Virus record (IMG/VR): IMGVR_UViG_2778261122_000004
Location: 1-28,652 of that record
DNA: 28,652 nt
Reading direction: 5' to 3' (one strand)
DNA from: a virus
Taxonomy: Duplodnaviria > Heunggongvirae > Uroviricota > Caudoviricetes
Part shown: positions 1 through 28,652 of the stretch, piece by piece
Layout of the letters: each line of letters starts with the position of its first letter
How positions within the stretch are numbered: the stretch's first letter is position 1
Made by a program: the position numbers and the translations under genes
Notes under the pieces: generated by a model
Databases searched by the model: none
Seen by the model: only the letters and a program-made list of their open reading frames with translations
Told to the model about the DNA's origin: nothing

Positions 1-207
1 GTGGCTGAGTTAATTTTCTCTGCATTGAGGATTCTCGGTGCTATGTGGATGGTGGCGACATTCATTGTGGTTGCCAGCAGTTTTGTCCGGTTGGTAGGCG
101 AAGGTAAAGACCTGGTGGGTGTGCTTTTCGGTAGCATTCTCCTGTGGGTGATTATCGGTGTTGCGCCTGTCGCTGTAGCAAAAATGGCGTGGCGTTTTGT
201 GAGTTGA
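1..207 (+). CDS. hypothetical small membrane protein, probably 5'-truncated by the window edge
   Basis: ORF is open to position 1 (first codon GTG); product is strongly hydrophobic with two predicted TM segments; sits upstream of ninB where lambdoid phages carry small accessory genes. Confidence 0.35.
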   Translation: MAELIFSALRILGAMWMVATFIVVASSFVRLVGEGKDLVGVLFGSILLWVIIGVAPVAVAKMAWRFVS

Positions 208-224
208 ACTGAGGGTAAGTATCG

Positions 225-602
225 ATGGACGAATCAAGAAAGCAGTTTGAAGAAAGTTGGTTGCGACGTGGAGGCGAATCATCAGACCTTATCCGTTACC
301 CTGAAAATCACCATGAAATTGGCAGCGGTAATATTGGTGGTCAATACGTGATGGACGATGTTCAAGGCCACTGGCAAACGTGGCAGGCATCGCGAGCAGC
401 TATTGAACTGGATATCGACTGGCCCGAATCGAATGACGACTTTTGGAAAGATGGTGAAGAAGGTGCTTATGCGATGGGGCATGAGGATGGGAGGGACAAA
501 ACGGTAATTGCAGTGATGAAAGCTATCAGAGCCGCTGGAATTAAAGAGAAGAATTTCGATGAAGCAAATATACATACTTCGCAACGAAGCAATCAGAAAT
601 AA
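225..602 (+). CDS. hypothetical phage protein (acidic, 125 aa)
   Basis: ATG at 225 preceded by GAGGG; 3' end overlaps ninB start by 44 nt; no family recognised from sequence. Confidence 0.5.
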   Translation: MDESRKQFEESWLRRGGESSDLIRYPENHHEIGSGNIGGQYVMDDVQGHWQTWQASRAAIELDIDWPESNDDFWKDGEEGAYAMGHEDGRDKTVIAVMKAIRAAGIKEKNFDEANIHTSQRSNQK

Positions 603-1005
603 CGCCATAGACGCCATTCTCTCACTACCCATCGACGACAAGTCACCCCACGAAGTCCACGTTAGAGAACCCAAACGCAGCAAAGCGCAGAATGACCGTA
701 TGTGGCCGATGCTGAACGATGTTTCGCGTCAGGTGCTATGGCATGGTCAACGGCTGGCACCGGAAGACTGGAAAGACCTGTTCACTGCCCTGTGGCTTAA
801 GACCAAAAAACTGGAGCAACGAAGTGTTCCTGGTATCGACGGTGGCGTTGTCATGCTTGGCGTGCGTACCAGCAAAATGCGAAAGGCCAGCATGACTGAG
901 CTTATCGAAATCATGTTCTGGTTCGGCTCAGAGCGCAACGTGCGGTGGAGTGATGACTCCCGGCGAGAGTATGAATGGTCACAACGAAAAGGGAAGGCTG
1001 CATGA
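559..1005 (+). CDS. ninB: NinB/Orf-family recombination protein
   Basis: 148 aa, colinear with lambda NinB as recalled from memory (N-terminal MK..., central ...DVSRQV.WHG..L..E.WK..FTA..., C-terminal ...ERGV.WSD...EW); stop overlaps next start (ATGA). Confidence 0.9.
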   Translation: MKQIYILRNEAIRNNAIDAILSLPIDDKSPHEVHVREPKRSKAQNDRMWPMLNDVSRQVLWHGQRLAPEDWKDLFTALWLKTKKLEQRSVPGIDGGVVMLGVRTSKMRKASMTELIEIMFWFGSERNVRWSDDSRREYEWSQRKGKAA

Positions 1006-1529
1006 CTATCAAATCAAATACGCCAGCACACGACAAGGACTGCTGGCAAACGCCGCTCTGGCTTTTTGATGCACTGGATATTGAGTTTGGATTCTGGCTG
1101 GATTCGGCAGCGAGCGACAAAAACGCTCTGTGTGCTCACTGGCTAACTGAGGCCGACGACGCGCTCAATTCTGAGTGGGTAAGCCACGGTGCAATCTGGA
1201 ATAACCCACCGTACAGCAATATCAGGCCGTGGGTGGAAAAAGCCGCTGAGCAGTGCATACAACAGCGACAGACGGTAGTTATGCTTGTGCCAGAGGATAT
1301 GTCAGTCGGATGGTTCAGCAAGGCTCTGGAGAGTGTCGACGAAGTTCGCATTATCACTGATGGACGGATTAATTTTATCGAACCATCGACGGGGCTGGAG
1401 AAGAAGGGAAACAGCAAAGGCTCCATGCTGCTGATTTGGCGACCGTTCATCAGTCCTCGACGGATGTTTACTACTGTATCCAAAGCGGCATTGATGGCGA
1501 TCGGGCAGGGCGTCAGGAGGTACGAATGA
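1002..1529 (+). CDS. phage DNA N6-adenine methyltransferase (Dam-like, orphan)
   Basis: NPPY catalytic motif (WNNPPYSN) seen in translation; start ATG 1002 overlaps ninB stop; in lambda this position holds ninC/ninD. Confidence 0.85.
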
Positions 1530-1717
1530 GACGACAGCGACGAAGTATCACCGACATCATCTGCGAAAACTGCAAATACCTTCCAACGAAACGCACCAGA
1601 AATAAACCCAAGCCAATCCCAAAAGAATCTGACGTAAAAACCTTCAACTACACGGCTCACCTGTGGGATATCCGGTGGCTAAGACATCGTGCGAGGAATA
1701 CAAGGGGATTGACGTGA
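1526..1717 (+). CDS. ninE: NinE protein
   Basis: Internal ATG at 1526 yields [23 protein letters not shown]..., near-identical to lambda NinE as recalled; ATGA overlap with methylase stop. The upstream in-frame extension from 1436 is rejected. Confidence 0.9.
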
Positions 1718-1799
1718 TGATTTATTCGGGGCTATATTTCCGACGCGCCAGCAAAATCTGGCGTCGGGATTGGCGTCCCGGATAGAGACCGCGACAGAC

Positions 1800-1823
1800 A
1801 CACGCCGCGAGCGTGTTTTTTTA
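1800..1823 (+). terminator. intrinsic terminator in nin region (tR3/tR4 analogue)
   Basis: 6-bp stem acacgc/gcgtgt (1800-1805 / 1811-1816), 5-nt loop, then T6 run 1817-1822. Confidence 0.6.
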
Positions 1824-1983
1824 TTGTCGAATGCACGCGCACATCTGAATTATGGTGGGCTGTGTGGGGGCGGAGAGATCCGCGCCGGTCGGTTTCCCGG
1901 TTACGCCAACCCTGCACAGTTCACCACCAGACGATTGGCGTCGTCGGTGGTGAGTTATTTAGAAACCACTCGAGGGCGTCATT

Positions 1984-2664
1984 ATGACAACTCAAATCTC
2001 TGTTGAAACTCTCTCCCCGATCACCCATAACCAGATTCCTGTTATCACCACCGAACTTTTGGCGCAGCTTTATGACACAGAAATTCTGAATATCCAGGTT
2101 AACTTCACCAGAAATAAAGAGCGTTTTGTCGAAGGAAAGCACTTTTTTAAAGCAGTGGGTGAAGAATTAAAAAATTTGCGACTTACTTTAAGTAAGTCAC
2201 AAAATCCCATCTCTCCCAAAACCCGCTCCCTCATCCTCTGGACAGAACGCGGCGCAGCCCGTCACGCCAAAATGCTCGAAACCGATCAGGCGTGGGATGT
2301 GTTCGAAAAACTGGAAGACTGCTATTTCAGCCAGTGCGAGAAAAATACTGGCAAACAAGAGAAGAGCACCAACGAGCTTTCCGCAAAAGAAGCAAACAGC
2401 CTTGTATGGTTGTGGGATTATGCTAACCGCTCACAGGCATTATTCCGCGAACTGTATCCGGCATTGAAACTGATTCAATCGAACTATTCCGGGAGATGCT
2501 ACGACTATGGTCATGAGTTCTCGTATGTTATCGGAATGGCGAGAGACGTTTTAATTAATCACACACGAGATGTTGATATTAATGAGCCAGACGGACCAAC
2601 GAACCTTTCCGCATGGGTAAGGCTTAAGAGCAAAGAATTACCTCCTTCACTGCATCGTTACTGA
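1984..2664 (+). CDS. putative antirepressor-like/DNA-binding protein (Roi/ORF6N-like)
   Basis: ATG 1984 with GAGGG 8 nt upstream; N-terminal region resembles ORF6N-type antirepressor domains (family call from memory, not searched); located between two intrinsic terminators. Confidence 0.5.
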
Positions 2665-2683
2665 CAATTGACAACTTAACAAA

Positions 2684-2707
2684 CCCAGCTTCGGCTGGGT
2701 TTTTTAT
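2684..2707 (+). terminator. intrinsic terminator
   Basis: cccagc / ttcg / gctggg hairpin (2684-2699) followed by TTTTTTATT. Confidence 0.7.
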
Positions 2708-2738
2708 TGCTGAATTTTCAATATGAGAGGACATGACA

Positions 2739-3461
2739 ATGAATGAGCTGATAAATAGCAGCATCATCAAAATGACCAGCATTGAAATCGCTGAGTTGGT
2801 GGGAAGTCGTCATGACAAGGTGAAACAATCCATTGAACGACTGGCGGCTCGAGGTGTGATCCGAAATCCCCCAATGGTGGTTTTCGAAAAAATCAATAAC
2901 TTAGGATTACTTCGTGGCGTAGAGGCTTACGTTTTTGAGGGCGAACAAGGTAAGCGCGACAGCATCATTGTTGTCGCTCAGTTGTCGCCAGAGTTCACCG
3001 CTCGCCTTGTTGACCGCTGGCGAGAACTTGAAGGGGCAACTGCGAAAATCCCACAAACCTTTTCTGAGGCATTGCGCCTTGCGGCTGACCTTGAAGACCA
3101 GAAGGCTGAACTGGAGAAACAGCTTGCTCTCGCAGCACCTAAAGTTGAGTTTGCCGATCGCGTTGGCGAGGCCAGCGGAATTTTGATTGGAAACTTTGCA
3201 AAGGTTGTTGGTATTGGTCCAAACAAACTGTTTGCGTGGATGCGCGATCACAAAATCCTTATTGCTTCAGGTTCCCGGCGCAATGTGCCAATGCAGGAAT
3301 ATATGGATCGCGGCTATTTCACAGTGAAAGAAACAGCGGTCAACACAAATCACGGAATACAGATATCGTTCACCACAAAAATCACCGGGCGTGGTCAACA
3401 GTGGCTGACCAGAAAGCTGCTCGATAACGGAATGCTGAAAGTAACAGGGGAGGCTGCTTAA
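2739..3461 (+). CDS. phage regulatory protein Rha / antirepressor (Ant-like)
   Basis: N-terminus (..MTSIEIAELVGSRHDKVKQSIERL..) matches the Rha-family N-terminal motif as recalled; start placed at ATG 2739 (SD gagagga 7 nt upstream) rather than ATG 2733. Confidence 0.65.
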   Translation: MNELINSSIIKMTSIEIAELVGSRHDKVKQSIERLAARGVIRNPPMVVFEKINNLGLLRGVEAYVFEGEQGKRDSIIVVAQLSPEFTARLVDRWRELEGATAKIPQTFSEALRLAADLEDQKAELEKQLALAAPKVEFADRVGEASGILIGNFAKVVGIGPNKLFAWMRDHKILIASGSRRNVPMQEYMDRGYFTVKETAVNTNHGIQISFTTKITGRGQQWLTRKLLDNGMLKVTGEAA

Positions 3462-3751
3462 TGGCTAACCTACGCAAAGAAGCACGCGGCAGAGAATGCC
3501 AGGTACGTATTTACGGTGTATGCAATGGCAATCCTGAAACTACAGTTCTGGCACATTACCGGATGGCTGGAATTTGCGGAACTGGAATGAAGCCTGACGA
3601 CCTGATCGGCGCATGGGCTTGTAGCGCGTGTCACGATGAAATCGACCGACGCACCCATAATCTCGACAACAAAGACGCCAGACTTTACCACCTCGAAGGC
3701 GTGATCAGGACGCAGGCGATACTGCTGAAGGAGGGGAAGATTAAGTCATGA
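3461..3751 (+). CDS. ybcO: YbcO-like protein (DUF1364 family, Cys-rich)
   Basis: 96 aa with several Cys/His; directly upstream of rusA as in the DLP12 prophage arrangement (ninE-ybcO-rusA); translationally coupled. Confidence 0.65.
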   Translation: MANLRKEARGRECQVRIYGVCNGNPETTVLAHYRMAGICGTGMKPDDLIGAWACSACHDEIDRRTHNLDNKDARLYHLEGVIRTQAILLKEGKIKS

Positions 3752-4143
3752 AAACCTACCGAATAAAATTGCCGTGGCCTCCTTCAAACAACCGATATTG
3801 GCGACACTCAAGAGGGATCCACTACATCAGCGACTGGGGGAAGAGATACCGAAAAGAAGTAATCGAATTAATCCAGCAACAACAGCTAGACATCAAAATC
3901 ACACCTCGCATCAGAATAACCATCCACGCAGCACCTCCCGATAACCGCAAACGAGATTTGGACAATCTGCCCAAAGCCGTTTTTGACGCACTCACCAGTG
4001 CGGGCTTCTGGCTGGATGACGGTCAGATAGACGATATGCGCATCAAGCGCTATCAGGCGATTAAAGGTGGAATGCTTGTGTTGGTTGTGACTGAAACATG
4101 CGGGAGTTTGCCAATTATTACAGAGCTACTGGAGGCCGCATGA
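3748..4143 (+). CDS. rusA: RusA Holliday junction resolvase
   Basis: N-terminal ..LPWPPSNNRY.. and catalytic acidic cluster RKRDLDNLPKAVFDALTSAGFWLDDGQIDD seen in translation; ATGA overlaps on both sides. Confidence 0.9.
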   Translation: MKTYRIKLPWPPSNNRYWRHSRGIHYISDWGKRYRKEVIELIQQQQLDIKITPRIRITIHAAPPDNRKRDLDNLPKAVFDALTSAGFWLDDGQIDDMRIKRYQAIKGGMLVLVVTETCGSLPIITELLEAA

Positions 4144-4346
4144 CGTTCTCAGTAAAAACCATTCCAGACATGCTCGTTGAAGCATACGGAAACCAGACAG
4201 AAGTAGCACGCAGACTGAAATGTAGTCGCGGTACGGTCAGAAAATACGTTGATGATAAAGACGGGAAAATGCACGCCATCGTCAACGACGTTCTCATGGT
4301 TCATCGCGGATGGAGTGAAAGAGATGCGCTATTACGAAAGAATTGA
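4140..4346 (+). CDS. ninH: NinH protein
   Basis: Internal ATG 4140 gives [37 protein letters not shown]..., matching lambda NinH as recalled; the upstream in-frame extension from 4098 is rejected. Confidence 0.85.
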
Positions 4347-4995
4347 TGGCAGCAAATACCGAAATATTTGGGTAGTTGGCGACCTGCACGGTTGCTACAC
4401 GAACCTGATGAACAAACTGGATACGATTGGATTCGACACCAAAAAAGACCTGCTTATCTCGGTTGGCGATTTGGTTGATCGCGGTACAGAGAACATCGAA
4501 TGTCTGGAATTAATCACATTCCCCTGGTTCAGAGCTGTACGTGGAAACCATGAGCAAATGATGATTGATGGCTTATCAGAGCGTGGAAACGTTAATCACT
4601 GGCTGCTTAATGGCGGTGGCTGGTTCTTTAATCTCGATTACGACAAAGAAATTCTGGCTAAAGCTCTTGCCCATAAAGCAGAAGAACTTCCGTTAATCAT
4701 CGAACTGGTGAGTAAAGGTAAAAAATATGTCATCTGCCACGCCGATTATCCTTGTGACGAATACAAATTTGGAAAGCCAGTTGATCATCAGCAGGTAATC
4801 TGGAACCGCGAACGAATCAGCAACTCACAAGACGGGATCGTGAAAGAAATTAAAGGCGCGGACACGTTTATCTTTGGTCATACGCCAGCAGTGAAACCAC
4901 TCAAATTTGCCAACCAGATGTATATCGATACTGGGGCAGTGTTCTGCGGAAATCTCACATTGATTCAGGTACAGGGAGAAGGCGCGTGGGCATAA
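4324..4995 (+). CDS. ninI: Ser/Thr protein phosphatase NinI (lambda PPase-like)
   Basis: Metallophosphatase motifs GDLHG, GDLVDRG and GNHE present; N-terminus [24 protein letters not shown] matches lambda phosphatase as recalled; start at internal ATG 4324. Confidence 0.9.
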
Positions 4996-5474
4996 GAGAA
5001 CTAAACCTCACCAAAGAACAGCATGAGTGGCTGAATGGCTGGCTTGAACTGTGGGGCGCATGGGTTTATTCAGGTCGTCTGGAAAAGCGCATGAGCAGCG
5101 TAATAGCGAAGTTCATGGAGAGCGTAGAGCCGGGAAGAGTTATGACAAGGCCAATGTGTAATGATGATGATGGAATGTTGATTTCTCAGGTCGTCGATTC
5201 CGTCATGTACATTGACAAGAAAGCCTTTGGAATCCTCCTCAGCTACTACGCTCATGGCTCTTCCAAGCACGCCATTGCATCTTACTATCATCGCGTCGCA
5301 AGACCTCGCAAGATGTTATGCCGTGGCGGCGGGCGCATTCAAAAACCATCGCTCGCAACCTGTCGACGGGAAGTTGACGAAATCCTTAATGCCTCGTTGT
5401 TTATGATTTACCCGGTTCTGGATAGTGCGTTTAAAAATCGGAAACGTGTAGAGAAAATTAAACATGTAGCATAG
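4986..5474 (+). CDS. Q: late-gene antiterminator Q (non-lambda type, possibly phage-21-like)
   Basis: Position between the nin region and the late promoter/lysis cassette; 162 aa if started at GTG 4986 (overlaps ninI stop); next in-frame ATG is 5091. Family assigned by synteny and recalled size, not by alignment. Confidence 0.6.
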
Positions 5475-5480
5475 AACGTG

Positions 5481-5511
5481 TTGACATCATTGAGCAAATG
5501 AGCAACACTAT
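5481..5511 (+). promoter_or_regulatory. candidate late promoter (pR'-like) just after Q
   Basis: Perfect -35 TTGACA at 5481-5486, 7 nt after the Q stop; the -10 is weak (aacact/cactat at 17-19 nt spacing). Confidence 0.3.
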
Positions 5512-5520
5512 TGGCATAAG

Positions 5521-5561
5521 CTGCCGTTAGTGACTCTTAAGTTGCAACGGTGGCTTTTTTT
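5521..5561 (+). terminator. candidate intrinsic terminator or pause hairpin (tR'-like)
   Basis: ctgccgtt (5521-5528) pairs with aacggtgg (5546-5553) including two G-U pairs, large loop, then T7 run 5555-5561. Confidence 0.35.
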
Positions 5562-5565
5562 ATTT

Positions 5566-5640
5566 GGGTCAGTCGCATAAAGGTCATTACGGAAGGCTGT
5601 TAACCTTCTTATCGTGGTTCGAGTCCACGCTGTCCCGCCA
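5566..5640 (+). tRNA. tRNA-like gene, anticodon GUU (Asn-like), degenerate D-arm
   Basis: Hand fold: acceptor gggtcag/ctgtccc (one T-T mismatch), anticodon stem gaagg/ccttc with loop ctGTTaa, T-arm cgtgg-ttcgagt-ccacg, discriminator G, encoded CCA; D-stem pairs only 2 of 4. Confidence 0.4.
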
Positions 5641-5645
5641 AATAT

Positions 5646-5721
5646 GCTGGTTTAGCTCCAATGGTAGAGCAGTCGCCTTGTAAGCGAATGGGTAGCGGTT
5701 CAAGTCCGTTAACCAGCACCA
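5646..5721 (+). tRNA. tRNA-Thr (anticodon UGU)
   Basis: Hand fold: acceptor gctggtt/aaccagc (7 bp), U8 A9, D-arm gctc-caatggta-gagc, anticodon arm gtcgc-ctTGTaa-gcgaa (one mismatch at 27-43), T-arm agcgg-ttcaagt-ccgtt, discriminator A, CCA; G1-C72 and C2-G71 fit Thr identity. Confidence 0.7.
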
Positions 5722-5839
5722 TAACTGAGCCGTAGCCACTGGCTATCCTGAACTCATCAGTGATAGTTATGCCGCGGCCTTCTTTTTTCCCCTTCCCAAT
5801 ATAAGAACTACGCAATCCGTTACTTGCGGAGGCGTTGCT

Positions 5840-6055
5840 ATGAAATCAATGGACAAAATCTCTACTGGCATTGCCTACGGAACATCCGCTGGTAGTGCGG
5901 GATACTGGTTTTTACAGTGGTTGGATCAGGTCAGTCCGTCACAGTGGGCTGCAATTGGTGTGCTGGGAAGTCTAGTTCTGGGCTTTTTGACTTATCTGAC
6001 AAATCTGTACTTCAAAATCAGAGAAGACAGAAGAAAGGCTGCGAGAGGTGAATAA
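5840..6055 (+). CDS. S: phage-21-type class II holin (pinholin S21) with dual-start motif
   Basis: 71 aa; [30 protein letters not shown]... matches S21 as recalled; Met1-Lys2-Ser3-Met4 dual start; two TM segments; SD gcggagg upstream. Confidence 0.9.
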
Positions 6056-6552
6056 TGCCTCCGTCATTACGAAAAGCTGTTGCAGCTGCTATTGGTGGCG
6101 GGGCTATTGCTATAGCATCAGTGTTAATCACTGGTCCAGGTGGTAACGATGGTCTGGAAGGTGTCAGCTACATACCATACAAAGATATCGTTGGCGTATG
6201 GACTGTATGTCACGGGCATACAGGAAAAGACATCATTCCCGGTAAAACGTATACCGAAGCAGAATGCAAAGCCCTCCTGAATAAAGACCTTGCCACGGTA
6301 GCCAGACAAATTAACCCGTACATCAAAGTCGATATACCGGAAACAACGCGCGGCGCTCTTTACTCATTCGTTTACAACGTGGGTGCTGGCAATTTCAGAA
6401 CATCGACGCTTCTGCGCAAAATCAACCAGGGCGATATCAAAGGCGCATGTGATCAGCTACGTCGCTGGACATACGCTGGCGGTAAGCAATGGAAAGGTCT
6501 GATGACTCGTCGTGAGATTGAGCGTGAAGTCTGTTTGTGGGGGCAACAATGA
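6055..6552 (+). CDS. R: SAR endolysin (R21-like lysozyme)
   Basis: 165 aa; N-terminal Gly/Ala-rich signal-arrest-release segment [20 protein letters not shown]; lysozyme catalytic region ..[17 protein letters not shown]..; start overlaps S stop (TAATG). Confidence 0.9.
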
Positions 6553-6640
6553 GCATGATTTGCTTTTTCATGGCAGCGTTGCTCGCATTCAATGGCAACG
6601 ATGCGTGGCCGTGGTTTCTGGCCGTTGGAGTGTTGATGTC

Positions 6641-7078
6641 ATGAGTCGGTTAACCGCGATTATCTCCGCTCTGGTTATCTGCATCATCGTCTGCCTGTCA
6701 TGGGCTGTTAATCATTACCGTGATAACGCAATCGCCTACAAAGAGCAGCGCGATAAGGCCGCATCCACAATCGCTGACATGCAGAAGCGTCAACGTGATG
6801 TAGCAGAACTTGACGCCAGATACACAAAGGAGCTTGCTGATGCTAACGCGACTATCGAAAGTCTCCGTGCTGATGTTTCTGCTGGTCGTAAGCGCCTGCA
6901 AGTCGCCGCCACCTGTGCAAAGTCAACGACCGGAGCCAGCGGCATGGGCAATGGAGAAAGCCCAAGACTTACAGCAGATGCTGAACTCAATTATTACCGT
7001 CTCCGAAGCGGAATCGACAGGATAACCGCGCAGGTTAACTACCTGCAGGAATACATCAGGACGCAATGCCTGAAATAA
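6641..7078 (+). CDS. Rz: spanin, inner-membrane subunit Rz (i-spanin)
   Basis: Internal ATG 6641 gives [30 protein letters not shown]..., colinear with lambda Rz as recalled; the upstream in-frame extension from 6512 is rejected. Confidence 0.85.
6840..7025 (+). CDS. Rz1: spanin, outer-membrane lipoprotein subunit Rz1 (o-spanin), embedded in Rz
   Basis: +1 frame inside Rz; [27 protein letters not shown]... has a signal peptide with lipobox VSAC, Lys at +2 and a Pro-rich mature region. Confidence 0.8.
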
Positions 7079-7109
7079 TTTTTTTGCAAATCACAAAGTC
7101 CATTTAATG

Positions 7110-7134
7110 AGCCTCGCGATGCGGGGCTTTTTTT
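7110..7134 (+). terminator. strong intrinsic terminator after the lysis cassette
   Basis: agcctcgc / gat / gcggggct 8-bp GC-rich stem (7110-7128) followed by T7 run. Confidence 0.8.
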
Positions 7135-7283
7135 ACATCTGAATTTCACAGCGCATCTCACGCGCATATTACATCACCCGAGCCTTTCAGAAAGTTGAGC
7201 CTGAGAACTGCCGTATATGGTGGCGACCATCTCGGGGCGGCTTTTCTGTGAGACAGGCTCACTTTCTAAAAGGTAAAGACGCT

Positions 7284-7772
7284 ATGAACCAATTAGAAGA
7301 AAAGCTTCAAAGAATGATTTCCTTATACAAGGAAGATAACTGCCAAAAAGTTCCTGAAAACATCGCAGAGTTAATGGAATTGGCAAGTGAATTTTCTGGC
7401 ATGCTTAAGTCGTCAGGTGTTCGGTCAGCGTTCTTTGTTGAAATGCTGATGCACGGCGGACTTATGGCAACAATGAGACGTGTAATGGAAGACCAGAGAA
7501 AAGAGCCTCCTCAGGTATACGTTTTGTCATCGAAGAAAACTGGGCTAACCAAAATTGGGTATTCATCCAACATTCCACAACGCATCAAATCGCTTGGCAA
7601 CTCTGGACCAGACTGCTTGAAGCTTGAGTGCCTGATCCCTGGTGGAAGAGAAACTGAAAACATGCTTCATCGCAAATTTGCCGCAAAGAGAAAGCACGGT
7701 GAATGGTTCGCCCTGTCCAAGGATGACATTGAGGGATTGAAATCTGTAGCGATTACTTCCGATGGCTATTAA
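7284..7772 (+). CDS. moron protein with C-terminal T5orf172-like (GIY-YIG-like) domain
   Basis: ATG 7284 with AAAGG SD preferred over GTG 7248; C-terminal ..VYVLSSKKTGLTKIGYSSNIPQRIKSLG....ECLIPGGRETENMLHRKF..HGEWFALS.. fits the T5orf172 pattern as recalled; AT-rich by eye. Confidence 0.65.
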   Translation: MNQLEEKLQRMISLYKEDNCQKVPENIAELMELASEFSGMLKSSGVRSAFFVEMLMHGGLMATMRRVMEDQRKEPPQVYVLSSKKTGLTKIGYSSNIPQRIKSLGNSGPDCLKLECLIPGGRETENMLHRKFAAKRKHGEWFALSKDDIEGLKSVAITSDGY

Positions 7773-8159
7773 TGCTTGTTTAGAGCAATTTTCATAACAA
7801 CTCTTCATTACAAAGCCCATCTACTGGTGGGCTTGATAATGAAACCGTGATTTACATCCCCACAATCCGGGTATGTAAAAGATAGTTCAGGCGAGAACGG
7901 ATTTAACTAAATCTGTGCGCCACCAGTTAACGGCAGTACCACGAAACAACCCAAGCCAGTAAGTGGGGAAATAACACTGGCAGCCACTGAAAGATGAACC
8001 TCCTGCCTGATGGCAAAAAAGATTCTTTGTGGTGGCGGACTGATGGAAAGACATCGGTTATTGCAGAGGCCATTCAATGAGTGGTCTCGACAATGGCTTA
8101 TACCCTACACGGGATAACTTAACTGATATCCCTTTTAACGGATAAACGGAGCACAAATA

Positions 8160-8714
8160 ATGGCAAAGCTCACCGACAAACAAGAGCTGTTTGCCCGTGA
8201 GTACCTGAAAGATCTGAACGGAACACAGGCAGCGATCAGGGCGGGCTACAGCGAGAAGACCGCCAATGAGCAGGCATCTCGATTATTAGCAAATGTTAAT
8301 GTTCAAAAATTCGTTGCTGAACTTAAATCTGCCCGCGTTGAGCAGACGGGTATAGATGCCGCCTATGTTCTTCGTAGATTGGTTGAAATCGACCAGATGG
8401 ATGTGCTCGACATTCTCCTGCAAAATGGTGAGCTAAAACCCATTAAAGACTGGCCTAAGGTATGGCGCACAACGCTATCAGGAATGGATGTCGTGGAGAT
8501 GGTATCCGCAGATAGCGCCGCACTTCTGAAGAAAATCAAATGGCCTGATAAGGTTAAAAATCTTGAGTTGCTTGGGCGTCATGTTTCTGTTCAGGCGTTT
8601 AAAGACAATGTCAAAAATGAAGTGACTGGCGCTGATGGAGGACCAGTCAGAACAGAAATTACCAACTTAACGCCGGAGCAGGCTGCAGAGGCGTATAGAA
8701 AAATGATGGGCTAA
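8160..8714 (+). CDS. terS: terminase small subunit (P27-family-like)
   Basis: 184 aa; N-terminal [16 protein letters not shown].. is typical of this terS family (from memory); immediately upstream of terL. Confidence 0.7.
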
Positions 8715-8716
8715 GT

Positions 8717-10339
8717 ATGCCGTTACCATTCCCCTTCGATTTTAAACATCCTGATTACCAGATGGTTTTTGAATGGCGGATGGAACGCCTACAGCGCATT
8801 CGCCAGAATCCTGAAATATTGCCCGTGTTGAAGCAGTTTTACCGAACCAATCCGGCTCAGTTCATCATCGACTGGGGCATGACAACGGACCCGCGTAATA
8901 TTGATTATGGCCTGCCGGTGACCATTCCGTTTTTACTCTTCCCTAAGCAGGAGGAGTGGATCCACTGGATTATGGAACGCTGGAGCAATCGGGAGAATGG
9001 TATTACCGAAAAATCCCGTGAAATGGGGCTCAGTTGGACCGCGATCGGACTGGCCTGCTCGCTTTGTCTCTTCAACAAAGAAATGGTTATCGGTTTCGGC
9101 TCCCGTAAAGAGGAATACGTCGACAGCACCGGTGACCCGAAAGCATTGTTCTGGAAGGCGCGCAAGTTCGTGGAAACACTACCTGTAGAGTTTCGCGGTT
9201 CGTGGAGCGAGAAGAAGCACGCGCCATATATGCGTGTTGAGTTTCCTGAAACTGGTGCCGTTATCAAAGGCGAGGCTGGCGATAATATTGGTCGTGGTGA
9301 CCGTACCACGCTTTATCTGGTTGATGAGGCTGCATTCCTTCAGCGTCCTCTGCTGATTGATGCGGCGTTGTCACAAACGACGCGTTGCCGTATTGACCTG
9401 AGTTCAGTTAACGGCATGGCGAACCCGTTCGCTCAGAAGCGTCATGGCGGGAAGATACCGGTATTCACATTCCACTGGCGGGATGATCCTCGCAAGGATG
9501 AAGAGTGGTATCGCAGGGAATGCGAGAAAATCGATAATCCGGTGGTGGTGGCACAGGAACTTGATCTGAACTACAGCGCATCAGTGGAAGGCGTCCTGAT
9601 TCCATCCGAATGGGTACAGGCTGCCGTTGATGCGCATATCAAACTGGGTATCCAGCCAACAGGCAAACGACTTGGCGCGATGGATGTCGCCGACGAAGGC
9701 AGGGACAAAAATGCCTTTTCCACCCGTCATGGCTTCCTCCTGGAGAATGTGCGGGAATGGTCCGGTGTGGGCAGCGACATTTATCAGTCCGTCGAGAAGG
9801 TCTTCGGCTTTTGCGAACAGGACGATCTTGAAGAGTTTCGCTTTGACGAGGACGGGCTGGGCGCTGGCGTTCGCGGCGATGCACGCGCTATCAACGAACT
9901 GCGTAACGCTGCGCGTCGACCGTCAATACTCGCCACACCGTTTCGAGGTAGTGGCGCGGTATTTGATCCGGATGATGAAGCTGTTCGCGGGGACAACGGG
10001 CAAGCCGCACGTCTGAACAAGGACTTCTTCGCTAACGCCAAAGCCCAGAGCTGGTGGCGGTTACGTAAACTTTTCCAGAACACCTACCGTGCCGTGGTTG
10101 AGGGCATGGCCTACAACCCGGACGAAATCATCTCAATCAGCAGTAGCATGGCACTCAAAGATAAACTCATCATCGAGCTTTCGCAGCCGACCTATTCCAT
10201 TAATGGTGTGGGAAAAATCGTTATTGATAAACAGCCTGATGGAACCCGATCGCCAAACCTTGCCGACTCGGTGATGATCAACTATGCCCCAATGAATTCA
10301 GCCCTGAACATCTGGGAGCTGCTAGGGAGACAGGCCTGA
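8717..10339 (+). CDS. terL: terminase large subunit
   Basis: 540 aa; Walker-B-like [11 protein letters not shown]; canonical position between terS and portal; no canonical Walker A seen by eye. Confidence 0.75.
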
Positions 10340-11805
10340 TGGCACGAAACAAACAAGCCCTGCGGCGAACTGCGCAGGCCACAGCTGATGGTTATGAGAA
10401 TTTTATTGCCCGCGTAGGGATGCAGACACCTAACCAGCACTCAGCATCCACCTACCGGGCTAATTTCACCAGTCGTAACCGCATGCTGGTGGAATGGTCC
10501 TATCGTTCGTCCTGGATCATCGGCGAAGCGGTCGATGCTATCCCAGATGATATGACCCGCAAAGGCATTCGCATCACTTCGGAAATTGATGCAAAAGATC
10601 GCGGCATTCTCGAATCACAACTGGATGAGTTGCAAATCTGGGATGCGCTGAATGACGTGCTGAAATGGTCGCGCCTCTATGGCGGCGCGGTGGGTTTCAT
10701 CATGATTGAGGGGCAGGCACCAATGACCCCGCTGCGGCTCGAAACCATTGGAGAAGGCAAGTTTAAGGGCATTCTCCCGCTCGACCGCTGGATGATTAAC
10801 CCAGTGCTGACCCGCCGCATTAAAGATATGGGGCCGGACCTGGGTAAACCTGAGTTTTACGATGTGGTGACCACAGCAACGGGAATTCCTGCCTGGCGCA
10901 TTCATCACAGTCGTCTGATTCGCTTTGATGGCGTCACGCTGCCATTCCAGCAGAAGATGACCGAGAACGAATGGGGAATGTCGGTTGTAGAGCGTATCTG
11001 GGATCGTCTTACCGCGTTCGACAGCGCTACTGTCGGCGCGGCGCAGCTGGTCTACAAGGCGCATCTGCGCACCTACAGCGTGGAGAAGCTACGCGAGCTT
11101 ATCGCACTTGGTGGTCCTGCGTATGAAGCGTTGCTGAAGAATATCGACCTGATTCGACAGTTCCAGAGCAATGAAGGCATGACGCTCATGGACTCGCGGG
11201 ATAAGTTTGAAACCCATCAGTACAGCTTCAGTGGTCTGGATGACATCCTTTCGCAGTTTGCAGAACAGATTAGTGGCGCTGTTGGTATCCCACTGGTGCG
11301 GTTGTTCGGACAGTCCCCGAAAGGATTTTCTACCGGCGATGCAGACCTTGCCAACTATTACGATCGGGTAAGCTCGCTGCAGGAGAGACGTTTACGTCTT
11401 CCGGTGCGGCGGATACTGGACATCATGCATCGTTCGGAACTTGGCAAGCCGCTACCGGACGATTTCACGTTTGAGTTTAACCCGCTCTGGCAAATGTCTG
11501 ATGTCGATCGCTCAACGGTGGCGTTAAACACTACCAACGCAATCAGTACAGCGCTGGGTGATGGTCTGATGACACTGAAAGCCGCTATGACTGATTTGCG
11601 AGAAAATTCTGACGTAACCGGCATCGGGGCATCCATTACCGACGAGGACATCGAGAATGCCGAAGATGAAGCGCCGCCCGGCATCGGCGAACCTGATGAC
11701 GAACCGCAGGAACCGTCAGGCGGAAATCCGGTATCGAACCAGCCTACGCAGGATAGCGCGGGCGGTCGGGGACATCGTAAATGGTCACTACGATGGTTCA
11801 AATGA
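10339..11805 (+). CDS. portal protein
   Basis: 488 aa; follows terL with ATGA coupling; acidic C-terminal tail; assigned by gene order and size. Confidence 0.7.
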   Translation: MARNKQALRRTAQATADGYENFIARVGMQTPNQHSASTYRANFTSRNRMLVEWSYRSSWIIGEAVDAIPDDMTRKGIRITSEIDAKDRGILESQLDELQIWDALNDVLKWSRLYGGAVGFIMIEGQAPMTPLRLETIGEGKFKGILPLDRWMINPVLTRRIKDMGPDLGKPEFYDVVTTATGIPAWRIHHSRLIRFDGVTLPFQQKMTENEWGMSVVERIWDRLTAFDSATVGAAQLVYKAHLRTYSVEKLRELIALGGPAYEALLKNIDLIRQFQSNEGMTLMDSRDKFETHQYSFSGLDDILSQFAEQISGAVGIPLVRLFGQSPKGFSTGDADLANYYDRVSSLQERRLRLPVRRILDIMHRSELGKPLPDDFTFEFNPLWQMSDVDRSTVALNTTNAISTALGDGLMTLKAAMTDLRENSDVTGIGASITDEDIENAEDEAPPGIGEPDDEPQEPSGGNPVSNQPTQDSAGGRGHRKWSLRWFK

Positions 11806-12433
11806 CAGTATCACGGAAATTATTGAGGCGCTGGAACGCTACAGTGAAATCATCACCCCCTGGGCGACAAAGGTCGCGGAAAACTTTACCGCCGATATTG
11901 TGCGCAAGAATGATGAGCAGTGGCGTAAACACAGCAAAACCATCAGCCGTGAGCTACGCAATCTGGTAAACAGTGCCCCGCTAGGGCAGGTGATGCAATC
12001 CATCATCGCCGAACAGGTCAAGTACATCAAATCGCTCCCCCTCGAGGCGGCTGACAGGGTGTACGACATCCAGAATCGGGCGATAGAAGCTGTTGTGACC
12101 GGTGGGAGAGCAGAACATTTTGCTAAAGAAATTGCAGCATCGGGTGATATAGCAAAGTCCAGAGCTGACCTGATTGCCCGTACTGAACTTGGACGTGCAA
12201 CCGGCGCGCTGGATCAGGCACGTGCGCTGTCAATTGGTTCGAATGGTTATATCTGGCGTACAGCCGAAGATGGTGACGTCAGGCATTCTCATCGGGAAAT
12301 GGAAGGTAAATTTGTCGAATGGGGCAAACCTCCAACGCTTGATGGCATGACCGGTCACGCTGGCGAGCTCCCGAATTGTCGCTGTTATAAAGAAATCGTT
12401 TTTCCCTTCTTATCCCGCCTGAATCGCAGGTAA
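11657..12433 (+). CDS. head morphogenesis protein (Mu F / SPP1 gp7 family)
   Basis: ATG 11657 with GAGGA 8 nt upstream; central/C-terminal ..ARTELGRATG....GYIWRTAEDGDVRHSHREMEGKFVEWG.. fits the Mu-F pattern as recalled; overlaps the portal 3' end by 149 nt in another frame. Confidence 0.7.
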   Translation: MPKMKRRPASANLMTNRRNRQAEIRYRTSLRRIARAVGDIVNGHYDGSNDSITEIIEALERYSEIITPWATKVAENFTADIVRKNDEQWRKHSKTISRELRNLVNSAPLGQVMQSIIAEQVKYIKSLPLEAADRVYDIQNRAIEAVVTGGRAEHFAKEIAASGDIAKSRADLIARTELGRATGALDQARALSIGSNGYIWRTAEDGDVRHSHREMEGKFVEWGKPPTLDGMTGHAGELPNCRCYKEIVFPFLSRLNRR

Positions 12434-12436
12434 CAC

Positions 12437-13657
12437 ATGAAATATTTTTTCAATACCCGGCTGGGGGAAACCCGCTATCAGCTGGCTGACGGCTCGTTGC
12501 TGTGCAAAGACGTGCCGATAGGACGAACAGGTAAGCAGCTCTATGGTGCTGATGACCTGCCAAAACTGAAACCCGATAAGTTCGGTGAAATAGTCGTCAC
12601 ACGTTCTCCTGAGCAGGTATTTCATCCGGCCACGCTTGCCTCATTCGAAGGGATGAGCATCACGATCCTGCATCCTGAAGATGAAAACGGGAATGTGCGG
12701 CTGGTAAATCCCGAGAACTGGAAAGAGCTTGCTGTCGGGCACCTCCAGAATGTCCGGCGCGGGACGGGTGAGCAGTCTGATTTGATGCTGGCTGACCTTA
12801 TCGTCAAAGACGAAAGCGCCATTCAGCTTATCGAAGATGGCCTGCGCGAAGTGTCGTGCGGCTATGACGCGGAGTATGAGCAGACCGAGCCAGGTAAAGC
12901 CGAGCAGGTCGATATTACCGGAAACCATGTGGCTCTTGTCCCCAAAGGCAGAGCCGGAAATCGTTGTGCAATTGGAGACAGAGACACAATGGCAAATCAA
13001 AAGAAAAACTGGTGGAACCGCATGCGTGCAGCCATCAAGACAGGAGATGCCGACACCATGAACGAACTGGTGGAGTCGGCTCCCGCATCGGTTACAGGAG
13101 ATGAGGGGGATTTGCCGCAGGGCGTTAATCTCAACATCAACCTGTCCCCGCAGCAACCACTACCGGACAAAGCACCAGAGATGGGCGGAGGTCCAACCGG
13201 CGACAGTGATGATGACCTCAAAACATTACTGAAATCCCTGCTGGCTAAGCTGGAAGGAAATGCGACGGGCGATAACGATAATAAGCCTGACGATAATCCA
13301 ACCGGTGACGGCGAGGACGATGAAGAGGAAACCACGATTACTGGTGACTCAGCCTGGCGTGCCGAAGTTATCGTTCCGGGTATCGATCTGAGCCGTAAGA
13401 TGAAACCGACCGCGTTCAAACGCGAGGTTCTGGCTTCTGCTGACAAAACGCTGGTTCGCCAGATAGTCGGTGATGCGGATATCCGCAAATTGCCGAAACA
13501 ATCGGTCGACATGGCGTTTAATGCCGTGTCTGAGATTGCCAAAGGGCGAAACACCCGCGCCACCACCGGCGATGCACAGCGCCTAAACATGGGCATGACC
13601 AGTATCGCTTCCCTGAACAAACAAAACGCTGAATTCTGGGCAAACCGTAAAGGGTAA
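12437..13657 (+). CDS. putative head scaffolding/maturation protein
   Basis: 406 aa; position between head-morphogenesis and capsid genes; C-terminal half is acidic low-complexity (GDNDNKPDDNPTGDGEDDEEE), scaffold-like. Confidence 0.5.
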   Translation: MKYFFNTRLGETRYQLADGSLLCKDVPIGRTGKQLYGADDLPKLKPDKFGEIVVTRSPEQVFHPATLASFEGMSITILHPEDENGNVRLVNPENWKELAVGHLQNVRRGTGEQSDLMLADLIVKDESAIQLIEDGLREVSCGYDAEYEQTEPGKAEQVDITGNHVALVPKGRAGNRCAIGDRDTMANQKKNWWNRMRAAIKTGDADTMNELVESAPASVTGDEGDLPQGVNLNINLSPQQPLPDKAPEMGGGPTGDSDDDLKTLLKSLLAKLEGNATGDNDNKPDDNPTGDGEDDEEETTITGDSAWRAEVIVPGIDLSRKMKPTAFKREVLASADKTLVRQIVGDADIRKLPKQSVDMAFNAVSEIAKGRNTRATTGDAQRLNMGMTSIASLNKQNAEFWANRKG

Positions 13658-13660
13658 AAA

Positions 13661-14167
13661 ATGAATAATGTATTTCTGTACCGGATGCCTGTTGGCATTG
13701 CCGGGGCTGTCTCTCGCCCGCAGGACTTAACCGTCGAACCGGTGGTCCTTAAATCCGATAACGCCTTCGCTGCCTATGGCCTGGCTGGTAAATACGATGA
13801 TGACGGTTTTTTCGTGCCGCTGGCAGATGGTGATACCGCAGACAAGGTGAAGGGGATCTACGTGCGCCCTTATCCGACCACTTCGCAGCCGGACATGGTT
13901 CGCCAGGTGGGGACTGGCAAGAACTTCCCGGGCGACGCCATGAAGCGTGGCTACGTGACCGTTAATCTCGGTTCTGATTTTGATGCCAGCACCATCAAAA
14001 AAGGCGACCCGGTATACGTTGTCGTCTCCACTGATGAATCCATCAAAGTGCCGCTGGGTGGATTCATGTCCACGTCAGTCAGTGGCAAAAACGTGGTGCT
14101 GACCAACGCTGAATTCACAGGTGCCGGTGATGCTGACGGCAATGCAGAAATTTCCTGGAAGATTTAA
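13661..14167 (+). CDS. putative head decoration/cement protein
   Basis: 168 aa, immediately upstream of the major capsid gene; assigned by position only. Confidence 0.4.
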   Translation: MNNVFLYRMPVGIAGAVSRPQDLTVEPVVLKSDNAFAAYGLAGKYDDDGFFVPLADGDTADKVKGIYVRPYPTTSQPDMVRQVGTGKNFPGDAMKRGYVTVNLGSDFDASTIKKGDPVYVVVSTDESIKVPLGGFMSTSVSGKNVVLTNAEFTGAGDADGNAEISWKI

Positions 14168-14178
14168 GGAACAGACGA

Positions 14179-15120
14179 ATGATTACTTTTGATCAGGCAA
14201 CCGTTGACAGCTCTGGTGCCTTTCTCATCGGGGAGCTGGAGCGACTCGACCAGACGCTGAACCTGCCACTGGTGGGGTACACCTGGACCCGCGATATTCA
14301 GTTGCGTGAAGATGTCTCTATCGCAGATGACATTTCCAGCTGGACGAATACCAGCTTCGCCGCTGCGGGTACTGGTGCAAATCCGAATGGCAAAAACTGG
14401 GTAGGCAAAGACTCAACCGCTATTGCTGGCGTGAACGTGGATATCGGCAAATCCGGTAACCCGCTGAACCTGTGGGGGATGGAACTTGGCTGGACGGTCA
14501 TAGAATTGCAGGCTGCTCAGCAGGTCGGCCGCCCGATTGATACGCAGAAGTATGACGGTATGCAACTGAAATGGCAGATGGATAACGATGAACAGGTATA
14601 TGTTGGCGATTCCGCATTAAACCTGAAAGGCCTTGTTACCCTGGACGGCGTGCCTGTCAACAACGCTGCTAAAACGTGGGCAACCTCAACACCGGACGAA
14701 ATCCGCGCAAGCATTAACCAGGTGCTGTCTGATGCGTGGGCCGCTTCCGGTTACTCTGTGGTTCCGCGTGATTTGCTGATCCCGCCTGAGCAGTTTGCTC
14801 TGTTGTCCAGCATCATCGTTTCATCTGCGGGTAACCAGTCCCTGTTGACGTATCTTCAGACCAACACCATCAGCTATCACCAGAACGGTGTTCCGCTGAA
14901 TATCCGCGCGGTTAAATGGCTGAAAGGCCGTGGTGTGGGGAAAAAGGATCGCATGGTTGCGTACACCAACGATAAAAAATACGTCCGCTACCCGCTGGTT
15001 CCGCTTCAGAGCGTGCCGGTGCAGTATCGCGGTCTGTATCAGATCGTCACTTACTACGGCAAGCTGGGTGCGGTTGAGCCAGTGTACAAAGAAACCATTT
15101 CGTACGTTGATGGCATTTAA
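14179..15120 (+). CDS. major capsid protein
   Basis: 313 aa; follows the scaffold/decoration genes; AAGGA SD; assigned by synteny and size. Confidence 0.65.
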   Translation: MITFDQATVDSSGAFLIGELERLDQTLNLPLVGYTWTRDIQLREDVSIADDISSWTNTSFAAAGTGANPNGKNWVGKDSTAIAGVNVDIGKSGNPLNLWGMELGWTVIELQAAQQVGRPIDTQKYDGMQLKWQMDNDEQVYVGDSALNLKGLVTLDGVPVNNAAKTWATSTPDEIRASINQVLSDAWAASGYSVVPRDLLIPPEQFALLSSIIVSSAGNQSLLTYLQTNTISYHQNGVPLNIRAVKWLKGRGVGKKDRMVAYTNDKKYVRYPLVPLQSVPVQYRGLYQIVTYYGKLGAVEPVYKETISYVDGI

Positions 15121-15161
15121 CAGCCACATGGCCCCCTGGCGGGGCCATTAAGGATGACCCG

Positions 15162-15383
15162 ATGGCAAAAAATAATGCAGTAATACACGTACATACCCCG
15201 TTTGTGCTCACGCTTCCCGACGGTTCACGGCGCGAGTTTGTTAAAGGCCGTCATGCTGTGGAGGAAGAAGTTGCCACGCACTGGTTCACTCGTGCGCACG
15301 CGGAAGTATCCGTTGGCAAAGCCACAGACGCGCGTAACGAGGTAAAAAATGCCAAAGAATCAAAGTCTGCCAGCGGTAAGTGA
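15162..15383 (+). CDS. hypothetical small head-associated protein
   Basis: 73 aa, AAGGA SD, no shadow ORF conflict. Confidence 0.45.
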
Positions 15384-15756
15384 TTTTCGCCGCGACTTCC
15401 CGCAGTTTGCTGACCCTGCCAAATATCCCGAAGCGCAAATCCAGTTTCGTCTGAATCTGGCCGATGAACTGCTGAGCGAAAACGTCACCGGCAAAAAGTT
15501 GTTTCCGTACTTTGCCGGGTTGTTCGTTGCGCACTACATGACGCTCTGGGCGGCAGACAGTCGGGCGATGCTGGCTGGTGGTCCGGGCGGTTCAACCAAT
15601 GGTGTTCAGTCCTCAAAGTCCGTGGATAAGGTAAGCGTCAGTTATGACACCAGCGCGACGCTGAATCCTGATGCAGGTTTCTGGAATAACACCCGATATG
15701 GCGCTGAATTTTATCAGTTGATCACGATGTTCGGTGCAGGTGGTCGCCAGCTATGA
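15349..15756 (+). CDS. putative head-tail connector protein (DUF4054-like)
   Basis: 135 aa, GAGG SD; position in the head-completion block; family call from memory. Confidence 0.5.
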
Positions 15757-16307
15757 GTTTCAAAAGCGGTGTAACAACGAGGGTGGATAACGCTAAGGCC
15801 ATTCTGGATGCGCTCAGGTCGTTAACCAAAAAAGATGTGCTGGTCGGCATCCCTTCGGAAGACAGCGGGCGGGATGATGTTCCGTTTGGTAATGCGGGCA
15901 TCGGTTACCTCAACGAATACGGCTCACCAGAGCAGAACATCCCGCCACGACCTCACCTGGTTCCCGGCGTTAAATCGGCAGAAGAGCAGACGGTGCCGCA
16001 GCTCAAAGTCGCGGCGCAGGCTGCACTTGATGGTAATGCTGCGGGAGCAGAAAGCGCACTCAACCGTGCCGGAACACTGGCGGCTAATGGCGTCAGGCGT
16101 TACATGACCATTACCGGCTTTACGCCGCTTGCTGACAGTACTGTTGAAGCCCGGGCTCGTCGGGGGCGCAAGGGGGCAACACTGGAACTTGCCCGGCGTG
16201 CTGCTGGCGAATCCCCGGGAACCGAACTGGCGAAACCATTAATTGACACCGGGCAATATCGCAGAGCGATTACCCATGTTGTGAGGGATAAAAATGCCGA
16301 CTCTTGA
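15753..16307 (+). CDS. putative virion morphogenesis / neck protein
   Basis: 184 aa, ATGA coupling to upstream gene. Confidence 0.45.
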
Positions 16308-16683
16308 TGTAACAGATGTGCTTTTTGACCCCGATTTTTGCGACTTCAATTTGTGGGTAACACGCCGTGTGCAAACGGTGGATGAGGACGGGATCGGCAG
16401 CGACAGCGAAGTTAAAAAGCAGTTTGCCGGAGTCGTAACTGTTGATCGCTCTCTGGAAAACCGTCGTATGCAGGCCGGGCAGGTAATCAGTGGTGCAATT
16501 CTGATTGTGACGACTGAGCGACTGACGCAGGGACAGACTGGCCGTGATGCCGATATCGTGACGTATCAGGGCCGTGATTATCGTGTGACTTTCGTCGACC
16601 CGTATACAGCGTATGGTGCCGGATTCGTTCAGGCGCATTGTGAGTTGCTGCCGTTTGATGGGGGAATTCCGGTTGAGCAATAA
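16294..16683 (+). CDS. putative head-tail joining protein
   Basis: 129 aa, overlaps neighbours; position only. Confidence 0.45.
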   Translation: MPTLDVTDVLFDPDFCDFNLWVTRRVQTVDEDGIGSDSEVKKQFAGVVTVDRSLENRRMQAGQVISGAILIVTTERLTQGQTGRDADIVTYQGRDYRVTFVDPYTAYGAGFVQAHCELLPFDGGIPVEQ

Positions 16684-17221
16684 CACCAGCACAGAGCGCG
16701 GATGGCTGATACCAACCAGTGGCGATCCGGATTATGACGAAGCGCTCGACAGGCTGTTAAGCCAGTGGATGCGTAACGTTTCCGGTCTGTCTGCCGGGAT
16801 GGTTCGTCCGCGCTGGCAGAAAGAGCAACCGCCACTGCTACCGGCTGAAACGAACTGGTGTGCGTTTGGGGTTATCGGATGGTCAGGTGATGACAGTCCG
16901 GCATTCACCAGACAGACCGATGATGGCTCTCAGCTCTGGCGGCATGAAACGATTGAGTGTATGGCTTCGTTTTATGGTCCGGCGGGGATGGTGTATGCGT
17001 CCCGGTTTCGTGACGGTATATCTGTACCGCAGAACAACGCAGCACTGAATGCGCTGGGGCTGTCTCTTGGCGATTACACAGGTCTGACTCCCTTCCCTGA
17101 ACTTATTAATCAGCAATGGGTCCGCCGCTACGATATGACGGTGCGTCTGCGCCGGAAGGTTGTGCGCGAGTACGGTATTAAATCGCTGGTGGAAGCACCA
17201 GTCATCTTTTTCGGAGATTAA
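16658..17221 (+). CDS. putative tail completion protein
   Basis: Start ATG 16658 (alternative TTG 16673); immediately upstream of the sheath gene. Confidence 0.45.
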   Translation: MGEFRLSNNTSTERGWLIPTSGDPDYDEALDRLLSQWMRNVSGLSAGMVRPRWQKEQPPLLPAETNWCAFGVIGWSGDDSPAFTRQTDDGSQLWRHETIECMASFYGPAGMVYASRFRDGISVPQNNAALNALGLSLGDYTGLTPFPELINQQWVRRYDMTVRLRRKVVREYGIKSLVEAPVIFFGD

Positions 17222-17224
17222 GCT

Positions 17225-18370
17225 ATGGCACAGGGCTTGCCTGTATCAAACGTTGTTAATGTTGATGTGATCATGTCGCCGCGTGCAGCATCAGGGCGAA
17301 ATTTTGGTGCATTACTCATTCTCGGCCCGTCCACAATCATTCCGGTAAGTGAGCGCATTCGCCGTTATTCTGCCGCGGAAGATATTGGAAAAGATTTTGG
17401 CGTGGAATCACCAGAATATAAGGCTGCGCAGGTGTTTTTCTCTCAATCACCGAAACCTCAGGAGGTTTTTGTTGGTCGTTGGGTGAAAACGAAGGGAGAC
17501 AGCGAACAGGCCACGCCTGAGACGCTGGAGCAGGCTGTGAATGCCATGCTCGATTATACTTCATGGTATGGGCTGGGGATTGCAGACGATGAAGATATTC
17601 CGGATGCAGACTGGCTGAAAGTGGCTGCGGCGATCGAATCCTCTTCTGTAAGCCGTATTCTGGCGATTACGACAAGCGATGAGAAATGCCTGCAGACTGC
17701 ATCCAGCGATGATTTGGCATCAAAACTGAAAACCGCCGGATATTCACGCAGTTTTATTCAATATTCATCGGGTAGTAAATACGCTGCGTTATCTGCATTT
17801 GGCCGGGCATTCACGGTTAATTTCAATGGCAGTAATACCGCGATTACGCTCAAGTTTAAGCAGGAGCCGGGTGTCGGGTATGAAACACTGACAGTCAGCC
17901 AGGCATCGGCACTTGATGCAAAAAACTGCAATGTGTTCGTGTACTACCAGAATGATACAGCTATCCTCCAGCAGGGAGTGATGGCTAACGGCGATTTCTT
18001 TGATGAACGCCACGGCCTGGACTGGTTACAGAATTATGTGCAGACCAACCTCTATAACCTGCTTTATACCAGCACCACGAAGGTTCCCCAGACTGAAGTC
18101 GGTATTACCCGACTGTTATCAAATGTTGAAAAATCACTGGATCAGGCCGTTCAGAATGGACTGATTGCTCCGGGCGTATGGAACGGTGGCGACCTTGGTC
18201 AGTTGTCATCAGGTGACACGCTGCCCAAAGGTTATTACGTATACGCCCAGCCGCTGGATGAACAGGCACAATCAGAACGTGAAGCCCGTAAGGCTCCGGT
18301 GATTCAGGCTGCAATAAAACTTGCAGGCGCGGTTCATTACGCTGACGTACAGATTAACGTTGTTCGCTAA
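17225..18370 (+). CDS. contractile tail sheath protein
   Basis: 381 aa; canonical sheath-tube-chaperone-tape measure order; resembles DUF3383-type sheath proteins (from memory). Confidence 0.7.
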
Positions 18371-18380
18371 GGGGAAGTGA

Positions 18381-18821
18381 ATGTCTACCTATTCTTTTAT
18401 GGATGTCACTGCGACGCTGACCGGCCCGACCGGTTCGATTGACCTCGGGTACGGTTCTGCAAGTTCTGAAGAGGGGATTGTGGTTGCGATGGGCGGTCCT
18501 AAAAACACCATGACCATCGGTGCTGATGGCGAAGTGATGCACAGTCTCCATGCAGATAAAAGCGGGACGATTACCGTTAACCTTCTGAAGACATCACCGA
18601 CAAATAAAAAATTGTCGCTGGCGTATAACGCACAGAGCCAGTCTTCTGCCACATGGGGGAATAACGTTATCGTGATCCGCAACAAGGTCAGCGGCGACAT
18701 CATCACGGCACGCAGTGTTGCGTTCCAGAAACAACCGGATAACGCCAACGCTAAAACCGGTAATACGATGCCGTGGGTGTTTGACTGCGGCAAGATTGAC
18801 CAGGTTCTCGGGGAGTTTTAA
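18381..18821 (+). CDS. tail tube protein
   Basis: 146 aa, directly after sheath; GGGGAAG SD. Confidence 0.65.
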   Translation: MSTYSFMDVTATLTGPTGSIDLGYGSASSEEGIVVAMGGPKNTMTIGADGEVMHSLHADKSGTITVNLLKTSPTNKKLSLAYNAQSQSSATWGNNVIVIRNKVSGDIITARSVAFQKQPDNANAKTGNTMPWVFDCGKIDQVLGEF

Positions 18822-18824
18822 TGC

Positions 18825-19277
18825 ATGGAATTCGAAATCAAAGGCGTGAAATATCGCGTGGCAAAACTCAGCGTTTTTGACCAGCTGAAAGTGACCCGCA
18901 AACTTCTGCCGGTACTGGCGGGAATGATGTCAGATTTCGGGAGCATTCGCTCCCGTTTGCCTGCTGACGGCAAAATCGACACCGTGAAATTCGAGCAGTT
19001 AAAACCGGTGTTTGAAACCATGCTCCCGCGTATCGCTGAGGAACTGTCTTCCCTGACCGAAGATGACACCGATGCGATTATTCATCCCTGTCTTGCGGTG
19101 GTGTCGCGGCGTCATATGGACGGATGGGTTCCGGTATTTACCCAGGGCGAACTGATGTTTGATGATATTGACTTGCTGGTCATGCTTCATCTGGTGGCGC
19201 GGGTGGTCGCCGATTCGCTGGGAAATTTTTTGCCTACACCCCTTACCAGCACGACGCAGAGCCTGCAACAGGGCTGA
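18825..19277 (+). CDS. tail assembly chaperone (G-like, zero-frame product)
   Basis: 150 aa, between tube and tape measure; slippery heptamer near the 3' end (see next feature). Confidence 0.65.
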   Translation: MEFEIKGVKYRVAKLSVFDQLKVTRKLLPVLAGMMSDFGSIRSRLPADGKIDTVKFEQLKPVFETMLPRIAEELSSLTEDDTDAIIHPCLAVVSRRHMDGWVPVFTQGELMFDDIDLLVMLHLVARVVADSLGNFLPTPLTSTTQSLQQG

Positions 19278-19465
19278 CGTTTAACAGCCTGCCGGACGGG
19301 CTGTCCTACCTTCTCAATCCGGTTGACGCCGGGTTAATTCCCTATACAGCACTTAAAGATGGCTCTGTCGATTTGTATGACATTGCTCTCTTGAATGACC
19401 ATCTGGCGGTAAAAGCGGATAACCAGCGGCGCATTGAGAAATGGAGAGAGGATAATGAACGCTGA
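19223..19465 (+). CDS. predicted -1 frameshift extension of the tail assembly chaperone (GT-like)
   Basis: Heptamer A_AAT_TTT at 19223-19229 is in X_XXY_YYZ register for the chaperone frame; the -1 frame is open with no start codon from the slip site to TGA 19463-19465, overlapping the tape-measure start. Confidence 0.5.
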   Translation, partial: KFFAYTPYQHDAEPATGLTFNSLPDGLSYLLNPVDAGLIPYTALKDGSVDLYDIALLNDHLAVKADNQRRIEKWREDNER

Positions 19466-21443
19466 AACTATTAAAGATTTCCTCGTCTCGCTTGGCTTCA
19501 GTGTGGATGATGCAGGAGCGAAAAAGTTCGGTTCTGTCCTCGCCGGTACAACTGCAAATGTCATCAAAATGGGACTGGCCGTTGAAGGAGCTGCGCTGTC
19601 CGTGGTGGCCTTCACGGCTAAGATCGCCTCCGGCCTGGATAATCTTTACTGGGCGTCACAGCGCACCGGCGCGACAGTCCAGGGAATTCAGTCTATTGGC
19701 TATGCGGTTTCGCAGGTTGGCGGCAGCGTGGACGCTGCGCGCGGGTCACTGGAGAGCCTTGCCCGTTTTATCCGTAATAACCCCGGGGCGGAGGGATTTC
19801 TGAATCGTCTGGGGGTACAGACCCGTGACGCCAGCGGTAACATGCGCGACATGGCCGCTATCTTTACGGGCGTCGGCCAGAAGCTCAGCAGCATGCCGTA
19901 TTACCGGGCTAACCAGTATGCGCAGATGCTGGGCATTGACGAAAATACCCTTATGGCGATGCGCCGGGGTGTGGGGGGGTTCTCCGGGCAGTACAGCGCA
20001 ATGGCGAAAGCTATCGGCTTCAATGCTGACGAGGCGGCCAGAAGCTCCAACAAATTCATGACCTCCCTGCGCGAGTTCGGCGCGATGGCAGGCATGGCCC
20101 GTGACAAAATCGGCTCTAATCTTGCGGGTGGGCTTGCGGGTTCGCTGGACACCCTGCGCCGCCATATCCTGGACAACTTCCCTCGTATCGAGCAGACCCT
20201 GACGAAAGCCATAAAAGGCATTCTGGCGATCGGAGACATCATCGGGCGGCTGTTCTTCAGGCTAATTGAGGGAACATCCAGCCTTATCACCTGGTGGCAA
20301 TCGCTGGATAAGCAAACGCGGGAGCTCATCTCGCTGTTTGGCGCGCTGACGATTGCGCTGCGCATTCTGAACAGTACGTTCTGGATGTCGCCGATTGGTC
20401 TCATTACCGCGCTGGCGGCGGGGATTGCCCTTCTGTGGGAGGACTATCAGACCTGGAAGGAAGGCGGCGACAGCCTGATTGACTGGGGCAAGTGGAAGCC
20501 GGAGGTCGATGCCGCGCTGAAGATGGTTCGTGACCTGAAAGGGTCTGTTAATGAACTGGCGAAAGCGCTGGCGAAACTGCTCAATATTGACCCAAAATCA
20601 TGGTCCCTGAAGTGGGATTTCAGCAACTTCATCGACCAGATGGGCGAATTCAGCAAAATGCTGAACATGATCGCCGACCTGCTCAACGCTATCAAAGATG
20701 GCCGCTGGGCTGATGCCGTCATCATCGGCAAACAGATACTTAATCAGGGCAGCGAAAATCCGTCAGCGATGCCGATGGTTACAGACAGCGCTAACAGTAC
20801 TGCCGACTGGATTAAAGAGCACTGGGGATTCGATCCCCGCAGTGTGGGCCGGACGGTACGCGGCTGGTTTGGTGATGATGAGCCGGAACAATATGCACAG
20901 GCTACGAAACGAGGAGAACGGAATAACAATCCGGGAAACCTTAATTTTGCTGGTCAGGCAGGGGCTTCTCTTGAACGCCCGGGCGGGCGATTTGCCAGAT
21001 TTGAAACTGCTTTTGATGGATTACGGGCTCTTGCTCGTCAGTTAATGCTGTACGCCGGACGGGGAATAAACAGTGTGGAGAAAATTATCTCTACTTGGGC
21101 ACCTGCGTCTGATAATAACAACACAACTGCGTATATCAGGGCTGTATCGCAACGACTGGGAGTGGATCCCCGGGCTGCCCTGAATATGAGCGATCCGCAA
21201 ACCATGTCAGCATTGATGAGCAGCATTATCCAGCATGAGAATGGAAGAAATATCTATTCTCGAGAGCTGATTAATAAGGCTGCCGTGGCGGGAATTAGTG
21301 GCAAAATGACAGAGGTTAACCAGCAAAATACCTACCACATTTACGGTGGTGGAGATCCGCACGCTGTCGGTAATGAGGTTGCACGTCGGCAACAGTCTGC
21401 AAATGCTCAGGTCATGCGAAGTAATCAGGTGAGGGTGGGTTAG
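19455..21443 (+). CDS. tail tape measure protein
   Basis: 662 aa, largest gene in the tail block, right after the chaperone; ATG 19455 with GGAGAGAGG SD (ORF track begins at TTG 19434). Confidence 0.8.
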   Translation: MNAETIKDFLVSLGFSVDDAGAKKFGSVLAGTTANVIKMGLAVEGAALSVVAFTAKIASGLDNLYWASQRTGATVQGIQSIGYAVSQVGGSVDAARGSLESLARFIRNNPGAEGFLNRLGVQTRDASGNMRDMAAIFTGVGQKLSSMPYYRANQYAQMLGIDENTLMAMRRGVGGFSGQYSAMAKAIGFNADEAARSSNKFMTSLREFGAMAGMARDKIGSNLAGGLAGSLDTLRRHILDNFPRIEQTLTKAIKGILAIGDIIGRLFFRLIEGTSSLITWWQSLDKQTRELISLFGALTIALRILNSTFWMSPIGLITALAAGIALLWEDYQTWKEGGDSLIDWGKWKPEVDAALKMVRDLKGSVNELAKALAKLLNIDPKSWSLKWDFSNFIDQMGEFSKMLNMIADLLNAIKDGRWADAVIIGKQILNQGSENPSAMPMVTDSANSTADWIKEHWGFDPRSVGRTVRGWFGDDEPEQYAQATKRGERNNNPGNLNFAGQAGASLERPGGRFARFETAFDGLRALARQLMLYAGRGINSVEKIISTWAPASDNNNTTAYIRAVSQRLGVDPRAALNMSDPQTMSALMSSIIQHENGRNIYSRELINKAAVAGISGKMTEVNQQNTYHIYGGGDPHAVGNEVARRQQSANAQVMRSNQVRVG

Positions 21444-22030
21444 TGGATATTCTCTCTACACTTTTTCATCAGCAGAGCAGAAAAATAGGAATGATTGTTC
21501 CCAGTGTTGTTATTTCAGAGAAGCATACAGATATGCTTGAAATAACAGAGCATCCGGTAGAGGTTGGGGCCGCTGTCGCTGATCATGCCTATAAAAAACC
21601 GTCAGAAGTGGTGATGGAGGTTGGTTTCGCCGGTGGCGGCGCATTGCTGGATTTTGCCAGTAATCTGACGGCTACCAGCCTGCTCGGCCTGAGTCCTCAG
21701 CAGACGTATCAGGAGCTACTGGATCTGCAGGAAAGCCGTATCCCCTTCGATGTGGTAACCGGTAAACGACTGTACAGCAACATGTTGATCCGGGCGCTGG
21801 AAGTGACGACGGACAAGACAACCGAAAACGTCCTGTCCGCCGTCCTCACCCTGAGGGAGGTCCTTATCTCCCGGACGCAGCAGATTACCGTCGCGGATAA
21901 AACCAACATGAAGGAAGGGGCCAGCACGTCGGCGGTACAGAACAGCGGCAACAAAACCACCAAGCCTCCAGATACTTCACTGCTGAAAAGCATCACGGGT
22001 AACGTGGCGTCATTACTGGGGGGCGGCTAA
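21443..22030 (+). CDS. tail/baseplate assembly protein
   Basis: GTG start overlapping the tape-measure stop, GAGGGTGGG SD; 195 aa. Confidence 0.5.
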   Translation: MDILSTLFHQQSRKIGMIVPSVVISEKHTDMLEITEHPVEVGAAVADHAYKKPSEVVMEVGFAGGGALLDFASNLTATSLLGLSPQQTYQELLDLQESRIPFDVVTGKRLYSNMLIRALEVTTDKTTENVLSAVLTLREVLISRTQQITVADKTNMKEGASTSAVQNSGNKTTKPPDTSLLKSITGNVASLLGGG

Positions 22031-22332
22031 TGACAATTCAGGAAATTCCGCTGACAGCGGACAACCAGCAGTTCAGCATCGTCCTGGGTGGTGTTACCTG
22101 GCGGATTAGCATCATATGGCGCGATCTGTACTGGATTATGGACCTGCAGAACGACAGAGGGGAGCCGGTAATCTCCGGTATTCCTCTCGTCACTGGTGCT
22201 GACCTGCTGGCGCAGTACGCCTGTATGGGACTTGGTTTTAAGCTGGTGGTGGTCTGCGATGACAACACACAGGATTATCCCACGAAAACTGATCTGGGCG
22301 GCCTCAGTCATTTACTGGTATCAACGGAGTAA
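22030..22332 (+). CDS. tail/baseplate protein
   Basis: 100 aa, TAATG coupling. Confidence 0.45.
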   Translation: MTIQEIPLTADNQQFSIVLGGVTWRISIIWRDLYWIMDLQNDRGEPVISGIPLVTGADLLAQYACMGLGFKLVVVCDDNTQDYPTKTDLGGLSHLLVSTE

Positions 22333-22334
22333 GC

Positions 22335-23387
22335 ATGTCACAGAACTGGATGAGACATTTCGAGCTGCAGCTTGTGGACGGGAACGGTCAGGGAATTGAG
22401 CTAAGTGATTTCAAAGTCACCTTTACGATCGACTGGTTCAACATCAGCAGCGCGTCCCGGGTAGGGACTATCAAAATTTATAACCTCTCGGCAGATACTG
22501 TGAACCGAATCACCGGGCAGGAATTTTCGAAAGTGCGTCTGATTGCCGGTTACGACGGTATCGCGCCGGAGGTGTCAGCAAGCGACGTAGGGACCGTGCG
22601 GGAAGTTGACGCGGCGGACGTGGGCCAGAGAGATGGCCGCAACTACGGACTGATTTTCAGCGGTGAAATTCGCTACTCGGTCACAGGAAAAGACAGTCCG
22701 GTTGATTCCTACGTCCTGATTCAGGCAGCAGATACTGATCTGGCTTTTGCCACCAGTATAACCTCACAGACGCTGGCTGCCGGTTACACGGTCGCTGATG
22801 TGAACCGTGCGCTGATGAAAGACTTCGAAGCCAAAGGTGCGACCGAAGGCCTGACGCCTGAAATGCCTGCTACTGTATTCCCCCGGGGGCGGGTGCTCTT
22901 TGGCATGACGCGGCATCTAATGGATAACGTAGCCGGGCAATGTGGCGCAACATGGCAATTCGTGGATGGTCAGCGCCAGATGGTGGTGAATAATGAATAT
23001 GTTCACGAAGCGATTGTGCTCAACAGCGCTACCGGGCTTATTGGCATGCCGCAGCAGACCATCGGCAACGGCGTAAACGTCCGCGCGCTTATTAATCCGA
23101 ACATCCGGGTTAATGGGCTCATTCAACTGGATCAGGCTTCCGTATATCGCACCGCGTTGTCGAACAACGATATCGCTATGGCTGGTGGGCAGATCACCGA
23201 CCAGAACACGGACGGAAATATTACGCTAAGCGGCACCATATCGCAGCCTGCCAGCATCGCAACGGATGGCGTTTATATTGTGCGCGGGATTATGTACACT
23301 GGCGACACAAGGGGCCAGGCGTGGTACATGGATATGATGTGCGAAGCGCGCGGTGCGGCGGATCTTCGTTCGGCGTCGTCTTTATAG
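22335..23387 (+). CDS. baseplate hub protein (Mu gp44 / gpD-like)
   Basis: 350 aa, GGAG SD; position after tape measure and before spike. Confidence 0.55.
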   Translation: MSQNWMRHFELQLVDGNGQGIELSDFKVTFTIDWFNISSASRVGTIKIYNLSADTVNRITGQEFSKVRLIAGYDGIAPEVSASDVGTVREVDAADVGQRDGRNYGLIFSGEIRYSVTGKDSPVDSYVLIQAADTDLAFATSITSQTLAAGYTVADVNRALMKDFEAKGATEGLTPEMPATVFPRGRVLFGMTRHLMDNVAGQCGATWQFVDGQRQMVVNNEYVHEAIVLNSATGLIGMPQQTIGNGVNVRALINPNIRVNGLIQLDQASVYRTALSNNDIAMAGGQITDQNTDGNITLSGTISQPASIATDGVYIVRGIMYTGDTRGQAWYMDMMCEARGAADLRSASSL

Positions 23388-23401
23388 CGTGAGGTAGGAT
23401 A

Positions 23402-23755
23402 GTGAAAAAGTGGATTGTTATTGGACTCTGTTTCCTTCCGGGGTTCGCATTTGCTGCGAATCCTGGCGGTGTCACGCTTCAGTGTGGTGGCTACAAATTA
23501 GAGTTGATTCCTGATTCATTGTTCAGGATTAATGGTGAGACAGTTACCTCCCAGAAAATCAAAACGCTCGGCAACGGTAATGGAATGAAGGCGGATATGG
23601 GGCTTATGCCAGCCAAAGACGGTAACAATTACGGTTTCGAGTTCATTCGCCGTCCGGGTACCGAAACGCGTTTCTTGAATGTCCAACTACTGCAGAACAG
23701 CATGGATGCGCCGAGAATCATAGGTTCGTTTCCTTGTAAGAAGGTTGACGATTAA
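23402..23755 (+). CDS. cargo gene: small secreted (periplasmic) protein with two Cys
   Basis: GTG start with GAGGTAGGA SD; signal peptide MKKWIVIGLCFLPGFAFA|ANPGG; a cleavable signal is incompatible with a virion structural role; GC lower than flanking tail genes by eye. Confidence 0.6.
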   Translation: MKKWIVIGLCFLPGFAFAANPGGVTLQCGGYKLELIPDSLFRINGETVTSQKIKTLGNGNGMKADMGLMPAKDGNNYGFEFIRRPGTETRFLNVQLLQNSMDAPRIIGSFPCKKVDD

Positions 23756-23761
23756 TACAAT

Positions 23762-24292
23762 ATGTGCAATCAAAGGAATGAGGCTGTTGGCCTTGAAGTA
23801 GATACGATTTTGTCGTACTCGAGAGACAGGTATGAAGAAGTTAAGACAACATACAGGCGGTTAGAGGACAAAGCTAATTTTCTTCTTGCTGTGCTTGGTG
23901 TTGAGATTTCTGCATTATTAGCCGTTTTTGGGTCCTTTGAGCTGGGACAACAGTTAAAGACTAGTCTATCCGCAAGATTGTCTCTATTGTGTCTATGTTC
24001 ATGTTTTGTATGTTTGGTTTTTTGTTTTTATTATTTATGGAAATGTTGGGAACTTAGAAATATTCCCAAAATGCCTGTGCATCGAACACCTGAACAACAT
24101 GAATTTCTTCTGAGGGGTAGTAGAGATGACACAGTCAGATTTCATTTGATAATGTATGGTAGGGCTATTGATAGAATCGAGAAAATCCATAAAGAAAAAT
24201 CAGCGTTTGTAAATGAGTTGTTTCGATGGATGGTTATGTCATTTGTATTTTTTATTATTTCTGTAACGTGCATGTTAATAAGTAAGGTTTGA
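23762..24292 (+). CDS. cargo gene: 3-TM membrane protein of unknown function
   Basis: 176 aa; charged N-terminal segment then three hydrophobic helices (FLLAVLGVEISALLAVFGSF; LSLLCLCSCFVCLVFCFYYLW; FRWMVMSFVFFIISVTCMLI); strongly AT-rich by eye. Confidence 0.6.
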   Translation: MCNQRNEAVGLEVDTILSYSRDRYEEVKTTYRRLEDKANFLLAVLGVEISALLAVFGSFELGQQLKTSLSARLSLLCLCSCFVCLVFCFYYLWKCWELRNIPKMPVHRTPEQHEFLLRGSRDDTVRFHLIMYGRAIDRIEKIHKEKSAFVNELFRWMVMSFVFFIISVTCMLISKV

Positions 24293-24294
24293 AT

Positions 24295-24468
24295 ATGTCC
24301 TGTCCAGAAGACCAAAATGAACCACAACCTAAACCAAGTGAGCCTGAGGTCTCTTTCCTAGATAACTATGAGCAAGAGATTATGGCTAGAGTACCTTTCG
24401 GGGATATCGAAATTATGACGGAAAGCTATCACGACAAGCCTTCAACTTTTCCCAAGAAAGATAGTTAG
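24295..24468 (+). CDS. cargo gene: small acidic protein (57 aa)
   Basis: ATG 24295 two nt after the previous stop; Pro/Glu-rich; followed by an intrinsic terminator; below the ORF-track length cutoff, so found by hand. Confidence 0.4.
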   Translation: MSCPEDQNEPQPKPSEPEVSFLDNYEQEIMARVPFGDIEIMTESYHDKPSTFPKKDS

Positions 24469-24488
24469 TGAAGTTCTTATAAATCAAA

Positions 24489-24512
24489 CCCGCCACCAGG
24501 CGGGTTTTTTGC
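24489..24512 (+). terminator. intrinsic terminator closing the cargo cassette
   Basis: cccgcc / acca / ggcggg hairpin (24489-24504) followed by TTTTTTGCTTT. Confidence 0.75.
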
Positions 24513-24529
24513 TTTCTGGAGCTTACTAA

Positions 24530-25282
24530 ATGGCCGTATCTGACCAGACCCGCAGCGGCGACCTTGCCGAAACATTCAAATCTGAACGGGAAACAACAAA
24601 GAACCAGATCCGTGTCGCCTTGCCTGGCATTATTCAGTCATTCGATCCTGATGCGGTGACGGCAGTTGTGCAGCCTGCTATCCGTTCGGTTGAAAAGGAT
24701 AATGACGGCAACCGCATTACCCAAAATTACCCATTGCTGGTGGATGTGCCAGTGGTATTCCCGCGCGGCGGAGGATGCACGCTAACGTTCCCAGTTAAAG
24801 CCGGTGATGAATGTTTGATGATTTTTGCCGATCGTTGTATTGATTTCTGGTGGCAGAGCGGCGGGATACAGGAGCCGGTCGATGACAGAATGCATGATTT
24901 ATCGGATGCGTTTTGTATTGTCGGTCCCCAGTCGCAGGCAAGGAAGATTAGCGGTATTAATACCAGTGCCACACAGTTGCGTAGTGATGACGGCAGCACC
25001 TATTTTGAGCTTAATCCTGATGCCAGGAAAATTAAAATTGTCGCTCCGGGTGGTCTTGATGTGGTTGCCCCTCTGGCTGATTTTTCTGAGAAAGTAACCA
25101 TTCATGGCCTGTTAACCTGGATGGGTGGCATGGTGGGGTCTGTGGTTTCTGGTGTGGCTTCAAAAATCACTGGTGCTGTTGAGTTTTTGGGTAGCGTGAA
25201 GGCTAACGGCAAGCCAATTGATGATACGCACACTCATGGTGGTGTTCAGCGCGGTGGAAGCAATACCGACGGAGTAAACTGA
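24530..25282 (+). CDS. baseplate central spike protein (gpV / Mu gp45-like)
   Basis: 250 aa, GGAG SD; Gly-rich C-terminal region (..DDTHTHGGVQRGGSNTDG) typical of spike tips; position before gpW- and gpJ-like genes. Confidence 0.65.
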   Translation: MAVSDQTRSGDLAETFKSERETTKNQIRVALPGIIQSFDPDAVTAVVQPAIRSVEKDNDGNRITQNYPLLVDVPVVFPRGGGCTLTFPVKAGDECLMIFADRCIDFWWQSGGIQEPVDDRMHDLSDAFCIVGPQSQARKISGINTSATQLRSDDGSTYFELNPDARKIKIVAPGGLDVVAPLADFSEKVTIHGLLTWMGGMVGSVVSGVASKITGAVEFLGSVKANGKPIDDTHTHGGVQRGGSNTDGVN

Positions 25283-25635
25283 TGCGATACAGACGTGAAG
25301 ACGCCGATGGCGATTACACCTTTGGCAGCGGTGATGACACCTGGCTGATTAACTCACCGGAGGCCGTGGCGCAGGCGGTAAAAACGCGATTCGAATTGTG
25401 GTATGGGCAATGGTTTCTCGACACCACCGAGGGGACTCCGTGGATCCAGTCCGTACTCGGTAAGCAGAAGCCGGAAACCTACAACCTGGCGATCCGTAAG
25501 CGCATCCTCGAAACGCAGGGCGTTAAATCAATCCTCTCTTTCAATACGACGGTGGATACCACGACCCGACGTGTCATGTTTTCCGCTGAAATCGACACTC
25601 TTTATGGAATAACGACTGTTACATCGGAGGCGTAA
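25282..25635 (+). CDS. baseplate protein (gpW / Mu gp46-like)
   Basis: 117 aa, ATGA-type coupling; position. Confidence 0.55.
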   Translation: MRYRREDADGDYTFGSGDDTWLINSPEAVAQAVKTRFELWYGQWFLDTTEGTPWIQSVLGKQKPETYNLAIRKRILETQGVKSILSFNTTVDTTTRRVMFSAEIDTLYGITTVTSEA

Positions 25636-26834
25636 TGGCTCTGAACCTTGATTCTCTCGGTTTATCTGCAAAGGTAACCGCGGAGGGGATCAGTGCGCCT
25701 GATTATCAGACGATACTCAGCACCCTGATTAGCTATTTTCAGCAGATTTATGGCAGTGATGCCTACCTCGAACCGGACAGCAAAGACGGCCAGATGGTGG
25801 CTCTGATGGCGCTGGCGATTCATGATGCCAATAATATGGCGATAACTGTCTACAACTGTTTTTCACCAGCAACTGGCTATGGGGCTGCACTGACCAGTAA
25901 CGTGAAAATAAATGGTATTTCACGTAAAGGCGCGACGAACTCTACGGTTGATTTGCTTCTTACAGGAACTGCCGGAACAACCATCATTAATGGCAGCGTG
26001 AAAGACAGTAATAATGTGATATGGCGTTTGCCTGCTTCAGTGGTGGTCGGCGTGGATGGTACAGTGATGGTGACCGCAACATGTTCCGTCAGTGGTGCAG
26101 TGGCGGCGCTGGCTGGAACTATCACTGAAATTAATACGCCAACCCGTGGCTGGGTTTCGGTAACCAATCCTGCTGCGGCTACTGTGGGCACTCCGGCAGA
26201 AACTGATGCGGAGTTACGTATCCGACAGTCGCAAAGTGTTGCGTTGCCATCAATAACCCCATTTGAAGCACTGAATGGTGCTGTTTCTAATGTTACCGGT
26301 GTAACCCGCCACAAACTCTATGAAAACGATAATGGTTCGGAGGACGGTAACGGGTTACCGCCACACTCTGTTGCTGTAATTGTGGATGGCGGTGATGTGA
26401 CGGATATTGCTCAGGCTATCAGAGGGAATAAAGGCCAGGGAACAGCCACTCACGGTACAACATCCGTTACGGTTCCGGATAAATACGGCAATCCCCATGT
26501 AATCAAATTTTCGCGTTCCAGTGATGTGCCTGTTTATGCCCGGATTAAATTAAAAGTTTTTACGGGTTATACCTCACAGATAGGGCAGCAGATCCAGCAG
26601 GCTATTTCCGACTATATCAATAGTCTGATGATTGGTGATTCGGTCCTTTTAAGTCGCATTTACTCACCGGCGAATCTTGGCGTGGTGAGTGGCGGGAATG
26701 CACGCTATTACGATATTCAGGAACTGACGATTGGGAAATCCCCGGGGGCTTTGTCGTCATCAAACATTGATATCAGATACAACGAATCTGCGTCCTGTAC
26801 CCCGGAAAATATCGTTATAACGGTGGAGTCATGA
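25635..26834 (+). CDS. baseplate J-like protein (Mu gp47-like)
   Basis: 399 aa, GGAGG SD; canonical position between the W-like and I-like genes. Confidence 0.7.
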   Translation: MALNLDSLGLSAKVTAEGISAPDYQTILSTLISYFQQIYGSDAYLEPDSKDGQMVALMALAIHDANNMAITVYNCFSPATGYGAALTSNVKINGISRKGATNSTVDLLLTGTAGTTIINGSVKDSNNVIWRLPASVVVGVDGTVMVTATCSVSGAVAALAGTITEINTPTRGWVSVTNPAAATVGTPAETDAELRIRQSQSVALPSITPFEALNGAVSNVTGVTRHKLYENDNGSEDGNGLPPHSVAVIVDGGDVTDIAQAIRGNKGQGTATHGTTSVTVPDKYGNPHVIKFSRSSDVPVYARIKLKVFTGYTSQIGQQIQQAISDYINSLMIGDSVLLSRIYSPANLGVVSGGNARYYDIQELTIGKSPGALSSSNIDIRYNESASCTPENIVITVES

Positions 26835-27511
26835 GCAAATACACCGAACTAATCACGAACTACCACGCCACCAAACCTAAATTTCTTGCACATGTTGATC
26901 TGATGACCCGGCCGCTTATTGATGTTGCGGCTGCCACCAGAGGGCTGATTACTGCATTTGATATTGACTCTGCGGTTGGTGTGCAACTTGACATTCTGGG
27001 ATTGTGGATCGGACGTAGCCGTGTTGTCAGCCAGCCTATTTCAGGTGTCTATTTCAGCTGGGATACCGACGGGCTTGGATATGATCAGGGTGTATGGCAG
27101 GGGCCATACGATCCTGATTCCGGATACATGTACCTCAGCGATGAAACTTATCGTGTCATCCTTAAAGCGAAGATTGCGATTAATAACTGGGACGGACGGA
27201 ATGATTCGCTTCCGGCAATTCTTGACGCGGCAACAGCAGGATCCGGACTGCGAATGCAGATAGTCGATAACCAGGACATGACGATATCGGTCTGGGTCTT
27301 TCCTGATACTGATATTTCAGATGTATCGCGTGAGTTAATTGCGGCAATTAAACAGGGGTATCTCACAGTAAAAGCCGCCGGGGTATGGGCGGGTGGCATT
27401 GAAACACCTTCGGTGGAAACCCCATCGGAAGGCTCAAAATTTTTTGGTTTTGATATGGATAACGAATTCATCAGTGGTTTTGATGTAGGAGCATGGGGAG
27501 TATTACTCTGA
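26831..27511 (+). CDS. tail protein (gpI / Mu gp48-like)
   Basis: 226 aa, ATGA coupling at both ends. Confidence 0.6.
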   Translation: MSKYTELITNYHATKPKFLAHVDLMTRPLIDVAAATRGLITAFDIDSAVGVQLDILGLWIGRSRVVSQPISGVYFSWDTDGLGYDQGVWQGPYDPDSGYMYLSDETYRVILKAKIAINNWDGRNDSLPAILDAATAGSGLRMQIVDNQDMTISVWVFPDTDISDVSRELIAAIKQGYLTVKAAGVWAGGIETPSVETPSEGSKFFGFDMDNEFISGFDVGAWGVLL

Positions 27512-28206
27512 TGGCGAAAAATGACTTTAAAGCGTTTGCAACGGATCGAAATGCCAATGTTATATCGCAGGAGGAATGGGAAGCGTTGCCCGCGCTTTTA
27601 TCTGGATTTACAGCAGGGAAAGCCTCCAGTGCGCAAGTCAATAAGGTTATTCGGCAGGCCAGCTTTATTGCTGCAGCTCTGGCCCAGTTTGTAAGTGATA
27701 AAACGCAACGGGATGTGCTTGATAATGGTGATCTGCCCGGTTTTGTTGAATTGCTGGGATCGGGGTTTGCTGTTGAATACCTGAGCCGCAAGAATCCGTT
27801 TGGCGATATCAAATCGGATGGCACGGTGAAAACGGCTCTCGAAAACCTTGGTTTGGGAGAAGCGGCTAAAAGGGATGTGGGCACTGGGGCGGGCCAAATT
27901 CCAGACATGAGCGCATGGAGTTTACCAAATGGAGGTGTAGGTATGCCTAACGGAATCAATTTCCGTTATGGTTATGTATCTTCTACTGGAGATAAAACGT
28001 TTTCTACACCATTTCCAAATCAGTGTTTTGGTATTGTATTTGGTCAAACTTACGTTGGAAACTTCTGGCTTTTTTCACCAATGTTTCGAGAAAATAGCCT
28101 GACAAAAAATGGGTTTGCTTTCATAGATCAGTCATGGTCTGGAAATACTGGGGATTACTTATTCAACGCCACCGAAAAAGTGTTTTATATAGCGATAGGT
28201 AACTAA
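27511..28206 (+). CDS. tail fibre protein (short; distal part AT-rich)
   Basis: Start ATG 27511 overlaps upstream stop; C-terminal third drops in GC by eye, suggesting an exchanged receptor-binding domain. Confidence 0.6.
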   Translation: MAKNDFKAFATDRNANVISQEEWEALPALLSGFTAGKASSAQVNKVIRQASFIAAALAQFVSDKTQRDVLDNGDLPGFVELLGSGFAVEYLSRKNPFGDIKSDGTVKTALENLGLGEAAKRDVGTGAGQIPDMSAWSLPNGGVGMPNGINFRYGYVSSTGDKTFSTPFPNQCFGIVFGQTYVGNFWLFSPMFRENSLTKNGFAFIDQSWSGNTGDYLFNATEKVFYIAIGN

Positions 28207-28208
28207 TA

Positions 28209-28652
28209 ATGTCTTATGTTTATAGCGCAAAAAATAATGCTTTTTTCTATAAAACAGAACTCAATTTATATGAAAATGCGGGATGGGATTTATCAGACAT
28301 TATTGACGTCTCTTATGATTTGTTTTTAGAGTTCACTCAGGATCGTAACGAAGAAGGATTTATGCGAGTTGCTGGAGATGATGGGTTGCCTTCATGGGGA
28401 AAACTACCACCTCCAACATATGAGGAGTTGGTTGCTACATCTGATCTACAAAAGCAGCGATTGATTAATCAGGCCAACGAATACATGAACAGTAAACAAT
28501 GGCCTGGTAAAGCGGCGATTGGTCGCCTGAAAGGTGAGGAACTGGCGCAATATAATTTGTGGCTGGATTATCTGGACGCACTGGAACTGGTCGATACTTC
28601 CGGTGCGCCAGATATTGAATGGCCTGCGCCTCCGGCAGTTCAGGCCAGATGA
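28209..28652 (+). CDS. tfa: tail fibre assembly protein (Tfa)
   Basis: 147 aa; C-terminal ..NEYMNSKQWPGKAAIGRLKGEELAQYNLWLDYLDALELVDTSGAPDIEWPAPP.. matches the conserved Tfa C-terminal motif as recalled; complete, stop at 28650-28652. Confidence 0.8.
   Translation: MSYVYSAKNNAFFYKTELNLYENAGWDLSDIIDVSYDLFLEFTQDRNEEGFMRVAGDDGLPSWGKLPPPTYEELVATSDLQKQRLINQANEYMNSKQWPGKAAIGRLKGEELAQYNLWLDYLDALELVDTSGAPDIEWPAPPAVQAR

Follow-up and report, generated by a model that had tools for sequence, protein, structure and literature searches.

The window, by which we mean the whole 28,652-nt stretch of phage DNA analysed here, carries on its plus strand two genes of antirepressor families, ant (1984..2664, 226 aa) and roi (2733..3461, 242 aa), and between ninE and ant a leader with RNA elements of a kind known from Salmonella Gifsy-1 and phage P1. 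NinB, Dam and NinE are encoded upstream of this group, and YbcO, RusA and a putative Q downstream, the last being an ORF that we take to be Q by eye only. The nin-region setting proposed by an earlier, sequence-only reading of this DNA is thus borne out. The nut sites, N and PR are outside the window.

The product of ant, the RNA-controlled gene, is of the ORF6N + P22_AR_C type. It passes both Pfam gathering scores, with 72.8 bits for ORF6N (gathering score 27.8; 2.8e-20) and 99.4 bits for P22_AR_C (22.4; 1.3e-28), and matches PHROG 377 'anti-repressor Ant' at 1.7e-82. It is 74% identical to Ant of Min27 and 51% identical to AnrP of Gifsy-1, the N-terminal domain being nearly identical. By homology, Ant would be an antirepressor that binds and inactivates a prophage repressor; the repressor targeted by Ant is absent from the window. 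In Salmonella, AnrP of Gifsy-1 induces antQ and Gifsy-1 itself (PMC4825925), and the Ant of Phi24B is described, in the passages covered of PMC3064807, as needed for efficient induction of late transcription. One damaged relative is the ant gene of VT2-Sakai, which is truncated (171 aa).

Roi combines a Rha-like N-terminus with a KilAC (ANT) C-terminus. The C-terminal part scores 113.9 bits against Pfam ANT (cut-off 25.3; 6e-33), while the N-terminal Rha match, at 26.9 bits, stays below the Pfam cut-off of 29.9. The KilAC domain is common to Roi, P1 Ant1 and KilA, and with the annotated Roi of VT2-Sakai the protein shares 98% identity. A second ATG at 2739 may be the real start. In an O111 genome, roi is frameshifted. 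The first gene had earlier been called Roi/ORF6N-like and the second Rha/Ant-like. The ORF6N family of the one and the KilAC/ANT domain of the other hold, so that in HMM searches both proteins match antirepressor families (ORF6N/P22_AR_C and ANT/KilAC); the names were swapped, since Stx-phage records give 'Ant' to the first gene and 'Roi' to the second.

A predicted sigma-70 promoter resembling that of isrK lies on the plus strand at 1709..1738 (TTGACG-18 nt-TATATT) and overlaps the ninE stop codon. With 10 of 12 consensus matches, it is the best promoter match that the promoter scan returned in 1-6000. The relatives available for comparison comprised 75 distinct leaders, with 69 parsed for the a/b sites described below and 67 compared for a TTGTCG -35 hexamer; TTGACN together with TATATT or TATAGT is kept in 74 of the 75, even where the upstream gene is a different one. 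The promoter also aligns with the isrK promoter of Gifsy-1, which drives the transcription of anrP (PMC4825925).

Three Rfam elements exceed their gathering scores between ninE and ant, namely c4-a1b1, isrK and C4, in the expected order and on the expected strand. The same trio occurs in Gifsy-1, VT2-Sakai and Min27 among the loci scanned, and isrK and C4 matches were found in all 8 of the loci with such a leader (11 loci scanned). In nucleotide alignment the region is 80% identical to Gifsy-1 and 96% identical to VT2-Sakai. The sequence-only reading, which listed terminators and two genes only, had overlooked the IsrK- and C4-type RNAs that these matches (1732-1931) indicate.

The first element, an IsrK-like sRNA equivalent to the 'a1b1' element of P1, is placed on the plus strand at 1745..1822. 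The model RF01394 isrK, in which a pair of 5' hairpins is followed by a linker and then by a terminator hairpin and its U run, matches over its full length (model 1-77 of 77) at 1745-1821, with 78.2 bits (gathering score 50; E 2.2e-15). RF03163 c4-a1b1 matches at 1732-1784 with 50.2 bits (gathering score 46.7); as it overlaps the isrK match, both models describe one element. Hairpin 1 (1745-1764) and hairpin 2 (1765-1780) are 90-100% paired across 37 distinct rows. Site a1 (UUGGCGU, 1770-1776) occupies the loop of hairpin 2, and site b1 (GAGACCG, 1785-1791) the linker. The loop of hairpin 1 (GCAAAAUC, 1752-1759) was tested for pairing with the C4 hairpin loop and rejected, being invariant while the C4 loop varies; the actual partner is b1 in the linker, as annotated in P1. 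In Gifsy-1 lysogens, IsrK and STnc1160, the Salmonella homologue of C4, are highly transcribed under every condition tested (PMC7067206).

The 3' hairpin of the isrK match is terminator 1 (1800-1822; stem 1800-1805/1811-1816, loop CGCGA, T run to 1822). Both hairpin-plus-T terminators of the earlier reading exist where it had put them, judging by sequence and folding and, for terminator 1, also by homology. By energy alone terminator 1 is weak: at -12.4 kcal/mol (z -1.9) it is equalled by 10 of 200 shuffles, and hairpin-plus-T sites are not rare here (10 in 6 kb, where shuffles give 5.5 +/- 2.6). What speaks for terminator 1 is thus its homology and its variation. A hairpin precedes a T run in 75 of 75 distinct leaders (mean dG -8.8), and the stem has been rebuilt from other sequences in several alleles (ACACGC/GCGUGU, GACGCG/CGCGUC, ACCGCG/CGGCGGU, GACGUG/CAGCGUC). 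On this evidence, terminator 1 is read as an attenuator and as the 3' end of the IsrK-like sRNA, presumably a leaky one.

The second element is a C4-type antisense RNA (1848..1931, plus strand), homologous to P1 c4, P4 CI and Salmonella STnc1160. The model RF01695 C4 (clan CL00128) describes a long closing stem that encloses two hairpins and a single-stranded joint; it matches in full (model 1-87 of 87) at 1848-1931 with 66.7 bits (gathering score 45; E 4e-11), and the window's RNA has the corresponding architecture, with a 15-bp closing stem around two hairpins. The fold is stable (-44.5 kcal/mol, z -4.2). Across the relatives its stems stay paired throughout (100%), both partners have changed at 9 pairs, and 0 of 500 shuffles reach the score observed. 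Two sites are left exposed, b' (CGGUUUC, 1890-1896) in the loop of C4 hairpin 2 and a' (ACGCCAA, 1903-1909) in the single-stranded joint. IS-like insertions lie 3' of C4 in three relatives (L086, L091 and L165).

Between C4 and ant lies a target region (1935..1976, plus strand) with site a2 (UUGGCGU, 1935-1941), site b2 (GAAACC, 1962-1967) and the Shine-Dalgarno sequence GAGGG (1972-1976), the last 7 nt before the ATG at 1984. As in loci of the immI type, a' and b' are complementary both to the upstream pair a1/b1 and to the downstream pair a2/b2, with contiguous pairing over 7 nt for a':a1, 7 nt for a':a2, 7 nt for b':b1 (one G-U) and 6 nt for b':b2. The downstream target abuts the ribosome site, the end of b2 being 4 nt from the Shine-Dalgarno sequence; in other alleles (e.g., L014 and L047) b2 overlaps it. 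In the window's allele, a local hairpin (1937-1982) also pairs 8 of the 10 bases around the Shine-Dalgarno sequence. The energy of the C4-target duplex is not significant, at -26.0 kcal/mol against -20.7 +/- 3.9 for shuffled targets.

Covariation supports the pairing scheme. Pairing reaches 96.9% in the a1:a' helix and equally in a':a2, and in each of them both partners have changed at 4 of 7 pairs; control structures slid by one to three columns are 14-53% paired. Since indels shift alleles out of register, column-wise pair counts for the b sites and terminator 1 were replaced by searches within each sequence. Among the 69 parsed distinct leaders, a':a1 reaches at least 7 nt in all 69 and a':a2 in 68, while b':b1 reaches at least 6 nt in 68 and b':b2 in 65. 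On average, b' matches the two sites of its own leader over 7.0 and 7.25 nt and those of other alleles over 4.4 and 4.2 nt. These leaders hold at least 8 a-alleles and at least 14 b-alleles, reassorted into 22 combinations. Such three-way covariation across many alleles shows continuing selection on pairing.

Downstream of ant, a strong intrinsic terminator (terminator 2; 2681..2707, plus strand) consists of a 9-bp stem (2681-2702) with a UUCG loop, followed by T6. It folds at -15.1 kcal/mol (z -4.6), and 0 of 200 shuffles are as stable. Terminator 2 recurs, with a 68-nt spacer to roi, downstream of most ant relatives, and it most likely ends the IsrK-C4-ant operon. The Gifsy-1 operon, whose transcript is about 910 nt (PMC4825925), likewise ends at a terminator just 3' of anrP, there that of isrJ. 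A search of 1500-3700 at E up to 1 gave no match to isrJ (Gifsy-1 scores 100 bits), and a different terminator stands in that position. The two antirepressor-family genes had been taken as one unit, which the layout does not bear out: terminator 2 separates ant from roi, and the promoter scan returned no roi promoter in the 68-nt spacer. The genes are probably not co-regulated, and roi, outside the RNA-controlled operon, is probably expressed only by read-through, for instance by antiterminated early transcription. It is plausible that the terminators also make downstream nin/Q expression dependent on N antitermination, in the style of lambda.

We consider it likely that 1709-2707 forms a self-contained cassette of promoter, IsrK, leaky terminator, C4 RNA, ant and terminator, a look that it owes to its own promoter and the terminator at its end. 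On this reading it is a homologue of isrK-STnc1160/orf45-anrP of Gifsy-1, with an architecture like that of the P1/P7 immI locus (c4-icd-ant). Sequence, homology and covariation support the promoter, the RNA start, sites a1, b1, a2 and b2 and the read-through layout, while we infer where the RNAs of the window end, how C4 is processed and how leaky terminator 1 is. The insulated unit with its own promoter that the sequence-only reading had proposed survives in so far as a promoter and a closing terminator exist. Terminator 1 does not precede or flank this unit; it is internal, 55 nt downstream of the conserved promoter, which stands upstream of terminator 1 and not downstream, where a promoter had been placed.

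The leader was also compared with its relatives for small ORFs that could couple translation to ant. In the window, the ORF from the C4 AUG (1852) is 33 codons long, its stop codon (1951-1953) falling 30 nt short of the ant ATG. Relatives have 14 to 46 codons in this ORF; L047 and L081 read through the ant start in this frame without meeting a stop, and among the relatives compared only Gifsy-1 has the 45-codon form with an AUGA stop/start overlap. An orf45-type coupled leader peptide was rejected for the window, its stop being 30 nt short of ant, so that the ORF from the C4 AUG does not form the AUGA overlap of Gifsy-1. Another frame, of 41 codons from a GTG (1862-1987), has an ATGA at its end; it was rejected because no ribosome site precedes its start, which lies within the C4 stem, and because several alleles lack the ATGA overlap. 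The window likewise holds no icd-like ORF of the immI type, ant beginning 17 nt after b2. Because the ORF from the C4 AUG stops 30 nt before the ant ATG and varies in length, the translational-coupling step of Gifsy-1 orf45 cannot operate identically in the window.

The following mechanism can be proposed. The promoter at 1709-1738 would start an RNA at about 1745 that carries a1 and b1 and ends at the weak terminator at 1800-1822. Read-through would enter the 80-nt C4-type RNA, whose exposed b' and a' are complementary to a1/b1 and a2/b2. By extrapolation from P1, P4 and Gifsy-1, C4, cut from the read-through transcript, would pair with a2/b2 in cis or in trans and block ribosome entry, so that the lysogen would make no Ant. 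The short IsrK offers the same two sites and may either compete for C4 or remodel the long RNA, so that how much RNA terminates relative to how much reads through would gate the translation of Ant. Once made, Ant would inactivate the prophage repressor and promote induction. Since the a and b sites occur as many matched alleles, the RNA is expected to be specific for leaders of the same type, in the manner of P1/P7 heteroimmunity.

Genetic work on Gifsy-1 bears on this scheme in several ways. The long RNA is translationally silent there, and IsrK supplied in trans raises its translation more than 100-fold (PMC4825925). The published activating mutations coincide exactly with the sites defined here: G28A and G31A lie in a1, C159U and C162U in a'. 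Constitutive STnc1160 together with IsrK worsened growth arrest (PMC4825925), a result that does not fit a simple scheme in which C4 represses and IsrK is a decoy. In cis, G28A in a1 moved basal expression up, not down, for which the authors invoke an intramolecular a1:a' lock (PMC4825925).

These results lead to the strongest rival of our scheme, in which the Gifsy-1 mechanism would apply to the window unchanged: an a1:a' lock (structure A) holds the long RNA silent, and short IsrK, binding it in trans, opens the ribosome site of a small upstream ORF whose translation is coupled to ant. This reading has direct genetics and structure probing in Gifsy-1 behind it (PMC4825925), the window's leader is 80% identical, and what G28A and G31A do in cis is in keeping with an intramolecular lock. 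It presupposes an upstream ORF that is not conserved, its 45-codon AUGA form being confined to Gifsy-1, and we consider it unlikely for the window. Its other part, that a2/b2 and a trans-acting C4 have no role, seems no likelier, as it leaves the covariation of a2/b2 with a'/b' in 65-68 of 69 leaders unexplained. Moreover, double mutants that restore a1:a' gave 224 and 327 units against 4, that is, 56- to 82-fold above wild type (PMC4825925). Such de-repression is expected if three partners are involved, because a':a2, still broken in these mutants, would also matter.

Considerably less probable is the model of the sequence-only reading, in which the genes are enclosed by nin terminators of the lambda tR3/tR4 kind and the pair is expressed independently, from a promoter of its own at 1824-1853. 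Both hairpin-plus-T sites do exist, the region does lie between ninE and the Q-like ORF, and early transcripts from upstream must cross both terminators. The hexamers of the proposed promoter are present too (TTGTCG at 1824-1829, an 18-nt spacer and AATTAT at 1848-1853), but they do not qualify as a promoter. They match 8 of 12 consensus positions, below the scan threshold; the -35 is kept in 38 of 67 distinct relatives, with unrelated hexamers in the other 29; and the AATTAT taken as '-10' belongs to C4, as its conserved 5' lead. Gifsy-1 has the same two hexamers with the same spacer, and yet deletion of its isrK promoter abolishes STnc1160, the downstream RNA (PMC4825925). A far better and universally conserved promoter stands upstream of terminator 1, and terminator 2 splits the two genes. 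That the elements are inactive immI-like remnants and both genes merely ordinary delayed-early nin genes is highly improbable: damaged relatives do occur (VT2-Sakai ant, O111 roi, the insertions in L086, L091 and L165), but in the window all parts are intact and both ORFs are full length, and the three-way covariation extends over many alleles.

In a three-partner mechanism, C4 would use a' and b' to bind either IsrK, through a1/b1, or the ant ribosome site, through a2/b2. If true, this would revise the published two-partner IsrK model and account for the compensatory double mutants that remain 56- to 82-fold de-repressed. Linked with it is the idea that the a/b alleles form a combinatorial RNA 'immunity code' for antirepressor control among lambdoid, Stx-type and Gifsy-type prophages; we put both forward tentatively, at somewhat less than an even chance. 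Each C4 RNA would then silence only ant leaders of its own type, and the code would decide cross-induction among co-resident or incoming prophages in polylysogens such as EHEC. Co-resident modules carry different alleles in 7 of 8 genomes or contigs, where about 80% would be expected by chance on a rough, uncalculated estimate.

Prophage induction by an antirepressor can do without SOS-dependent repressor cleavage and can reach across co-resident prophages; in Stx phages this bears on toxin release. Reading loci of this kind as 'two antirepressor genes between terminators' overlooks the regulator. Through their co-varying allelic sites, these RNAs may define immunity groups of Stx-type prophages.

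Among known systems, the layout of the lambda nin region is the most general point of comparison. The lambda terminators tR2-tR4 are intrinsic, lie between the replication genes and Q and are crossed by early transcription. Those of the window likewise stand between replication genes and the putative Q, except that terminator 1 is inside the cassette and would yield an sRNA. With a phage 'moron' the cassette shares the promoter-gene-terminator layout; among phages it is found 3' of ninE in some and 3' of Q in others.

The P1/P7 immI locus (P51-a1 b1-c4-a2 b2-icd-ant1/ant2) has the same order of parts as the window. In loci of this type, RNase P excises C4 from a precursor, C4 acts in trans, and ant expression is coupled to icd translation. 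For the window, indirect evidence of such excision comes from Gifsy-1, where STnc1160 depends on the isrK promoter (PMC4825925). The P1 record annotates promoter, a1, b1, c4, a2, b2, ribosome site and ant, and a terminator-like hairpin lies between b1 and c4, as in the window. Recognition in both is by two sites, one in a C4 hairpin loop and one in a single-stranded joint; b2 overlaps the icd Shine-Dalgarno sequence in P1 and is likewise at the ribosome site in the window. The window has no icd, and therefore ant directly follows the target sites. The regulated antirepressor is of the ORF6N + P22_AR_C type, whereas P1 Ant1 has a KilAC C-terminus; no C1-type operator is visible at the window's promoter, unlike in P1; and the host element is a lambdoid prophage, not a plasmid prophage as with P1/P7. 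In P4 immunity (seqA-CI RNA-seqC), a C4/CI-family RNA is processed from the leader and pairs with upstream and downstream target copies, the outcome being premature transcription termination of the replication genes and not antirepressor control. The Gifsy-1 authors regard IsrK as a structural homologue of the P4 SeqA RNA (PMC4825925). The allelic a/b sites of the window resemble those on which P1/P7 heteroimmunity rests (PMC12197685).

Stx phages (Phi24B/Min27, VT2-Sakai and the 933W group), together with HK022 for Roi, have the same ant-roi pair at the same place in the nin region. In the passages covered of PMC3430580, which describes the Ant-Roi pair, and of PMC3064807, the genes are treated without upstream RNAs. 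The phage and RefSeq records inspected annotate the Ant/Roi proteins and not the upstream RNAs. A limited full-text search found no literature linking IsrK, C4 or STnc1160 to Stx phages, a result that does not prove its absence.

The closest counterpart is isrK-orf45/STnc1160-anrP-isrJ of Gifsy-1 in Salmonella Typhimurium (Hershko-Shalev et al. 2016, PMC4825925). Its promoter is the same as in the window, its terminator 1 stem-loop is identical in sequence with a T run one T shorter, the a allele GGCGUC is common to both, and the IsrK- and C4-type RNAs of both loci exceed Rfam gathering scores. The next gene there also encodes an ORF6N-type antirepressor, and the operon, of about 0.9 kb, also ends at an intrinsic terminator. 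The window differs in lacking the AUGA-coupled 45-codon ORF and an isrJ match, in its b allele (GAAACC with CGGUUUC, against AUCACCG with CGGUGAU in Gifsy-1), in the P22_AR_C C-terminal domain of Ant, which AnrP does not have, and in position, the cassette lying 3' of Q in Gifsy-1 and 3' of ninE, followed by roi, in the window. The comparison thus places the ant of a lambdoid prophage behind the two-RNA switch known from P1 and Gifsy-1. The locus is an ordinary further member of this class of small-RNA/antirepressor switches, an expected addition to the family and not a discovery in itself.

The leader and first gene form an antirepressor cassette of the IsrK/C4 type, most likely controlled by antisense RNA, followed by roi. 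This kind of cassette is already known, and the main value of the present case lies in a corrected annotation and in a clean, testable allele system. The 267 nt that separate ninE from the first gene hold matches above gathering score to three Rfam families, all on the + strand and all missed by the sequence-only reading: c4-a1b1 (1732-1784, 50.2 bits), isrK (1745-1821, 78.2 bits) and the C4 antisense RNA (1848-1931, 66.7 bits). The C4 segment folds to the family shape (-44.5 kcal/mol, z -4.2), in which a 15-bp stem closes off two hairpins and a single-stranded joint. With sites named as in phage P1, a1 (UUGGCGU, 1770-1776) lies in the loop of IsrK hairpin 2 and b1 (GAGACCG, 1785-1791) in the IsrK linker; b' (CGGUUUC, 1890-1896) occupies the loop of C4 hairpin 2 and a' (ACGCCAA, 1903-1909) the C4 joint; and a2 (UUGGCGU, 1935-1941) and b2 (GAAACC, 1962-1967) follow in the ant leader, where the Shine-Dalgarno sequence GAGGG (1972-1976) precedes the ant ATG at 1984, all on the + strand. 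The isrK (RF01394, no clan) and c4-a1b1 (RF03163, clan CL00128) families hit one element, at 1732-1821, and appear to be redundant or related. The loop of IsrK hairpin 1 (1752-1759, GCAAAAUC) is practically invariant among relatives, one leader being one A short, and its P1 counterpart, GCAAAUUC, is almost identical; no complementary partner for this loop was found.

The pairing of these sites was followed across 80 IMG/VR loci encoding relatives of the first gene and 117 more loci (L085-L201), the latter drawn from at least 120 stretches with an exact IsrK 25-mer; together they yielded 75 distinct leaders, 69 of them parseable. At least eight a-alleles (GGCGUC, AGCACC, AGGAACC, GGCAUC, GGAACC, UGCACC, GAGACC and GGUCUC) and at least 14 b-alleles occur, reassorted in 22 combinations, and the three partner sites covary within every allele. 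Pairing of at least 7 nt was found for a':a1 in 69/69 and for a':a2 in 68/69 parsed leaders, and pairing of at least 6 nt for b':b1 in 68/69 and for b':b2 in 65/69. Counted column-wise, a1:a' and a':a2 are each 96.9% paired, with four of seven pairs changed on both sides, whereas control structures shifted by 1-3 columns reach 14-53%. At the b sites, the mean match is 7.0 and 7.25 nt within the same leader but 4.4 and 4.2 nt with sites of other alleles. Pairing is 90-100% in the IsrK hairpins and C4 stems, where nine pairs have changed on both sides. The anatomy of the leader is kept up by selection.

The modules of several relatives are damaged or recombinant: an ORF starting MLKTPRKR, IS-derived by eye, stands directly after C4 in place of a2/b2 in L086, L091 and L165; L112 has a' from one allele and a2 from another, and L199 has a weakened b2. 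Some relatives (see L036:824-907 and L069:415-498) have tandem ORF6N antirepressor genes, the first and short one downstream of an IsrK/C4 leader and the second behind another leader matching Rfam sRNA-Xcc1 (RF02221, 75.7 bits). One contig (L094) bears two IsrK/C4 modules that share the a allele and differ in their b alleles. In L146 and L170 the gene behind the IsrK/C4 leader, which there has a and b alleles of its own, is of another type, with an N-terminus that is Bro-N-like by eye (e.g., MRFNMTNQLAFHNTKFNV...), which suggests that the RNA module combines with different antirepressor types.

The earlier observation of two terminators bracketing one antirepressor-like gene, with a second such gene after them, is partly confirmed, and its interpretation partly supported. 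The coordinates given for terminators and genes are accurate. Terminator 1 (stem 1800-1805/1811-1816, T run up to 1822) is weak by energy alone (z -1.9; 10/200 shuffles fold equally well), and it needs further support because hairpin-plus-T sites are frequent in positions 1-6000 (10 found vs 5.5 +/- 2.6 expected); in the isrK match it forms the 3' hairpin, and relatives build its stem from at least four sequences that differ. Terminator 2, at 2681-2702 with T6 after it, is strong by the same measure (z -4.6). The best promoter-like site in 6 kb, TTGACG-18-TATATT at 1709-1738 (+), overlaps the ninE stop codon, with a predicted start near 1745, and its hexamers are conserved in 74/75 distinct leaders. 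The promoter proposed immediately after terminator 1 does not hold up: its hexamers are present, but their 8/12 consensus matches fall below the scan threshold, and the -35 hexamer is kept in 38/67 relatives. What stands of the insulated unit is a moron-like arrangement that begins with a promoter of its own and closes with a terminator; terminator 1 would act inside it as an attenuator, not as an upstream insulator. Nor do the two genes form one unit, as terminator 2 most likely ends it and roi lies beyond. Early transcripts from upstream must pass both terminators, so that expression of the nin genes and Q further downstream may plausibly depend on antitermination, as in lambda.

Both genes, on the + strand, are of antirepressor type by Pfam profile, as had been proposed: ORF 1984-2664 has ORF6N and P22_AR_C, and ORF 2733-3461 has KilAC/ANT, its Rha match falling below the Pfam cut-off. 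The names had been swapped, since Stx-phage literature and records call the first gene Ant and the second Roi. A conserved 68-nt spacer separates terminator 2 from roi; a search of it found no promoter, and roi expression therefore probably relies on read-through. Members of the ant/roi pair are often decayed in well-known strains: the VT2-Sakai ant (H0107, L002:2784-3299) is truncated to 171 aa with a divergent tail, and the roi of E. coli O111 FWSEC0005 (L202:1563-2286) is annotated as frameshifted. Inside ant, an inverted repeat on the - strand (2175-2203; 13 bp, then U6; -19.5 kcal/mol, z -5.3) resembles an intrinsic terminator that would act on antisense transcription, though it could instead be a protein-binding palindrome. 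It sits in the variable linker of Ant, within the repeated peptide unit NLRxxLxxSQ; its stem sequence is changed with pairing kept in L014 and L025, and VT2-Sakai and L047 carry it twice.

Positions 1-6000 are a lambdoid prophage nin region read on the + strand, with Pfam matches to NinB (559-1005), a Dam-type methylase (975-1529), NinE (1526-1717), YbcO (3461-3751) and RusA (3748-4143), all +. Putative NinH and phosphatase ORFs downstream of RusA (+), a putative Q-type antiterminator (4986-5474, +) and a putative holin ORF (5840-6055) were identified by eye. Two tRNA genes (5566-5637 and 5646-5718) lie between the putative Q and holin genes, and the ORF list shows no evident toxin gene there. 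The late genes have 97.5% identity to E. coli phages of the vB_EcoM-* type (e.g., vB_EcoM-689R2), so that the prophage appears to be mosaic, its early region lambdoid and its late genes of a different kind. Among complete E. coli genomes, no full-length match to 1500-3500 above about 92% identity was found.

By analogy with P1, P4 and Gifsy-1, the most likely working scheme is as follows. The promoter at 1709-1738 would be active in the lysogen, and the majority of transcripts would end at the weak terminator 1 as an IsrK-like RNA. C4 would be processed out of read-through transcripts, and its a' and b' segments would pair with a2 and b2 beside the ant ribosome site, leaving Ant untranslated. 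IsrK, which offers the same two sites, may compete for C4 or remodel the long RNA, thereby gating Ant. Ant would be expected to inactivate the prophage repressor, and the unit would end at terminator 2.

The Gifsy-1 counterpart is the isrK-orf45(STnc1160)-anrP-isrJ locus described by Hershko-Shalev et al. (PMC4825925), in which anrP is transcribed from the isrK promoter, partial read-through of the IsrK terminator gives a translationally silent mRNA of about 910 nt, and translation of AnrP increases more than 100-fold when short IsrK is provided in trans, AnrP in turn leading to Q-like AntQ expression and prophage induction; STnc1160, its C4-type RNA, is lost on deletion of the isrK promoter (PMC4825925). 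In lysogens, IsrK, STnc1160 and IsrJ are highly transcribed under every condition tested (PMC7067206). When the transcript is numbered from the start of IsrK as given by Rfam, the positions of the published mutants come out exactly: G28 and G31 fall in a1 (nt 26-32), C159 and C162 in a' (nt 158-164), and A107 in the AUG of the C4 5' lead, while the same a sequence recurs downstream as a2 (nt 192-198), never mutated in the published set. Compensatory double mutants with a1:a' restored gave 224 and 327 units vs 4 for the wild type (PMC4825925), or 56- to 82-fold above it; a three-partner model predicts this, because a':a2 stays broken in them. Against a simple decoy, extra STnc1160 worsened IsrK toxicity and the cis mutation G28A increased basal expression (PMC4825925). 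We therefore do not take the three-partner mechanism, jointly with an a/b immunity code, as the verdict; that joint reading is tentative, with the balance leaning somewhat against it.

Leader identity is 96% to VT2-Sakai, 80% to Gifsy-1 and about 75% to Min27. The phage and RefSeq records inspected annotate proteins only and leave these RNAs out, and among the papers searched none was found that connects IsrK/C4-type RNAs with Stx-type phages. In the P1 record the annotated order is the same, namely promoters, a1, b1, c4, a2, b2, icd and ant1/2, with b2 at the icd ribosome site; the present cassette lacks icd. P1 itself scores above gathering for C4 and c4-a1b1, with a weak isrK match (35 bits) over the a1b1 region that includes a terminator-like hairpin. 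Unlike in Gifsy-1, the orf45 frame is not conserved: the ORF from the C4 AUG (1852) stops at 1951-1953, and in relatives its length lies anywhere between 14 and 46 codons, which fits a non-coding RNA and counts against AUGA coupling here. A search of 1500-3700 at E up to 1 gave no isrJ match. AnrP has ORF6N in common with Ant but is without P22_AR_C. The cassette follows ninE in the window and in Stx phages. Its upstream neighbour in Gifsy-1 is the annotated Q gene, and in L088 and L100 it is preceded by ORFs similar by eye to the Gifsy-1 Q.

What the first reader, a model, noticed from the sequence alone, without database searches (positions are those of the whole stretch)
5566..5721. Two tandem tRNA-like genes between Q and the holin: canonical Thr(UGU) and degenerate Asn(GUU)-like
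Between the Q stop and S there are about 365 nt containing two adjacent tRNA-shaped sequences, each ending in an encoded CCA. The second folds as a clean cloverleaf with anticodon UGU. The first has good acceptor, anticodon (GUU) and T-arms and discriminator G, but its D-stem pairs only 2 of 4. Lambdoid prophages sometimes carry tRNAs at exactly this site (ileZ-argN-argO in Stx phages), but the isotypes here are different as far as I can tell, and the first may be a decaying or non-canonical tRNA. Being downstream of the late promoter, they would be expressed on induction.
Basis: seen in the sequence. Interest (0 to 1): 0.55.

Follow-up and report, generated by a model that had tools for sequence, protein, structure and literature searches.

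The report
Known phage tRNA-Asn/tRNA-Thr late-leader cassette
The two tRNA-shaped sequences are real tRNA genes, the long-annotated Asn(GUU)–Thr(UGU) pair that phage 21 and many related prophages carry just after their late terminator; the Thr gene has the same sequence as a tRNA shown in 2025–2026 to replace a host tRNA destroyed by the P2 "Old" defence nuclease, and the Asn gene is conserved but carries a rare D-stem point mutation in this copy.

Summary
ARAGORN calls tRNA-Asn(GUU) at 5566-5640 and tRNA-Thr(UGU) at 5646-5721, and Rfam tRNA scores are 47.3 and 61.5 bits against a threshold of 29.

The feature is not new. Q is 162/162 identical to phage 21 Q, and pR', the Q-binding element and tR' match phage 21. 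The same tRNA pair is annotated in phage 21, Sf6, SfI, BTP1 and about 6.5% of complete E. coli genomes.

The Thr gene is 76/76 identical to phage 21 "tRNA-Thr21" and to the HK446 Thr(UGU). Two papers show this tRNA resists P2-OLD cleavage and rescues cells or phages.

The Asn gene is not decaying as a family:
- It is the most conserved stretch of the region (π 0.015, against 0.12-0.16 in the flanks).
- Seven of its pairs covary.
- It precedes the Thr gene in 116 of 120 loci.

Its U4·U69 and U13·U22 mismatches are fixed family traits. This window carries a rare U11→C allele (3 of 374 E. coli records, 0 of 80 viral contigs). That change alone reduces the D-stem to 2 of 4 pairs and costs 8 bits.

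I infer, untested, that the Asn is the second nuclease-resistant replacement tRNA. Host tRNA-Asn is a secondary target of OLD and of PARIS AriB, and the phage copy lacks both published cleavage determinants.

The parts
4986..5474 (+). Q late antiterminator gene, phage 21 type
   Evidence: 162/162 aa identical to phage 21 Q. phrog_943 anti-termination protein Q-like, E 5e-90.
5481..5516 (+). pR' late promoter: -35 TTGACA 5481-5486, Q-binding element ATTGAGCAAATGAGCA 5489-5504, -10 5504-5509, transcription start about 5516
   Evidence: Transferred by alignment from the annotated phage 21 record OL657228. The -35 and QBE are identical. There is one substitution (5513) between the -10 and the start site.
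5518..5565 (+). tR' intrinsic terminator of the late leader: hairpin 5518-5556, then U-tract 5557-5565 that abuts the first base of tRNA-Asn
   Evidence: Annotated as terminator in phage 21 and Sf6. RNA fold -20.2 kcal/mol, z -4.6, 0 of 200 shuffles as good. The simple terminator scan missed it.
5566..5640 (+). tRNA-Asn(GUU), 75 nt, encoded CCA, discriminator G73. Rare C11 allele (C11·A24), plus the family mismatches U4·U69 and U13·U22. Anticodon arm GAAGG-CUGUUAA-CCUUC.
   Evidence: ARAGORN. Rfam 47.3 bits. One base from the phage 21/Sf6/HK446 allele. Covariation. Conservation.
5641..5645 (+). 5-nt inter-tRNA spacer AAUAU
   Evidence: Sequence. Variable among homologs: AAAUAU/AAACAU in the alignment, π 0.128.
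5646..5721 (+). tRNA-Thr(UGU), 76 nt, encoded CCA. G1-C72 and C2-G71. 4-bp anticodon stem (G27·A43), U28-A42, G39.
   Evidence: ARAGORN. Rfam 61.5 bits. 76/76 identical to the phage 21 tRNA-Thr and the HK446 tRNA-Thr, which were tested experimentally in PMC12445682 and bioRxiv 10.64898/2026.07.10.737580.
5729..5792 (+). Conserved hairpin (5729-5778) after tRNA-Thr, followed here by the U-rich run CUUCUUUUUUCCCC. It marks the right end of the shared cassette. Possibly a 3' processing or terminator element.
   Evidence: Fold of 5722-5839: -35.6 kcal/mol, z -3.5. The hairpin is shared with HK446 and Sf6, whose sequences diverge right after ...GCGGCCTTCT. Function not tested.
5840..6055 (+). S21-type class II holin (pinholin) with dual start MKSM; first gene of the late operon after the tRNAs
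   Evidence: phrog_9876/phrog_20 holin. Annotated S21-71/S21-68 in phage 21.
6055..6552 (+). Endolysin (SAR endolysin in the phage 21 annotation)
   Evidence: phrog_7 endolysin, E 7e-70. Phage 21 annotation.

Best explanation
The element is the phage 21-type late-leader tRNA cassette. It consists of tRNA-Asn(GUU), a 5-nt spacer, tRNA-Thr(UGU) and a 3' hairpin, placed directly after the tR' terminator of the Q-dependent late promoter and before the lysis genes.

Proposed mechanism:
1. pR' transcripts stop at tR' unless Q has modified RNA polymerase. On lytic growth the read-through late transcript therefore carries both tRNAs at its 5' end. This is inferred from the anatomy and from the phage 21 annotation.
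2. The host tRNA-processing enzymes are presumed to excise them; this was not tested.
3. tRNA-Thr(UGU) is a cleavage-resistant substitute for host tRNA-ThrU, the only reader of ACA. Host tRNA-ThrU is the prime target of the P2 prophage Old Toprim tRNase and a main target of PARIS AriB. This step has been shown experimentally by others for the identical 76-nt sequence.
4. tRNA-Asn(GUU) most likely does the same job for host tRNA-Asn, a secondary substrate of both nucleases. This step is my inference and is untested.
5. A useful side effect is extra decoding capacity for ACA, which is 2.3-fold enriched in the phage genes.

The copy in this window carries a rare U11→C change that weakens the Asn D-stem. 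Whether that allele is fully active is unknown.
For: Identity and context:
- The tRNA calls.
- Q is 100% identical to phage 21 Q, and pR', QBE and tR' match phage 21.
- The pair is annotated in phage 21, Sf6, SfI, BTP1 and by PGAP.

Thr function:
- The window Thr is 76/76 identical to the phage 21 Thr and the HK446 Thr.
- PMC12445682 reports that tRNA-Thr21 protects Old+Gam+ cells. It is not cleaved by OLD without ATP, and its site 1 is almost fully resistant. [quoted passage not shown] I see the same features in the window copy.
- The 2026 bioRxiv preprint reports that the HK446 Thr(UGU) gives strong counter-defence against OLD.

Asn is maintained:
- π is 0.015 in Asn, against 0.12-0.16 in equally close non-coding flanks, across 113 loci.
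- Seven pairs change on both sides, with 0 of 500 shuffles as high. The anticodon stem is paired in 100% of cells.
- Asn precedes Thr in 116 of 120 loci found from the Thr side.
- Asn persists where Thr is replaced by Gly(UCC).
- The two lineages occur in 368 and 346 of 5426 E. coli genomes.
- The cassette sits behind both Q21-type and lambda-type Q (HK446).

Asn as a resistant replacement:
- Host tRNA-Asn(GUU) is a secondary, biologically relevant AriB target cut at 40|41 within U36AAUC (PMC12409363). It is also among the tRNAs whose cleavage by P2-OLD was followed by northern blot, with ThrU cleaved fastest.
- Host asnT has CNG on both stem strands and U39. The phage Asn has neither (AAG/CUU, C39). 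The divergent Asn lineage and the validated T5 Asn also lack both.

Choice of isoacceptors:
- P1 carries an independent adjacent Asn(GUU)-Thr(UGU) pair.

Expression:
- The BTP1 RNA-seq paper sets the two tRNA genes aside when listing genes above 100 TPM. It places the start of the lytic operon directly after them.
Against: - No experiment has tested the Asn gene. The 2026 preprint describes HK446 as encoding a single Thr(UGU) tRNA and does not mention the Asn gene.
- Lacking CNG and U39 is the default for any foreign tRNA, so it shows compatibility only.
- AriB also needs determinants away from the cleavage site.
- The cassette lacks tRNA-Lys(UUU), the prime AriB target. Asn plus Thr would therefore not be expected to neutralise the characterised PARIS system alone.
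- The 2026 preprint does not list Asn among preferred OLD targets.
- The Klebsiella (Mulock-type) Asn keeps CNG on both strands, and the P1 Asn keeps UAAUCA.
- The tRNAs are made only after Q acts, and Q itself contains an ACA codon. Rescue must therefore come late in infection.
- For this window, C11·A24 lowers the tRNA score by 8 bits and the cloverleaf energy by 4.7 kcal/mol. The predicted MFE fold of the window allele is not a cloverleaf.
Confidence: 0.7

Rival explanations
1. Codon supplementation only. The tRNAs raise the supply of decoders for codons that the phage late genes use more than the host does, and have nothing to do with defence nucleases.
For: ACA is 12.6 per 1000 codons in the window's late genes against 5.4 in a 14.7k-codon K-12 sample (19.8% against 10.2% of Thr codons, Fisher p 4e-6). 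Asn codons are 47 against 38 per 1000. The SfI paper reports the same ACA bias.
Against: AGG (6.2x), AGA (5.1x), AUA (2.6x), GGA and CGG are all more enriched than ACA (2.3x), yet the phage carries no tRNA for them. Asn enrichment is small, the host has four Asn tRNA genes, and the SfI authors found no Asn bias. Host Thr(UGU) overexpression does not rescue OLD toxicity or OLD defence, whereas the phage variant does. That points to resistance rather than dosage. The two explanations can coexist.
Confidence: 0.25
2. The Asn gene in this window is a non-functional or impaired passenger. The U11→C change disables the D-arm, and the gene survives only because it is linked to the useful Thr gene.
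For: C11·A24 leaves 2 of 4 D-stem pairs. Rfam score is 47.3 against 55.3 bits for the U11 allele. Cloverleaf energy is -14.4 against -19.1 kcal/mol, and the MFE fold is not a cloverleaf. The allele is rare: 3 of 374 E. coli records, 0 of 80 viral contigs, and phi458 is the only exact match among the phage records listed. A truly decaying copy exists elsewhere (L136, anticodon mutated to GAU plus other changes).
Against: The allele is found in at least three mosaic backgrounds: this myovirus-type prophage, phi458, and the CP53 lambda-like prophage. It differs from the conserved family sequence by a single base. All identity elements known for E. coli AsnRS (G34, U35, U36, G73; from prior knowledge, not checked in a source here) and the conserved tertiary bases are intact. 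The score is still 18 bits above threshold. PGAP does not flag it as a pseudogene. At family level the pseudogene idea is contradicted.
Confidence: 0.2
3. The tRNAs compensate for a host tRNA gene disrupted by prophage integration. The 2026 preprint suggests this for HK446.
For: HK446, SfI and many relatives integrate into thrW, a tRNA-Thr(CGU) gene.
Against: The cassette also occurs in a prophage integrated next to ybhC, not in a tRNA gene. It encodes Thr(UGU) and Asn(GUU), not Thr(CGU). It lies behind tR' in the late operon, so it should be largely silent in a repressed lysogen. From prior knowledge, attP of such phages usually restores the tRNA 3' end.
Confidence: 0.03
4. The tRNA structures act mainly as RNA-processing punctuation. 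Excision of the tRNAs removes the tR' leader and sets the 5' end and stability of the lysis and late mRNA, and decoding is incidental.
For: tRNA-Asn starts at the base right after the tR' U-tract, and a conserved hairpin follows tRNA-Thr. The BTP1 lytic operon is described as beginning directly after the tRNA genes.
Against: This does not explain why anticodons GUU and UGU, aminoacylation identity elements and encoded CCA are conserved, why the same two isoacceptors recur in P1 in another context, or why the Thr anticodon is required for rescue. Lambda-type late leaders work without tRNAs.
Confidence: 0.05

Closest known systems
Phage 21 late-leader tRNA-Asn / tRNA-Thr (OL657228 39591-39746; 'tRNA-Thr21' of PMC12445682)
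   Same: Same Q (100% aa), pR', QBE, tR', tRNA order and spacing, and S21 holin. Thr is identical 76/76 and Asn 74/75.
   Different: U11→C in Asn, one spacer base, and a few bases after Thr. The rest of the window phage is a different mosaic, with a myovirus-type structural module about 97.5% identical to vB_EcoM-689R2.
HK446 Thr(UGU), the OLD-resistant tRNA of bioRxiv 10.64898/2026.07.10.737580
   Same: Identical Thr sequence. The same Asn–Thr–hairpin cassette is present.
   Different: In HK446 the cassette sits behind a lambda-type Q, pR' and tR', followed by a lambda-type holin. The preprint mentions only the Thr gene. HK446 also has the protein inhibitor Oad2. Whether this window's phage has Oad2 cannot be seen, because the recombination region lies outside the window.
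Phage T5 tRNA-Lys(UUU)/Thr(UGU)/Asn(GUU) set that neutralises PARIS (PMC12409363)
   Same: The same two anticodons. Substitutions fall at the same determinants: non-U at 39, a changed 41, no CNG, and a weakened or altered anticodon stem.
   Different: T5 is a virulent phage with about 25 tRNAs, including the essential Lys(UUU) variant, which the cassette here lacks. The sequences are unrelated beyond general tRNA similarity. T5 tRNAs are expressed from their own promoters.
Phage P1/P7 tRNA-Asn(GUU)–tRNA-Thr(UGU) pair (AF234172 69348-69501)
   Same: The same two isoacceptors, in the same order, adjacent (2-nt spacer). The Thr is about 80% identical with a shared T-arm.
   Different: The P1 Asn is an unrelated sequence with canonical stems (74.5 bits). 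The P1 Asn keeps UAAUCA and the P1 Thr keeps both CNG motifs. The genomic context differs (after dmt and the ban operator, before plp/upl/tciA).
Stx-phage (933W-type) ileZ-argN-argO tRNAs downstream of Q
   Different: They read rare codons AUA and AGA/AGG, which fits supplementation. The isoacceptors and sequences are different. They are not known to be targets of OLD or AriB.

Membership tests
Bacterial elongator tRNA (Rfam RF00005) | Full-length match to the tRNA covariance model above the gathering score | tested here: met
   Thr 61.5 bits and Asn 47.3 bits, against GA 29, model positions 1-71 of 71. ARAGORN calls both.
Bacterial elongator tRNA (Rfam RF00005) | Four-arm cloverleaf maintained by compensatory change among homologs (tested on the Asn lineage) | tested here: met
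   21 distinct Asn variants: 89.5% of cells paired, 7 pairs with changes on both sides, covariation 0.158 against 0.063 in shuffles (0 of 500 as high). Slid registers pair in at most 54% of cells. Exceptions fixed in the family: U4·U69 and U13·U22. The window alone has C11·A24.
Bacterial elongator tRNA (Rfam RF00005) | Conserved tertiary and loop bases (U8, A14, G18G19, U33, purine 37, T-loop TTCRA) and encoded CCA | tested here: met
   Read directly from both sequences: Asn has U8, A14, GG in the D-loop, CUGUUAA, UUCGAGU and GCCA. Thr has U8, A14, GG, CUUGUAA, UUCAAGU and ACCA.
Bacterial elongator tRNA (Rfam RF00005) | Mature, aminoacylated tRNA present in cells | not testable with these tools
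   Indirect evidence only. The BTP1 RNA-seq paper sets its two tRNA genes aside from the list of genes above 100 TPM. The Thr sequence functions genetically and depends on its anticodon class.
Phage 21-type late-leader tRNA cassette | Position directly after the tR' U-tract of the Q-dependent late promoter and before the holin | tested here: met
   Alignment to annotated phage 21, Sf6 and HK446. The tR' fold. Holin and endolysin follow downstream.
Phage 21-type late-leader tRNA cassette | Sequence identity of both tRNAs to the type copies | tested here: met
   Thr 76/76 and Asn 74/75 against phage 21.
Nuclease-resistant 'rescue' tRNA (counter-defence against tRNA-cleaving systems) | Same anticodon as a host tRNA that a defence nuclease destroys | tested here: met
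   Thr(UGU) is the prime P2-OLD target and a main AriB target. Asn(GUU) is a secondary AriB target, and its cleavage by OLD was followed by northern blot.
Nuclease-resistant 'rescue' tRNA (counter-defence against tRNA-cleaving systems) | Altered cleavage determinants relative to the host tRNA (OLD: paired CNG at 28-30 and 40-42 plus a 5-bp stem; AriB: U36AAU39C40|N41) | tested here: met
   Host thrU has CUG/CAG and U39. Window Thr has UCG/CGA, G39 and a 4-bp stem. Host asnT has CGG/CCG and U39. Window Asn has AAG/CUU and C39. This is weakly diagnostic, because most foreign tRNAs would also lack these motifs.
Nuclease-resistant 'rescue' tRNA (counter-defence against tRNA-cleaving systems) | Demonstrated resistance to cleavage, and rescue of cells or phage | not testable with these tools
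   For the Thr sequence this was shown by others (PMC12445682; bioRxiv 10.64898/2026.07.10.737580). For the Asn sequence I found no test in either paper or in literature searches.
Stx-phage rare-codon tRNA set (ileZ-argN-argO) | Isoacceptors for AUA and AGA/AGG | tested here: not met
   The window holds only Asn(GUU) and Thr(UGU), even though AGG, AGA and AUA are the most enriched codons in its late genes.
tRNA pseudogene | Neutral decay: diversity like the flanking non-coding DNA, uncompensated stem changes, loss of the anticodon | tested here: not met
   π is 0.015 against 0.12-0.16 in the flanks. There is covariation. The anticodon loop is intact. For this particular allele the test is inconclusive: one uncompensated stem change (C11·A24) costs 8 bits. 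The tRNAscan-SE pseudogene test is not available here, but PGAP does not flag the identical allele.

The most novel reading that the evidence does not exclude
The Asn gene is the so-far untested second half of a portable two-tRNA counter-defence cassette. Together with the validated Thr(UGU), it would supply a cleavage-resistant tRNA-Asn(GUU) that lets lambdoid, P22-like and related temperate phages finish late translation in cells where Toprim tRNases carried by competing P2-like prophages or P4-like satellites (P2 Old, PARIS AriB) have destroyed the host tRNAs. The fixed U4·U69 acceptor mismatch, retained even in a lineage whose other three arms are replaced, may be a further evasion or recognition feature. 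The recurrence of the same Asn+Thr pair in P1 would then reflect selection by the same nucleases.
Probability: 0.45. Interest if true: 0.5.

Novelty: already known. Interest (0 to 1): 0.3.

Why it matters
As a sequence feature it is ordinary: a well-annotated tRNA pair present in about 6.5% of complete E. coli genomes. Its value lies in what the comparison shows.

- The exact Thr sequence here is a published anti-Old tRNA, so this prophage probably carries a working counter-defence against P2-type interference.
- Its constant partner, tRNA-Asn, has not been examined. One of the experimental papers describes HK446 as having a single tRNA, although ARAGORN finds both.
- Both published rescue studies report only partial suppression by single tRNAs and ask what the full set of resistant tRNAs is.
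- A conserved, covarying Asn(GUU) that lacks both known cleavage determinants and sits 5 nt upstream of the validated Thr is an obvious candidate to test.

Tried and rejected
- **Source of the window.** I looked for the window's own phage to reuse its annotation. phi458 is 100% identical over 5470-5850, and E. coli CP53 carries the exact Asn allele. Both turned out to be different lambda-like mosaics that share only the Q–tRNA module. I therefore chose gene coordinates for codon counting from the ORF list.
- **Promoter and terminator scan.** The simple scan of 5400-5900 found neither the known pR' nor tR'. Its negative result says nothing. Folding and homology were used instead.
- **Gly(UCC) variant.** I considered that the phage Gly(UCC) found at this site in some relatives escapes OLD through an A37G change. 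On recounting the loop, the change is A38G and A37 is kept, so I dropped the idea.
- **Integration-site mimic.** I considered that the phage Asn might mimic a host asn-tRNA integration site. The acceptor and 3' end differ completely from host asnT, so I did not pursue it.
- **Papers not held.** Guo et al. 1991 (PMC207295) and Sargen & Helaine 2024 (PMC11840918) are not in the library. I cannot say what they report about these tRNAs.
- **Literature on the Asn partner.** Searches for any statement linking the Asn partner, or the pair in lambdoid, P22-like or P1 phages, to nuclease evasion found none.
- **Minus-strand ORF.** ORF 5609-5815 (68 aa, TTG start) overlaps both tRNA genes. I treated it as a mechanical ORF.
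Full report
**1. Observation**

ARAGORN finds two tRNA genes in the whole window: tRNA-Asn(gtt) at 5566-5640 and tRNA-Thr(tgt) at 5646-5721, both on the + strand. The Rfam tRNA model matches both end to end. Thr scores 61.5 bits (E 3e-11) and Asn scores 47.3 bits (E 2.5e-7), against a gathering score of 29.

Both genes encode CCA. The Asn discriminator is G. The Q stop to holin start distance is 365 nt.

**2. What the locus is**

The stretch 5470-5850 is 100% identical to Escherichia phage phi458, 97.6% to phage 21 and 96.8% to SfI. The core 5517-5783 is 97-99% identical in P22-like phages such as BTP1, Sf6 and SPN9CC. Part of the stretch is found in 983 of 5426 complete E. coli genomes, where PGAP annotates tRNA-Asn and tRNA-Thr.

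The curated phage 21 record annotates, in order: Q, pR' (-35, the Q-binding element QBE, -10, start site, sigma-dependent pause element), the tR' terminator, tRNA-Asn, tRNA-Thr, and the S21 pinholin/antiholin. The Sf6 record of 2003 already says 'tRNA-Asn … tRNA-Thr … similar to phage 21'. The SfI paper describes the pair and lists Sf6, ST64T, PS3 and phage 21 as carrying one or both.

In the window:
- Q is 162/162 identical to phage 21 Q.
- The -35 and QBE are identical to phage 21.
- The tR' hairpin folds at -20.2 kcal/mol (z -4.6), and its U-tract ends at the base before tRNA-Asn.
- A holin, an endolysin and a spanin follow downstream.

The rest of the window is a different mosaic from phage 21. 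It has two Ant antirepressors, RusA and NinI upstream, and a myovirus-type structural module about 97.5% identical to vB_EcoM-689R2 downstream.

**3. The Thr gene**

The window Thr is 76/76 identical to the phage 21 Thr gene and to the Thr gene that ARAGORN finds in HK446.

PMC12445682 (NAR 2025) shows that the P2 prophage Old protein is a Toprim tRNase. [quoted passage not shown] The paper also shows that 'tRNA-Thr21' of phage 21:
- protects Old+Gam+ cells;
- is not cleaved without ATP;
- is far less cleaved at physiological K+;
- has near-complete resistance at site 1;

A 2026 preprint independently finds that the HK446 Thr(UGU) restores plating of OLD-sensitive phages, whereas host Thr(UGU) does not.

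My table of anticodon arms shows these features in the window copy: GUCGC/GCGAA, 4 bp, UCG/CGA instead of CUG/CAG, and G39 instead of U39. So the function of this exact sequence is already established by experiment.

**4. The Asn gene, at family level**

The window Asn differs from the phage 21, Sf6, JLK-2012 and HK446 allele at one base, C11 instead of U11.

*Conservation.* Across 113 viral-contig loci, nucleotide diversity is 0.015 in Asn positions 28-75. It is 0.124 in the 49-nt leader on the other side of the ascertained segment, 0.128 in the 5-nt spacer, and 0.163 in the 62 nt after Thr. A decaying gene would look like its flanks.

*Covariation.* Twenty-one distinct Asn variants keep the cloverleaf. 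89.5% of cells are paired, and seven pairs change on both sides (for example 6-67 A-U↔G-C, 7-66 G-C↔A-U, 28-42 A-U↔C-G). The covariation score is 0.158 against 0.063 in shuffles, with 0 of 500 shuffles as high. Slid registers pair in at most 54% of cells.

*Fixed mismatches.* Two non-pairs, U4·U69 and U13·U22, are present in essentially every variant. A divergent lineage (4 loci) has its D, anticodon and T arms all replaced by different, fully paired sequences, yet keeps the same acceptor stem including U4·U69. These are therefore family traits, not damage.

*Score.* The common U11 allele scores 55.3 bits, inside the range of the E. coli K-12 tRNA genes scored here (53.4-74.6 bits).

*Linkage to Thr.*
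- When loci are found from the Thr side, 116 of 120 have an Asn(GUU) gene in front.
- When loci are found from the Asn side, the Thr is sometimes replaced by Gly(UCC) while Asn stays.
- In complete E. coli genomes the two lineages occur in 368 and 346 genomes.

*Mobility.* In HK446 the cassette sits behind a lambda-type Q, pR' and tR'. Its edges are the tR' U-tract on the left and a conserved hairpin (window 5729-5778) on the right. It is therefore a mobile unit.

**5. The Asn gene, in this window**

U11→C converts U11-A24 into C11·A24. This single change is why the D-stem has 2 rather than 3 Watson-Crick pairs.
- It costs 8 bits (47.3 against 55.3).
- It costs 4.7 kcal/mol of cloverleaf energy, and the predicted MFE fold of the C11 allele is not a cloverleaf.
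- The allele is rare: 0 of 80 viral contigs, 3 of 374 E. coli records, and phi458 is the only exact match among the phage records listed.
- It occurs in at least three different mosaic backgrounds, so it is a real allele rather than a sequencing error.
- PGAP annotates it as tRNA-Asn without a pseudogene flag.

Whether it is fully active cannot be decided here. A genuinely decaying copy does exist elsewhere: L136 has its anticodon mutated to GAU and carries further changes.

**6. Why Asn together with Thr**

*Codon supplementation explains little.* ACA is 2.3-fold enriched in the window's late genes relative to a K-12 sample. But AGG, AGA, AUA, GGA and CGG are enriched more, and the phage carries no tRNA for them. 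Asn codons are only 1.25-fold up, and the host has four Asn tRNA genes. The SfI authors likewise found no Asn bias and called the role of the Asn tRNA unclear.

*The two anticodons match the target lists of two Toprim defence tRNases.*
[quoted passage not shown] It cuts between 40 and 41 within U36AAUC. U39→A abolishes cleavage and a change at 41 reduces it. The T5 Lys+Thr+Asn variants together neutralise PARIS.
- P2-OLD cleaves ThrU fastest. Asn(GUU), Lys(UUU) and Val(UAC) were followed alongside it as comparison substrates and were cleaved more slowly. Its substrates share paired CNG motifs and A37.

*The phage Asn lacks both determinants.* Host asnT has CGG/CCG and U39. The cassette Asn has AAG/CUU and C39. 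The divergent Asn lineage (UCG/CGA, C39) and the validated T5 Asn (no CNG, G39) also lack both.

*P1 carries an independent pair.* P1 has an adjacent Asn(GUU)-Thr(UGU) pair whose Asn is unrelated in sequence. This argues for selection on this particular pair of isoacceptors.

I therefore think the Asn gene is most likely a second resistant replacement tRNA.

*Caveats.*
- Nobody has tested it.
- Absence of CNG and U39 is the default for a foreign tRNA.
- AriB needs additional determinants away from the cut site.
- The cassette lacks Lys(UUU), the prime AriB target.
- The 2026 preprint does not list Asn among preferred OLD targets.
- The Klebsiella-type Asn retains CNG, and the P1 Asn retains UAAUCA.

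**7. Expression**

The anatomy places both tRNAs after tR', so they should be made when Q antiterminates. This is an inference. The BTP1 transcriptome paper sets its two tRNA genes aside when listing prophage genes above 100 TPM, and it places the start of the lytic operon directly after them. That is consistent with expression and with excision of the tRNAs from the late transcript.

Rescue by these tRNAs would act on late protein synthesis. Q itself contains one ACA codon and must be translated before the tRNAs appear.

**8. Verdict**

It is wrong in treating the arrangement as unrecognised and in suggesting that the Asn gene is decaying as such.

The feature is already known. Its Thr half has a published function as a counter-defence tRNA against P2 Old. 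The remaining open point is the Asn half, for which this analysis gives conservation, covariation and determinant-level evidence but no proof. A rare D-stem mutation in this window leaves the activity of this particular copy uncertain.

Noticed in passing
window 1732-1931 (+), with genes 1984-2664 and 2733-3461: Rfam hits to c4-a1b1 (50.2 bits), isrK Hfq-binding RNA (78.2 bits) and C4 antisense RNA (66.7 bits) lie directly upstream of two Ant antirepressor genes (phrog_377, phrog_63). This looks like a P1/P7 immI-like, Gifsy-1 IsrK-like antisense-controlled antirepressor module.
   Followed up: no
window 5729-5792 (+): A conserved hairpin sits right after tRNA-Thr and is part of the cassette shared with HK446 and Sf6. 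In this window and in phage 21 it is followed by CUUCUUUUUU and so looks like a terminator. In HK446 and Sf6 the sequence diverges immediately after the hairpin. It may be a 3' processing or terminator element of the tRNA unit.
   Followed up: partly
L132 (HK446, NC_019714) 35097-35252: ARAGORN finds both tRNA-Asn and tRNA-Thr in HK446. They are unannotated in the record and lie behind a lambda-type Q, pR' and tR'. The 2026 preprint describes HK446 as encoding a single Thr(UGU) tRNA.
   Followed up: yes
four IMG/VR loci from the Thr-pattern scan: A divergent tRNA-Asn(GUU) has an acceptor stem identical to the cassette Asn, including the U4·U69 mismatch. Its D, anticodon and T arms are completely different and fully paired. 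This suggests internal replacement by recombination, or strong selection on that acceptor stem.
   Followed up: partly
L004 (JLK-2012, JQ347801) 1087-1240: The JLK-2012 tRNA-Thr is a chimera. Its 5' half is the phage type and its 3' half is like host thrU, with a 3-bp anticodon stem. It is followed by a host-like tRNA-Gly(UCC) with A38G, and then tciA/tciB as in P1.
   Followed up: partly
L006 (Klebsiella phage Mulock) 1001-1320, and several IMG/VR loci: Expanded arrays are built on the same cassette: Asn–Phe(GAA)–Thr–Arg(UCU), sometimes with Gly(UCC) added. The Klebsiella-type Asn has compensatory changes at 6-67, 7-66 and 28-42, and unlike the E. coli type it has CNG on both anticodon-stem strands.
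   Followed up: partly
L136 (IMGVR_UViG_2657245634_000025): One copy of the Asn gene has its anticodon mutated to GAU plus three other substitutions, so ARAGORN calls it Ile(gat). This is what real decay of the gene looks like, in contrast with the window copy.
   Followed up: no
window 5609-5815 (-): A 68-aa ORF with a TTG start lies antisense over both tRNA genes. It is most likely a mechanical ORF.
   Followed up: no
L131 (E. coli CP53, NZ_CP033096) 13390-14789: The lambda-like CP53 prophage that carries the same C11 Asn allele has an IS5 inserted in its cro gene. It also encodes Gam, the known trigger of P2 Old.
   Followed up: no

Follow-up and report, generated by a model that had tools for sequence, protein, structure and literature searches.

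What occupies the interval between the lysis and terminase genes of this lambdoid E. coli prophage, how is it expressed, and what might it do? Within the 28,652-nucleotide window (the whole stretch of viral DNA analysed, IMG/VR record IMGVR_UViG_2778261122_000004), an earlier note had described here a moron with a T5orf172-like domain, preceded by a possible promoter and placed like bor of phage lambda. All the sequence features that it listed were found where it had placed them (Table 1), and its picture of the Rz-to-terminase position as a hotspot for accessory genes held good, this position being hypervariable among the compared phages. The gene itself proved unremarkable. The nuclease family to which it belongs is very large, the domain being matched by some 38,000 representative clusters, and confirming one more member adds little; the leader RNA and the socket architecture around it are the more interesting result.

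Table 1. Features of the Rz-to-terminase interval, in window coordinates.
Feature	Position	Strand	Basis and remarks
Rz spanin	6644-7078	+	Pfam Phage_lysis, E 1e-36; upstream neighbour
Rz1-like lipoprotein ORF	6810-7025	+	ORF list; embedded in Rz
Intrinsic terminator closing the lysis cassette	7110-7134	+	Terminator scan, sequence; upstream edge of the conserved flank
Structured 5' leader RNA, conserved (predicted)	7146-7286	+	Fold, covariation; ends at the start codon
GIY-YIG nuclease family CDS, 162 aa	7284-7772	+	Pfam, PHROG 4284
N-terminal domain, aa 1-75	7284-7508	+	Three-helix bundle (model)
C-terminal GIY-YIG-fold nuclease domain, aa 76-155	7509-7748	+	Fold, motif
Extended 3' stem-loop	7806-7841	+	Minimum-free-energy fold; first sub-block of the downstream conserved region
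Near-invariant non-coding block	7806-8159	+	Reaches the ribosome-binding site/ATG of the next gene (here terS)
Terminase small subunit (Terminase_2)	8160-8714	+	Pfam E 4e-38; downstream neighbour, defines the slot

The gene starts at ATG 7284. A longer reading frame opening with GTG at 7248 was ruled out, since in comparisons with loci that hold unrelated cargo the homology stops precisely at ATG 7284. The gene is AT-rich to a moderate and not a striking degree, its GC content being 43.4% against 50.4% for the window. Pfam HMMs placed residues 78-151 in MUG113 (PF13455, E 6e-15, 56 bits against a cut-off of 22.3) and in T5orf172 (PF10544, E 2.8e-10, 41 bits against a cut-off of 20), while the GIY-YIG model itself scored below its cut-off of 22.6 on the 162-aa protein (12.5 bits, E 0.19). 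When modelled alone, the C-terminal domain adopted the GIY-YIG alpha/beta order (b1-b2-a1-b3-a2...), with the GIY-YIG nucleases SLX1 and I-TevI as its top structural matches. The residues Y79, K90-I91-G92, R100, E125, H129 and E140-W141-F142 of this basic domain are invariant, and the catalytic-type Y79, R100, E125 and E140 among them were retained in 15 homologues of 20-47% identity. Lys90 stands in place of the second tyrosine of the motif (YIG), and helix 1 is without its His/Tyr; such departures are typical of T5orf172 proteins, a class in which catalysis has been shown for few members. Arg100 lies 8 residues after the KIG glycine, and Glu125 and Glu140 are 15 apart, a spacing which we take to be that of R27, E75 and N90 in I-TevI. 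The assignment of the C-terminal half to T5orf172/MUG113 (GIY-YIG clan) is thus borne out by profile, fold and motif, and the domain is probably an active DNA endonuclease.

The N-terminal half had been called helical and unrecognised, and it stays so: its 75 residues matched nothing in Pfam or NCBIfam, and its model, an acidic three-helix bundle of net charge -2, found only generic helical bundles as structural matches. It evolves faster than the nuclease domain, contains zero invariant residues and occurs only as a fusion to T5orf172 domains; its sole PHROG match is PHROG 4284, that of the whole protein. As modelled, the bundle is not a recognisable DNA reader. The protein as a whole had no match in NCBIfam, and a profile search of PDB sequences returned no solved relative. 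The only PADLOC hit, to the candidate PDC-S57, was weak and confined to the domain (E 7e-6, residues 73-146); the neighbours are lysis and terminase genes, and the locus does not correspond to a known anti-phage defence system in PADLOC. Substitution rates (dN/dS 0.14 against the homologue in locus L174, and 0.12-0.17 across both halves) indicate that both halves are under purifying selection, and 80 of the 82 E. coli copies are full length, so the gene is not degraded. By profile and predicted fold, the protein is a two-domain member of the T5orf172/MUG113-class GIY-YIG nuclease family. It is the same gene as HK106 gp64 (YP_007151734; RefSeq ‘GIY-YIG nuclease family protein’ WP_016245257), ordinary and already annotated, by domain only; the HK106 locus shares 96-99.6% DNA identity with the present one, including both flanks. 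A 33%-identical homologue over both domains, epsilon34 gp68, occupies the same slot behind the same leader and is not discussed in the epsilon34 genome paper; it and g341c gp64 are more distant relatives than HK106 gp64.

The lysis cassette upstream closes, as had been noted, with a terminator. The scan places its stem, AGCCUCGC/GCGGGGCU, at 7110-7128, followed by a run of U residues that extends to 7134. HK106 and epsilon34 carry the annotation of a rho-independent terminator at the homologous position, and the element is conserved in HK620, epsilon34 and Louie. Beyond it, the 140-nt leader folds with a minimum free energy z of -3.7 into a first helix (GCGC 7151-7154 with GCGC 7162-7165), a long interrupted stem (7182-7207 with 7244-7274) and an inner hairpin (AUGGU-GGCG-ACCAU, 7217-7230), and the Shine-Dalgarno sequence AAGG (7270-7273), within helix 2, pairs with GCCUUU (7182-7187). 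RNAalifold predicted 34 pairs on the aligned leaders. Changes on both sides were seen in 16 pairs of the MAFFT alignment, compared with 2.9 in shuffles (0/500), and in 25 of the 34 pairs of a covariance-model alignment, compared with 9.1 in shuffles (0/500), the latter alignment having taken in non-seed hits (P22, HK022) and being fitted to the model. With slid partners as a control, at most 7 pairs changed on both sides. For the predicted pairs, 96% of cells are paired; the covariation is drawn from a modest number of divergent lineages. Rfam held no family for the leader or for the downstream block at either gathering or permissive thresholds, and a scan of 7050-8250 with E up to 5 yielded nothing except three chance-level matches. 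With compensatory changes in the stems and the Shine-Dalgarno sequence inside a helix, a conserved, structured, ribosome-binding-site-sequestering RNA absent from Rfam is a well-supported prediction.

The own promoter proposed for the gene lies in this same leader, and did not survive. The hexamers TTCACA (7145-7150) and TATTAC (7167-7172) are present with their 16-nt spacer, the latter without the final T of a -10 element, yet the consensus scan of 6800-8300 returned 0 promoter-like sites against 1.8 expected in shuffles, so that the hexamers are no better than chance. Among 62 distinct homologous leaders, not one had a site that passed the criteria; 15 contain the hexamer pair, which is missing from the other 47. 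An internal promoter giving an unstructured transcript, as in T4, was likewise looked for within the leader and not found. The region upstream of the gene is, on these comparisons, a conserved structured 5' leader and not a promoter region, and any promoter belonging to the gene may be a weak or non-sigma-70 one. As a moron in the sense of Hendrix and Juhala, the gene qualifies in part: it is an optional gene, it differs in base composition, and the genes on either side of it adjoin one another in relatives, but it lacks a recognisable promoter of its own, as well as a terminator, the 3' hairpin having no U-tract and being part of a conserved block common to all cargo types. The gene is co-oriented with the late operon. 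Lambda bor, which sits in the Rz-to-packaging interval of lambda, is oriented against the neighbouring genes, is driven by a promoter of its own and is active in lysogens; the comparison drawn with it applies to position and fails on the other three counts.

What had been called a moron slot is, from the aligned loci, an ordered arrangement in which a conserved leader with its start codon and a trailing block bracket interchangeable cargo. The same leader stands before Rha, KilA-N, ANT, HNH and T5orf172 genes; homology breaks off at the ATG, and the recombination joints lie exactly at start codons. In P22 the slot holds rha, preceded by a diverged version of this leader; in L174 the leader is followed by an HNH_3 endonuclease gene; and in Louie the slot is taken by a Tad2-like anti-defence gene. 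The leader is present in 904 of 5426 complete E. coli genomes (about 17%). An unrelated prophage carries a homologue 48% identical to the protein (P0014), with lysis genes on one side and terminase/portal genes on the other; the leader before it is homologous to the present one and 71% identical at the DNA level. The homologue in L174 is arranged as is P0014. An alignment-based search for related loci among genome contigs returned a single, uninformative one.

On the other side of the cargo, the perfect 7-bp hairpin AAGCCCA/UGGGCUU at 7813-7834, without a U-tract, was confirmed in the sequence and grows in the minimum-free-energy fold to 9 bp plus an outer CAUUA/UAAUG helix (CAUUA..AAGCCCAUC / GGUGGGCUU..UAAUG, 7806-7841). 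This stem-loop begins just past the stop codon of whichever cargo is present and, in about 30 loci, is present by itself. The substitutions C7817U and C7818U leave the stem paired, as G.U, on the plus strand only. The block that it opens retains 95-99% identity in HK106, HK620, Louie, epsilon34 and LS45 despite differing genes on both sides, and is itself modular, with recombination breakpoints near 7845, 7921, 8056-8075 and 8110. With a minimum free energy of -126 kcal/mol (z = -6.3 on the plus strand, -2.95 on the minus strand), its plus-strand RNA is predicted to be highly structured. The small ORFs of the block had no PHROG match, including a 35-aa ORF (8010-8117, annotated in Louie) in which variable sites fall 7, 11 and 13 times at codon positions 1, 2 and 3 and start-loss and stop variants occur; its coding status is not supported by this pattern. 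A role of the block as cos or pac was rejected, because the same block precedes three different packaging modules.

The reading preferred here, to which a probability of roughly 40% is given, is that of a late-operon, translation-throttled conflict or selfish endonuclease, carried as interchangeable cargo of a lambdoid prophage. The gene would be read from the late promoter as Q-modified RNA polymerase passes the terminator at 7110-7134, and, because of this read-through and the want of a promoter of its own, the product would be made late in lytic growth and probably be silent in the lysogen; late, lytic-only expression is what gene order and the absence of a promoter lead us to infer. The leader, whose interrupted stem of some 22 bp takes in the Shine-Dalgarno sequence, would keep the protein yield low unless the stem were opened or cut, and its length would suit RNase III. 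The C-terminal domain, with its catalytic-type motif Tyr79, Arg100, Glu125 and Glu140, would cleave DNA, and the N-terminal bundle would most likely be an adaptor or oligomerisation module steering the nuclease, as in Odn and SNIPE. This reading draws on the family, fold and motif of the protein, on the purifying selection acting on both halves, on an identity of at least 99% in 81 of the 82 copies from E. coli, and on the presence of the gene, at 96-100% nucleotide identity, in three phage architectures (the siphovirus HK106, the P22-like prophage of strain LS45 and the myovirus-type window). The settings of P0014 and of its counterpart in L174, the HNH_3 gene behind the same leader, the want of a promoter and the late-operon gene rha in the P22 slot agree with it. 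The weakest step is the role, which is suggested to be the cutting of non-self DNA in lytic growth, whether of rival prophages, satellites or co-infecting relatives, with homing-like self-propagation as a special case and with a part parallel to that of the other socket cargo (Rha, KilA-N, ANT, HNH). That shared role could instead be regulatory, since most of the socket cargo consists of DNA-binding proteins and not of nucleases.

A free-standing homing endonuclease, cutting the slot or a nearby conserved site in relatives without the gene so that repair from the gene-bearing genome, through the conserved flanks, copies the gene in, is judged unlikely and is the best of the alternatives. It would account for a near-identical gene in unrelated phage backbones. 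Within one set of loci, identity is 98-100% for the gene, 83-100% for the leader and 70-98% for Rz. Phages and genomes without the gene have the conserved flanks too, the HNH_3 endonuclease gene uses the same leader, the T5orf172 genes of ICP1, T5 and other phages are regarded as belonging to homing endonucleases (PMC10448857), and sequestration of the ribosome-binding site has its counterpart in the homing endonuclease genes of T4 (PMC2988022). However, the protein offers an acidic helical bundle where a sequence-specific DNA-binding module would be expected, and the zinc-finger modules found in 87% of surveyed T5orf172 homing endonucleases (PMC10448857) are missing from it. The alternative state of the slot is another cargo of similar size and not an empty site, and the non-nuclease cargoes Rha, KilA-N and ANT have spread alike, with the same breakpoints at the ATG. 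Flank polymorphism tracking gene carriage, as a sign of self-immunity, was looked for and none was found, both leader types and both downstream haplotypes occurring with and without the gene; moreover, the gene is carried by only 82 of the 904 leader-bearing E. coli genomes. A homing target might lie inside the alternative cargo.

A non-catalytic regulator, in which the T5orf172 domain serves to bind DNA or protein in the manner of the satellite repressor CapR, is distinctly improbable. Such a protein might do the same job as Rha, KilA-N and ANT, for example on the repressors or promoters of co-resident elements, and it is true that 96 of the 109 cargoes sampled behind the leader are Rha, KilA-N or ANT proteins and that the T5orf172-related CapR works as a DNA-binding repressor (PMC10448857). 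Selection for binding only would not, however, be expected to hold all the catalytic-type positions invariant across homologues of 20-47% identity, the best structural matches of the domain are active nucleases, and the protein has no separate DNA-binding domain.

The earlier note's moron, here taken to be transcribed in the lysogen from a promoter of its own and to serve host defence or exclusion through nuclease attack on incoming phage DNA, is very improbable. The upstream terminator would insulate such a gene, its GC content is lower than that of its surroundings, the weak PDC-S57 match points towards defence, GIY-YIG/T5orf172-type nucleases do act there (e.g., SNIPE, PMC13190303), and the slot does hold conflict genes, as the Tad2-like gene of Louie demonstrates. 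Set against these are the failure of any sigma-70-like promoter to pass the scan in the window or the 62 leaders, the late-operon orientation without a downstream terminator, a leader that would occlude the ribosome-binding site, the want of a membrane anchor or sensor domain for telling self from non-self, and the slot-mate P22 rha, which PMC4936722 describes as a late-operon gene. Scarcely credible is a part as an accessory nuclease in DNA packaging, on the model of HK97 gp74, an HNH protein that acts together with terminase: the gene lies directly upstream of the terminase genes and would be expressed with them, but it is optional, it gives way to Rha, KilA-N or ANT genes in other phages, the terminase and head modules beside it are of at least three kinds, and in HK106 it is accompanied by a separate HNH gene.

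With these alternatives weighed, the late, throttled conflict or selfish endonuclease remains the preferred reading. The leader is of wider use. Common in E. coli prophages and preceding the long-puzzling Rha, KilA-N and ANT families, the leader provides a concrete handle on the timing and mode of their expression. Their co-occurrence in one socket suggests that Rha, KilA-N, ANT and small nucleases are functional alternatives in phage-phage conflict. A bolder version, deemed unlikely, makes the lysis-to-packaging interval of enterobacterial lambdoid phages a dedicated, RNA-gated effector slot, in which the leader and the near-invariant 350-nt RNA would time and throttle the translation of interchangeable, potentially toxic DNA-targeting effectors, the 162-aa protein being a new minimal nuclease guided by its adaptor. 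If true, the helical N-terminal domain would recruit the nuclease to a component of a rival phage or satellite and not to a DNA sequence, and the leaders carried by about 17% of the complete E. coli genomes would make up a previously unrecognised RNA family.

Several known systems resemble parts of this picture. Alike in domain order is Odn (ICP1 Gp88), an origin-directed phage nuclease used as a weapon against a rival mobile element, in which an N-terminal specificity module is likewise followed by a C-terminal T5orf172 nuclease with the catalytic Arg/Glu kept, the helix-1 His/Tyr also absent and the conserved Glu needed (PMC8263062). Odn differs in coming from a lytic vibriophage and in having as its N-terminus a RepA_N DNA-binding domain with a known target, in place of the acidic three-helix bundle seen here, and no sequence similarity between the two was found outside the nuclease domain. 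SNIPE (DUF4041 plus a GIY-YIG nuclease) is an adaptor-nuclease that is toxic if mislocalised, its low-specificity nuclease being directed by non-catalytic N-terminal modules and its nuclease domain being the best conserved part beside a variable N-terminal part (PMC13190303); it is, however, a host-encoded, membrane-anchored protein of about 450 aa, in contrast with a soluble 162-aa phage protein of the late operon. The putative T5orf172 homing endonucleases of ICP1 and T5 share the Pfam domain, and such genes often adjoin terminase genes and sit at boundaries of genetic exchange (PMC10448857), yet those proteins are larger and mostly equipped with zinc-finger repeats.

For the leader, the nearest parallel is found in T4, where a stable RNA pairs the Shine-Dalgarno sequence of the nuclease genes I-TevI and mobE and limits their translation (PMC2988022). 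Transcription in T4 can start at a late promoter within the structure, which yields an unstructured transcript, whereas the present leader, with no internal promoter seen, is much longer, forms a conserved family of its own and is common to non-nuclease cargo. For the slot, the parallel is rha of P22 and phi80, which shares the position and a diverged copy of the leader; in PMC4936722 (citing Friedman and co-workers), P22 rha is described as a late-operon gene harmful to phage growth without IHF. Rha differs from the present protein in kind, being a winged-helix DNA-binding protein and not a nuclease.

Between Rz and the terminase genes of the window, which is a lambdoid E. coli prophage, local BLAST delineated two conserved flanks around a T5orf172-type gene. 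The observation made in the earlier note was confirmed, the terminator and a 7-bp hairpin lacking a U-tract (7813-7834) lying where it had placed them, with an ORF ending at 7772 between them. In its early-right region (ant, roi, nin genes, Q, and two tRNAs) the window resembles Stx phages, and its lysis cassette is of the P21 type. The head and tail genes are related to Salmonella phage SEN34 and share 97.7% identity with temperate myoviruses, among them vB_EcoM-611R5. The tRNA genes, tRNA-Asn (GTT; 5566-5640, +) and tRNA-Thr (TGT; 5646-5721, +), lie between the Q antiterminator and holin genes, a position at which Stx phages carry tRNA and toxin genes. Positions 1732-1931 (+) form an antisense switch of the P1/P7 immI type, a kind that Rfam also files as isrK, upstream of antirepressor-like genes; Rfam matches above gathering score comprised the isrK Hfq-binding RNA (1745-1821), the C4 antisense RNA (1848-1931), and its a1/b1 target (1732-1784). 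Nested in Rz in the +1 frame is an Rz1-type o-spanin ORF (6810-7025, +); it encodes a proline-rich tail and an LVVSAC motif that resembles a lipobox.

Features of the Rz-to-terminase interval and further copies of the leader
Feature	Location	Strand	Remarks
Rz	6644-7078	+	
Upstream flank	7110-7288		terminator, leader of ~150 nt, ATG; 86-88% identity in HK620, epsilon34
Intrinsic terminator	7110-7134		terminator scan and sequence
Conserved structured leader RNA	7146-7286	+	
CDS, T5orf172/MUG113 class	7284 (ATG)-7772	+	162 aa
Non-coding block, ~350 nt	7806-8159	+	begins just past the cargo stop codon, whatever the cargo type
Downstream flank	7806-8168		95-97% identity in HK620, Louie, HK106, LS45
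Leader copy, P22-pbi (L007)	833-976		
Leader copy, compared locus L008	71-213		
Leader copy, compared locus L174	602-742		
Leader copy, compared locus L009	8510-8625		
Leader copy, compared locus L041	11112-11247	-	

A scan of IMG/VR with a 22-nt leader core yielded 119 loci, 109 of which had, from the conserved ATG onward, a cargo ORF 60 aa or longer. A single BLAST cluster of Rha or KilA-N proteins, whose scanned representatives have an ORF11CD3 C-terminal domain in common, accounted for 87 of the 109, followed by the T5orf172 family (13; nine of the window type and four of the epsilon34 type), other Rha proteins (4), other KilA-N proteins (3), and ANT/KilAC proteins (2). The HK022 slot holds a KilA-N plus P63C protein. 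That of phage Louie (L004, 2078-2548) encodes a Tad2-like (Thoeris anti-defence 2) domain protein fused directly to the terminator without a leader, and the slot therefore also holds anti-defence cargo. Across 40 IMG/VR loci, none of which has the window's terminase, the nuclease gene is 98-100% identical, compared with 83-100% for the leader and 70-98% for Rz; recombination joints therefore lie at the start codon. The architecture of a socket apparently gated by RNA, together with a leader for which Rfam 15 holds no matching family, is considered more notable than the gene itself.

The leader precedes Rha, KilA-N, ANT, T5orf172, and HNH_3 genes in many lambdoid phages and was detected by Megablast in 904 of 5426 complete E. 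coli genomes, at up to four copies per genome. The RNA of 7100-7300 folded better than 200/200 shuffles (z = -3.7); a long interrupted stem pairs GCCUUU (7182-7187) with the Shine-Dalgarno-containing AAAGGU (7269-7274), and the inner hairpin bears a GGCG cap. When 24 leaders were aligned with MAFFT, blind to structure, RNAalifold predicted 34 pairs. Of these, 16 had changes on both sides; shuffles gave 2.9 (0/500), and sliding the partners gave no more than 6. The covariance model derived from these aligned leaders matched diverged copies outside the seed: upstream of P22 rha (73 bits), upstream of HK022 gp73 (57 bits), and, as second leader copies, in three loci, one of these copies preceding an HNH_3 endonuclease gene. 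In the alignment fitted to the model, compensatory changes were seen in 25 of the 34 pairs (at most 7 in slid controls), with 71 compensatory cells against 12.9 in shuffles (0/500). The fold is conserved and engages the Shine-Dalgarno sequence in pairing, and would limit translation; hairpins sequestering the ribosome-binding site are an established restraint of homing endonuclease genes in T4-family phages (PMC2988022). In P22-pbi, the leader model stops at an ATG (974-976) that falls within the annotated rha CDS (905-1510); the product from this ATG starts MNELIANHDFDFRQLV, resembling other Rha cargo, and the true start probably lies 23 codons downstream of the annotated one (orf201).

The gene had earlier been read as a moron with a possible promoter of its own at 7145-7172, which is only partly right. 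The TTCACA and TATTAC hexamers are present, 16 nt apart, but a consensus scan of 6800-8300 found no promoter; the pair occurs in only 15 of 62 distinct leaders, none of which has any site passing the scan criteria.

The non-coding block, of which the hairpin is the first element, is common to HK97-like, P22-like, and myovirus-type lambdoid phages and reaches the start codon (ATG) of whichever gene follows (terS in the window, a DUF2560 gene in P22-like phages). It is near-invariant over 7940-8160 and modular, with several internal insertion points (breakpoints near 7845, 7921, 8056-8075, and 8110), parts being present in P22, HK022, Sf6, ES18, and Stx phages. Its ORFs gave zero PHROG matches. 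The predicted fold of the + strand RNA reached -126 kcal/mol versus -93 in shuffles (z = -6.3; - strand, z = -2.95), and the stem substitutions C7817U and C7818U preserve G.U pairing on the + strand only. A 35-aa ORF at 8010-8117 (+; MAKKILCGGG...), an annotated CDS in phage Louie, is probably not coding: a Shine-Dalgarno sequence is absent, its variable sites show no clear preference for any codon position, PHROG gave no match, and some variants lose its start or gain a stop.

The start of the gene (GC 43.4% versus 50.4% for the whole window) is placed at ATG 7284, not at an upstream GTG, because DNA homology with loci of unrelated cargo ends exactly there. The domain assigned earlier to its C-terminal half is right, residues 78-151 matching Pfam MUG113 (E 6e-15) and T5orf172 (E 2.8e-10) well above curated cut-offs, with the parent GIY-YIG model below threshold. 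AlphaFold returned a confident two-domain model (pLDDT 87), in which residues 1-71 form a three-helix bundle and the remainder follows the order b-b-a-b-a-b-a. Across 15 aligned full-length homologues (only 20-47% identical), Y79, K90-I91-G92, R100, E125, L128, H129, and E140-W141-F142 are invariant. The Arg lies 8 residues past the KIG glycine, and the second Glu follows the first by 15. This is the spacing of R27, E75, and N90 in I-TevI, onto which the Arg and the two Glu would probably map. Odn, the experimentally active origin-directed T5orf172 nuclease (ICP1 Gp88), likewise lacks the helix-1 His/Tyr and keeps the Arg and Glu (PMC8263062).

The bundle, as the earlier note had found, is unrecognised: it matched nothing in Pfam or NCBIfam and, in PHROG, only its own PHROG 4284. 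It has zero invariant residues and a net charge of -2, versus +5 in the nuclease domain; an exhaustive profile search matched the nuclease domain to ~38,000 representative clusters and the bundle to only ~15, every one a T5orf172 fusion. Purifying selection acts on both halves: compared with an 86%-identical copy, dN/dS is 0.165 and 0.122. At long range the N-terminal half diverges faster. Degradation in relatives, named in the earlier note as a refuting condition, was not seen, 80 of 82 E. coli copies being full length and 81 at least 99% identical. In many of these 82 genomes the gene occupies a similar chromosomal position, either ~3.3-3.45 Mb on one strand or ~1.33-1.47 Mb on the opposite strand, and the count may largely represent one clonally inherited prophage lineage, not many separate acquisitions.

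Over all of 7080-8157, the window shares 96% identity with phage HK106 (whose gp64 is annotated "GIY-YIG nuclease family protein") and 99.6% with a P22-like prophage in E. coli LS45; epsilon34 gp68 and g341c gp64 are 33%-identical homologues at the same position. P0014, a 48%-identical homologue in an unrelated prophage, lies between lysis and terminase/portal genes behind a homologous leader (71% DNA identity), and the 86%-identical homologue between endolysin and Terminase_2 genes. The gene, which public records already annotate, is an uncharacterised member of a known family of nucleases. A 2.9-kb contig (L133, JAEWTL010000129.1, 'MAG: Bacillota bacterium') encodes a 100% identical protein, its Bacillota assignment almost certainly being a binning or contamination artefact.

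The gene lies on the late strand behind the terminator, without a promoter in the consensus scan, and its slot-mate, P22 rha, is described second-hand as a late-operon gene harmful to phage growth without IHF (PMC4936722, citing Friedman and co-workers). On these grounds it is proposed that the gene would be transcribed during lytic growth via Q-antiterminated read-through, that the leader would hold its translation low, and that the product would be a small endonuclease, its bundle an adaptor or oligomerisation module setting the target. RNase III cleavage of the ~22-bp stem might, speculatively, relieve translation. Action on rival DNA during lytic growth is the favoured role (probability roughly 0.4) and the weakest step of this explanation. 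Homing, for which there are family precedent, a module-boundary position adjoining terminase, a near-identical gene in three phage architectures, and a leader shared with an HNH gene, is nevertheless judged unlikely, given that the protein has no DNA-reading domain, the slot shows one gene replaced by another, not an insertion, cargo other than nucleases behaves the same way, and no polymorphism in the flanks tracks with the gene. Weaker than homing are a non-catalytic regulator, which is doubtful, and a defence moron expressed in the lysogen, more doubtful still; a packaging helper is barely credible. For a nuclease with its target set by an N-terminal module, the analogues are Odn and SNIPE, the DUF4041 plus GIY-YIG nuclease (PMC8263062, PMC13190303).

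What the first reader, a model, noticed from the sequence alone, without database searches (positions are those of the whole stretch)
19223..19465. Programmed -1 frameshift in the tail assembly chaperone (G/GT-type)
The chaperone ORF has the heptamer A_AAT_TTT (19223-19229) in correct X_XXY_YYZ register, followed by more T. The -1 frame from that point is open for about 80 codons without any start codon and stops at TGA 19463-19465, overlapping the tape-measure start. This is the conserved chaperone frameshift arrangement known for lambda G/GT and many tailed phages; standard gene callers would miss the fused product.
Basis: partly seen in the sequence, partly recalled or inferred. Interest (0 to 1): 0.5.

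Follow-up and report, generated by a model that had tools for sequence, protein, structure and literature searches.

The report
Tail chaperone -1 frameshift, SEN34-like prophage
This is the ordinary programmed -1 ribosomal frameshift that tailed phages use to make a short and a long form of their tail assembly chaperone, found here in an SEN34-like E. coli prophage where databases wrongly list the shifted part as a separate small gene.

Summary
The chaperone ORF is 18825-19277 (150 aa, Pfam Phage_TAC_15). It contains A_AAT_TTT in register at 19223-19229. The -1 frame stays open to TGA 19463-19465, 11 nt into the tape measure gene (ATG 19455). The -1 extension is a conserved protein domain (Pfam DUF6889, E 1e-20). 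In 78 of 80 species-level relatives it is 75-82 codons long, with clear third-position variation in the -1 frame that begins right after the T run. It has no conserved start codon. One refinement: the slip site is a 13-nt run, G_GGA_AAT_TTT_TTG (19220-19232), holding three overlapping in-register heptamers. Its codons GGA-AAT-TTT-TTG are almost frozen at synonymous sites. T_TTT_TTN, the phage P2 E/E+E' motif, is the most widely kept heptamer. A_AAT_TTT is supported by GGA/AAT co-conservation, by X_XXT_TTT sites in distant relatives and by published E. coli data. No conserved downstream structure exists. A conserved anti-Shine-Dalgarno-complementary element (GGGTGGTC, 19201-19208) lies 11-17 nt upstream and may stimulate the shift. 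The same frameshift is already annotated in the related Klebsiella phage Mulock, so this is a new member of a known kind. Its main value is correcting annotation.

The parts
18825..19277 (+). Short chaperone ORF (TAC-N, G-like), 150 aa, zero frame, stop TGA 19275-19277
   Evidence: ORF list. Pfam PF21822 Phage_TAC_15, E 7e-31; PHROG 1688 tail assembly chaperone, E 6e-65.
19220..19232 (+). Slippery run G_GGA_AAT_TTT_TTG with three overlapping in-register X_XXY_YYZ heptamers (19220-26, 19223-29, 19226-32)
   Evidence: Codon choice nearly frozen across 74 distinct relatives: GGA 68/74, AAT 68/68, TTT 73/73, TTG 69/70, while other conserved Gly/Asn/Phe/Leu columns vary freely.
19223..19229 (+). 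A slip here gives junction ...SLGNF-FAYTPYQ...
   Evidence: GGA is kept in 67/68 loci where the next codon is AAT, but in only 1/6 where it is not. Distant relatives use X_XXT_TTT at the homologous Phe codon. H_HH.U_UU.Y motifs are among the most efficient in E. coli (PMC4066793).
19226..19232 (+). T_TTT_TTG, the most widely conserved heptamer and the same motif as phage P2 E/E+E'. A slip here gives junction ...SLGNFL-AYTPYQ...
   Evidence: T_TTT_TTN is present in all but about 3 of 80 loci, including the 6 that lack AAT. P2 shifts at TTTTTTG (PMC3091744).
19232..19465 (+). -1 frame extension (T-like domain, 77 codons plus TGA), read only after the shift. The fused product is 213 aa: join(18825..19229,19229..19465) or join(18825..19232,19232..19465)
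   Evidence: Pfam PF21829 DUF6889, E 1.3e-20. Codon-position entropy 0.75/0.62/1.32 in the -1 frame across 77 sequences. No ATG or GTG.
19201..19208 (+). GGGTGGTC: internal Shine-Dalgarno-like element complementary to the 16S rRNA 3' end. Candidate 5' stimulator, lying 11, 14 and 17 nt before the three heptamers
   Evidence: Duplex energy -12.2 kcal/mol. It is the strongest site in the gene and the position with the lowest mean energy across 74 loci (-9.35, against an overall -2.0). The rare CGG codon (45/68) and GTG (68/74) are kept there. Observed mean -10.1 against -6.3 after synonymous resampling. Only 0.04% of window positions reach -12.
19196..19211 (+). Possible small hairpin GGCG-CGGGUGGU-CGCC that carries the SD-like element in its loop
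   Evidence: The closing pair 19199/19208 (two synonymous sites) is G-C in 21, C-G in 15 and U-A in 1 of 40 loci with the VARVVA motif, with at least 3 independent switches on a tree. Absent in the VGRVVG lineages, so its meaning is unknown.
19455..21443 (+). Tape measure protein gene (662 aa from ATG 19455); its RBS GGAGAGAGG lies inside the extension
   Evidence: PHROG 2276 tail length tape measure protein, E 2e-282; annotated start in relatives.
18381..18821 (+). Tail tube protein gene (context, immediately upstream)
   Evidence: Pfam PF11681, E 9e-61.
17225..18370 (+). Tail sheath gene (context)
   Evidence: PHROG 205 tail sheath, E 2e-135; Pfam DUF3383.

Best explanation
The tail assembly chaperone gene of an SEN34-like (Brunovirus-type) contractile-tailed prophage is decoded in two ways. 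Most ribosomes read 18825-19277 and release a 150-aa chaperone. A minority slip back one base on the run G_GGA_AAT_TTT_TTG (19220-19232), continue in the -1 frame to TGA 19463-19465, and make a 213-aa protein: the chaperone's first 135-136 residues followed by a 77-78-residue DUF6889 domain. By analogy with lambda gpG/gpGT, the shared N-terminal part would coat the tape measure protein. The extension would recruit the tail tube protein, and the fixed low ratio of long to short form would be set by slip efficiency. The slip most likely occurs with tRNA-Asn/tRNA-Phe on A_AAT_TTT and/or tRNA-Phe/tRNA-Leu on T_TTT_TTG. A conserved anti-Shine-Dalgarno-complementary element 11-17 nt upstream may raise the efficiency, and no downstream RNA structure seems involved. 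Shown by sequence: the frames, the slip run, the selection on the -1 frame, the synonymous constraint and the conservation. Inferred: that the shift is ribosomal, which heptamer is used, the efficiency, the role of the SD-like element, and the binding partners.
For: Frames and stops. Position between tube and tape measure genes, and family assignments (PF21822; PF21829, E 1e-20). 78/80 loci from different species keep a 75-82 codon -1 extension. The period-3 entropy pattern in the -1 frame (0.75/0.62/1.32) is already present in extension codons 1-9. In that stretch the most variable position is the second position of the zero frame, so the -1 frame is the one under protein constraint from the T run onward. 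Synonymous freezing of GGA AAT TTT TTG. No ATG or GTG in the window's -1 ORF, and 55/77 relatives have no ATG/GTG/TTG before extension codon 25. Annotation pipelines pick five different arbitrary starts, including CTG. Two-frame tblastn matches extend to phages 30-39% identical, each with a slippery heptamer at the homologous Gly-x-Phe position. The frameshift product is annotated in phages Mulock and Magia. Literature: lambda G/GT mechanism and ratio (PMC5009743); P2 TTTTTTG (PMC3091744); heptamer efficiencies in E. coli (PMC4066793); SD stimulators act 9-14 nt 5' of -1 sites (PMC5009743).
Against: There is no protein, ribosome-profiling or reporter evidence for this locus or for any member of this family. 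The heptamer actually used is unresolved. One Salmonella locus (L023, GGA AAT ATT TTG) and Bordetella phage IFTN9 keep only G_GGA_AAT, and Burkholderia phage E192a has no canonical heptamer, so the shift position is not fixed across the family. U_UUU_UUG is not in the most efficient class in E. coli assays. No stimulatory downstream structure was found. The loci are phylogenetically related, so the counts overstate independent observations.
Confidence: 0.88

Rival explanations
1. Transcriptional slippage: RNA polymerase adds one extra U at the T6 run (19226-19231). A fraction of mRNAs then carry U7 and encode the fused protein by standard translation (junction ...GNFFAY...).
For: The T run is the most conserved element. 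A DNA variant with T7 encodes exactly the fused 213-aa protein (P0004/L174), so one extra T/U gives a viable ORF. A non-translational mechanism has been proposed for T4-like chaperone genes (Vladimirov et al. 2022, as cited in PMC12846349; that paper was not held).
Against: Efficient bacterial transcriptional slippage is described for runs of about 9 A or T (PMC5009743). Here the run is T6 in 69 and T7 in a few of about 77 loci, never longer. Slippage of the polymerase does not explain the frozen GGA and AAT codons, the GGA/AAT co-conservation, the in-register requirement met by every variant, or the relatives that have heptamers without a long T run (G_GGA_AAT in L023 and Bordetella; C_CCT_TTT in Magia).
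Confidence: 0.06
2. The extension is an independent small gene (as in RefSeq: 'DUF6889 family protein', CTG start at window 19301), made by its own initiation or by termination-reinitiation after the chaperone stop.
For: RefSeq and GenBank annotate it this way. In the window the chaperone stop overlaps a CTG (CTGA at 19274-19277).
Against: The window's -1 ORF has no ATG or GTG. The annotated starts differ between pipelines (50, 54, 58, 63 and 78 aa). The CTG at the stop is not conserved; TTA or ATA sits there in relatives. Protein-level constraint in the -1 frame starts directly after the T run, upstream of every proposed start and of the chaperone stop. No strong SD precedes the candidate starts.
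Confidence: 0.04
3. Chance or decay: the open -1 frame and the heptamer are coincidental, or a remnant of a gene split by a mutation, with no function.
For: A single sequence gives only P about 0.003-0.016 for the open frame, which is not negligible across a whole genome scan.
Against: Conservation across 78/80 species-level loci and into other bacterial orders; purifying selection in the -1 frame; frozen slip codons; presence in 315 of 5,426 complete E. coli genomes and in isolated, plaque-forming phages (SEN34, YP3, Mulock).
Confidence: 0.01

Closest known systems
Phage lambda gpG/gpGT tail assembly chaperone frameshift (Levin, Hendrix & Casjens 1993; Xu, Hendrix & Duda 2004, 2013, 2014; reviewed in PMC5009743)
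   Same: Two overlapping ORFs lie between the major tail/tube gene and the tape measure gene. [quoted passage not shown] No obvious RNA structure is needed. The extension ends at the tape measure start.
   Different: The slip sequence differs (lambda uses G_GGA_AAG). Pfam scanning at E<=0.1 placed these proteins only in PF21822 and PF21829; direct comparison with lambda G and T was not done. The tail here is contractile rather than a siphovirus tail. There is a candidate upstream SD-like element.
Phage P2 gpE/gpE+E' frameshift (Christie et al. 2002; described in PMC3091744)
   Same: Contractile-tailed temperate enterobacterial phage; -1 shift at TTTTTTG, identical to window 19226-19232; no downstream hairpin.
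   Different: Different protein families and sizes (P2 E is 91 aa and E+E' 142 aa, against 150 and 213 aa here). Here two more heptamers overlap the T run and are themselves conserved.
Klebsiella phage Mulock CPT_Mulock_014/015 and Burkholderia phage Magia CPT_Magia_015/016 ('tape measure chaperone frameshift product', GenBank annotation)
   Same: Homologous proteins (58% and about 36% identity). Mulock has the identical GGGTGGTCGCC...TTGGGAAATTTTTTG context. The annotation joins two frames, as proposed here.
   Different: Those are annotations by analogy, not experiments. Magia uses C_CCT_TTT at the homologous position.
Pakpunavirus (phage Adele) TAC-N/TAC-NC frameshift with conserved GTTTTT motif (PMC12846349)
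   Same: The same type of comparative argument for a myovirus whose tail tube belongs to the related KPP10-type family, with a T-run slip motif near the 3' end of TAC-N and the downstream piece mis-annotated as a separate hypothetical gene.
   Different: A different phage family (lytic Pseudomonas phages). Homology of the chaperones to the window's was not tested.
E. coli dnaX and IS3/IS911-family -1 frameshift signals with a 5' Shine-Dalgarno-like stimulator (PMC5009743)
   Same: An internal anti-SD-complementary sequence lies 9-14 nt 5' of the heptamer. Here the spacing is 11 nt to G_GGA_AAT and 14 nt to A_AAT_TTT.
   Different: No 3' stem-loop or pseudoknot. The element pairs with the GAUCACC part of the 16S tail rather than CCUCC. 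Its function is untested.

Membership tests
Programmed -1 frameshift tail assembly chaperone pair (lambda G/GT type, Xu et al. 2004) | Gene pair located between the major tail (tube) gene and the tape measure gene | tested here: met
   Tube 18381-18821, chaperone 18825-19277, tape measure 19455-21443.
Programmed -1 frameshift tail assembly chaperone pair (lambda G/GT type, Xu et al. 2004) | Second ORF overlaps the 3' end of the first in the -1 frame and lacks its own start and RBS | tested here: met
   103-nt overlap and 188 nt beyond the stop. No ATG or GTG; only two late TTG with weak SD.
Programmed -1 frameshift tail assembly chaperone pair (lambda G/GT type, Xu et al. 2004) | In-register slippery heptamer X_XXY_YYZ within the overlap | tested here: met
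   Three overlapping heptamers at 19220-19232, under synonymous constraint.
Programmed -1 frameshift tail assembly chaperone pair (lambda G/GT type, Xu et al. 2004) | Arrangement conserved among diverged relatives, with coding constraint in the -1 frame | tested here: met
   78/80 loci; entropy 0.75/0.62/1.32; two-frame matches down to 30% identity.
Programmed -1 frameshift tail assembly chaperone pair (lambda G/GT type, Xu et al. 2004) | Two proteins with a common N-terminus made at a fixed low ratio, both required for tail assembly, neither in the virion | not testable with these tools
   Needs western blot or mass spectrometry and genetics.
Pfam PF21822 Phage_TAC_15 | Score above the gathering threshold over most of the model | tested here: met
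   107.8 bits against a cutoff of 22; model positions 1-122 of 127.
Pfam PF21829 DUF6889 | Score above the gathering threshold | tested here: met
   73.3 bits against a cutoff of 23.9; model positions 2-40 of 40, in the -1 frame translation only.
P2 E/E+E' type | Shift on TTTTTTG | tested here: inconclusive
   The motif is present and conserved, but two other heptamers overlap it and the site used cannot be read from sequence.
P2 E/E+E' type | Sequence homology to gpE and gpE' | not tested
   The Pfam scan at E<=0.1 returned only PF21822 and PF21829. No direct comparison with P2 proteins was run.
SD-stimulated bacterial -1 frameshift signal (dnaX / IS3-family type) | Anti-SD-complementary sequence 9-14 nt 5' of the shift site | tested here: met
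   GGGTGGTC at 19201-19208, -12.2 kcal/mol, 11 and 14 nt before G_GGA_AAT and A_AAT_TTT (17 nt before T_TTT_TTG). Conserved beyond the amino-acid constraint. Spacing rule from PMC5009743.
SD-stimulated bacterial -1 frameshift signal (dnaX / IS3-family type) | 3' stem-loop or pseudoknot 5-9 nt after the heptamer | tested here: not met
   Window fold z -0.8 and +0.7. Across 77 relatives the mean z is -0.75, with no shared structure. The only stable hairpin (19284-19304) starts 51 nt downstream and is limited to close relatives. No Rfam match.
SD-stimulated bacterial -1 frameshift signal (dnaX / IS3-family type) | Mutating the SD-like element lowers frameshifting | not testable with these tools
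   Needs a reporter assay.

The most novel reading that the evidence does not exclude
The chaperone frameshift of this phage family is not a bare slippery site. It would be a composite signal: a triple-overlapping slippery run (G_GGA_AAT_TTT_TTG) that gives ribosomes up to three successive chances to slip, driven by a conserved internal Shine-Dalgarno-like element (GGGUGGUC) displayed in the loop of a small covarying hairpin 11-17 nt upstream. This would be a 5' rRNA-pairing stimulator of the dnaX/IS type, which I have not seen described for phage tail chaperone frameshifts (from my own knowledge; not searched exhaustively), and it would tune the short:long chaperone ratio.
Probability: 0.35. 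Interest if true: 0.4.

Novelty: new member of a known kind. Interest (0 to 1): 0.22.

Why it matters
Biologically this is the expected tail chaperone frameshift, so it does not change the picture of phage tail assembly. Its practical value is annotation. This prophage type is present in 315 of 5,426 complete E. coli genomes and in many other Enterobacterales. In those records the shifted part is listed as a free-standing 'DUF6889 family protein' with a CTG start, or misnamed 'NTP pyrophosphohydrolase'. The data here indicate that DUF6889 is the frameshift-encoded C-terminal (T-like) domain of Phage_TAC_15 chaperones. The frozen 13-nt slip run and the conserved upstream anti-SD-complementary element also make this a convenient natural system. 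It could show how overlapping heptamers and a 5' stimulator set a low, fixed frameshift ratio in E. coli.

Tried and rejected
1. Folding 19233-19320 and 19180-19300 gave z-scores of -0.8 and +0.7. Folding the 80 nt after the slip site in 77 relatives gave a mean z of -0.75 and no common structure. The 8-bp hairpin at 19284-19304 is too far away (51 nt) and is not conserved. Rejected.

2. An Rfam scan of 19000-19600 at E<=1 found only a chance microRNA-family match, far below threshold.

3. An AlphaFold2 model of the fused 213-aa protein (P0004 with a 34-row alignment) had mean pLDDT 40 and pTM 0.23. That is unusable, so no fold search was run.

4. I tried using the length of -1-frame open runs past the stops of other window ORFs as an empirical null. 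It is confounded, because many neighbouring genes overlap in the -1 frame (ATGA junctions). I replaced it with stop-frequency estimates.

5. The viral-contig scan returned only near-identical (92-100%) copies and added nothing on divergence, but it showed the T run to be T6 in all readable copies.

6. Vladimirov et al. 2022, on a non-translational mechanism in T4-like chaperones, is not in the held library.

7. G_GGA_AAT as the main site: its first G (the third base of Leu132) is not specially constrained (CTC or CTT in 5 loci), and X_XXA_AAU is not in the efficient class in E. coli. I consider it a minor or back-up site, though it is the only heptamer left in L023 and in Bordetella phage IFTN9.

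Full report
OBSERVATION.
The window around the finding reads ...GCC GAT TCG CTG GGA AAT TTT TTG CCT ACA... in the frame of ORF 18825-19277. The heptamer A_AAT_TTT sits at 19223-19229 in correct X_XXY_YYZ register, and the T run continues to 19231. The -1 frame from 19220 is open for 81 codons and ends at TGA 19463-19465. It is open from 19172, i.e. 20 codons before codon 19232-19234. The tape measure gene starts at ATG 19455, behind GGAGAGAGG, so the two overlap by 11 nt. The -1 ORF contains no ATG or GTG, and only two late TTG codons with poor Shine-Dalgarno complementarity. From the stop frequency in the -1 frame of long ORFs in this window (0.070 per codon), 81 open codons have a probability of about 0.003, or 0.016 from composition alone. 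In-register heptamers occur at 0.29% of codons.

WHAT THE GENES ARE.
The window is the late region of an SEN34-like (Brunovirus-type) temperate myovirus:
- neck terminator 16613-17221
- sheath 17225-18370
- tube 18381-18821
- the 150-aa ORF 18825-19277
- tape measure 19455-21443
- Dit-like protein 21443-22030
- baseplate plug 22030-22332
- baseplate hub 22335-23387
- spike 24530-25282

The 150-aa ORF is a Phage_TAC_15 tail assembly chaperone (PF21822, E 7e-31; PHROG 1688, E 6e-65). The -1 translation matches Pfam DUF6889 (PF21829, E 1.3e-20) and PHROG 4364. The DNA is 98% identical to four E. coli phages. It is 84% identical to Yersinia phage YP3 and 75% identical to Salmonella phage SEN34. 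It occurs in 315 of 5,426 complete E. coli genomes. None of these records annotates a frameshift. They leave a 177-nt gap or call a separate 'DUF6889 family protein' that starts at a CTG, equivalent to window 19301. Other records name it 'NTP pyrophosphohydrolase', with starts that give 50, 54, 58, 63 or 78 aa.

COMPARATIVE EVIDENCE.
A scan of one genome per species returned 80 loci with 38-85% protein identity. In 78 of them the -1 frame stays open for 75-82 codons past the slip position. The two exceptions look like decayed copies.

Across 77 distinct extension sequences the entropy per codon position in the -1 frame is 0.75, 0.62 and 1.32 bits, with invariant residues such as P24, G47, D50, D59, N67 and W74. 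This pattern is already present in extension codons 1-9, where the two frames overlap. There the most variable position is the second position of the zero frame. So from the T run onward the -1 frame is the one under protein-level selection. That places the frame change at or before 19232, and it excludes the downstream starts used in databases. 55 of 77 loci have no ATG, GTG or TTG before extension codon 25.

THE SLIP SITE.
In 74 distinct chaperone genes, conserved amino-acid columns normally show free synonymous variation (0.9-1.9 bits). Codons 133-136 are different:
- GGA in 68/74, whereas GGA is 10% or less of other Gly columns
- AAT in 68/68, whereas another Asn column has AAC 40 and AAT 21
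- TTT in 73/73
- TTG in 69/70, whereas CTG dominates other Leu columns

T_TTT_TTN is kept in all but about three loci, including the six in which Asn is replaced (AGT, GGT or GAT before TTT TTG). It is the motif at which phage P2 shifts to make E+E' (PMC3091744).

GGA is kept in 67 of 68 loci where the next codon is AAT, but in only 1 of 6 where it is not. That is the pattern expected if the A at 19223 matters as the first base of A_AAT_TTT. Phages only 30-39% identical use X_XXT_TTT at the homologous Gly-x-Phe position:
- C_CCT_TTT in Burkholderia phages Magia and BgManors32
- G_GGT_TTT in a Ralstonia phage
- A_AAT_TTT in Acinetobacter phage AbTJ
- T_TTT_TTT in a Providencia phage

Bordetella phage IFTN9 and one Salmonella locus (L023) retain only G_GGA_AAT. 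In E. coli reporter assays H_HH.U_UU.Y heptamers, which include A_AAU_UUU, are in the most efficient class. U_UUU_UUG and G_GGA_AAU are not (PMC4066793).

T_TTT_TTG is at least as well conserved, and both may be used. The products differ by one residue at position 136 (Phe or Leu), and both are 213 aa.

STIMULATORS.
The suggested downstream stem-loop or pseudoknot is not supported. Single-sequence z-scores are -0.8 and +0.7, the family mean z is -0.75 with no shared structure, and there is no Rfam match. This matches what is reported for P2.

Upstream there is something. GGGTGGTC (19201-19208) can pair with the 3' end of 16S rRNA at -12.2 kcal/mol. The evidence that this is more than chance:
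- Across 74 loci this is the position with the lowest mean duplex energy in the last 330 nt of the gene: -9.35 against an overall -2.0, and 93% of loci are at or below -6.
- The rare Arg codon CGG (45/68, against 2-8 of about 70 in other Arg columns) and GTG (68/74) are preferred there.
- Resampling synonymous codons for the same amino acids gives an expected -6.3, against -10.1 observed.
- Only 0.04% of window positions reach -12.

The element ends 11, 14 and 17 nt before the three heptamers. The published window for 5' Shine-Dalgarno stimulators of -1 shifts is 9-14 nt (PMC5009743).

Several distant relatives also have their best anti-SD match 9-17 nt upstream, built from different sequences. 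Acinetobacter phage AbTJ and Providencia phage PSTCR3 do not.

The element lies in the loop of a possible hairpin, GGCG-CGGGUGGU-CGCC (19196-19211). Its closing pair joins two synonymous sites and covaries: G-C in 21, C-G in 15 and U-A in 1 of 40 loci, with at least three independent switches. The stimulator role is an inference from sequence only.

RIVALS.
- Transcriptional slippage at T6 could give the same fused protein, and one assembly with T7 encodes it directly. But the run is short for bacterial polymerase slippage, which is described for runs of about 9. It is never lengthened in the family. Polymerase slippage would not explain the frozen GGA and AAT codons, or the relatives whose heptamers lack a T run.
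- Independent initiation of the extension is contradicted by the absence of a conserved start and by -1-frame constraint upstream of all proposed starts.
- Chance is excluded by the conservation.

COMPARISON AND NOVELTY.
This is the lambda G/GT and P2 E/E+E' arrangement (PMC5009743; PMC3091744) in the Phage_TAC_15/DUF6889 family. The same frameshift is already annotated, by analogy, in Klebsiella phage Mulock (58% identical, identical slip context) and Burkholderia phage Magia. An equivalent comparative argument has been published for Pakpunaviruses (PMC12846349). I therefore rate it a new member of a known kind, of low interest to a specialist. It does have practical consequences for annotation: DUF6889 is the T-like domain of the long chaperone, not a free gene and not an NTP pyrophosphohydrolase. 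The triple heptamer and the conserved upstream anti-SD element in a covarying hairpin are the only features that go beyond the textbook case, and both need experiments.

LIMITS.
No protein-level data exist for this family. The structure prediction failed (pLDDT 40), so the T-like role of DUF6889 rests on position and analogy. The loci are phylogenetically related, so the counts are not independent events.

Noticed in passing
L174:1896-1912 (Logan assembly SRR23924998), equivalent to window 19220-19235: A copy of the same prophage has T7 instead of T6 (GGGAAATTTTTTTGCC). Chaperone and DUF6889 are therefore fused in a single 213-aa ORF (P0004, a cluster of 16 sequences). It could be a real mutant that makes only the long form, or a homopolymer error.
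   Followed up: partly
window 19196-19211: Possible hairpin GGCG-CGGGUGGU-CGCC. Its closing pair (19199/19208, both synonymous third positions) covaries G-C/C-G/U-A in 37 of 40 loci with the VARVVA motif, with at least 3 independent switches. The loop is the anti-SD-complementary element. The hairpin is absent in lineages with Gly at codons 125/129.
   Followed up: partly
window 23402-24292: Two ORFs without Pfam matches sit between the baseplate hub and spike genes: 117 aa with a signal/lipoprotein-like N-terminus (MKKWIVIGLCFLPGFAFA), and 176 aa that is hydrophobic. They look like moron-type cargo inside the tail module.
   Followed up: no
window 19301-19465 and equivalents in RefSeq/GenBank (L004:1977-2141): The -1 extension is annotated as a 'DUF6889 family protein' with a CTG start, or as 'NTP pyrophosphohydrolase', with five different start choices (50-78 aa). 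The pyrophosphohydrolase name has no support from Pfam.
   Followed up: yes
L023:about 1885-1905 (Salmonella enterica strain s1); L168:651 (Bordetella phage IFTN9); L173 (Burkholderia phage E192a): These family members have an interrupted T run. GGA AAT ATT TTG and GGA AAT ACT TTC keep only G_GGA_AAT. E192a (GGT TCT TTT ATC) has no canonical heptamer, yet keeps the full -1 extension.
   Followed up: partly
window 19455-21443: The tape measure protein's C-terminal third matches endolysin and transglycosylase PHROGs (residues about 440-650), and RefSeq calls relatives 'lytic transglycosylase domain-containing protein'. This suggests a tape measure with a built-in cell-wall hydrolase.
   Followed up: no
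window 19284-19304: A stable 8-bp hairpin (ACAGCCUG-CCGGA-CGGGCUGU) lies inside the extension coding region, 51 nt after the slip run. It is shared by close relatives only and is too distant to be a classical stimulator.
   Followed up: partly

Follow-up and report, generated by a model that had tools for sequence, protein, structure and literature searches.

SpoIISA/SpoIISB of Bacillus subtilis consists of a gene for a toxin with three transmembrane (TM) helices and, behind it, a gene for a hydrophilic antitoxin of about 56 aa. In SpoIISA the three TM helices are all N-terminal and are followed by a globular cytoplasmic domain of about 150 aa. Membrane proteins encoded by prophages also often exclude other phages, and temperate phages such as lambda, HK97, P2 and P4 carry morons or cargo hotspots, in which low-GC, polymorphic inserts lie amid conserved late genes, end in a terminator and differ between relatives at one fixed site. 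A further class of small membrane proteins is PycTM, the effector of the Pycsar systems that signal with cCMP or cUMP (PF18967; PADLOC PDLC02363-65), which has about 155-180 aa, is multi-pass and has an N-terminal cytoplasmic helix. The role put forward for PycTM in abortive infection is disruption of the membrane (PMC11224242). Here we compare with these systems a pair of genes, g2 and g3, in the tail operon of a prophage.

Results

The window, a stretch of 28,652 nt from a viral record, holds a SEN34-like (Brunovirus-type) temperate myovirus prophage of E. coli, in whose late tail operon the junction between the baseplate hub and spike genes is a cargo slot (Table 1). The order is hub, a constant gene (g1), variable cargo, a conserved terminator and spike. 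Spacers of 6 nt (g1 to g2) and 2 nt (g2 to g3) separate three ORFs that are indeed as tightly packed as the initial annotation had described. The hub also matches Pfam E217_GP41 under the cutoff of that model, and alignment with relatives shows that a premature TAG (CAG>TAG) leaves it 5 codons short in the window.

Table 1. Features of the hub–spike junction (positions in the window)
Feature	Coordinates	Strand	Basis
Baseplate hub gene, left conserved flank	22335..23387	+	phrog_196 baseplate hub, E 9e-88
g1	23402..23755	+	117-aa ORF, GTG start
Variable cargo slot between the g1 stop codon and the conserved terminator; occupied here by g2 and g3	23756..24485	.	Junctions of 12 loci
g2	23762..24292	+	176-aa ORF, predicted three-pass helical membrane protein
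g3	24295..24468	+	57-aa ORF, acidic Pro-rich peptide
Intrinsic terminator with T-run, right slot boundary, conserved backbone	24486..24516	+	Terminator scan; relatives
Membrane-puncturing spike gene, right conserved flank	24530..25282	+	Pfam PF18352 N-terminal spike domain, E 2e-44; GpV apex motif

The initial annotation had taken g1, g2 and g3 as one AT-rich, horizontally acquired cassette of genes foreign to the virion. GC content is 0.545 in the hub gene, 0.469 in g1, 0.362 in g2, 0.420 in g3, 0.505 in the spike gene and 0.504 in the whole window. The composition check that had been proposed thus sets g2 and g3 apart, with a joint GC of 0.373 (23762-24468) against 0.50-0.55 in the flanks and GC3 of 0.32 in g2 and 0.40 in g3, whereas g1 is only mildly lower. 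Acquired, AT-rich, non-virion cargo therefore remains a fitting description of g2 and g3 but not of g1, which is fixed in the lineage. None of the three products, which the initial annotation had not recognised either, received a functional name from Pfam, NCBIfam or PHROGs.

As judged from the genomes compared, g1 is not cargo but a constant lineage gene that comes in diverse alleles, since it follows the hub in 12 of the 12 related prophages and phages whose junction was read, whatever the cargo; the idea of a single three-gene cassette fails on the same observation. Its relatives form 389 protein clusters across Enterobacterales. The product is an exported beta-barrel of eight strands, in which two Cys are conserved. 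The earlier description of a signal-peptide protein with two Cys is correct: the signal peptide is of the AXA type (MKKWIVIGLCFLPGFAFA, cleaved before AN), and the mature part contains both Cys. Despite their sequence differences all g1 alleles retain the AXA signal peptide; the N-terminal third is variable, and the gene is more divergent than the adjacent hub gene, reaching at least 95% identity in 15 genomes as against 199 for the hub. With an export signal in every allele and divergence far above that of the hub, we rejected a structural role in the virion or baseplate. A cargo of two genes (243 and 142 aa) occurs next to two different g1 alleles (69% identity), showing that the alleles reassort independently of the cargo.

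Both flanks of the slot are present in 353 of 5,426 E. coli genomes. A comparison of related prophages, which had been suggested earlier, shows the insert to be polymorphic at this junction: 8 of the 353 carry it exactly, and a further 21 E. coli genomes have in the same slot a g2+g3 allele that is about 65% identical in DNA, so that the pair is present in about 29 of the 350-400 SEN34-like prophages of E. coli. At least seven alternative cargo types occupy the same site in E. coli genomes and relatives, among them a YafO toxin pair, DUF2335, DUF4282, DUF4236 and pairs of unknown function. Across 12 loci compared, the sequences part directly after the g1 stop codon and rejoin at the terminator hairpin, and the cargo between these points is 510-1417 nt long with a GC of 0.34-0.45, low in each variant. 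Like the morons and hotspots of lambda, HK97, P2 and P4, g2 and g3 are replaceable at a fixed site, deviate in composition and have a terminator downstream; unlike known morons, the cargo here has no detected promoter and the terminator belongs to the backbone. We also considered the slot as a hotspot of known defence systems and set this aside, as a PADLOC 2023 scan of the other cargoes returned marginal HEPN_IX matches only. Our literature search found no description of the g1–spike slot in SEN34-like myoviruses.

The hairpin of the terminator (24486-24507; AAACCCGCC-ACCA-GGCGGGTTT) is followed by a T-run, 18 nt before the spike ATG. Relatives whose slot holds different cargo have the same hairpin ahead of their spike gene; in Klebsiella phage Mulock compensatory changes in the stem preserve it, and in Yersinia phage YP3 the terminator position is taken by a hairpin of another sequence. 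The terminator that the initial annotation had assigned to the cassette is thus real, but it is common to relatives with other cargo and is part of the backbone. The retention of a strong terminator inside a late operon would imply transcription in the lysogen that needs a stop at this point, and lysogenic transcripts would then be halted ahead of the spike gene. Consensus promoter scans returned sites no more numerous than in shuffled controls, and no sigma-70 promoter above chance was found upstream of g2. The suggestion that the unit might be expressed independently of the late operon thus gained nothing from these scans, which detected no promoter for it. Given this result and a g2 start 6 nt past g1, g2 and g3 may be expressed only together with the late genes.

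Hydropathy gives three hydrophobic segments in g2 (about 37-62, 67-96 and 152-176), in agreement with the earlier call of a 3-TM protein, and the AF2 model (pLDDT 80) has four long helices. Taken together with this model, g2 is predicted to be an inner-membrane protein whose parts are, in order, a cytoplasmic N-terminal helix bearing an R..LEDK motif (which includes E35 and K37), TM1, TM2, a second cytoplasmic helix and TM3, with its C-terminus in the periplasm by the positive-inside rule. It matches phrog_18554 (E 5e-60), a family of unknown function. Structure searches returned generic helical bundles only, and SpoIISA was the sole match of the g2 family profile in the PDB, at a non-significant E of 0.099. 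We attributed weak similarities to Pfam 8xMP, DUF3611 and DUF6796 to composition and disregarded them. A tblastn search with g2 found no match in 50,697 GenBank phage records or in 72,556 plasmids (PLSDB).

The product of g3 has a pI of 4.25, as befits the 57-aa acidic peptide described initially, and contains a conserved ...VPFGxxxxMTESY motif. Compared with the Salmonella copy, dN/dS is 0.105 for g2 and 0.18 for g3, which indicates purifying selection on both, as against 1.5-1.9 when the g3 region is read in its two other frames, from which we conclude that both are real genes. The pair of about 710 bp is nevertheless unannotated in the eight complete E. coli RefSeq genomes that carry the exact insert, including the reference strain IAI1 (NC_011741), where the cassette lies at 2,730,851-2,731,615; g2 has no PGAP annotation in any of them. 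The two genes stay together across alleles at 43-51% identity, and their stop and start codons overlap in some alleles. Same-slot pairs encode 184 and 56 aa in O55:H7 CB9615 and in ETEC H10407, 182 and 59 aa at locus L018, and 174 and 63 aa at locus L024.

Among 1.84 billion representative proteins, a profile search yielded only 37 relatives of g2, each of which shares the g2 architecture and carries the LEDK motif, and a word-indexed profile search with the alignment of distant members added no annotated relatives. At about 20% identity, the relatives reach Pseudomonas, Acinetobacter, Thiocapsa and Marinobacterium. In nine of nine intact distant loci (a tenth is interrupted by an insertion), either an ORF for a hydrophilic peptide of 38-64 aa abuts the stop codon of the g2 homologue or the homologue has a fused tail, and further fused tails occur among the aligned homologues (P0145, P0147, P0153, P0167 and P0174). 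The core [VILMA][TLRKM]E[SG][YLHVIF] is present in 12 of 19 peptides and tails, against a background of 0.009 per 50 aa. When an HMM was built from close g3 copies only, its best foreign matches were Pseudomonas peptides (E 0.003 and 0.075). With the C-terminus of g2 predicted to be periplasmic, the fused tails would lie in the periplasm, whereas free g3 has no signal peptide.

Distant g2 loci adjoin DarT1-NADAR (DarTG), Mrr_cat-nSTAND3, a reverse transcriptase, DUF4062, a RES toxin and a BsuBI/PstI restriction enzyme. One of them (L026) lies beside an integron-type recombinase with attC-like repeats; the recombinase domains and the repeats, which were read by eye as Rfam has no attC model, suggest an integron cassette.

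Discussion

We consider g2 and g3, on the sequence evidence, to be possibly a new, self-contained and horizontally acquired two-gene module of a membrane abortive-infection or toxin-antitoxin-like kind, a reading to which we give a little less than an even chance. The pair, which is widely mobile, most probably acts by killing or by protecting infected cells. Toxin-antitoxin, abortive infection or exclusion had already been guessed at in the initial annotation, and it is within this range that we infer the function that best fits the evidence. No annotated homologue supporting a function of the pair was found, and a literature search by protein accessions, DUF5706, PycTM, SEN34 and prophage hotspots yielded no description of the module. 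In our proposal, g2 is a putative membrane effector or toxin and g3 its putative partner or regulator; the support for an interaction between the two consists of their co-conservation, the abutting genes and the fusion events. The short acidic, disordered g3 peptide, which in some lineages forms a C-terminal extension of the g2 homologue, would bind and restrain g2, and the pair would be inert in the lysogen. An incoming phage would then remove or titrate g3, halt its resupply or otherwise perturb the complex, upon which the freed g2 would oligomerise and permeabilise the inner membrane, and the infected cell would die or stall ahead of the maturation of the invader. Such a defence would need no nucleotide second messenger.

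By analogy, g2 could be grouped, in a broad sense, with the effectors through which signalling defence systems disrupt membranes, PycTM being an example. The two are alike in size, in being multi-pass and in having an N-terminal cytoplasmic helix, and relatives of g2 lie in defence islands. The PADLOC PycTM models match g2 itself (E 2.6e-4; partial, profile positions about 9-75) and, in its family as a whole, 10 of the 10 close members and 10 of the 33 distant ones (E from 2e-5 at best to 1e-3), repeatedly but weakly over the N-terminal helix and TM1-TM2; weak matches of the family extend also to the CBASS 2TM and CARF-TM effector models. Pfam PF18967 is flagged as 'faint' on Salmonella copies that are 90% identical and is absent for g2. 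These PADLOC and Pfam matches would also suit an orphan Pycsar effector, with g2 as a true PycTM that answers cCMP or cUMP from a cyclase encoded elsewhere. We regard this as extremely improbable, given that the matches are weak, partial and under curated thresholds, that NCBIfam has no match for g2, and that the conserved partner is a peptide of 38-64 aa or a fused tail rather than the adjacent pyrimidine cyclase that marks Pycsar: no PycC cyclase stands next to g2 in the window or at any of about 25 close and distant loci examined.

Other explanations dispense with abortive infection. The pair might bring about superinfection exclusion without cell death, with g2, together with g3, stopping phage genome entry at the inner membrane in the manner of T4 Imm, HK97 gp15 and the P22 Sie proteins. 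This accords with a prophage-encoded, predicted inner-membrane protein beside tail-tip genes, and with a slot as variable as arms-race loci are. We nevertheless hold it to be unlikely, because the module occurs also outside prophages, in chromosomal defence islands and an integron-like array of distant genera, which fits a host-independent, self-contained killing module better than exclusion specific to an entry route, and because an obligatory small peptide of cytoplasmic type is not known as a feature of exclusion proteins. It is also quite unlikely, in our estimate, that the pair is a plain addiction module without an anti-phage role, stabilising the prophage or integron cassette with g2 as toxin and g3 as labile antitoxin. 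Gene order and sizes do recall SpoIISA/SpoIISB, SpoIISA was the one PDB match of the family profile, other prophages have a YafO toxin pair where this one has g2 and g3, and a RES toxin adjoins one distant homologue. Against this, neither sequence nor fold homology to SpoIISA/SpoIISB was found: the match is not significant, and the domain order differs, as g2 places a cytoplasmic helix between TM1-TM2 and TM3. Fused g2-g3 proteins are moreover incompatible with a differential stability of two polypeptides, and toxin-antitoxin and defence roles are not mutually exclusive.

Two readings that tie the pair more closely to the phage or to g1 fare worse. An accessory lysis-timing device of the holin/antiholin type, expressed from the late operon, would explain the lack of a detected separate promoter and the position of g2 close behind g1, and a small multi-TM protein with a soluble partner does resemble holin-antiholin pairs. 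Yet so few prophages of the lineage carry the pair that it must be dispensable and is no conserved, required part of a lysis module; homologues occur in non-phage contexts, and g2 exceeds classical holins in size and, in the AF2 model, has long helices on the cytoplasmic side. We therefore think this very unlikely. That g1, g2 and g3 act together as one acquired cassette, as the initial annotation would have it, could draw on their tight packing, the common downstream terminator and a possible shared lysogenic transcript, but the chance of it is slight in the extreme: g1 accompanies every alternative cargo, its alleles reassort independently, its GC is 0.47 as against 0.36 in g2, and the comparative data contradict the idea.

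Returning to the peptide-controlled membrane module, we can phrase a more specific form of it, which we put forward as speculative and rather doubtful. The pair could be the first member to be recognised of a hitherto undescribed family of abortive-infection systems that act at the membrane, in which a PycTM-like pore former is controlled not by a nucleotide messenger but by an acidic peptide with a P-x-L-x-V-x-T-E-S-Y-type motif. The peptide, separate or as a C-terminal tail, would sense phage or restrain the effector, and the module would move among the prophage slots, integron cassettes and defence islands of Gammaproteobacteria. A membrane effector would thereby appear to have been uncoupled from cyclic-nucleotide signalling and put under a short peptide; if true, this would be another way of regulating membrane-disrupting effectors.

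With its fixed position and diverse alleles, g1 poses a question separate from the cargo. This periplasmic protein might act in exclusion, or it might inhibit an enzyme of the periplasm such as the lytic-transglycosylase domain of the tape-measure protein, whose C-terminal muralytic domain is encoded at about 20850-21440 of the window. The MliC/PliC periplasmic lysozyme inhibitors and T4 Sp are the nearest known systems for comparison; however, avidins, Cap15 and a T6SS immunity protein score equally or higher, and thus the fold alone does not single out MliC/PliC. The MliC family model has no sequence match to g1, and neither a structure search of BFVD (predicted viral protein structures) nor a sequence-profile search of the PDB gave anything significant. 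The slot behind g1 is newly defined here in a common family of enterobacterial prophages, present in about 7% of complete E. coli genomes, and its occupants, mostly without assigned function, provide a list of further candidates.

A variable cargo slot in the baseplate operon

The tail and baseplate operon carries three small ORFs, g1, g2 and g3, between the hub and spike genes, with spacers of 6 nt (g1-g2) and 2 nt (g2-g3). The initial annotation placed these ORFs correctly and read them as one AT-rich acquired cassette ending in its own terminator. The AT-richness holds for g2 and g3 (GC 0.362 and 0.420) and not for the three together, g1 having a GC of 0.469; the hub and spike genes stand at 0.545 and 0.505. 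Nor is g1 cargo. All annotated relatives share the order hub, 111-118 aa protein, variable genes, spike, and in every one the protein directly after the hub is a g1 homologue (69-96% identity), whatever variable genes come next.

Features of the tail and baseplate operon in the window
Feature	Position	Strand	Remark
Tape-measure protein	19434-21443	+	
Dit-like protein	21443-22030	+	
Plug	22030-22332	+	
Hub	22335-23387	+	
g1	23402-23755	+	ORF, 117 aa
g2	23762-24292	+	ORF, 176 aa
g3	24295-24468	+	ORF, 57 aa
Terminator hairpin	24486-24516		9-bp, GC-rich, with T-run; 18 nt upstream of spike ATG
Spike	24530-25282	+	
Sheath-initiator-like protein, baseplate J, DUF2612 protein, fibre genes		+	Beyond spike in operon order

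Junction alignments diverge right at the g1 stop and rejoin at the hairpin, which is kept in relatives with different cargo and so does not belong to the cassette; compensatory changes in the stem preserve it in phage Mulock, and the equivalent position in Yersinia phage YP3 has another hairpin. This sets the slot at 23756-24485 and makes the terminator part of the backbone. By megablast with 22300-25700 as query, the flanks were matched in 353 of 5,426 complete E. coli genomes and the whole insert was present in only eight. This polymorphic slot can hold, in place of g2 and g3, a 243+142 aa pair, a DUF2335 protein, a 272+127 aa pair, a 190-aa protein with a YafO toxin, or DUF4282 or DUF4236 proteins, and cargo GC is 0.34-0.45 in every variant. 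PADLOC 2023 recognised no defence systems among these other occupants. The second gene of two alternative pairs (L002, 2537-2965; L004, 2624-3007) gave marginal matches to PADLOC HEPN_IX (E 0.004-0.009), a hint from sequence likeness that other occupants may also be toxin-like. Sequence scans detected no promoter; that a strong terminator is retained in a late operon suggests a need to end lysogenic transcription ahead of the spike gene.

g2 and g3 form a mobile pair

Judged by their substitution patterns, g2 and g3 are genuine genes: against a Salmonella copy they have dN/dS values of 0.105 and 0.18, and the other two frames of the g3 region give 1.5-1.9. The slot contains a divergent allele (identity 51% for g2, 36-38% for g3) in O55:H7 CB9615, ETEC H10407 and 19 other genomes, and further alleles in the IMG/VR prophages L018 and L024, where g2 identity is 51% and 43% and a peptide of 59-63 aa comes next in each. 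The peptides of these close alleles share the motif YE(Q/S)xIMxxVPFGxxxx(M/A)TES. As to annotation, the pair (23762-24468) is missing from all eight complete E. coli RefSeq genomes with the same allele, including NZ_CP082073.1 and NC_011741.1, and the O55:H7 and ETEC H10407 allele is entered as two hypothetical proteins.

The model of g2 (pLDDT 80) has four long helices, running from an N-terminal cytoplasmic helix into TM1, through TM2 and a short helix, to a long helix that leads into TM3. A profile search of 1.84 billion representative proteins returned only 37 relatives; the distant ones match over the full length at about 20% identity and keep an R..LEDK motif and a conserved Lys ahead of TM3. 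No Pfam family covers these relatives, and NCBIfam gave no match for g2. PADLOC models of PycTM, the transmembrane effector of Pycsar anti-phage systems, match all 10 close members and 10 of the 33 distant ones, with a best E of 2e-5, in the stretch from the N-terminal helix through TM1-TM2. The PycTM family PF18967 is matched faintly, on Salmonella copies only, and a few CBASS-2TM and CARF-TM effector models match weakly. No cyclase adjoins any locus. On these similarities a link between g2 and PycTM would be a weak one.

Genome scanning for g2-like genes gave 10 loci, in Thiocapsa, Marinobacterium, an uncultured gammaproteobacterium, two Pseudomonas, three Acinetobacter, Aliivibrio and a Zixibacteria MAG. 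The Aliivibrio locus is interrupted by an insertion, leaving nine intact loci, and in all nine a 38-64 aa ORF abuts or overlaps the stop of the g2-like gene, or the gene carries a fused tail. The small ORFs are hydrophilic, Pro-rich and acidic. Their shared motif is seen in a Pseudomonas peptide (APPLVVATESYQPP) and at further distant loci (EAPEIVVVRESYSEQ, EAPELVPVMEGYTEQ, QAPDLVPVKESV), with a similar one in the C-terminal extension of longer g2 homologues (GVALESYRS in P0153, QIALESLDS in P0174, QYVTEGLDS in P0147). An HMM built from close g3 copies alone, run with 5,295 background sequences, ranked Pseudomonas peptides as its best foreign matches (E 0.003 and 0.075). Of 19 peptides and tails, 12 contain the core motif, where 0.009 would be expected per 50 residues; since the motif was defined post hoc, the comparison is biased. 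The fusions speak for a link, both physical and functional, between the two products. The fused 259-aa homologue of the Zixibacteria MAG (L034, 882-1661) carries two tandem copies of PPxFD(V/I)V(T/Q)E in its tail, showing that the peptide motif can be duplicated.

Neighbours of the distant loci include DarT1 with its NADAR antitoxin, an Mrr_cat-nSTAND3 protein, a reverse transcriptase, a DUF4062 protein, a RES toxin and a BsuBI/PstI restriction enzyme. In Marinobacterium lacunae (L026, 4764-7166) gene and peptide directly adjoin an integron-integrase-like tyrosine recombinase and are followed by imperfect inverted repeats, attC-like by eye, and another small cassette. In Acinetobacter gerneri (L030, 3747-5063 and 8114-8698) an ORF whose N-terminus resembles the Zot-type P-loop protein of filamentous phages and a small HigBA-like pair lie nearby, both as read from sequence alone.

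Thus g2 and g3 are a horizontally mobile, selected two-component module associated with defence islands. We favour a putative membrane-acting abortive-infection or toxin-antitoxin-like module, a function that we infer, whose g2 would be kept in check by g3 or by the fused tail. By the positive-inside rule the g2 C-terminus is predicted to be periplasmic, and free g3 has no export signal; speculatively, insertion of TM3 only upon activation would reconcile the two. A search of the literature and PADLOC 2023, in which newer defence catalogues were not covered, found neither the module nor the slot described. A prophage hotspot with a putative membrane effector and its peptide partner is no surprise in kind, and the pair makes a solid, cheap candidate for experiment.

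g1, a fixed exported barrel

The g1 family comprises 389 clusters spread over Enterobacterales, and isolated phages with a member are vB_EcoM-689R2, Yersinia YP3, Klebsiella Mulock and Salmonella SEN34. One allele bears the name "STY1065/STY2022 family phage-derived protein". An AXA signal peptide is common to all alleles, as are two Cys close to the termini of the mature chain. SEN34_20 (L011, about 3590-3942) is annotated as 77 aa; judging from the frame, which is open upstream and gives a full homologue with signal peptide, its start has been annotated too far downstream. The AlphaFold2 model is an all-beta barrel (pLDDT 81, about 90 within the barrel), and structural comparison gave no decisive match among avidins (about 7), Cap15 (7.0), the T6SS immunity protein BtaiB (6.6), the lysozyme inhibitors PliC and PhiA (6.2-6.3) and MliC (YdhA; 5.3).

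Among close relatives divergence is much higher in g1 than in the hub, and g1 alleles and cargoes reassort independently, a pattern more in keeping with a gene involved in conflict than with a structural gene. At a DNA identity of at least 95%, g1 is found in only 15 genomes versus 199 for the adjacent hub. Among E. coli relatives the N-terminal third (23402-23560; signal peptide and first strands) is strongly allele-variable and the C-terminal two-thirds nearly invariant. The C-terminal part of the tape-measure protein (20850-21440) resembles an endolysin (PDB 7q47, E 9e-14), and its Salmonella homologue has a Pfam SLT domain, indicating that the tail has its own cell-wall hydrolase; a role for g1 as a putative periplasmic inhibitor or exclusion factor is therefore conceivable. 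The same part is also like Gp29 of 9vvp (E 1e-20).

In relatives the GTG start of g1 overlaps the hub stop codon (TAGTG), which suggests translational coupling of hub and g1. In the window the hub stops early, at a TAG (23385-23387) that is CAG in four relatives, so that its last five codons and the overlap are lost. A second strongly AT-rich stretch (28001-28400, GC about 0.355), probably one more mosaic or exchanged segment, lies where the fibre gene meets the next ORF (28209-end).
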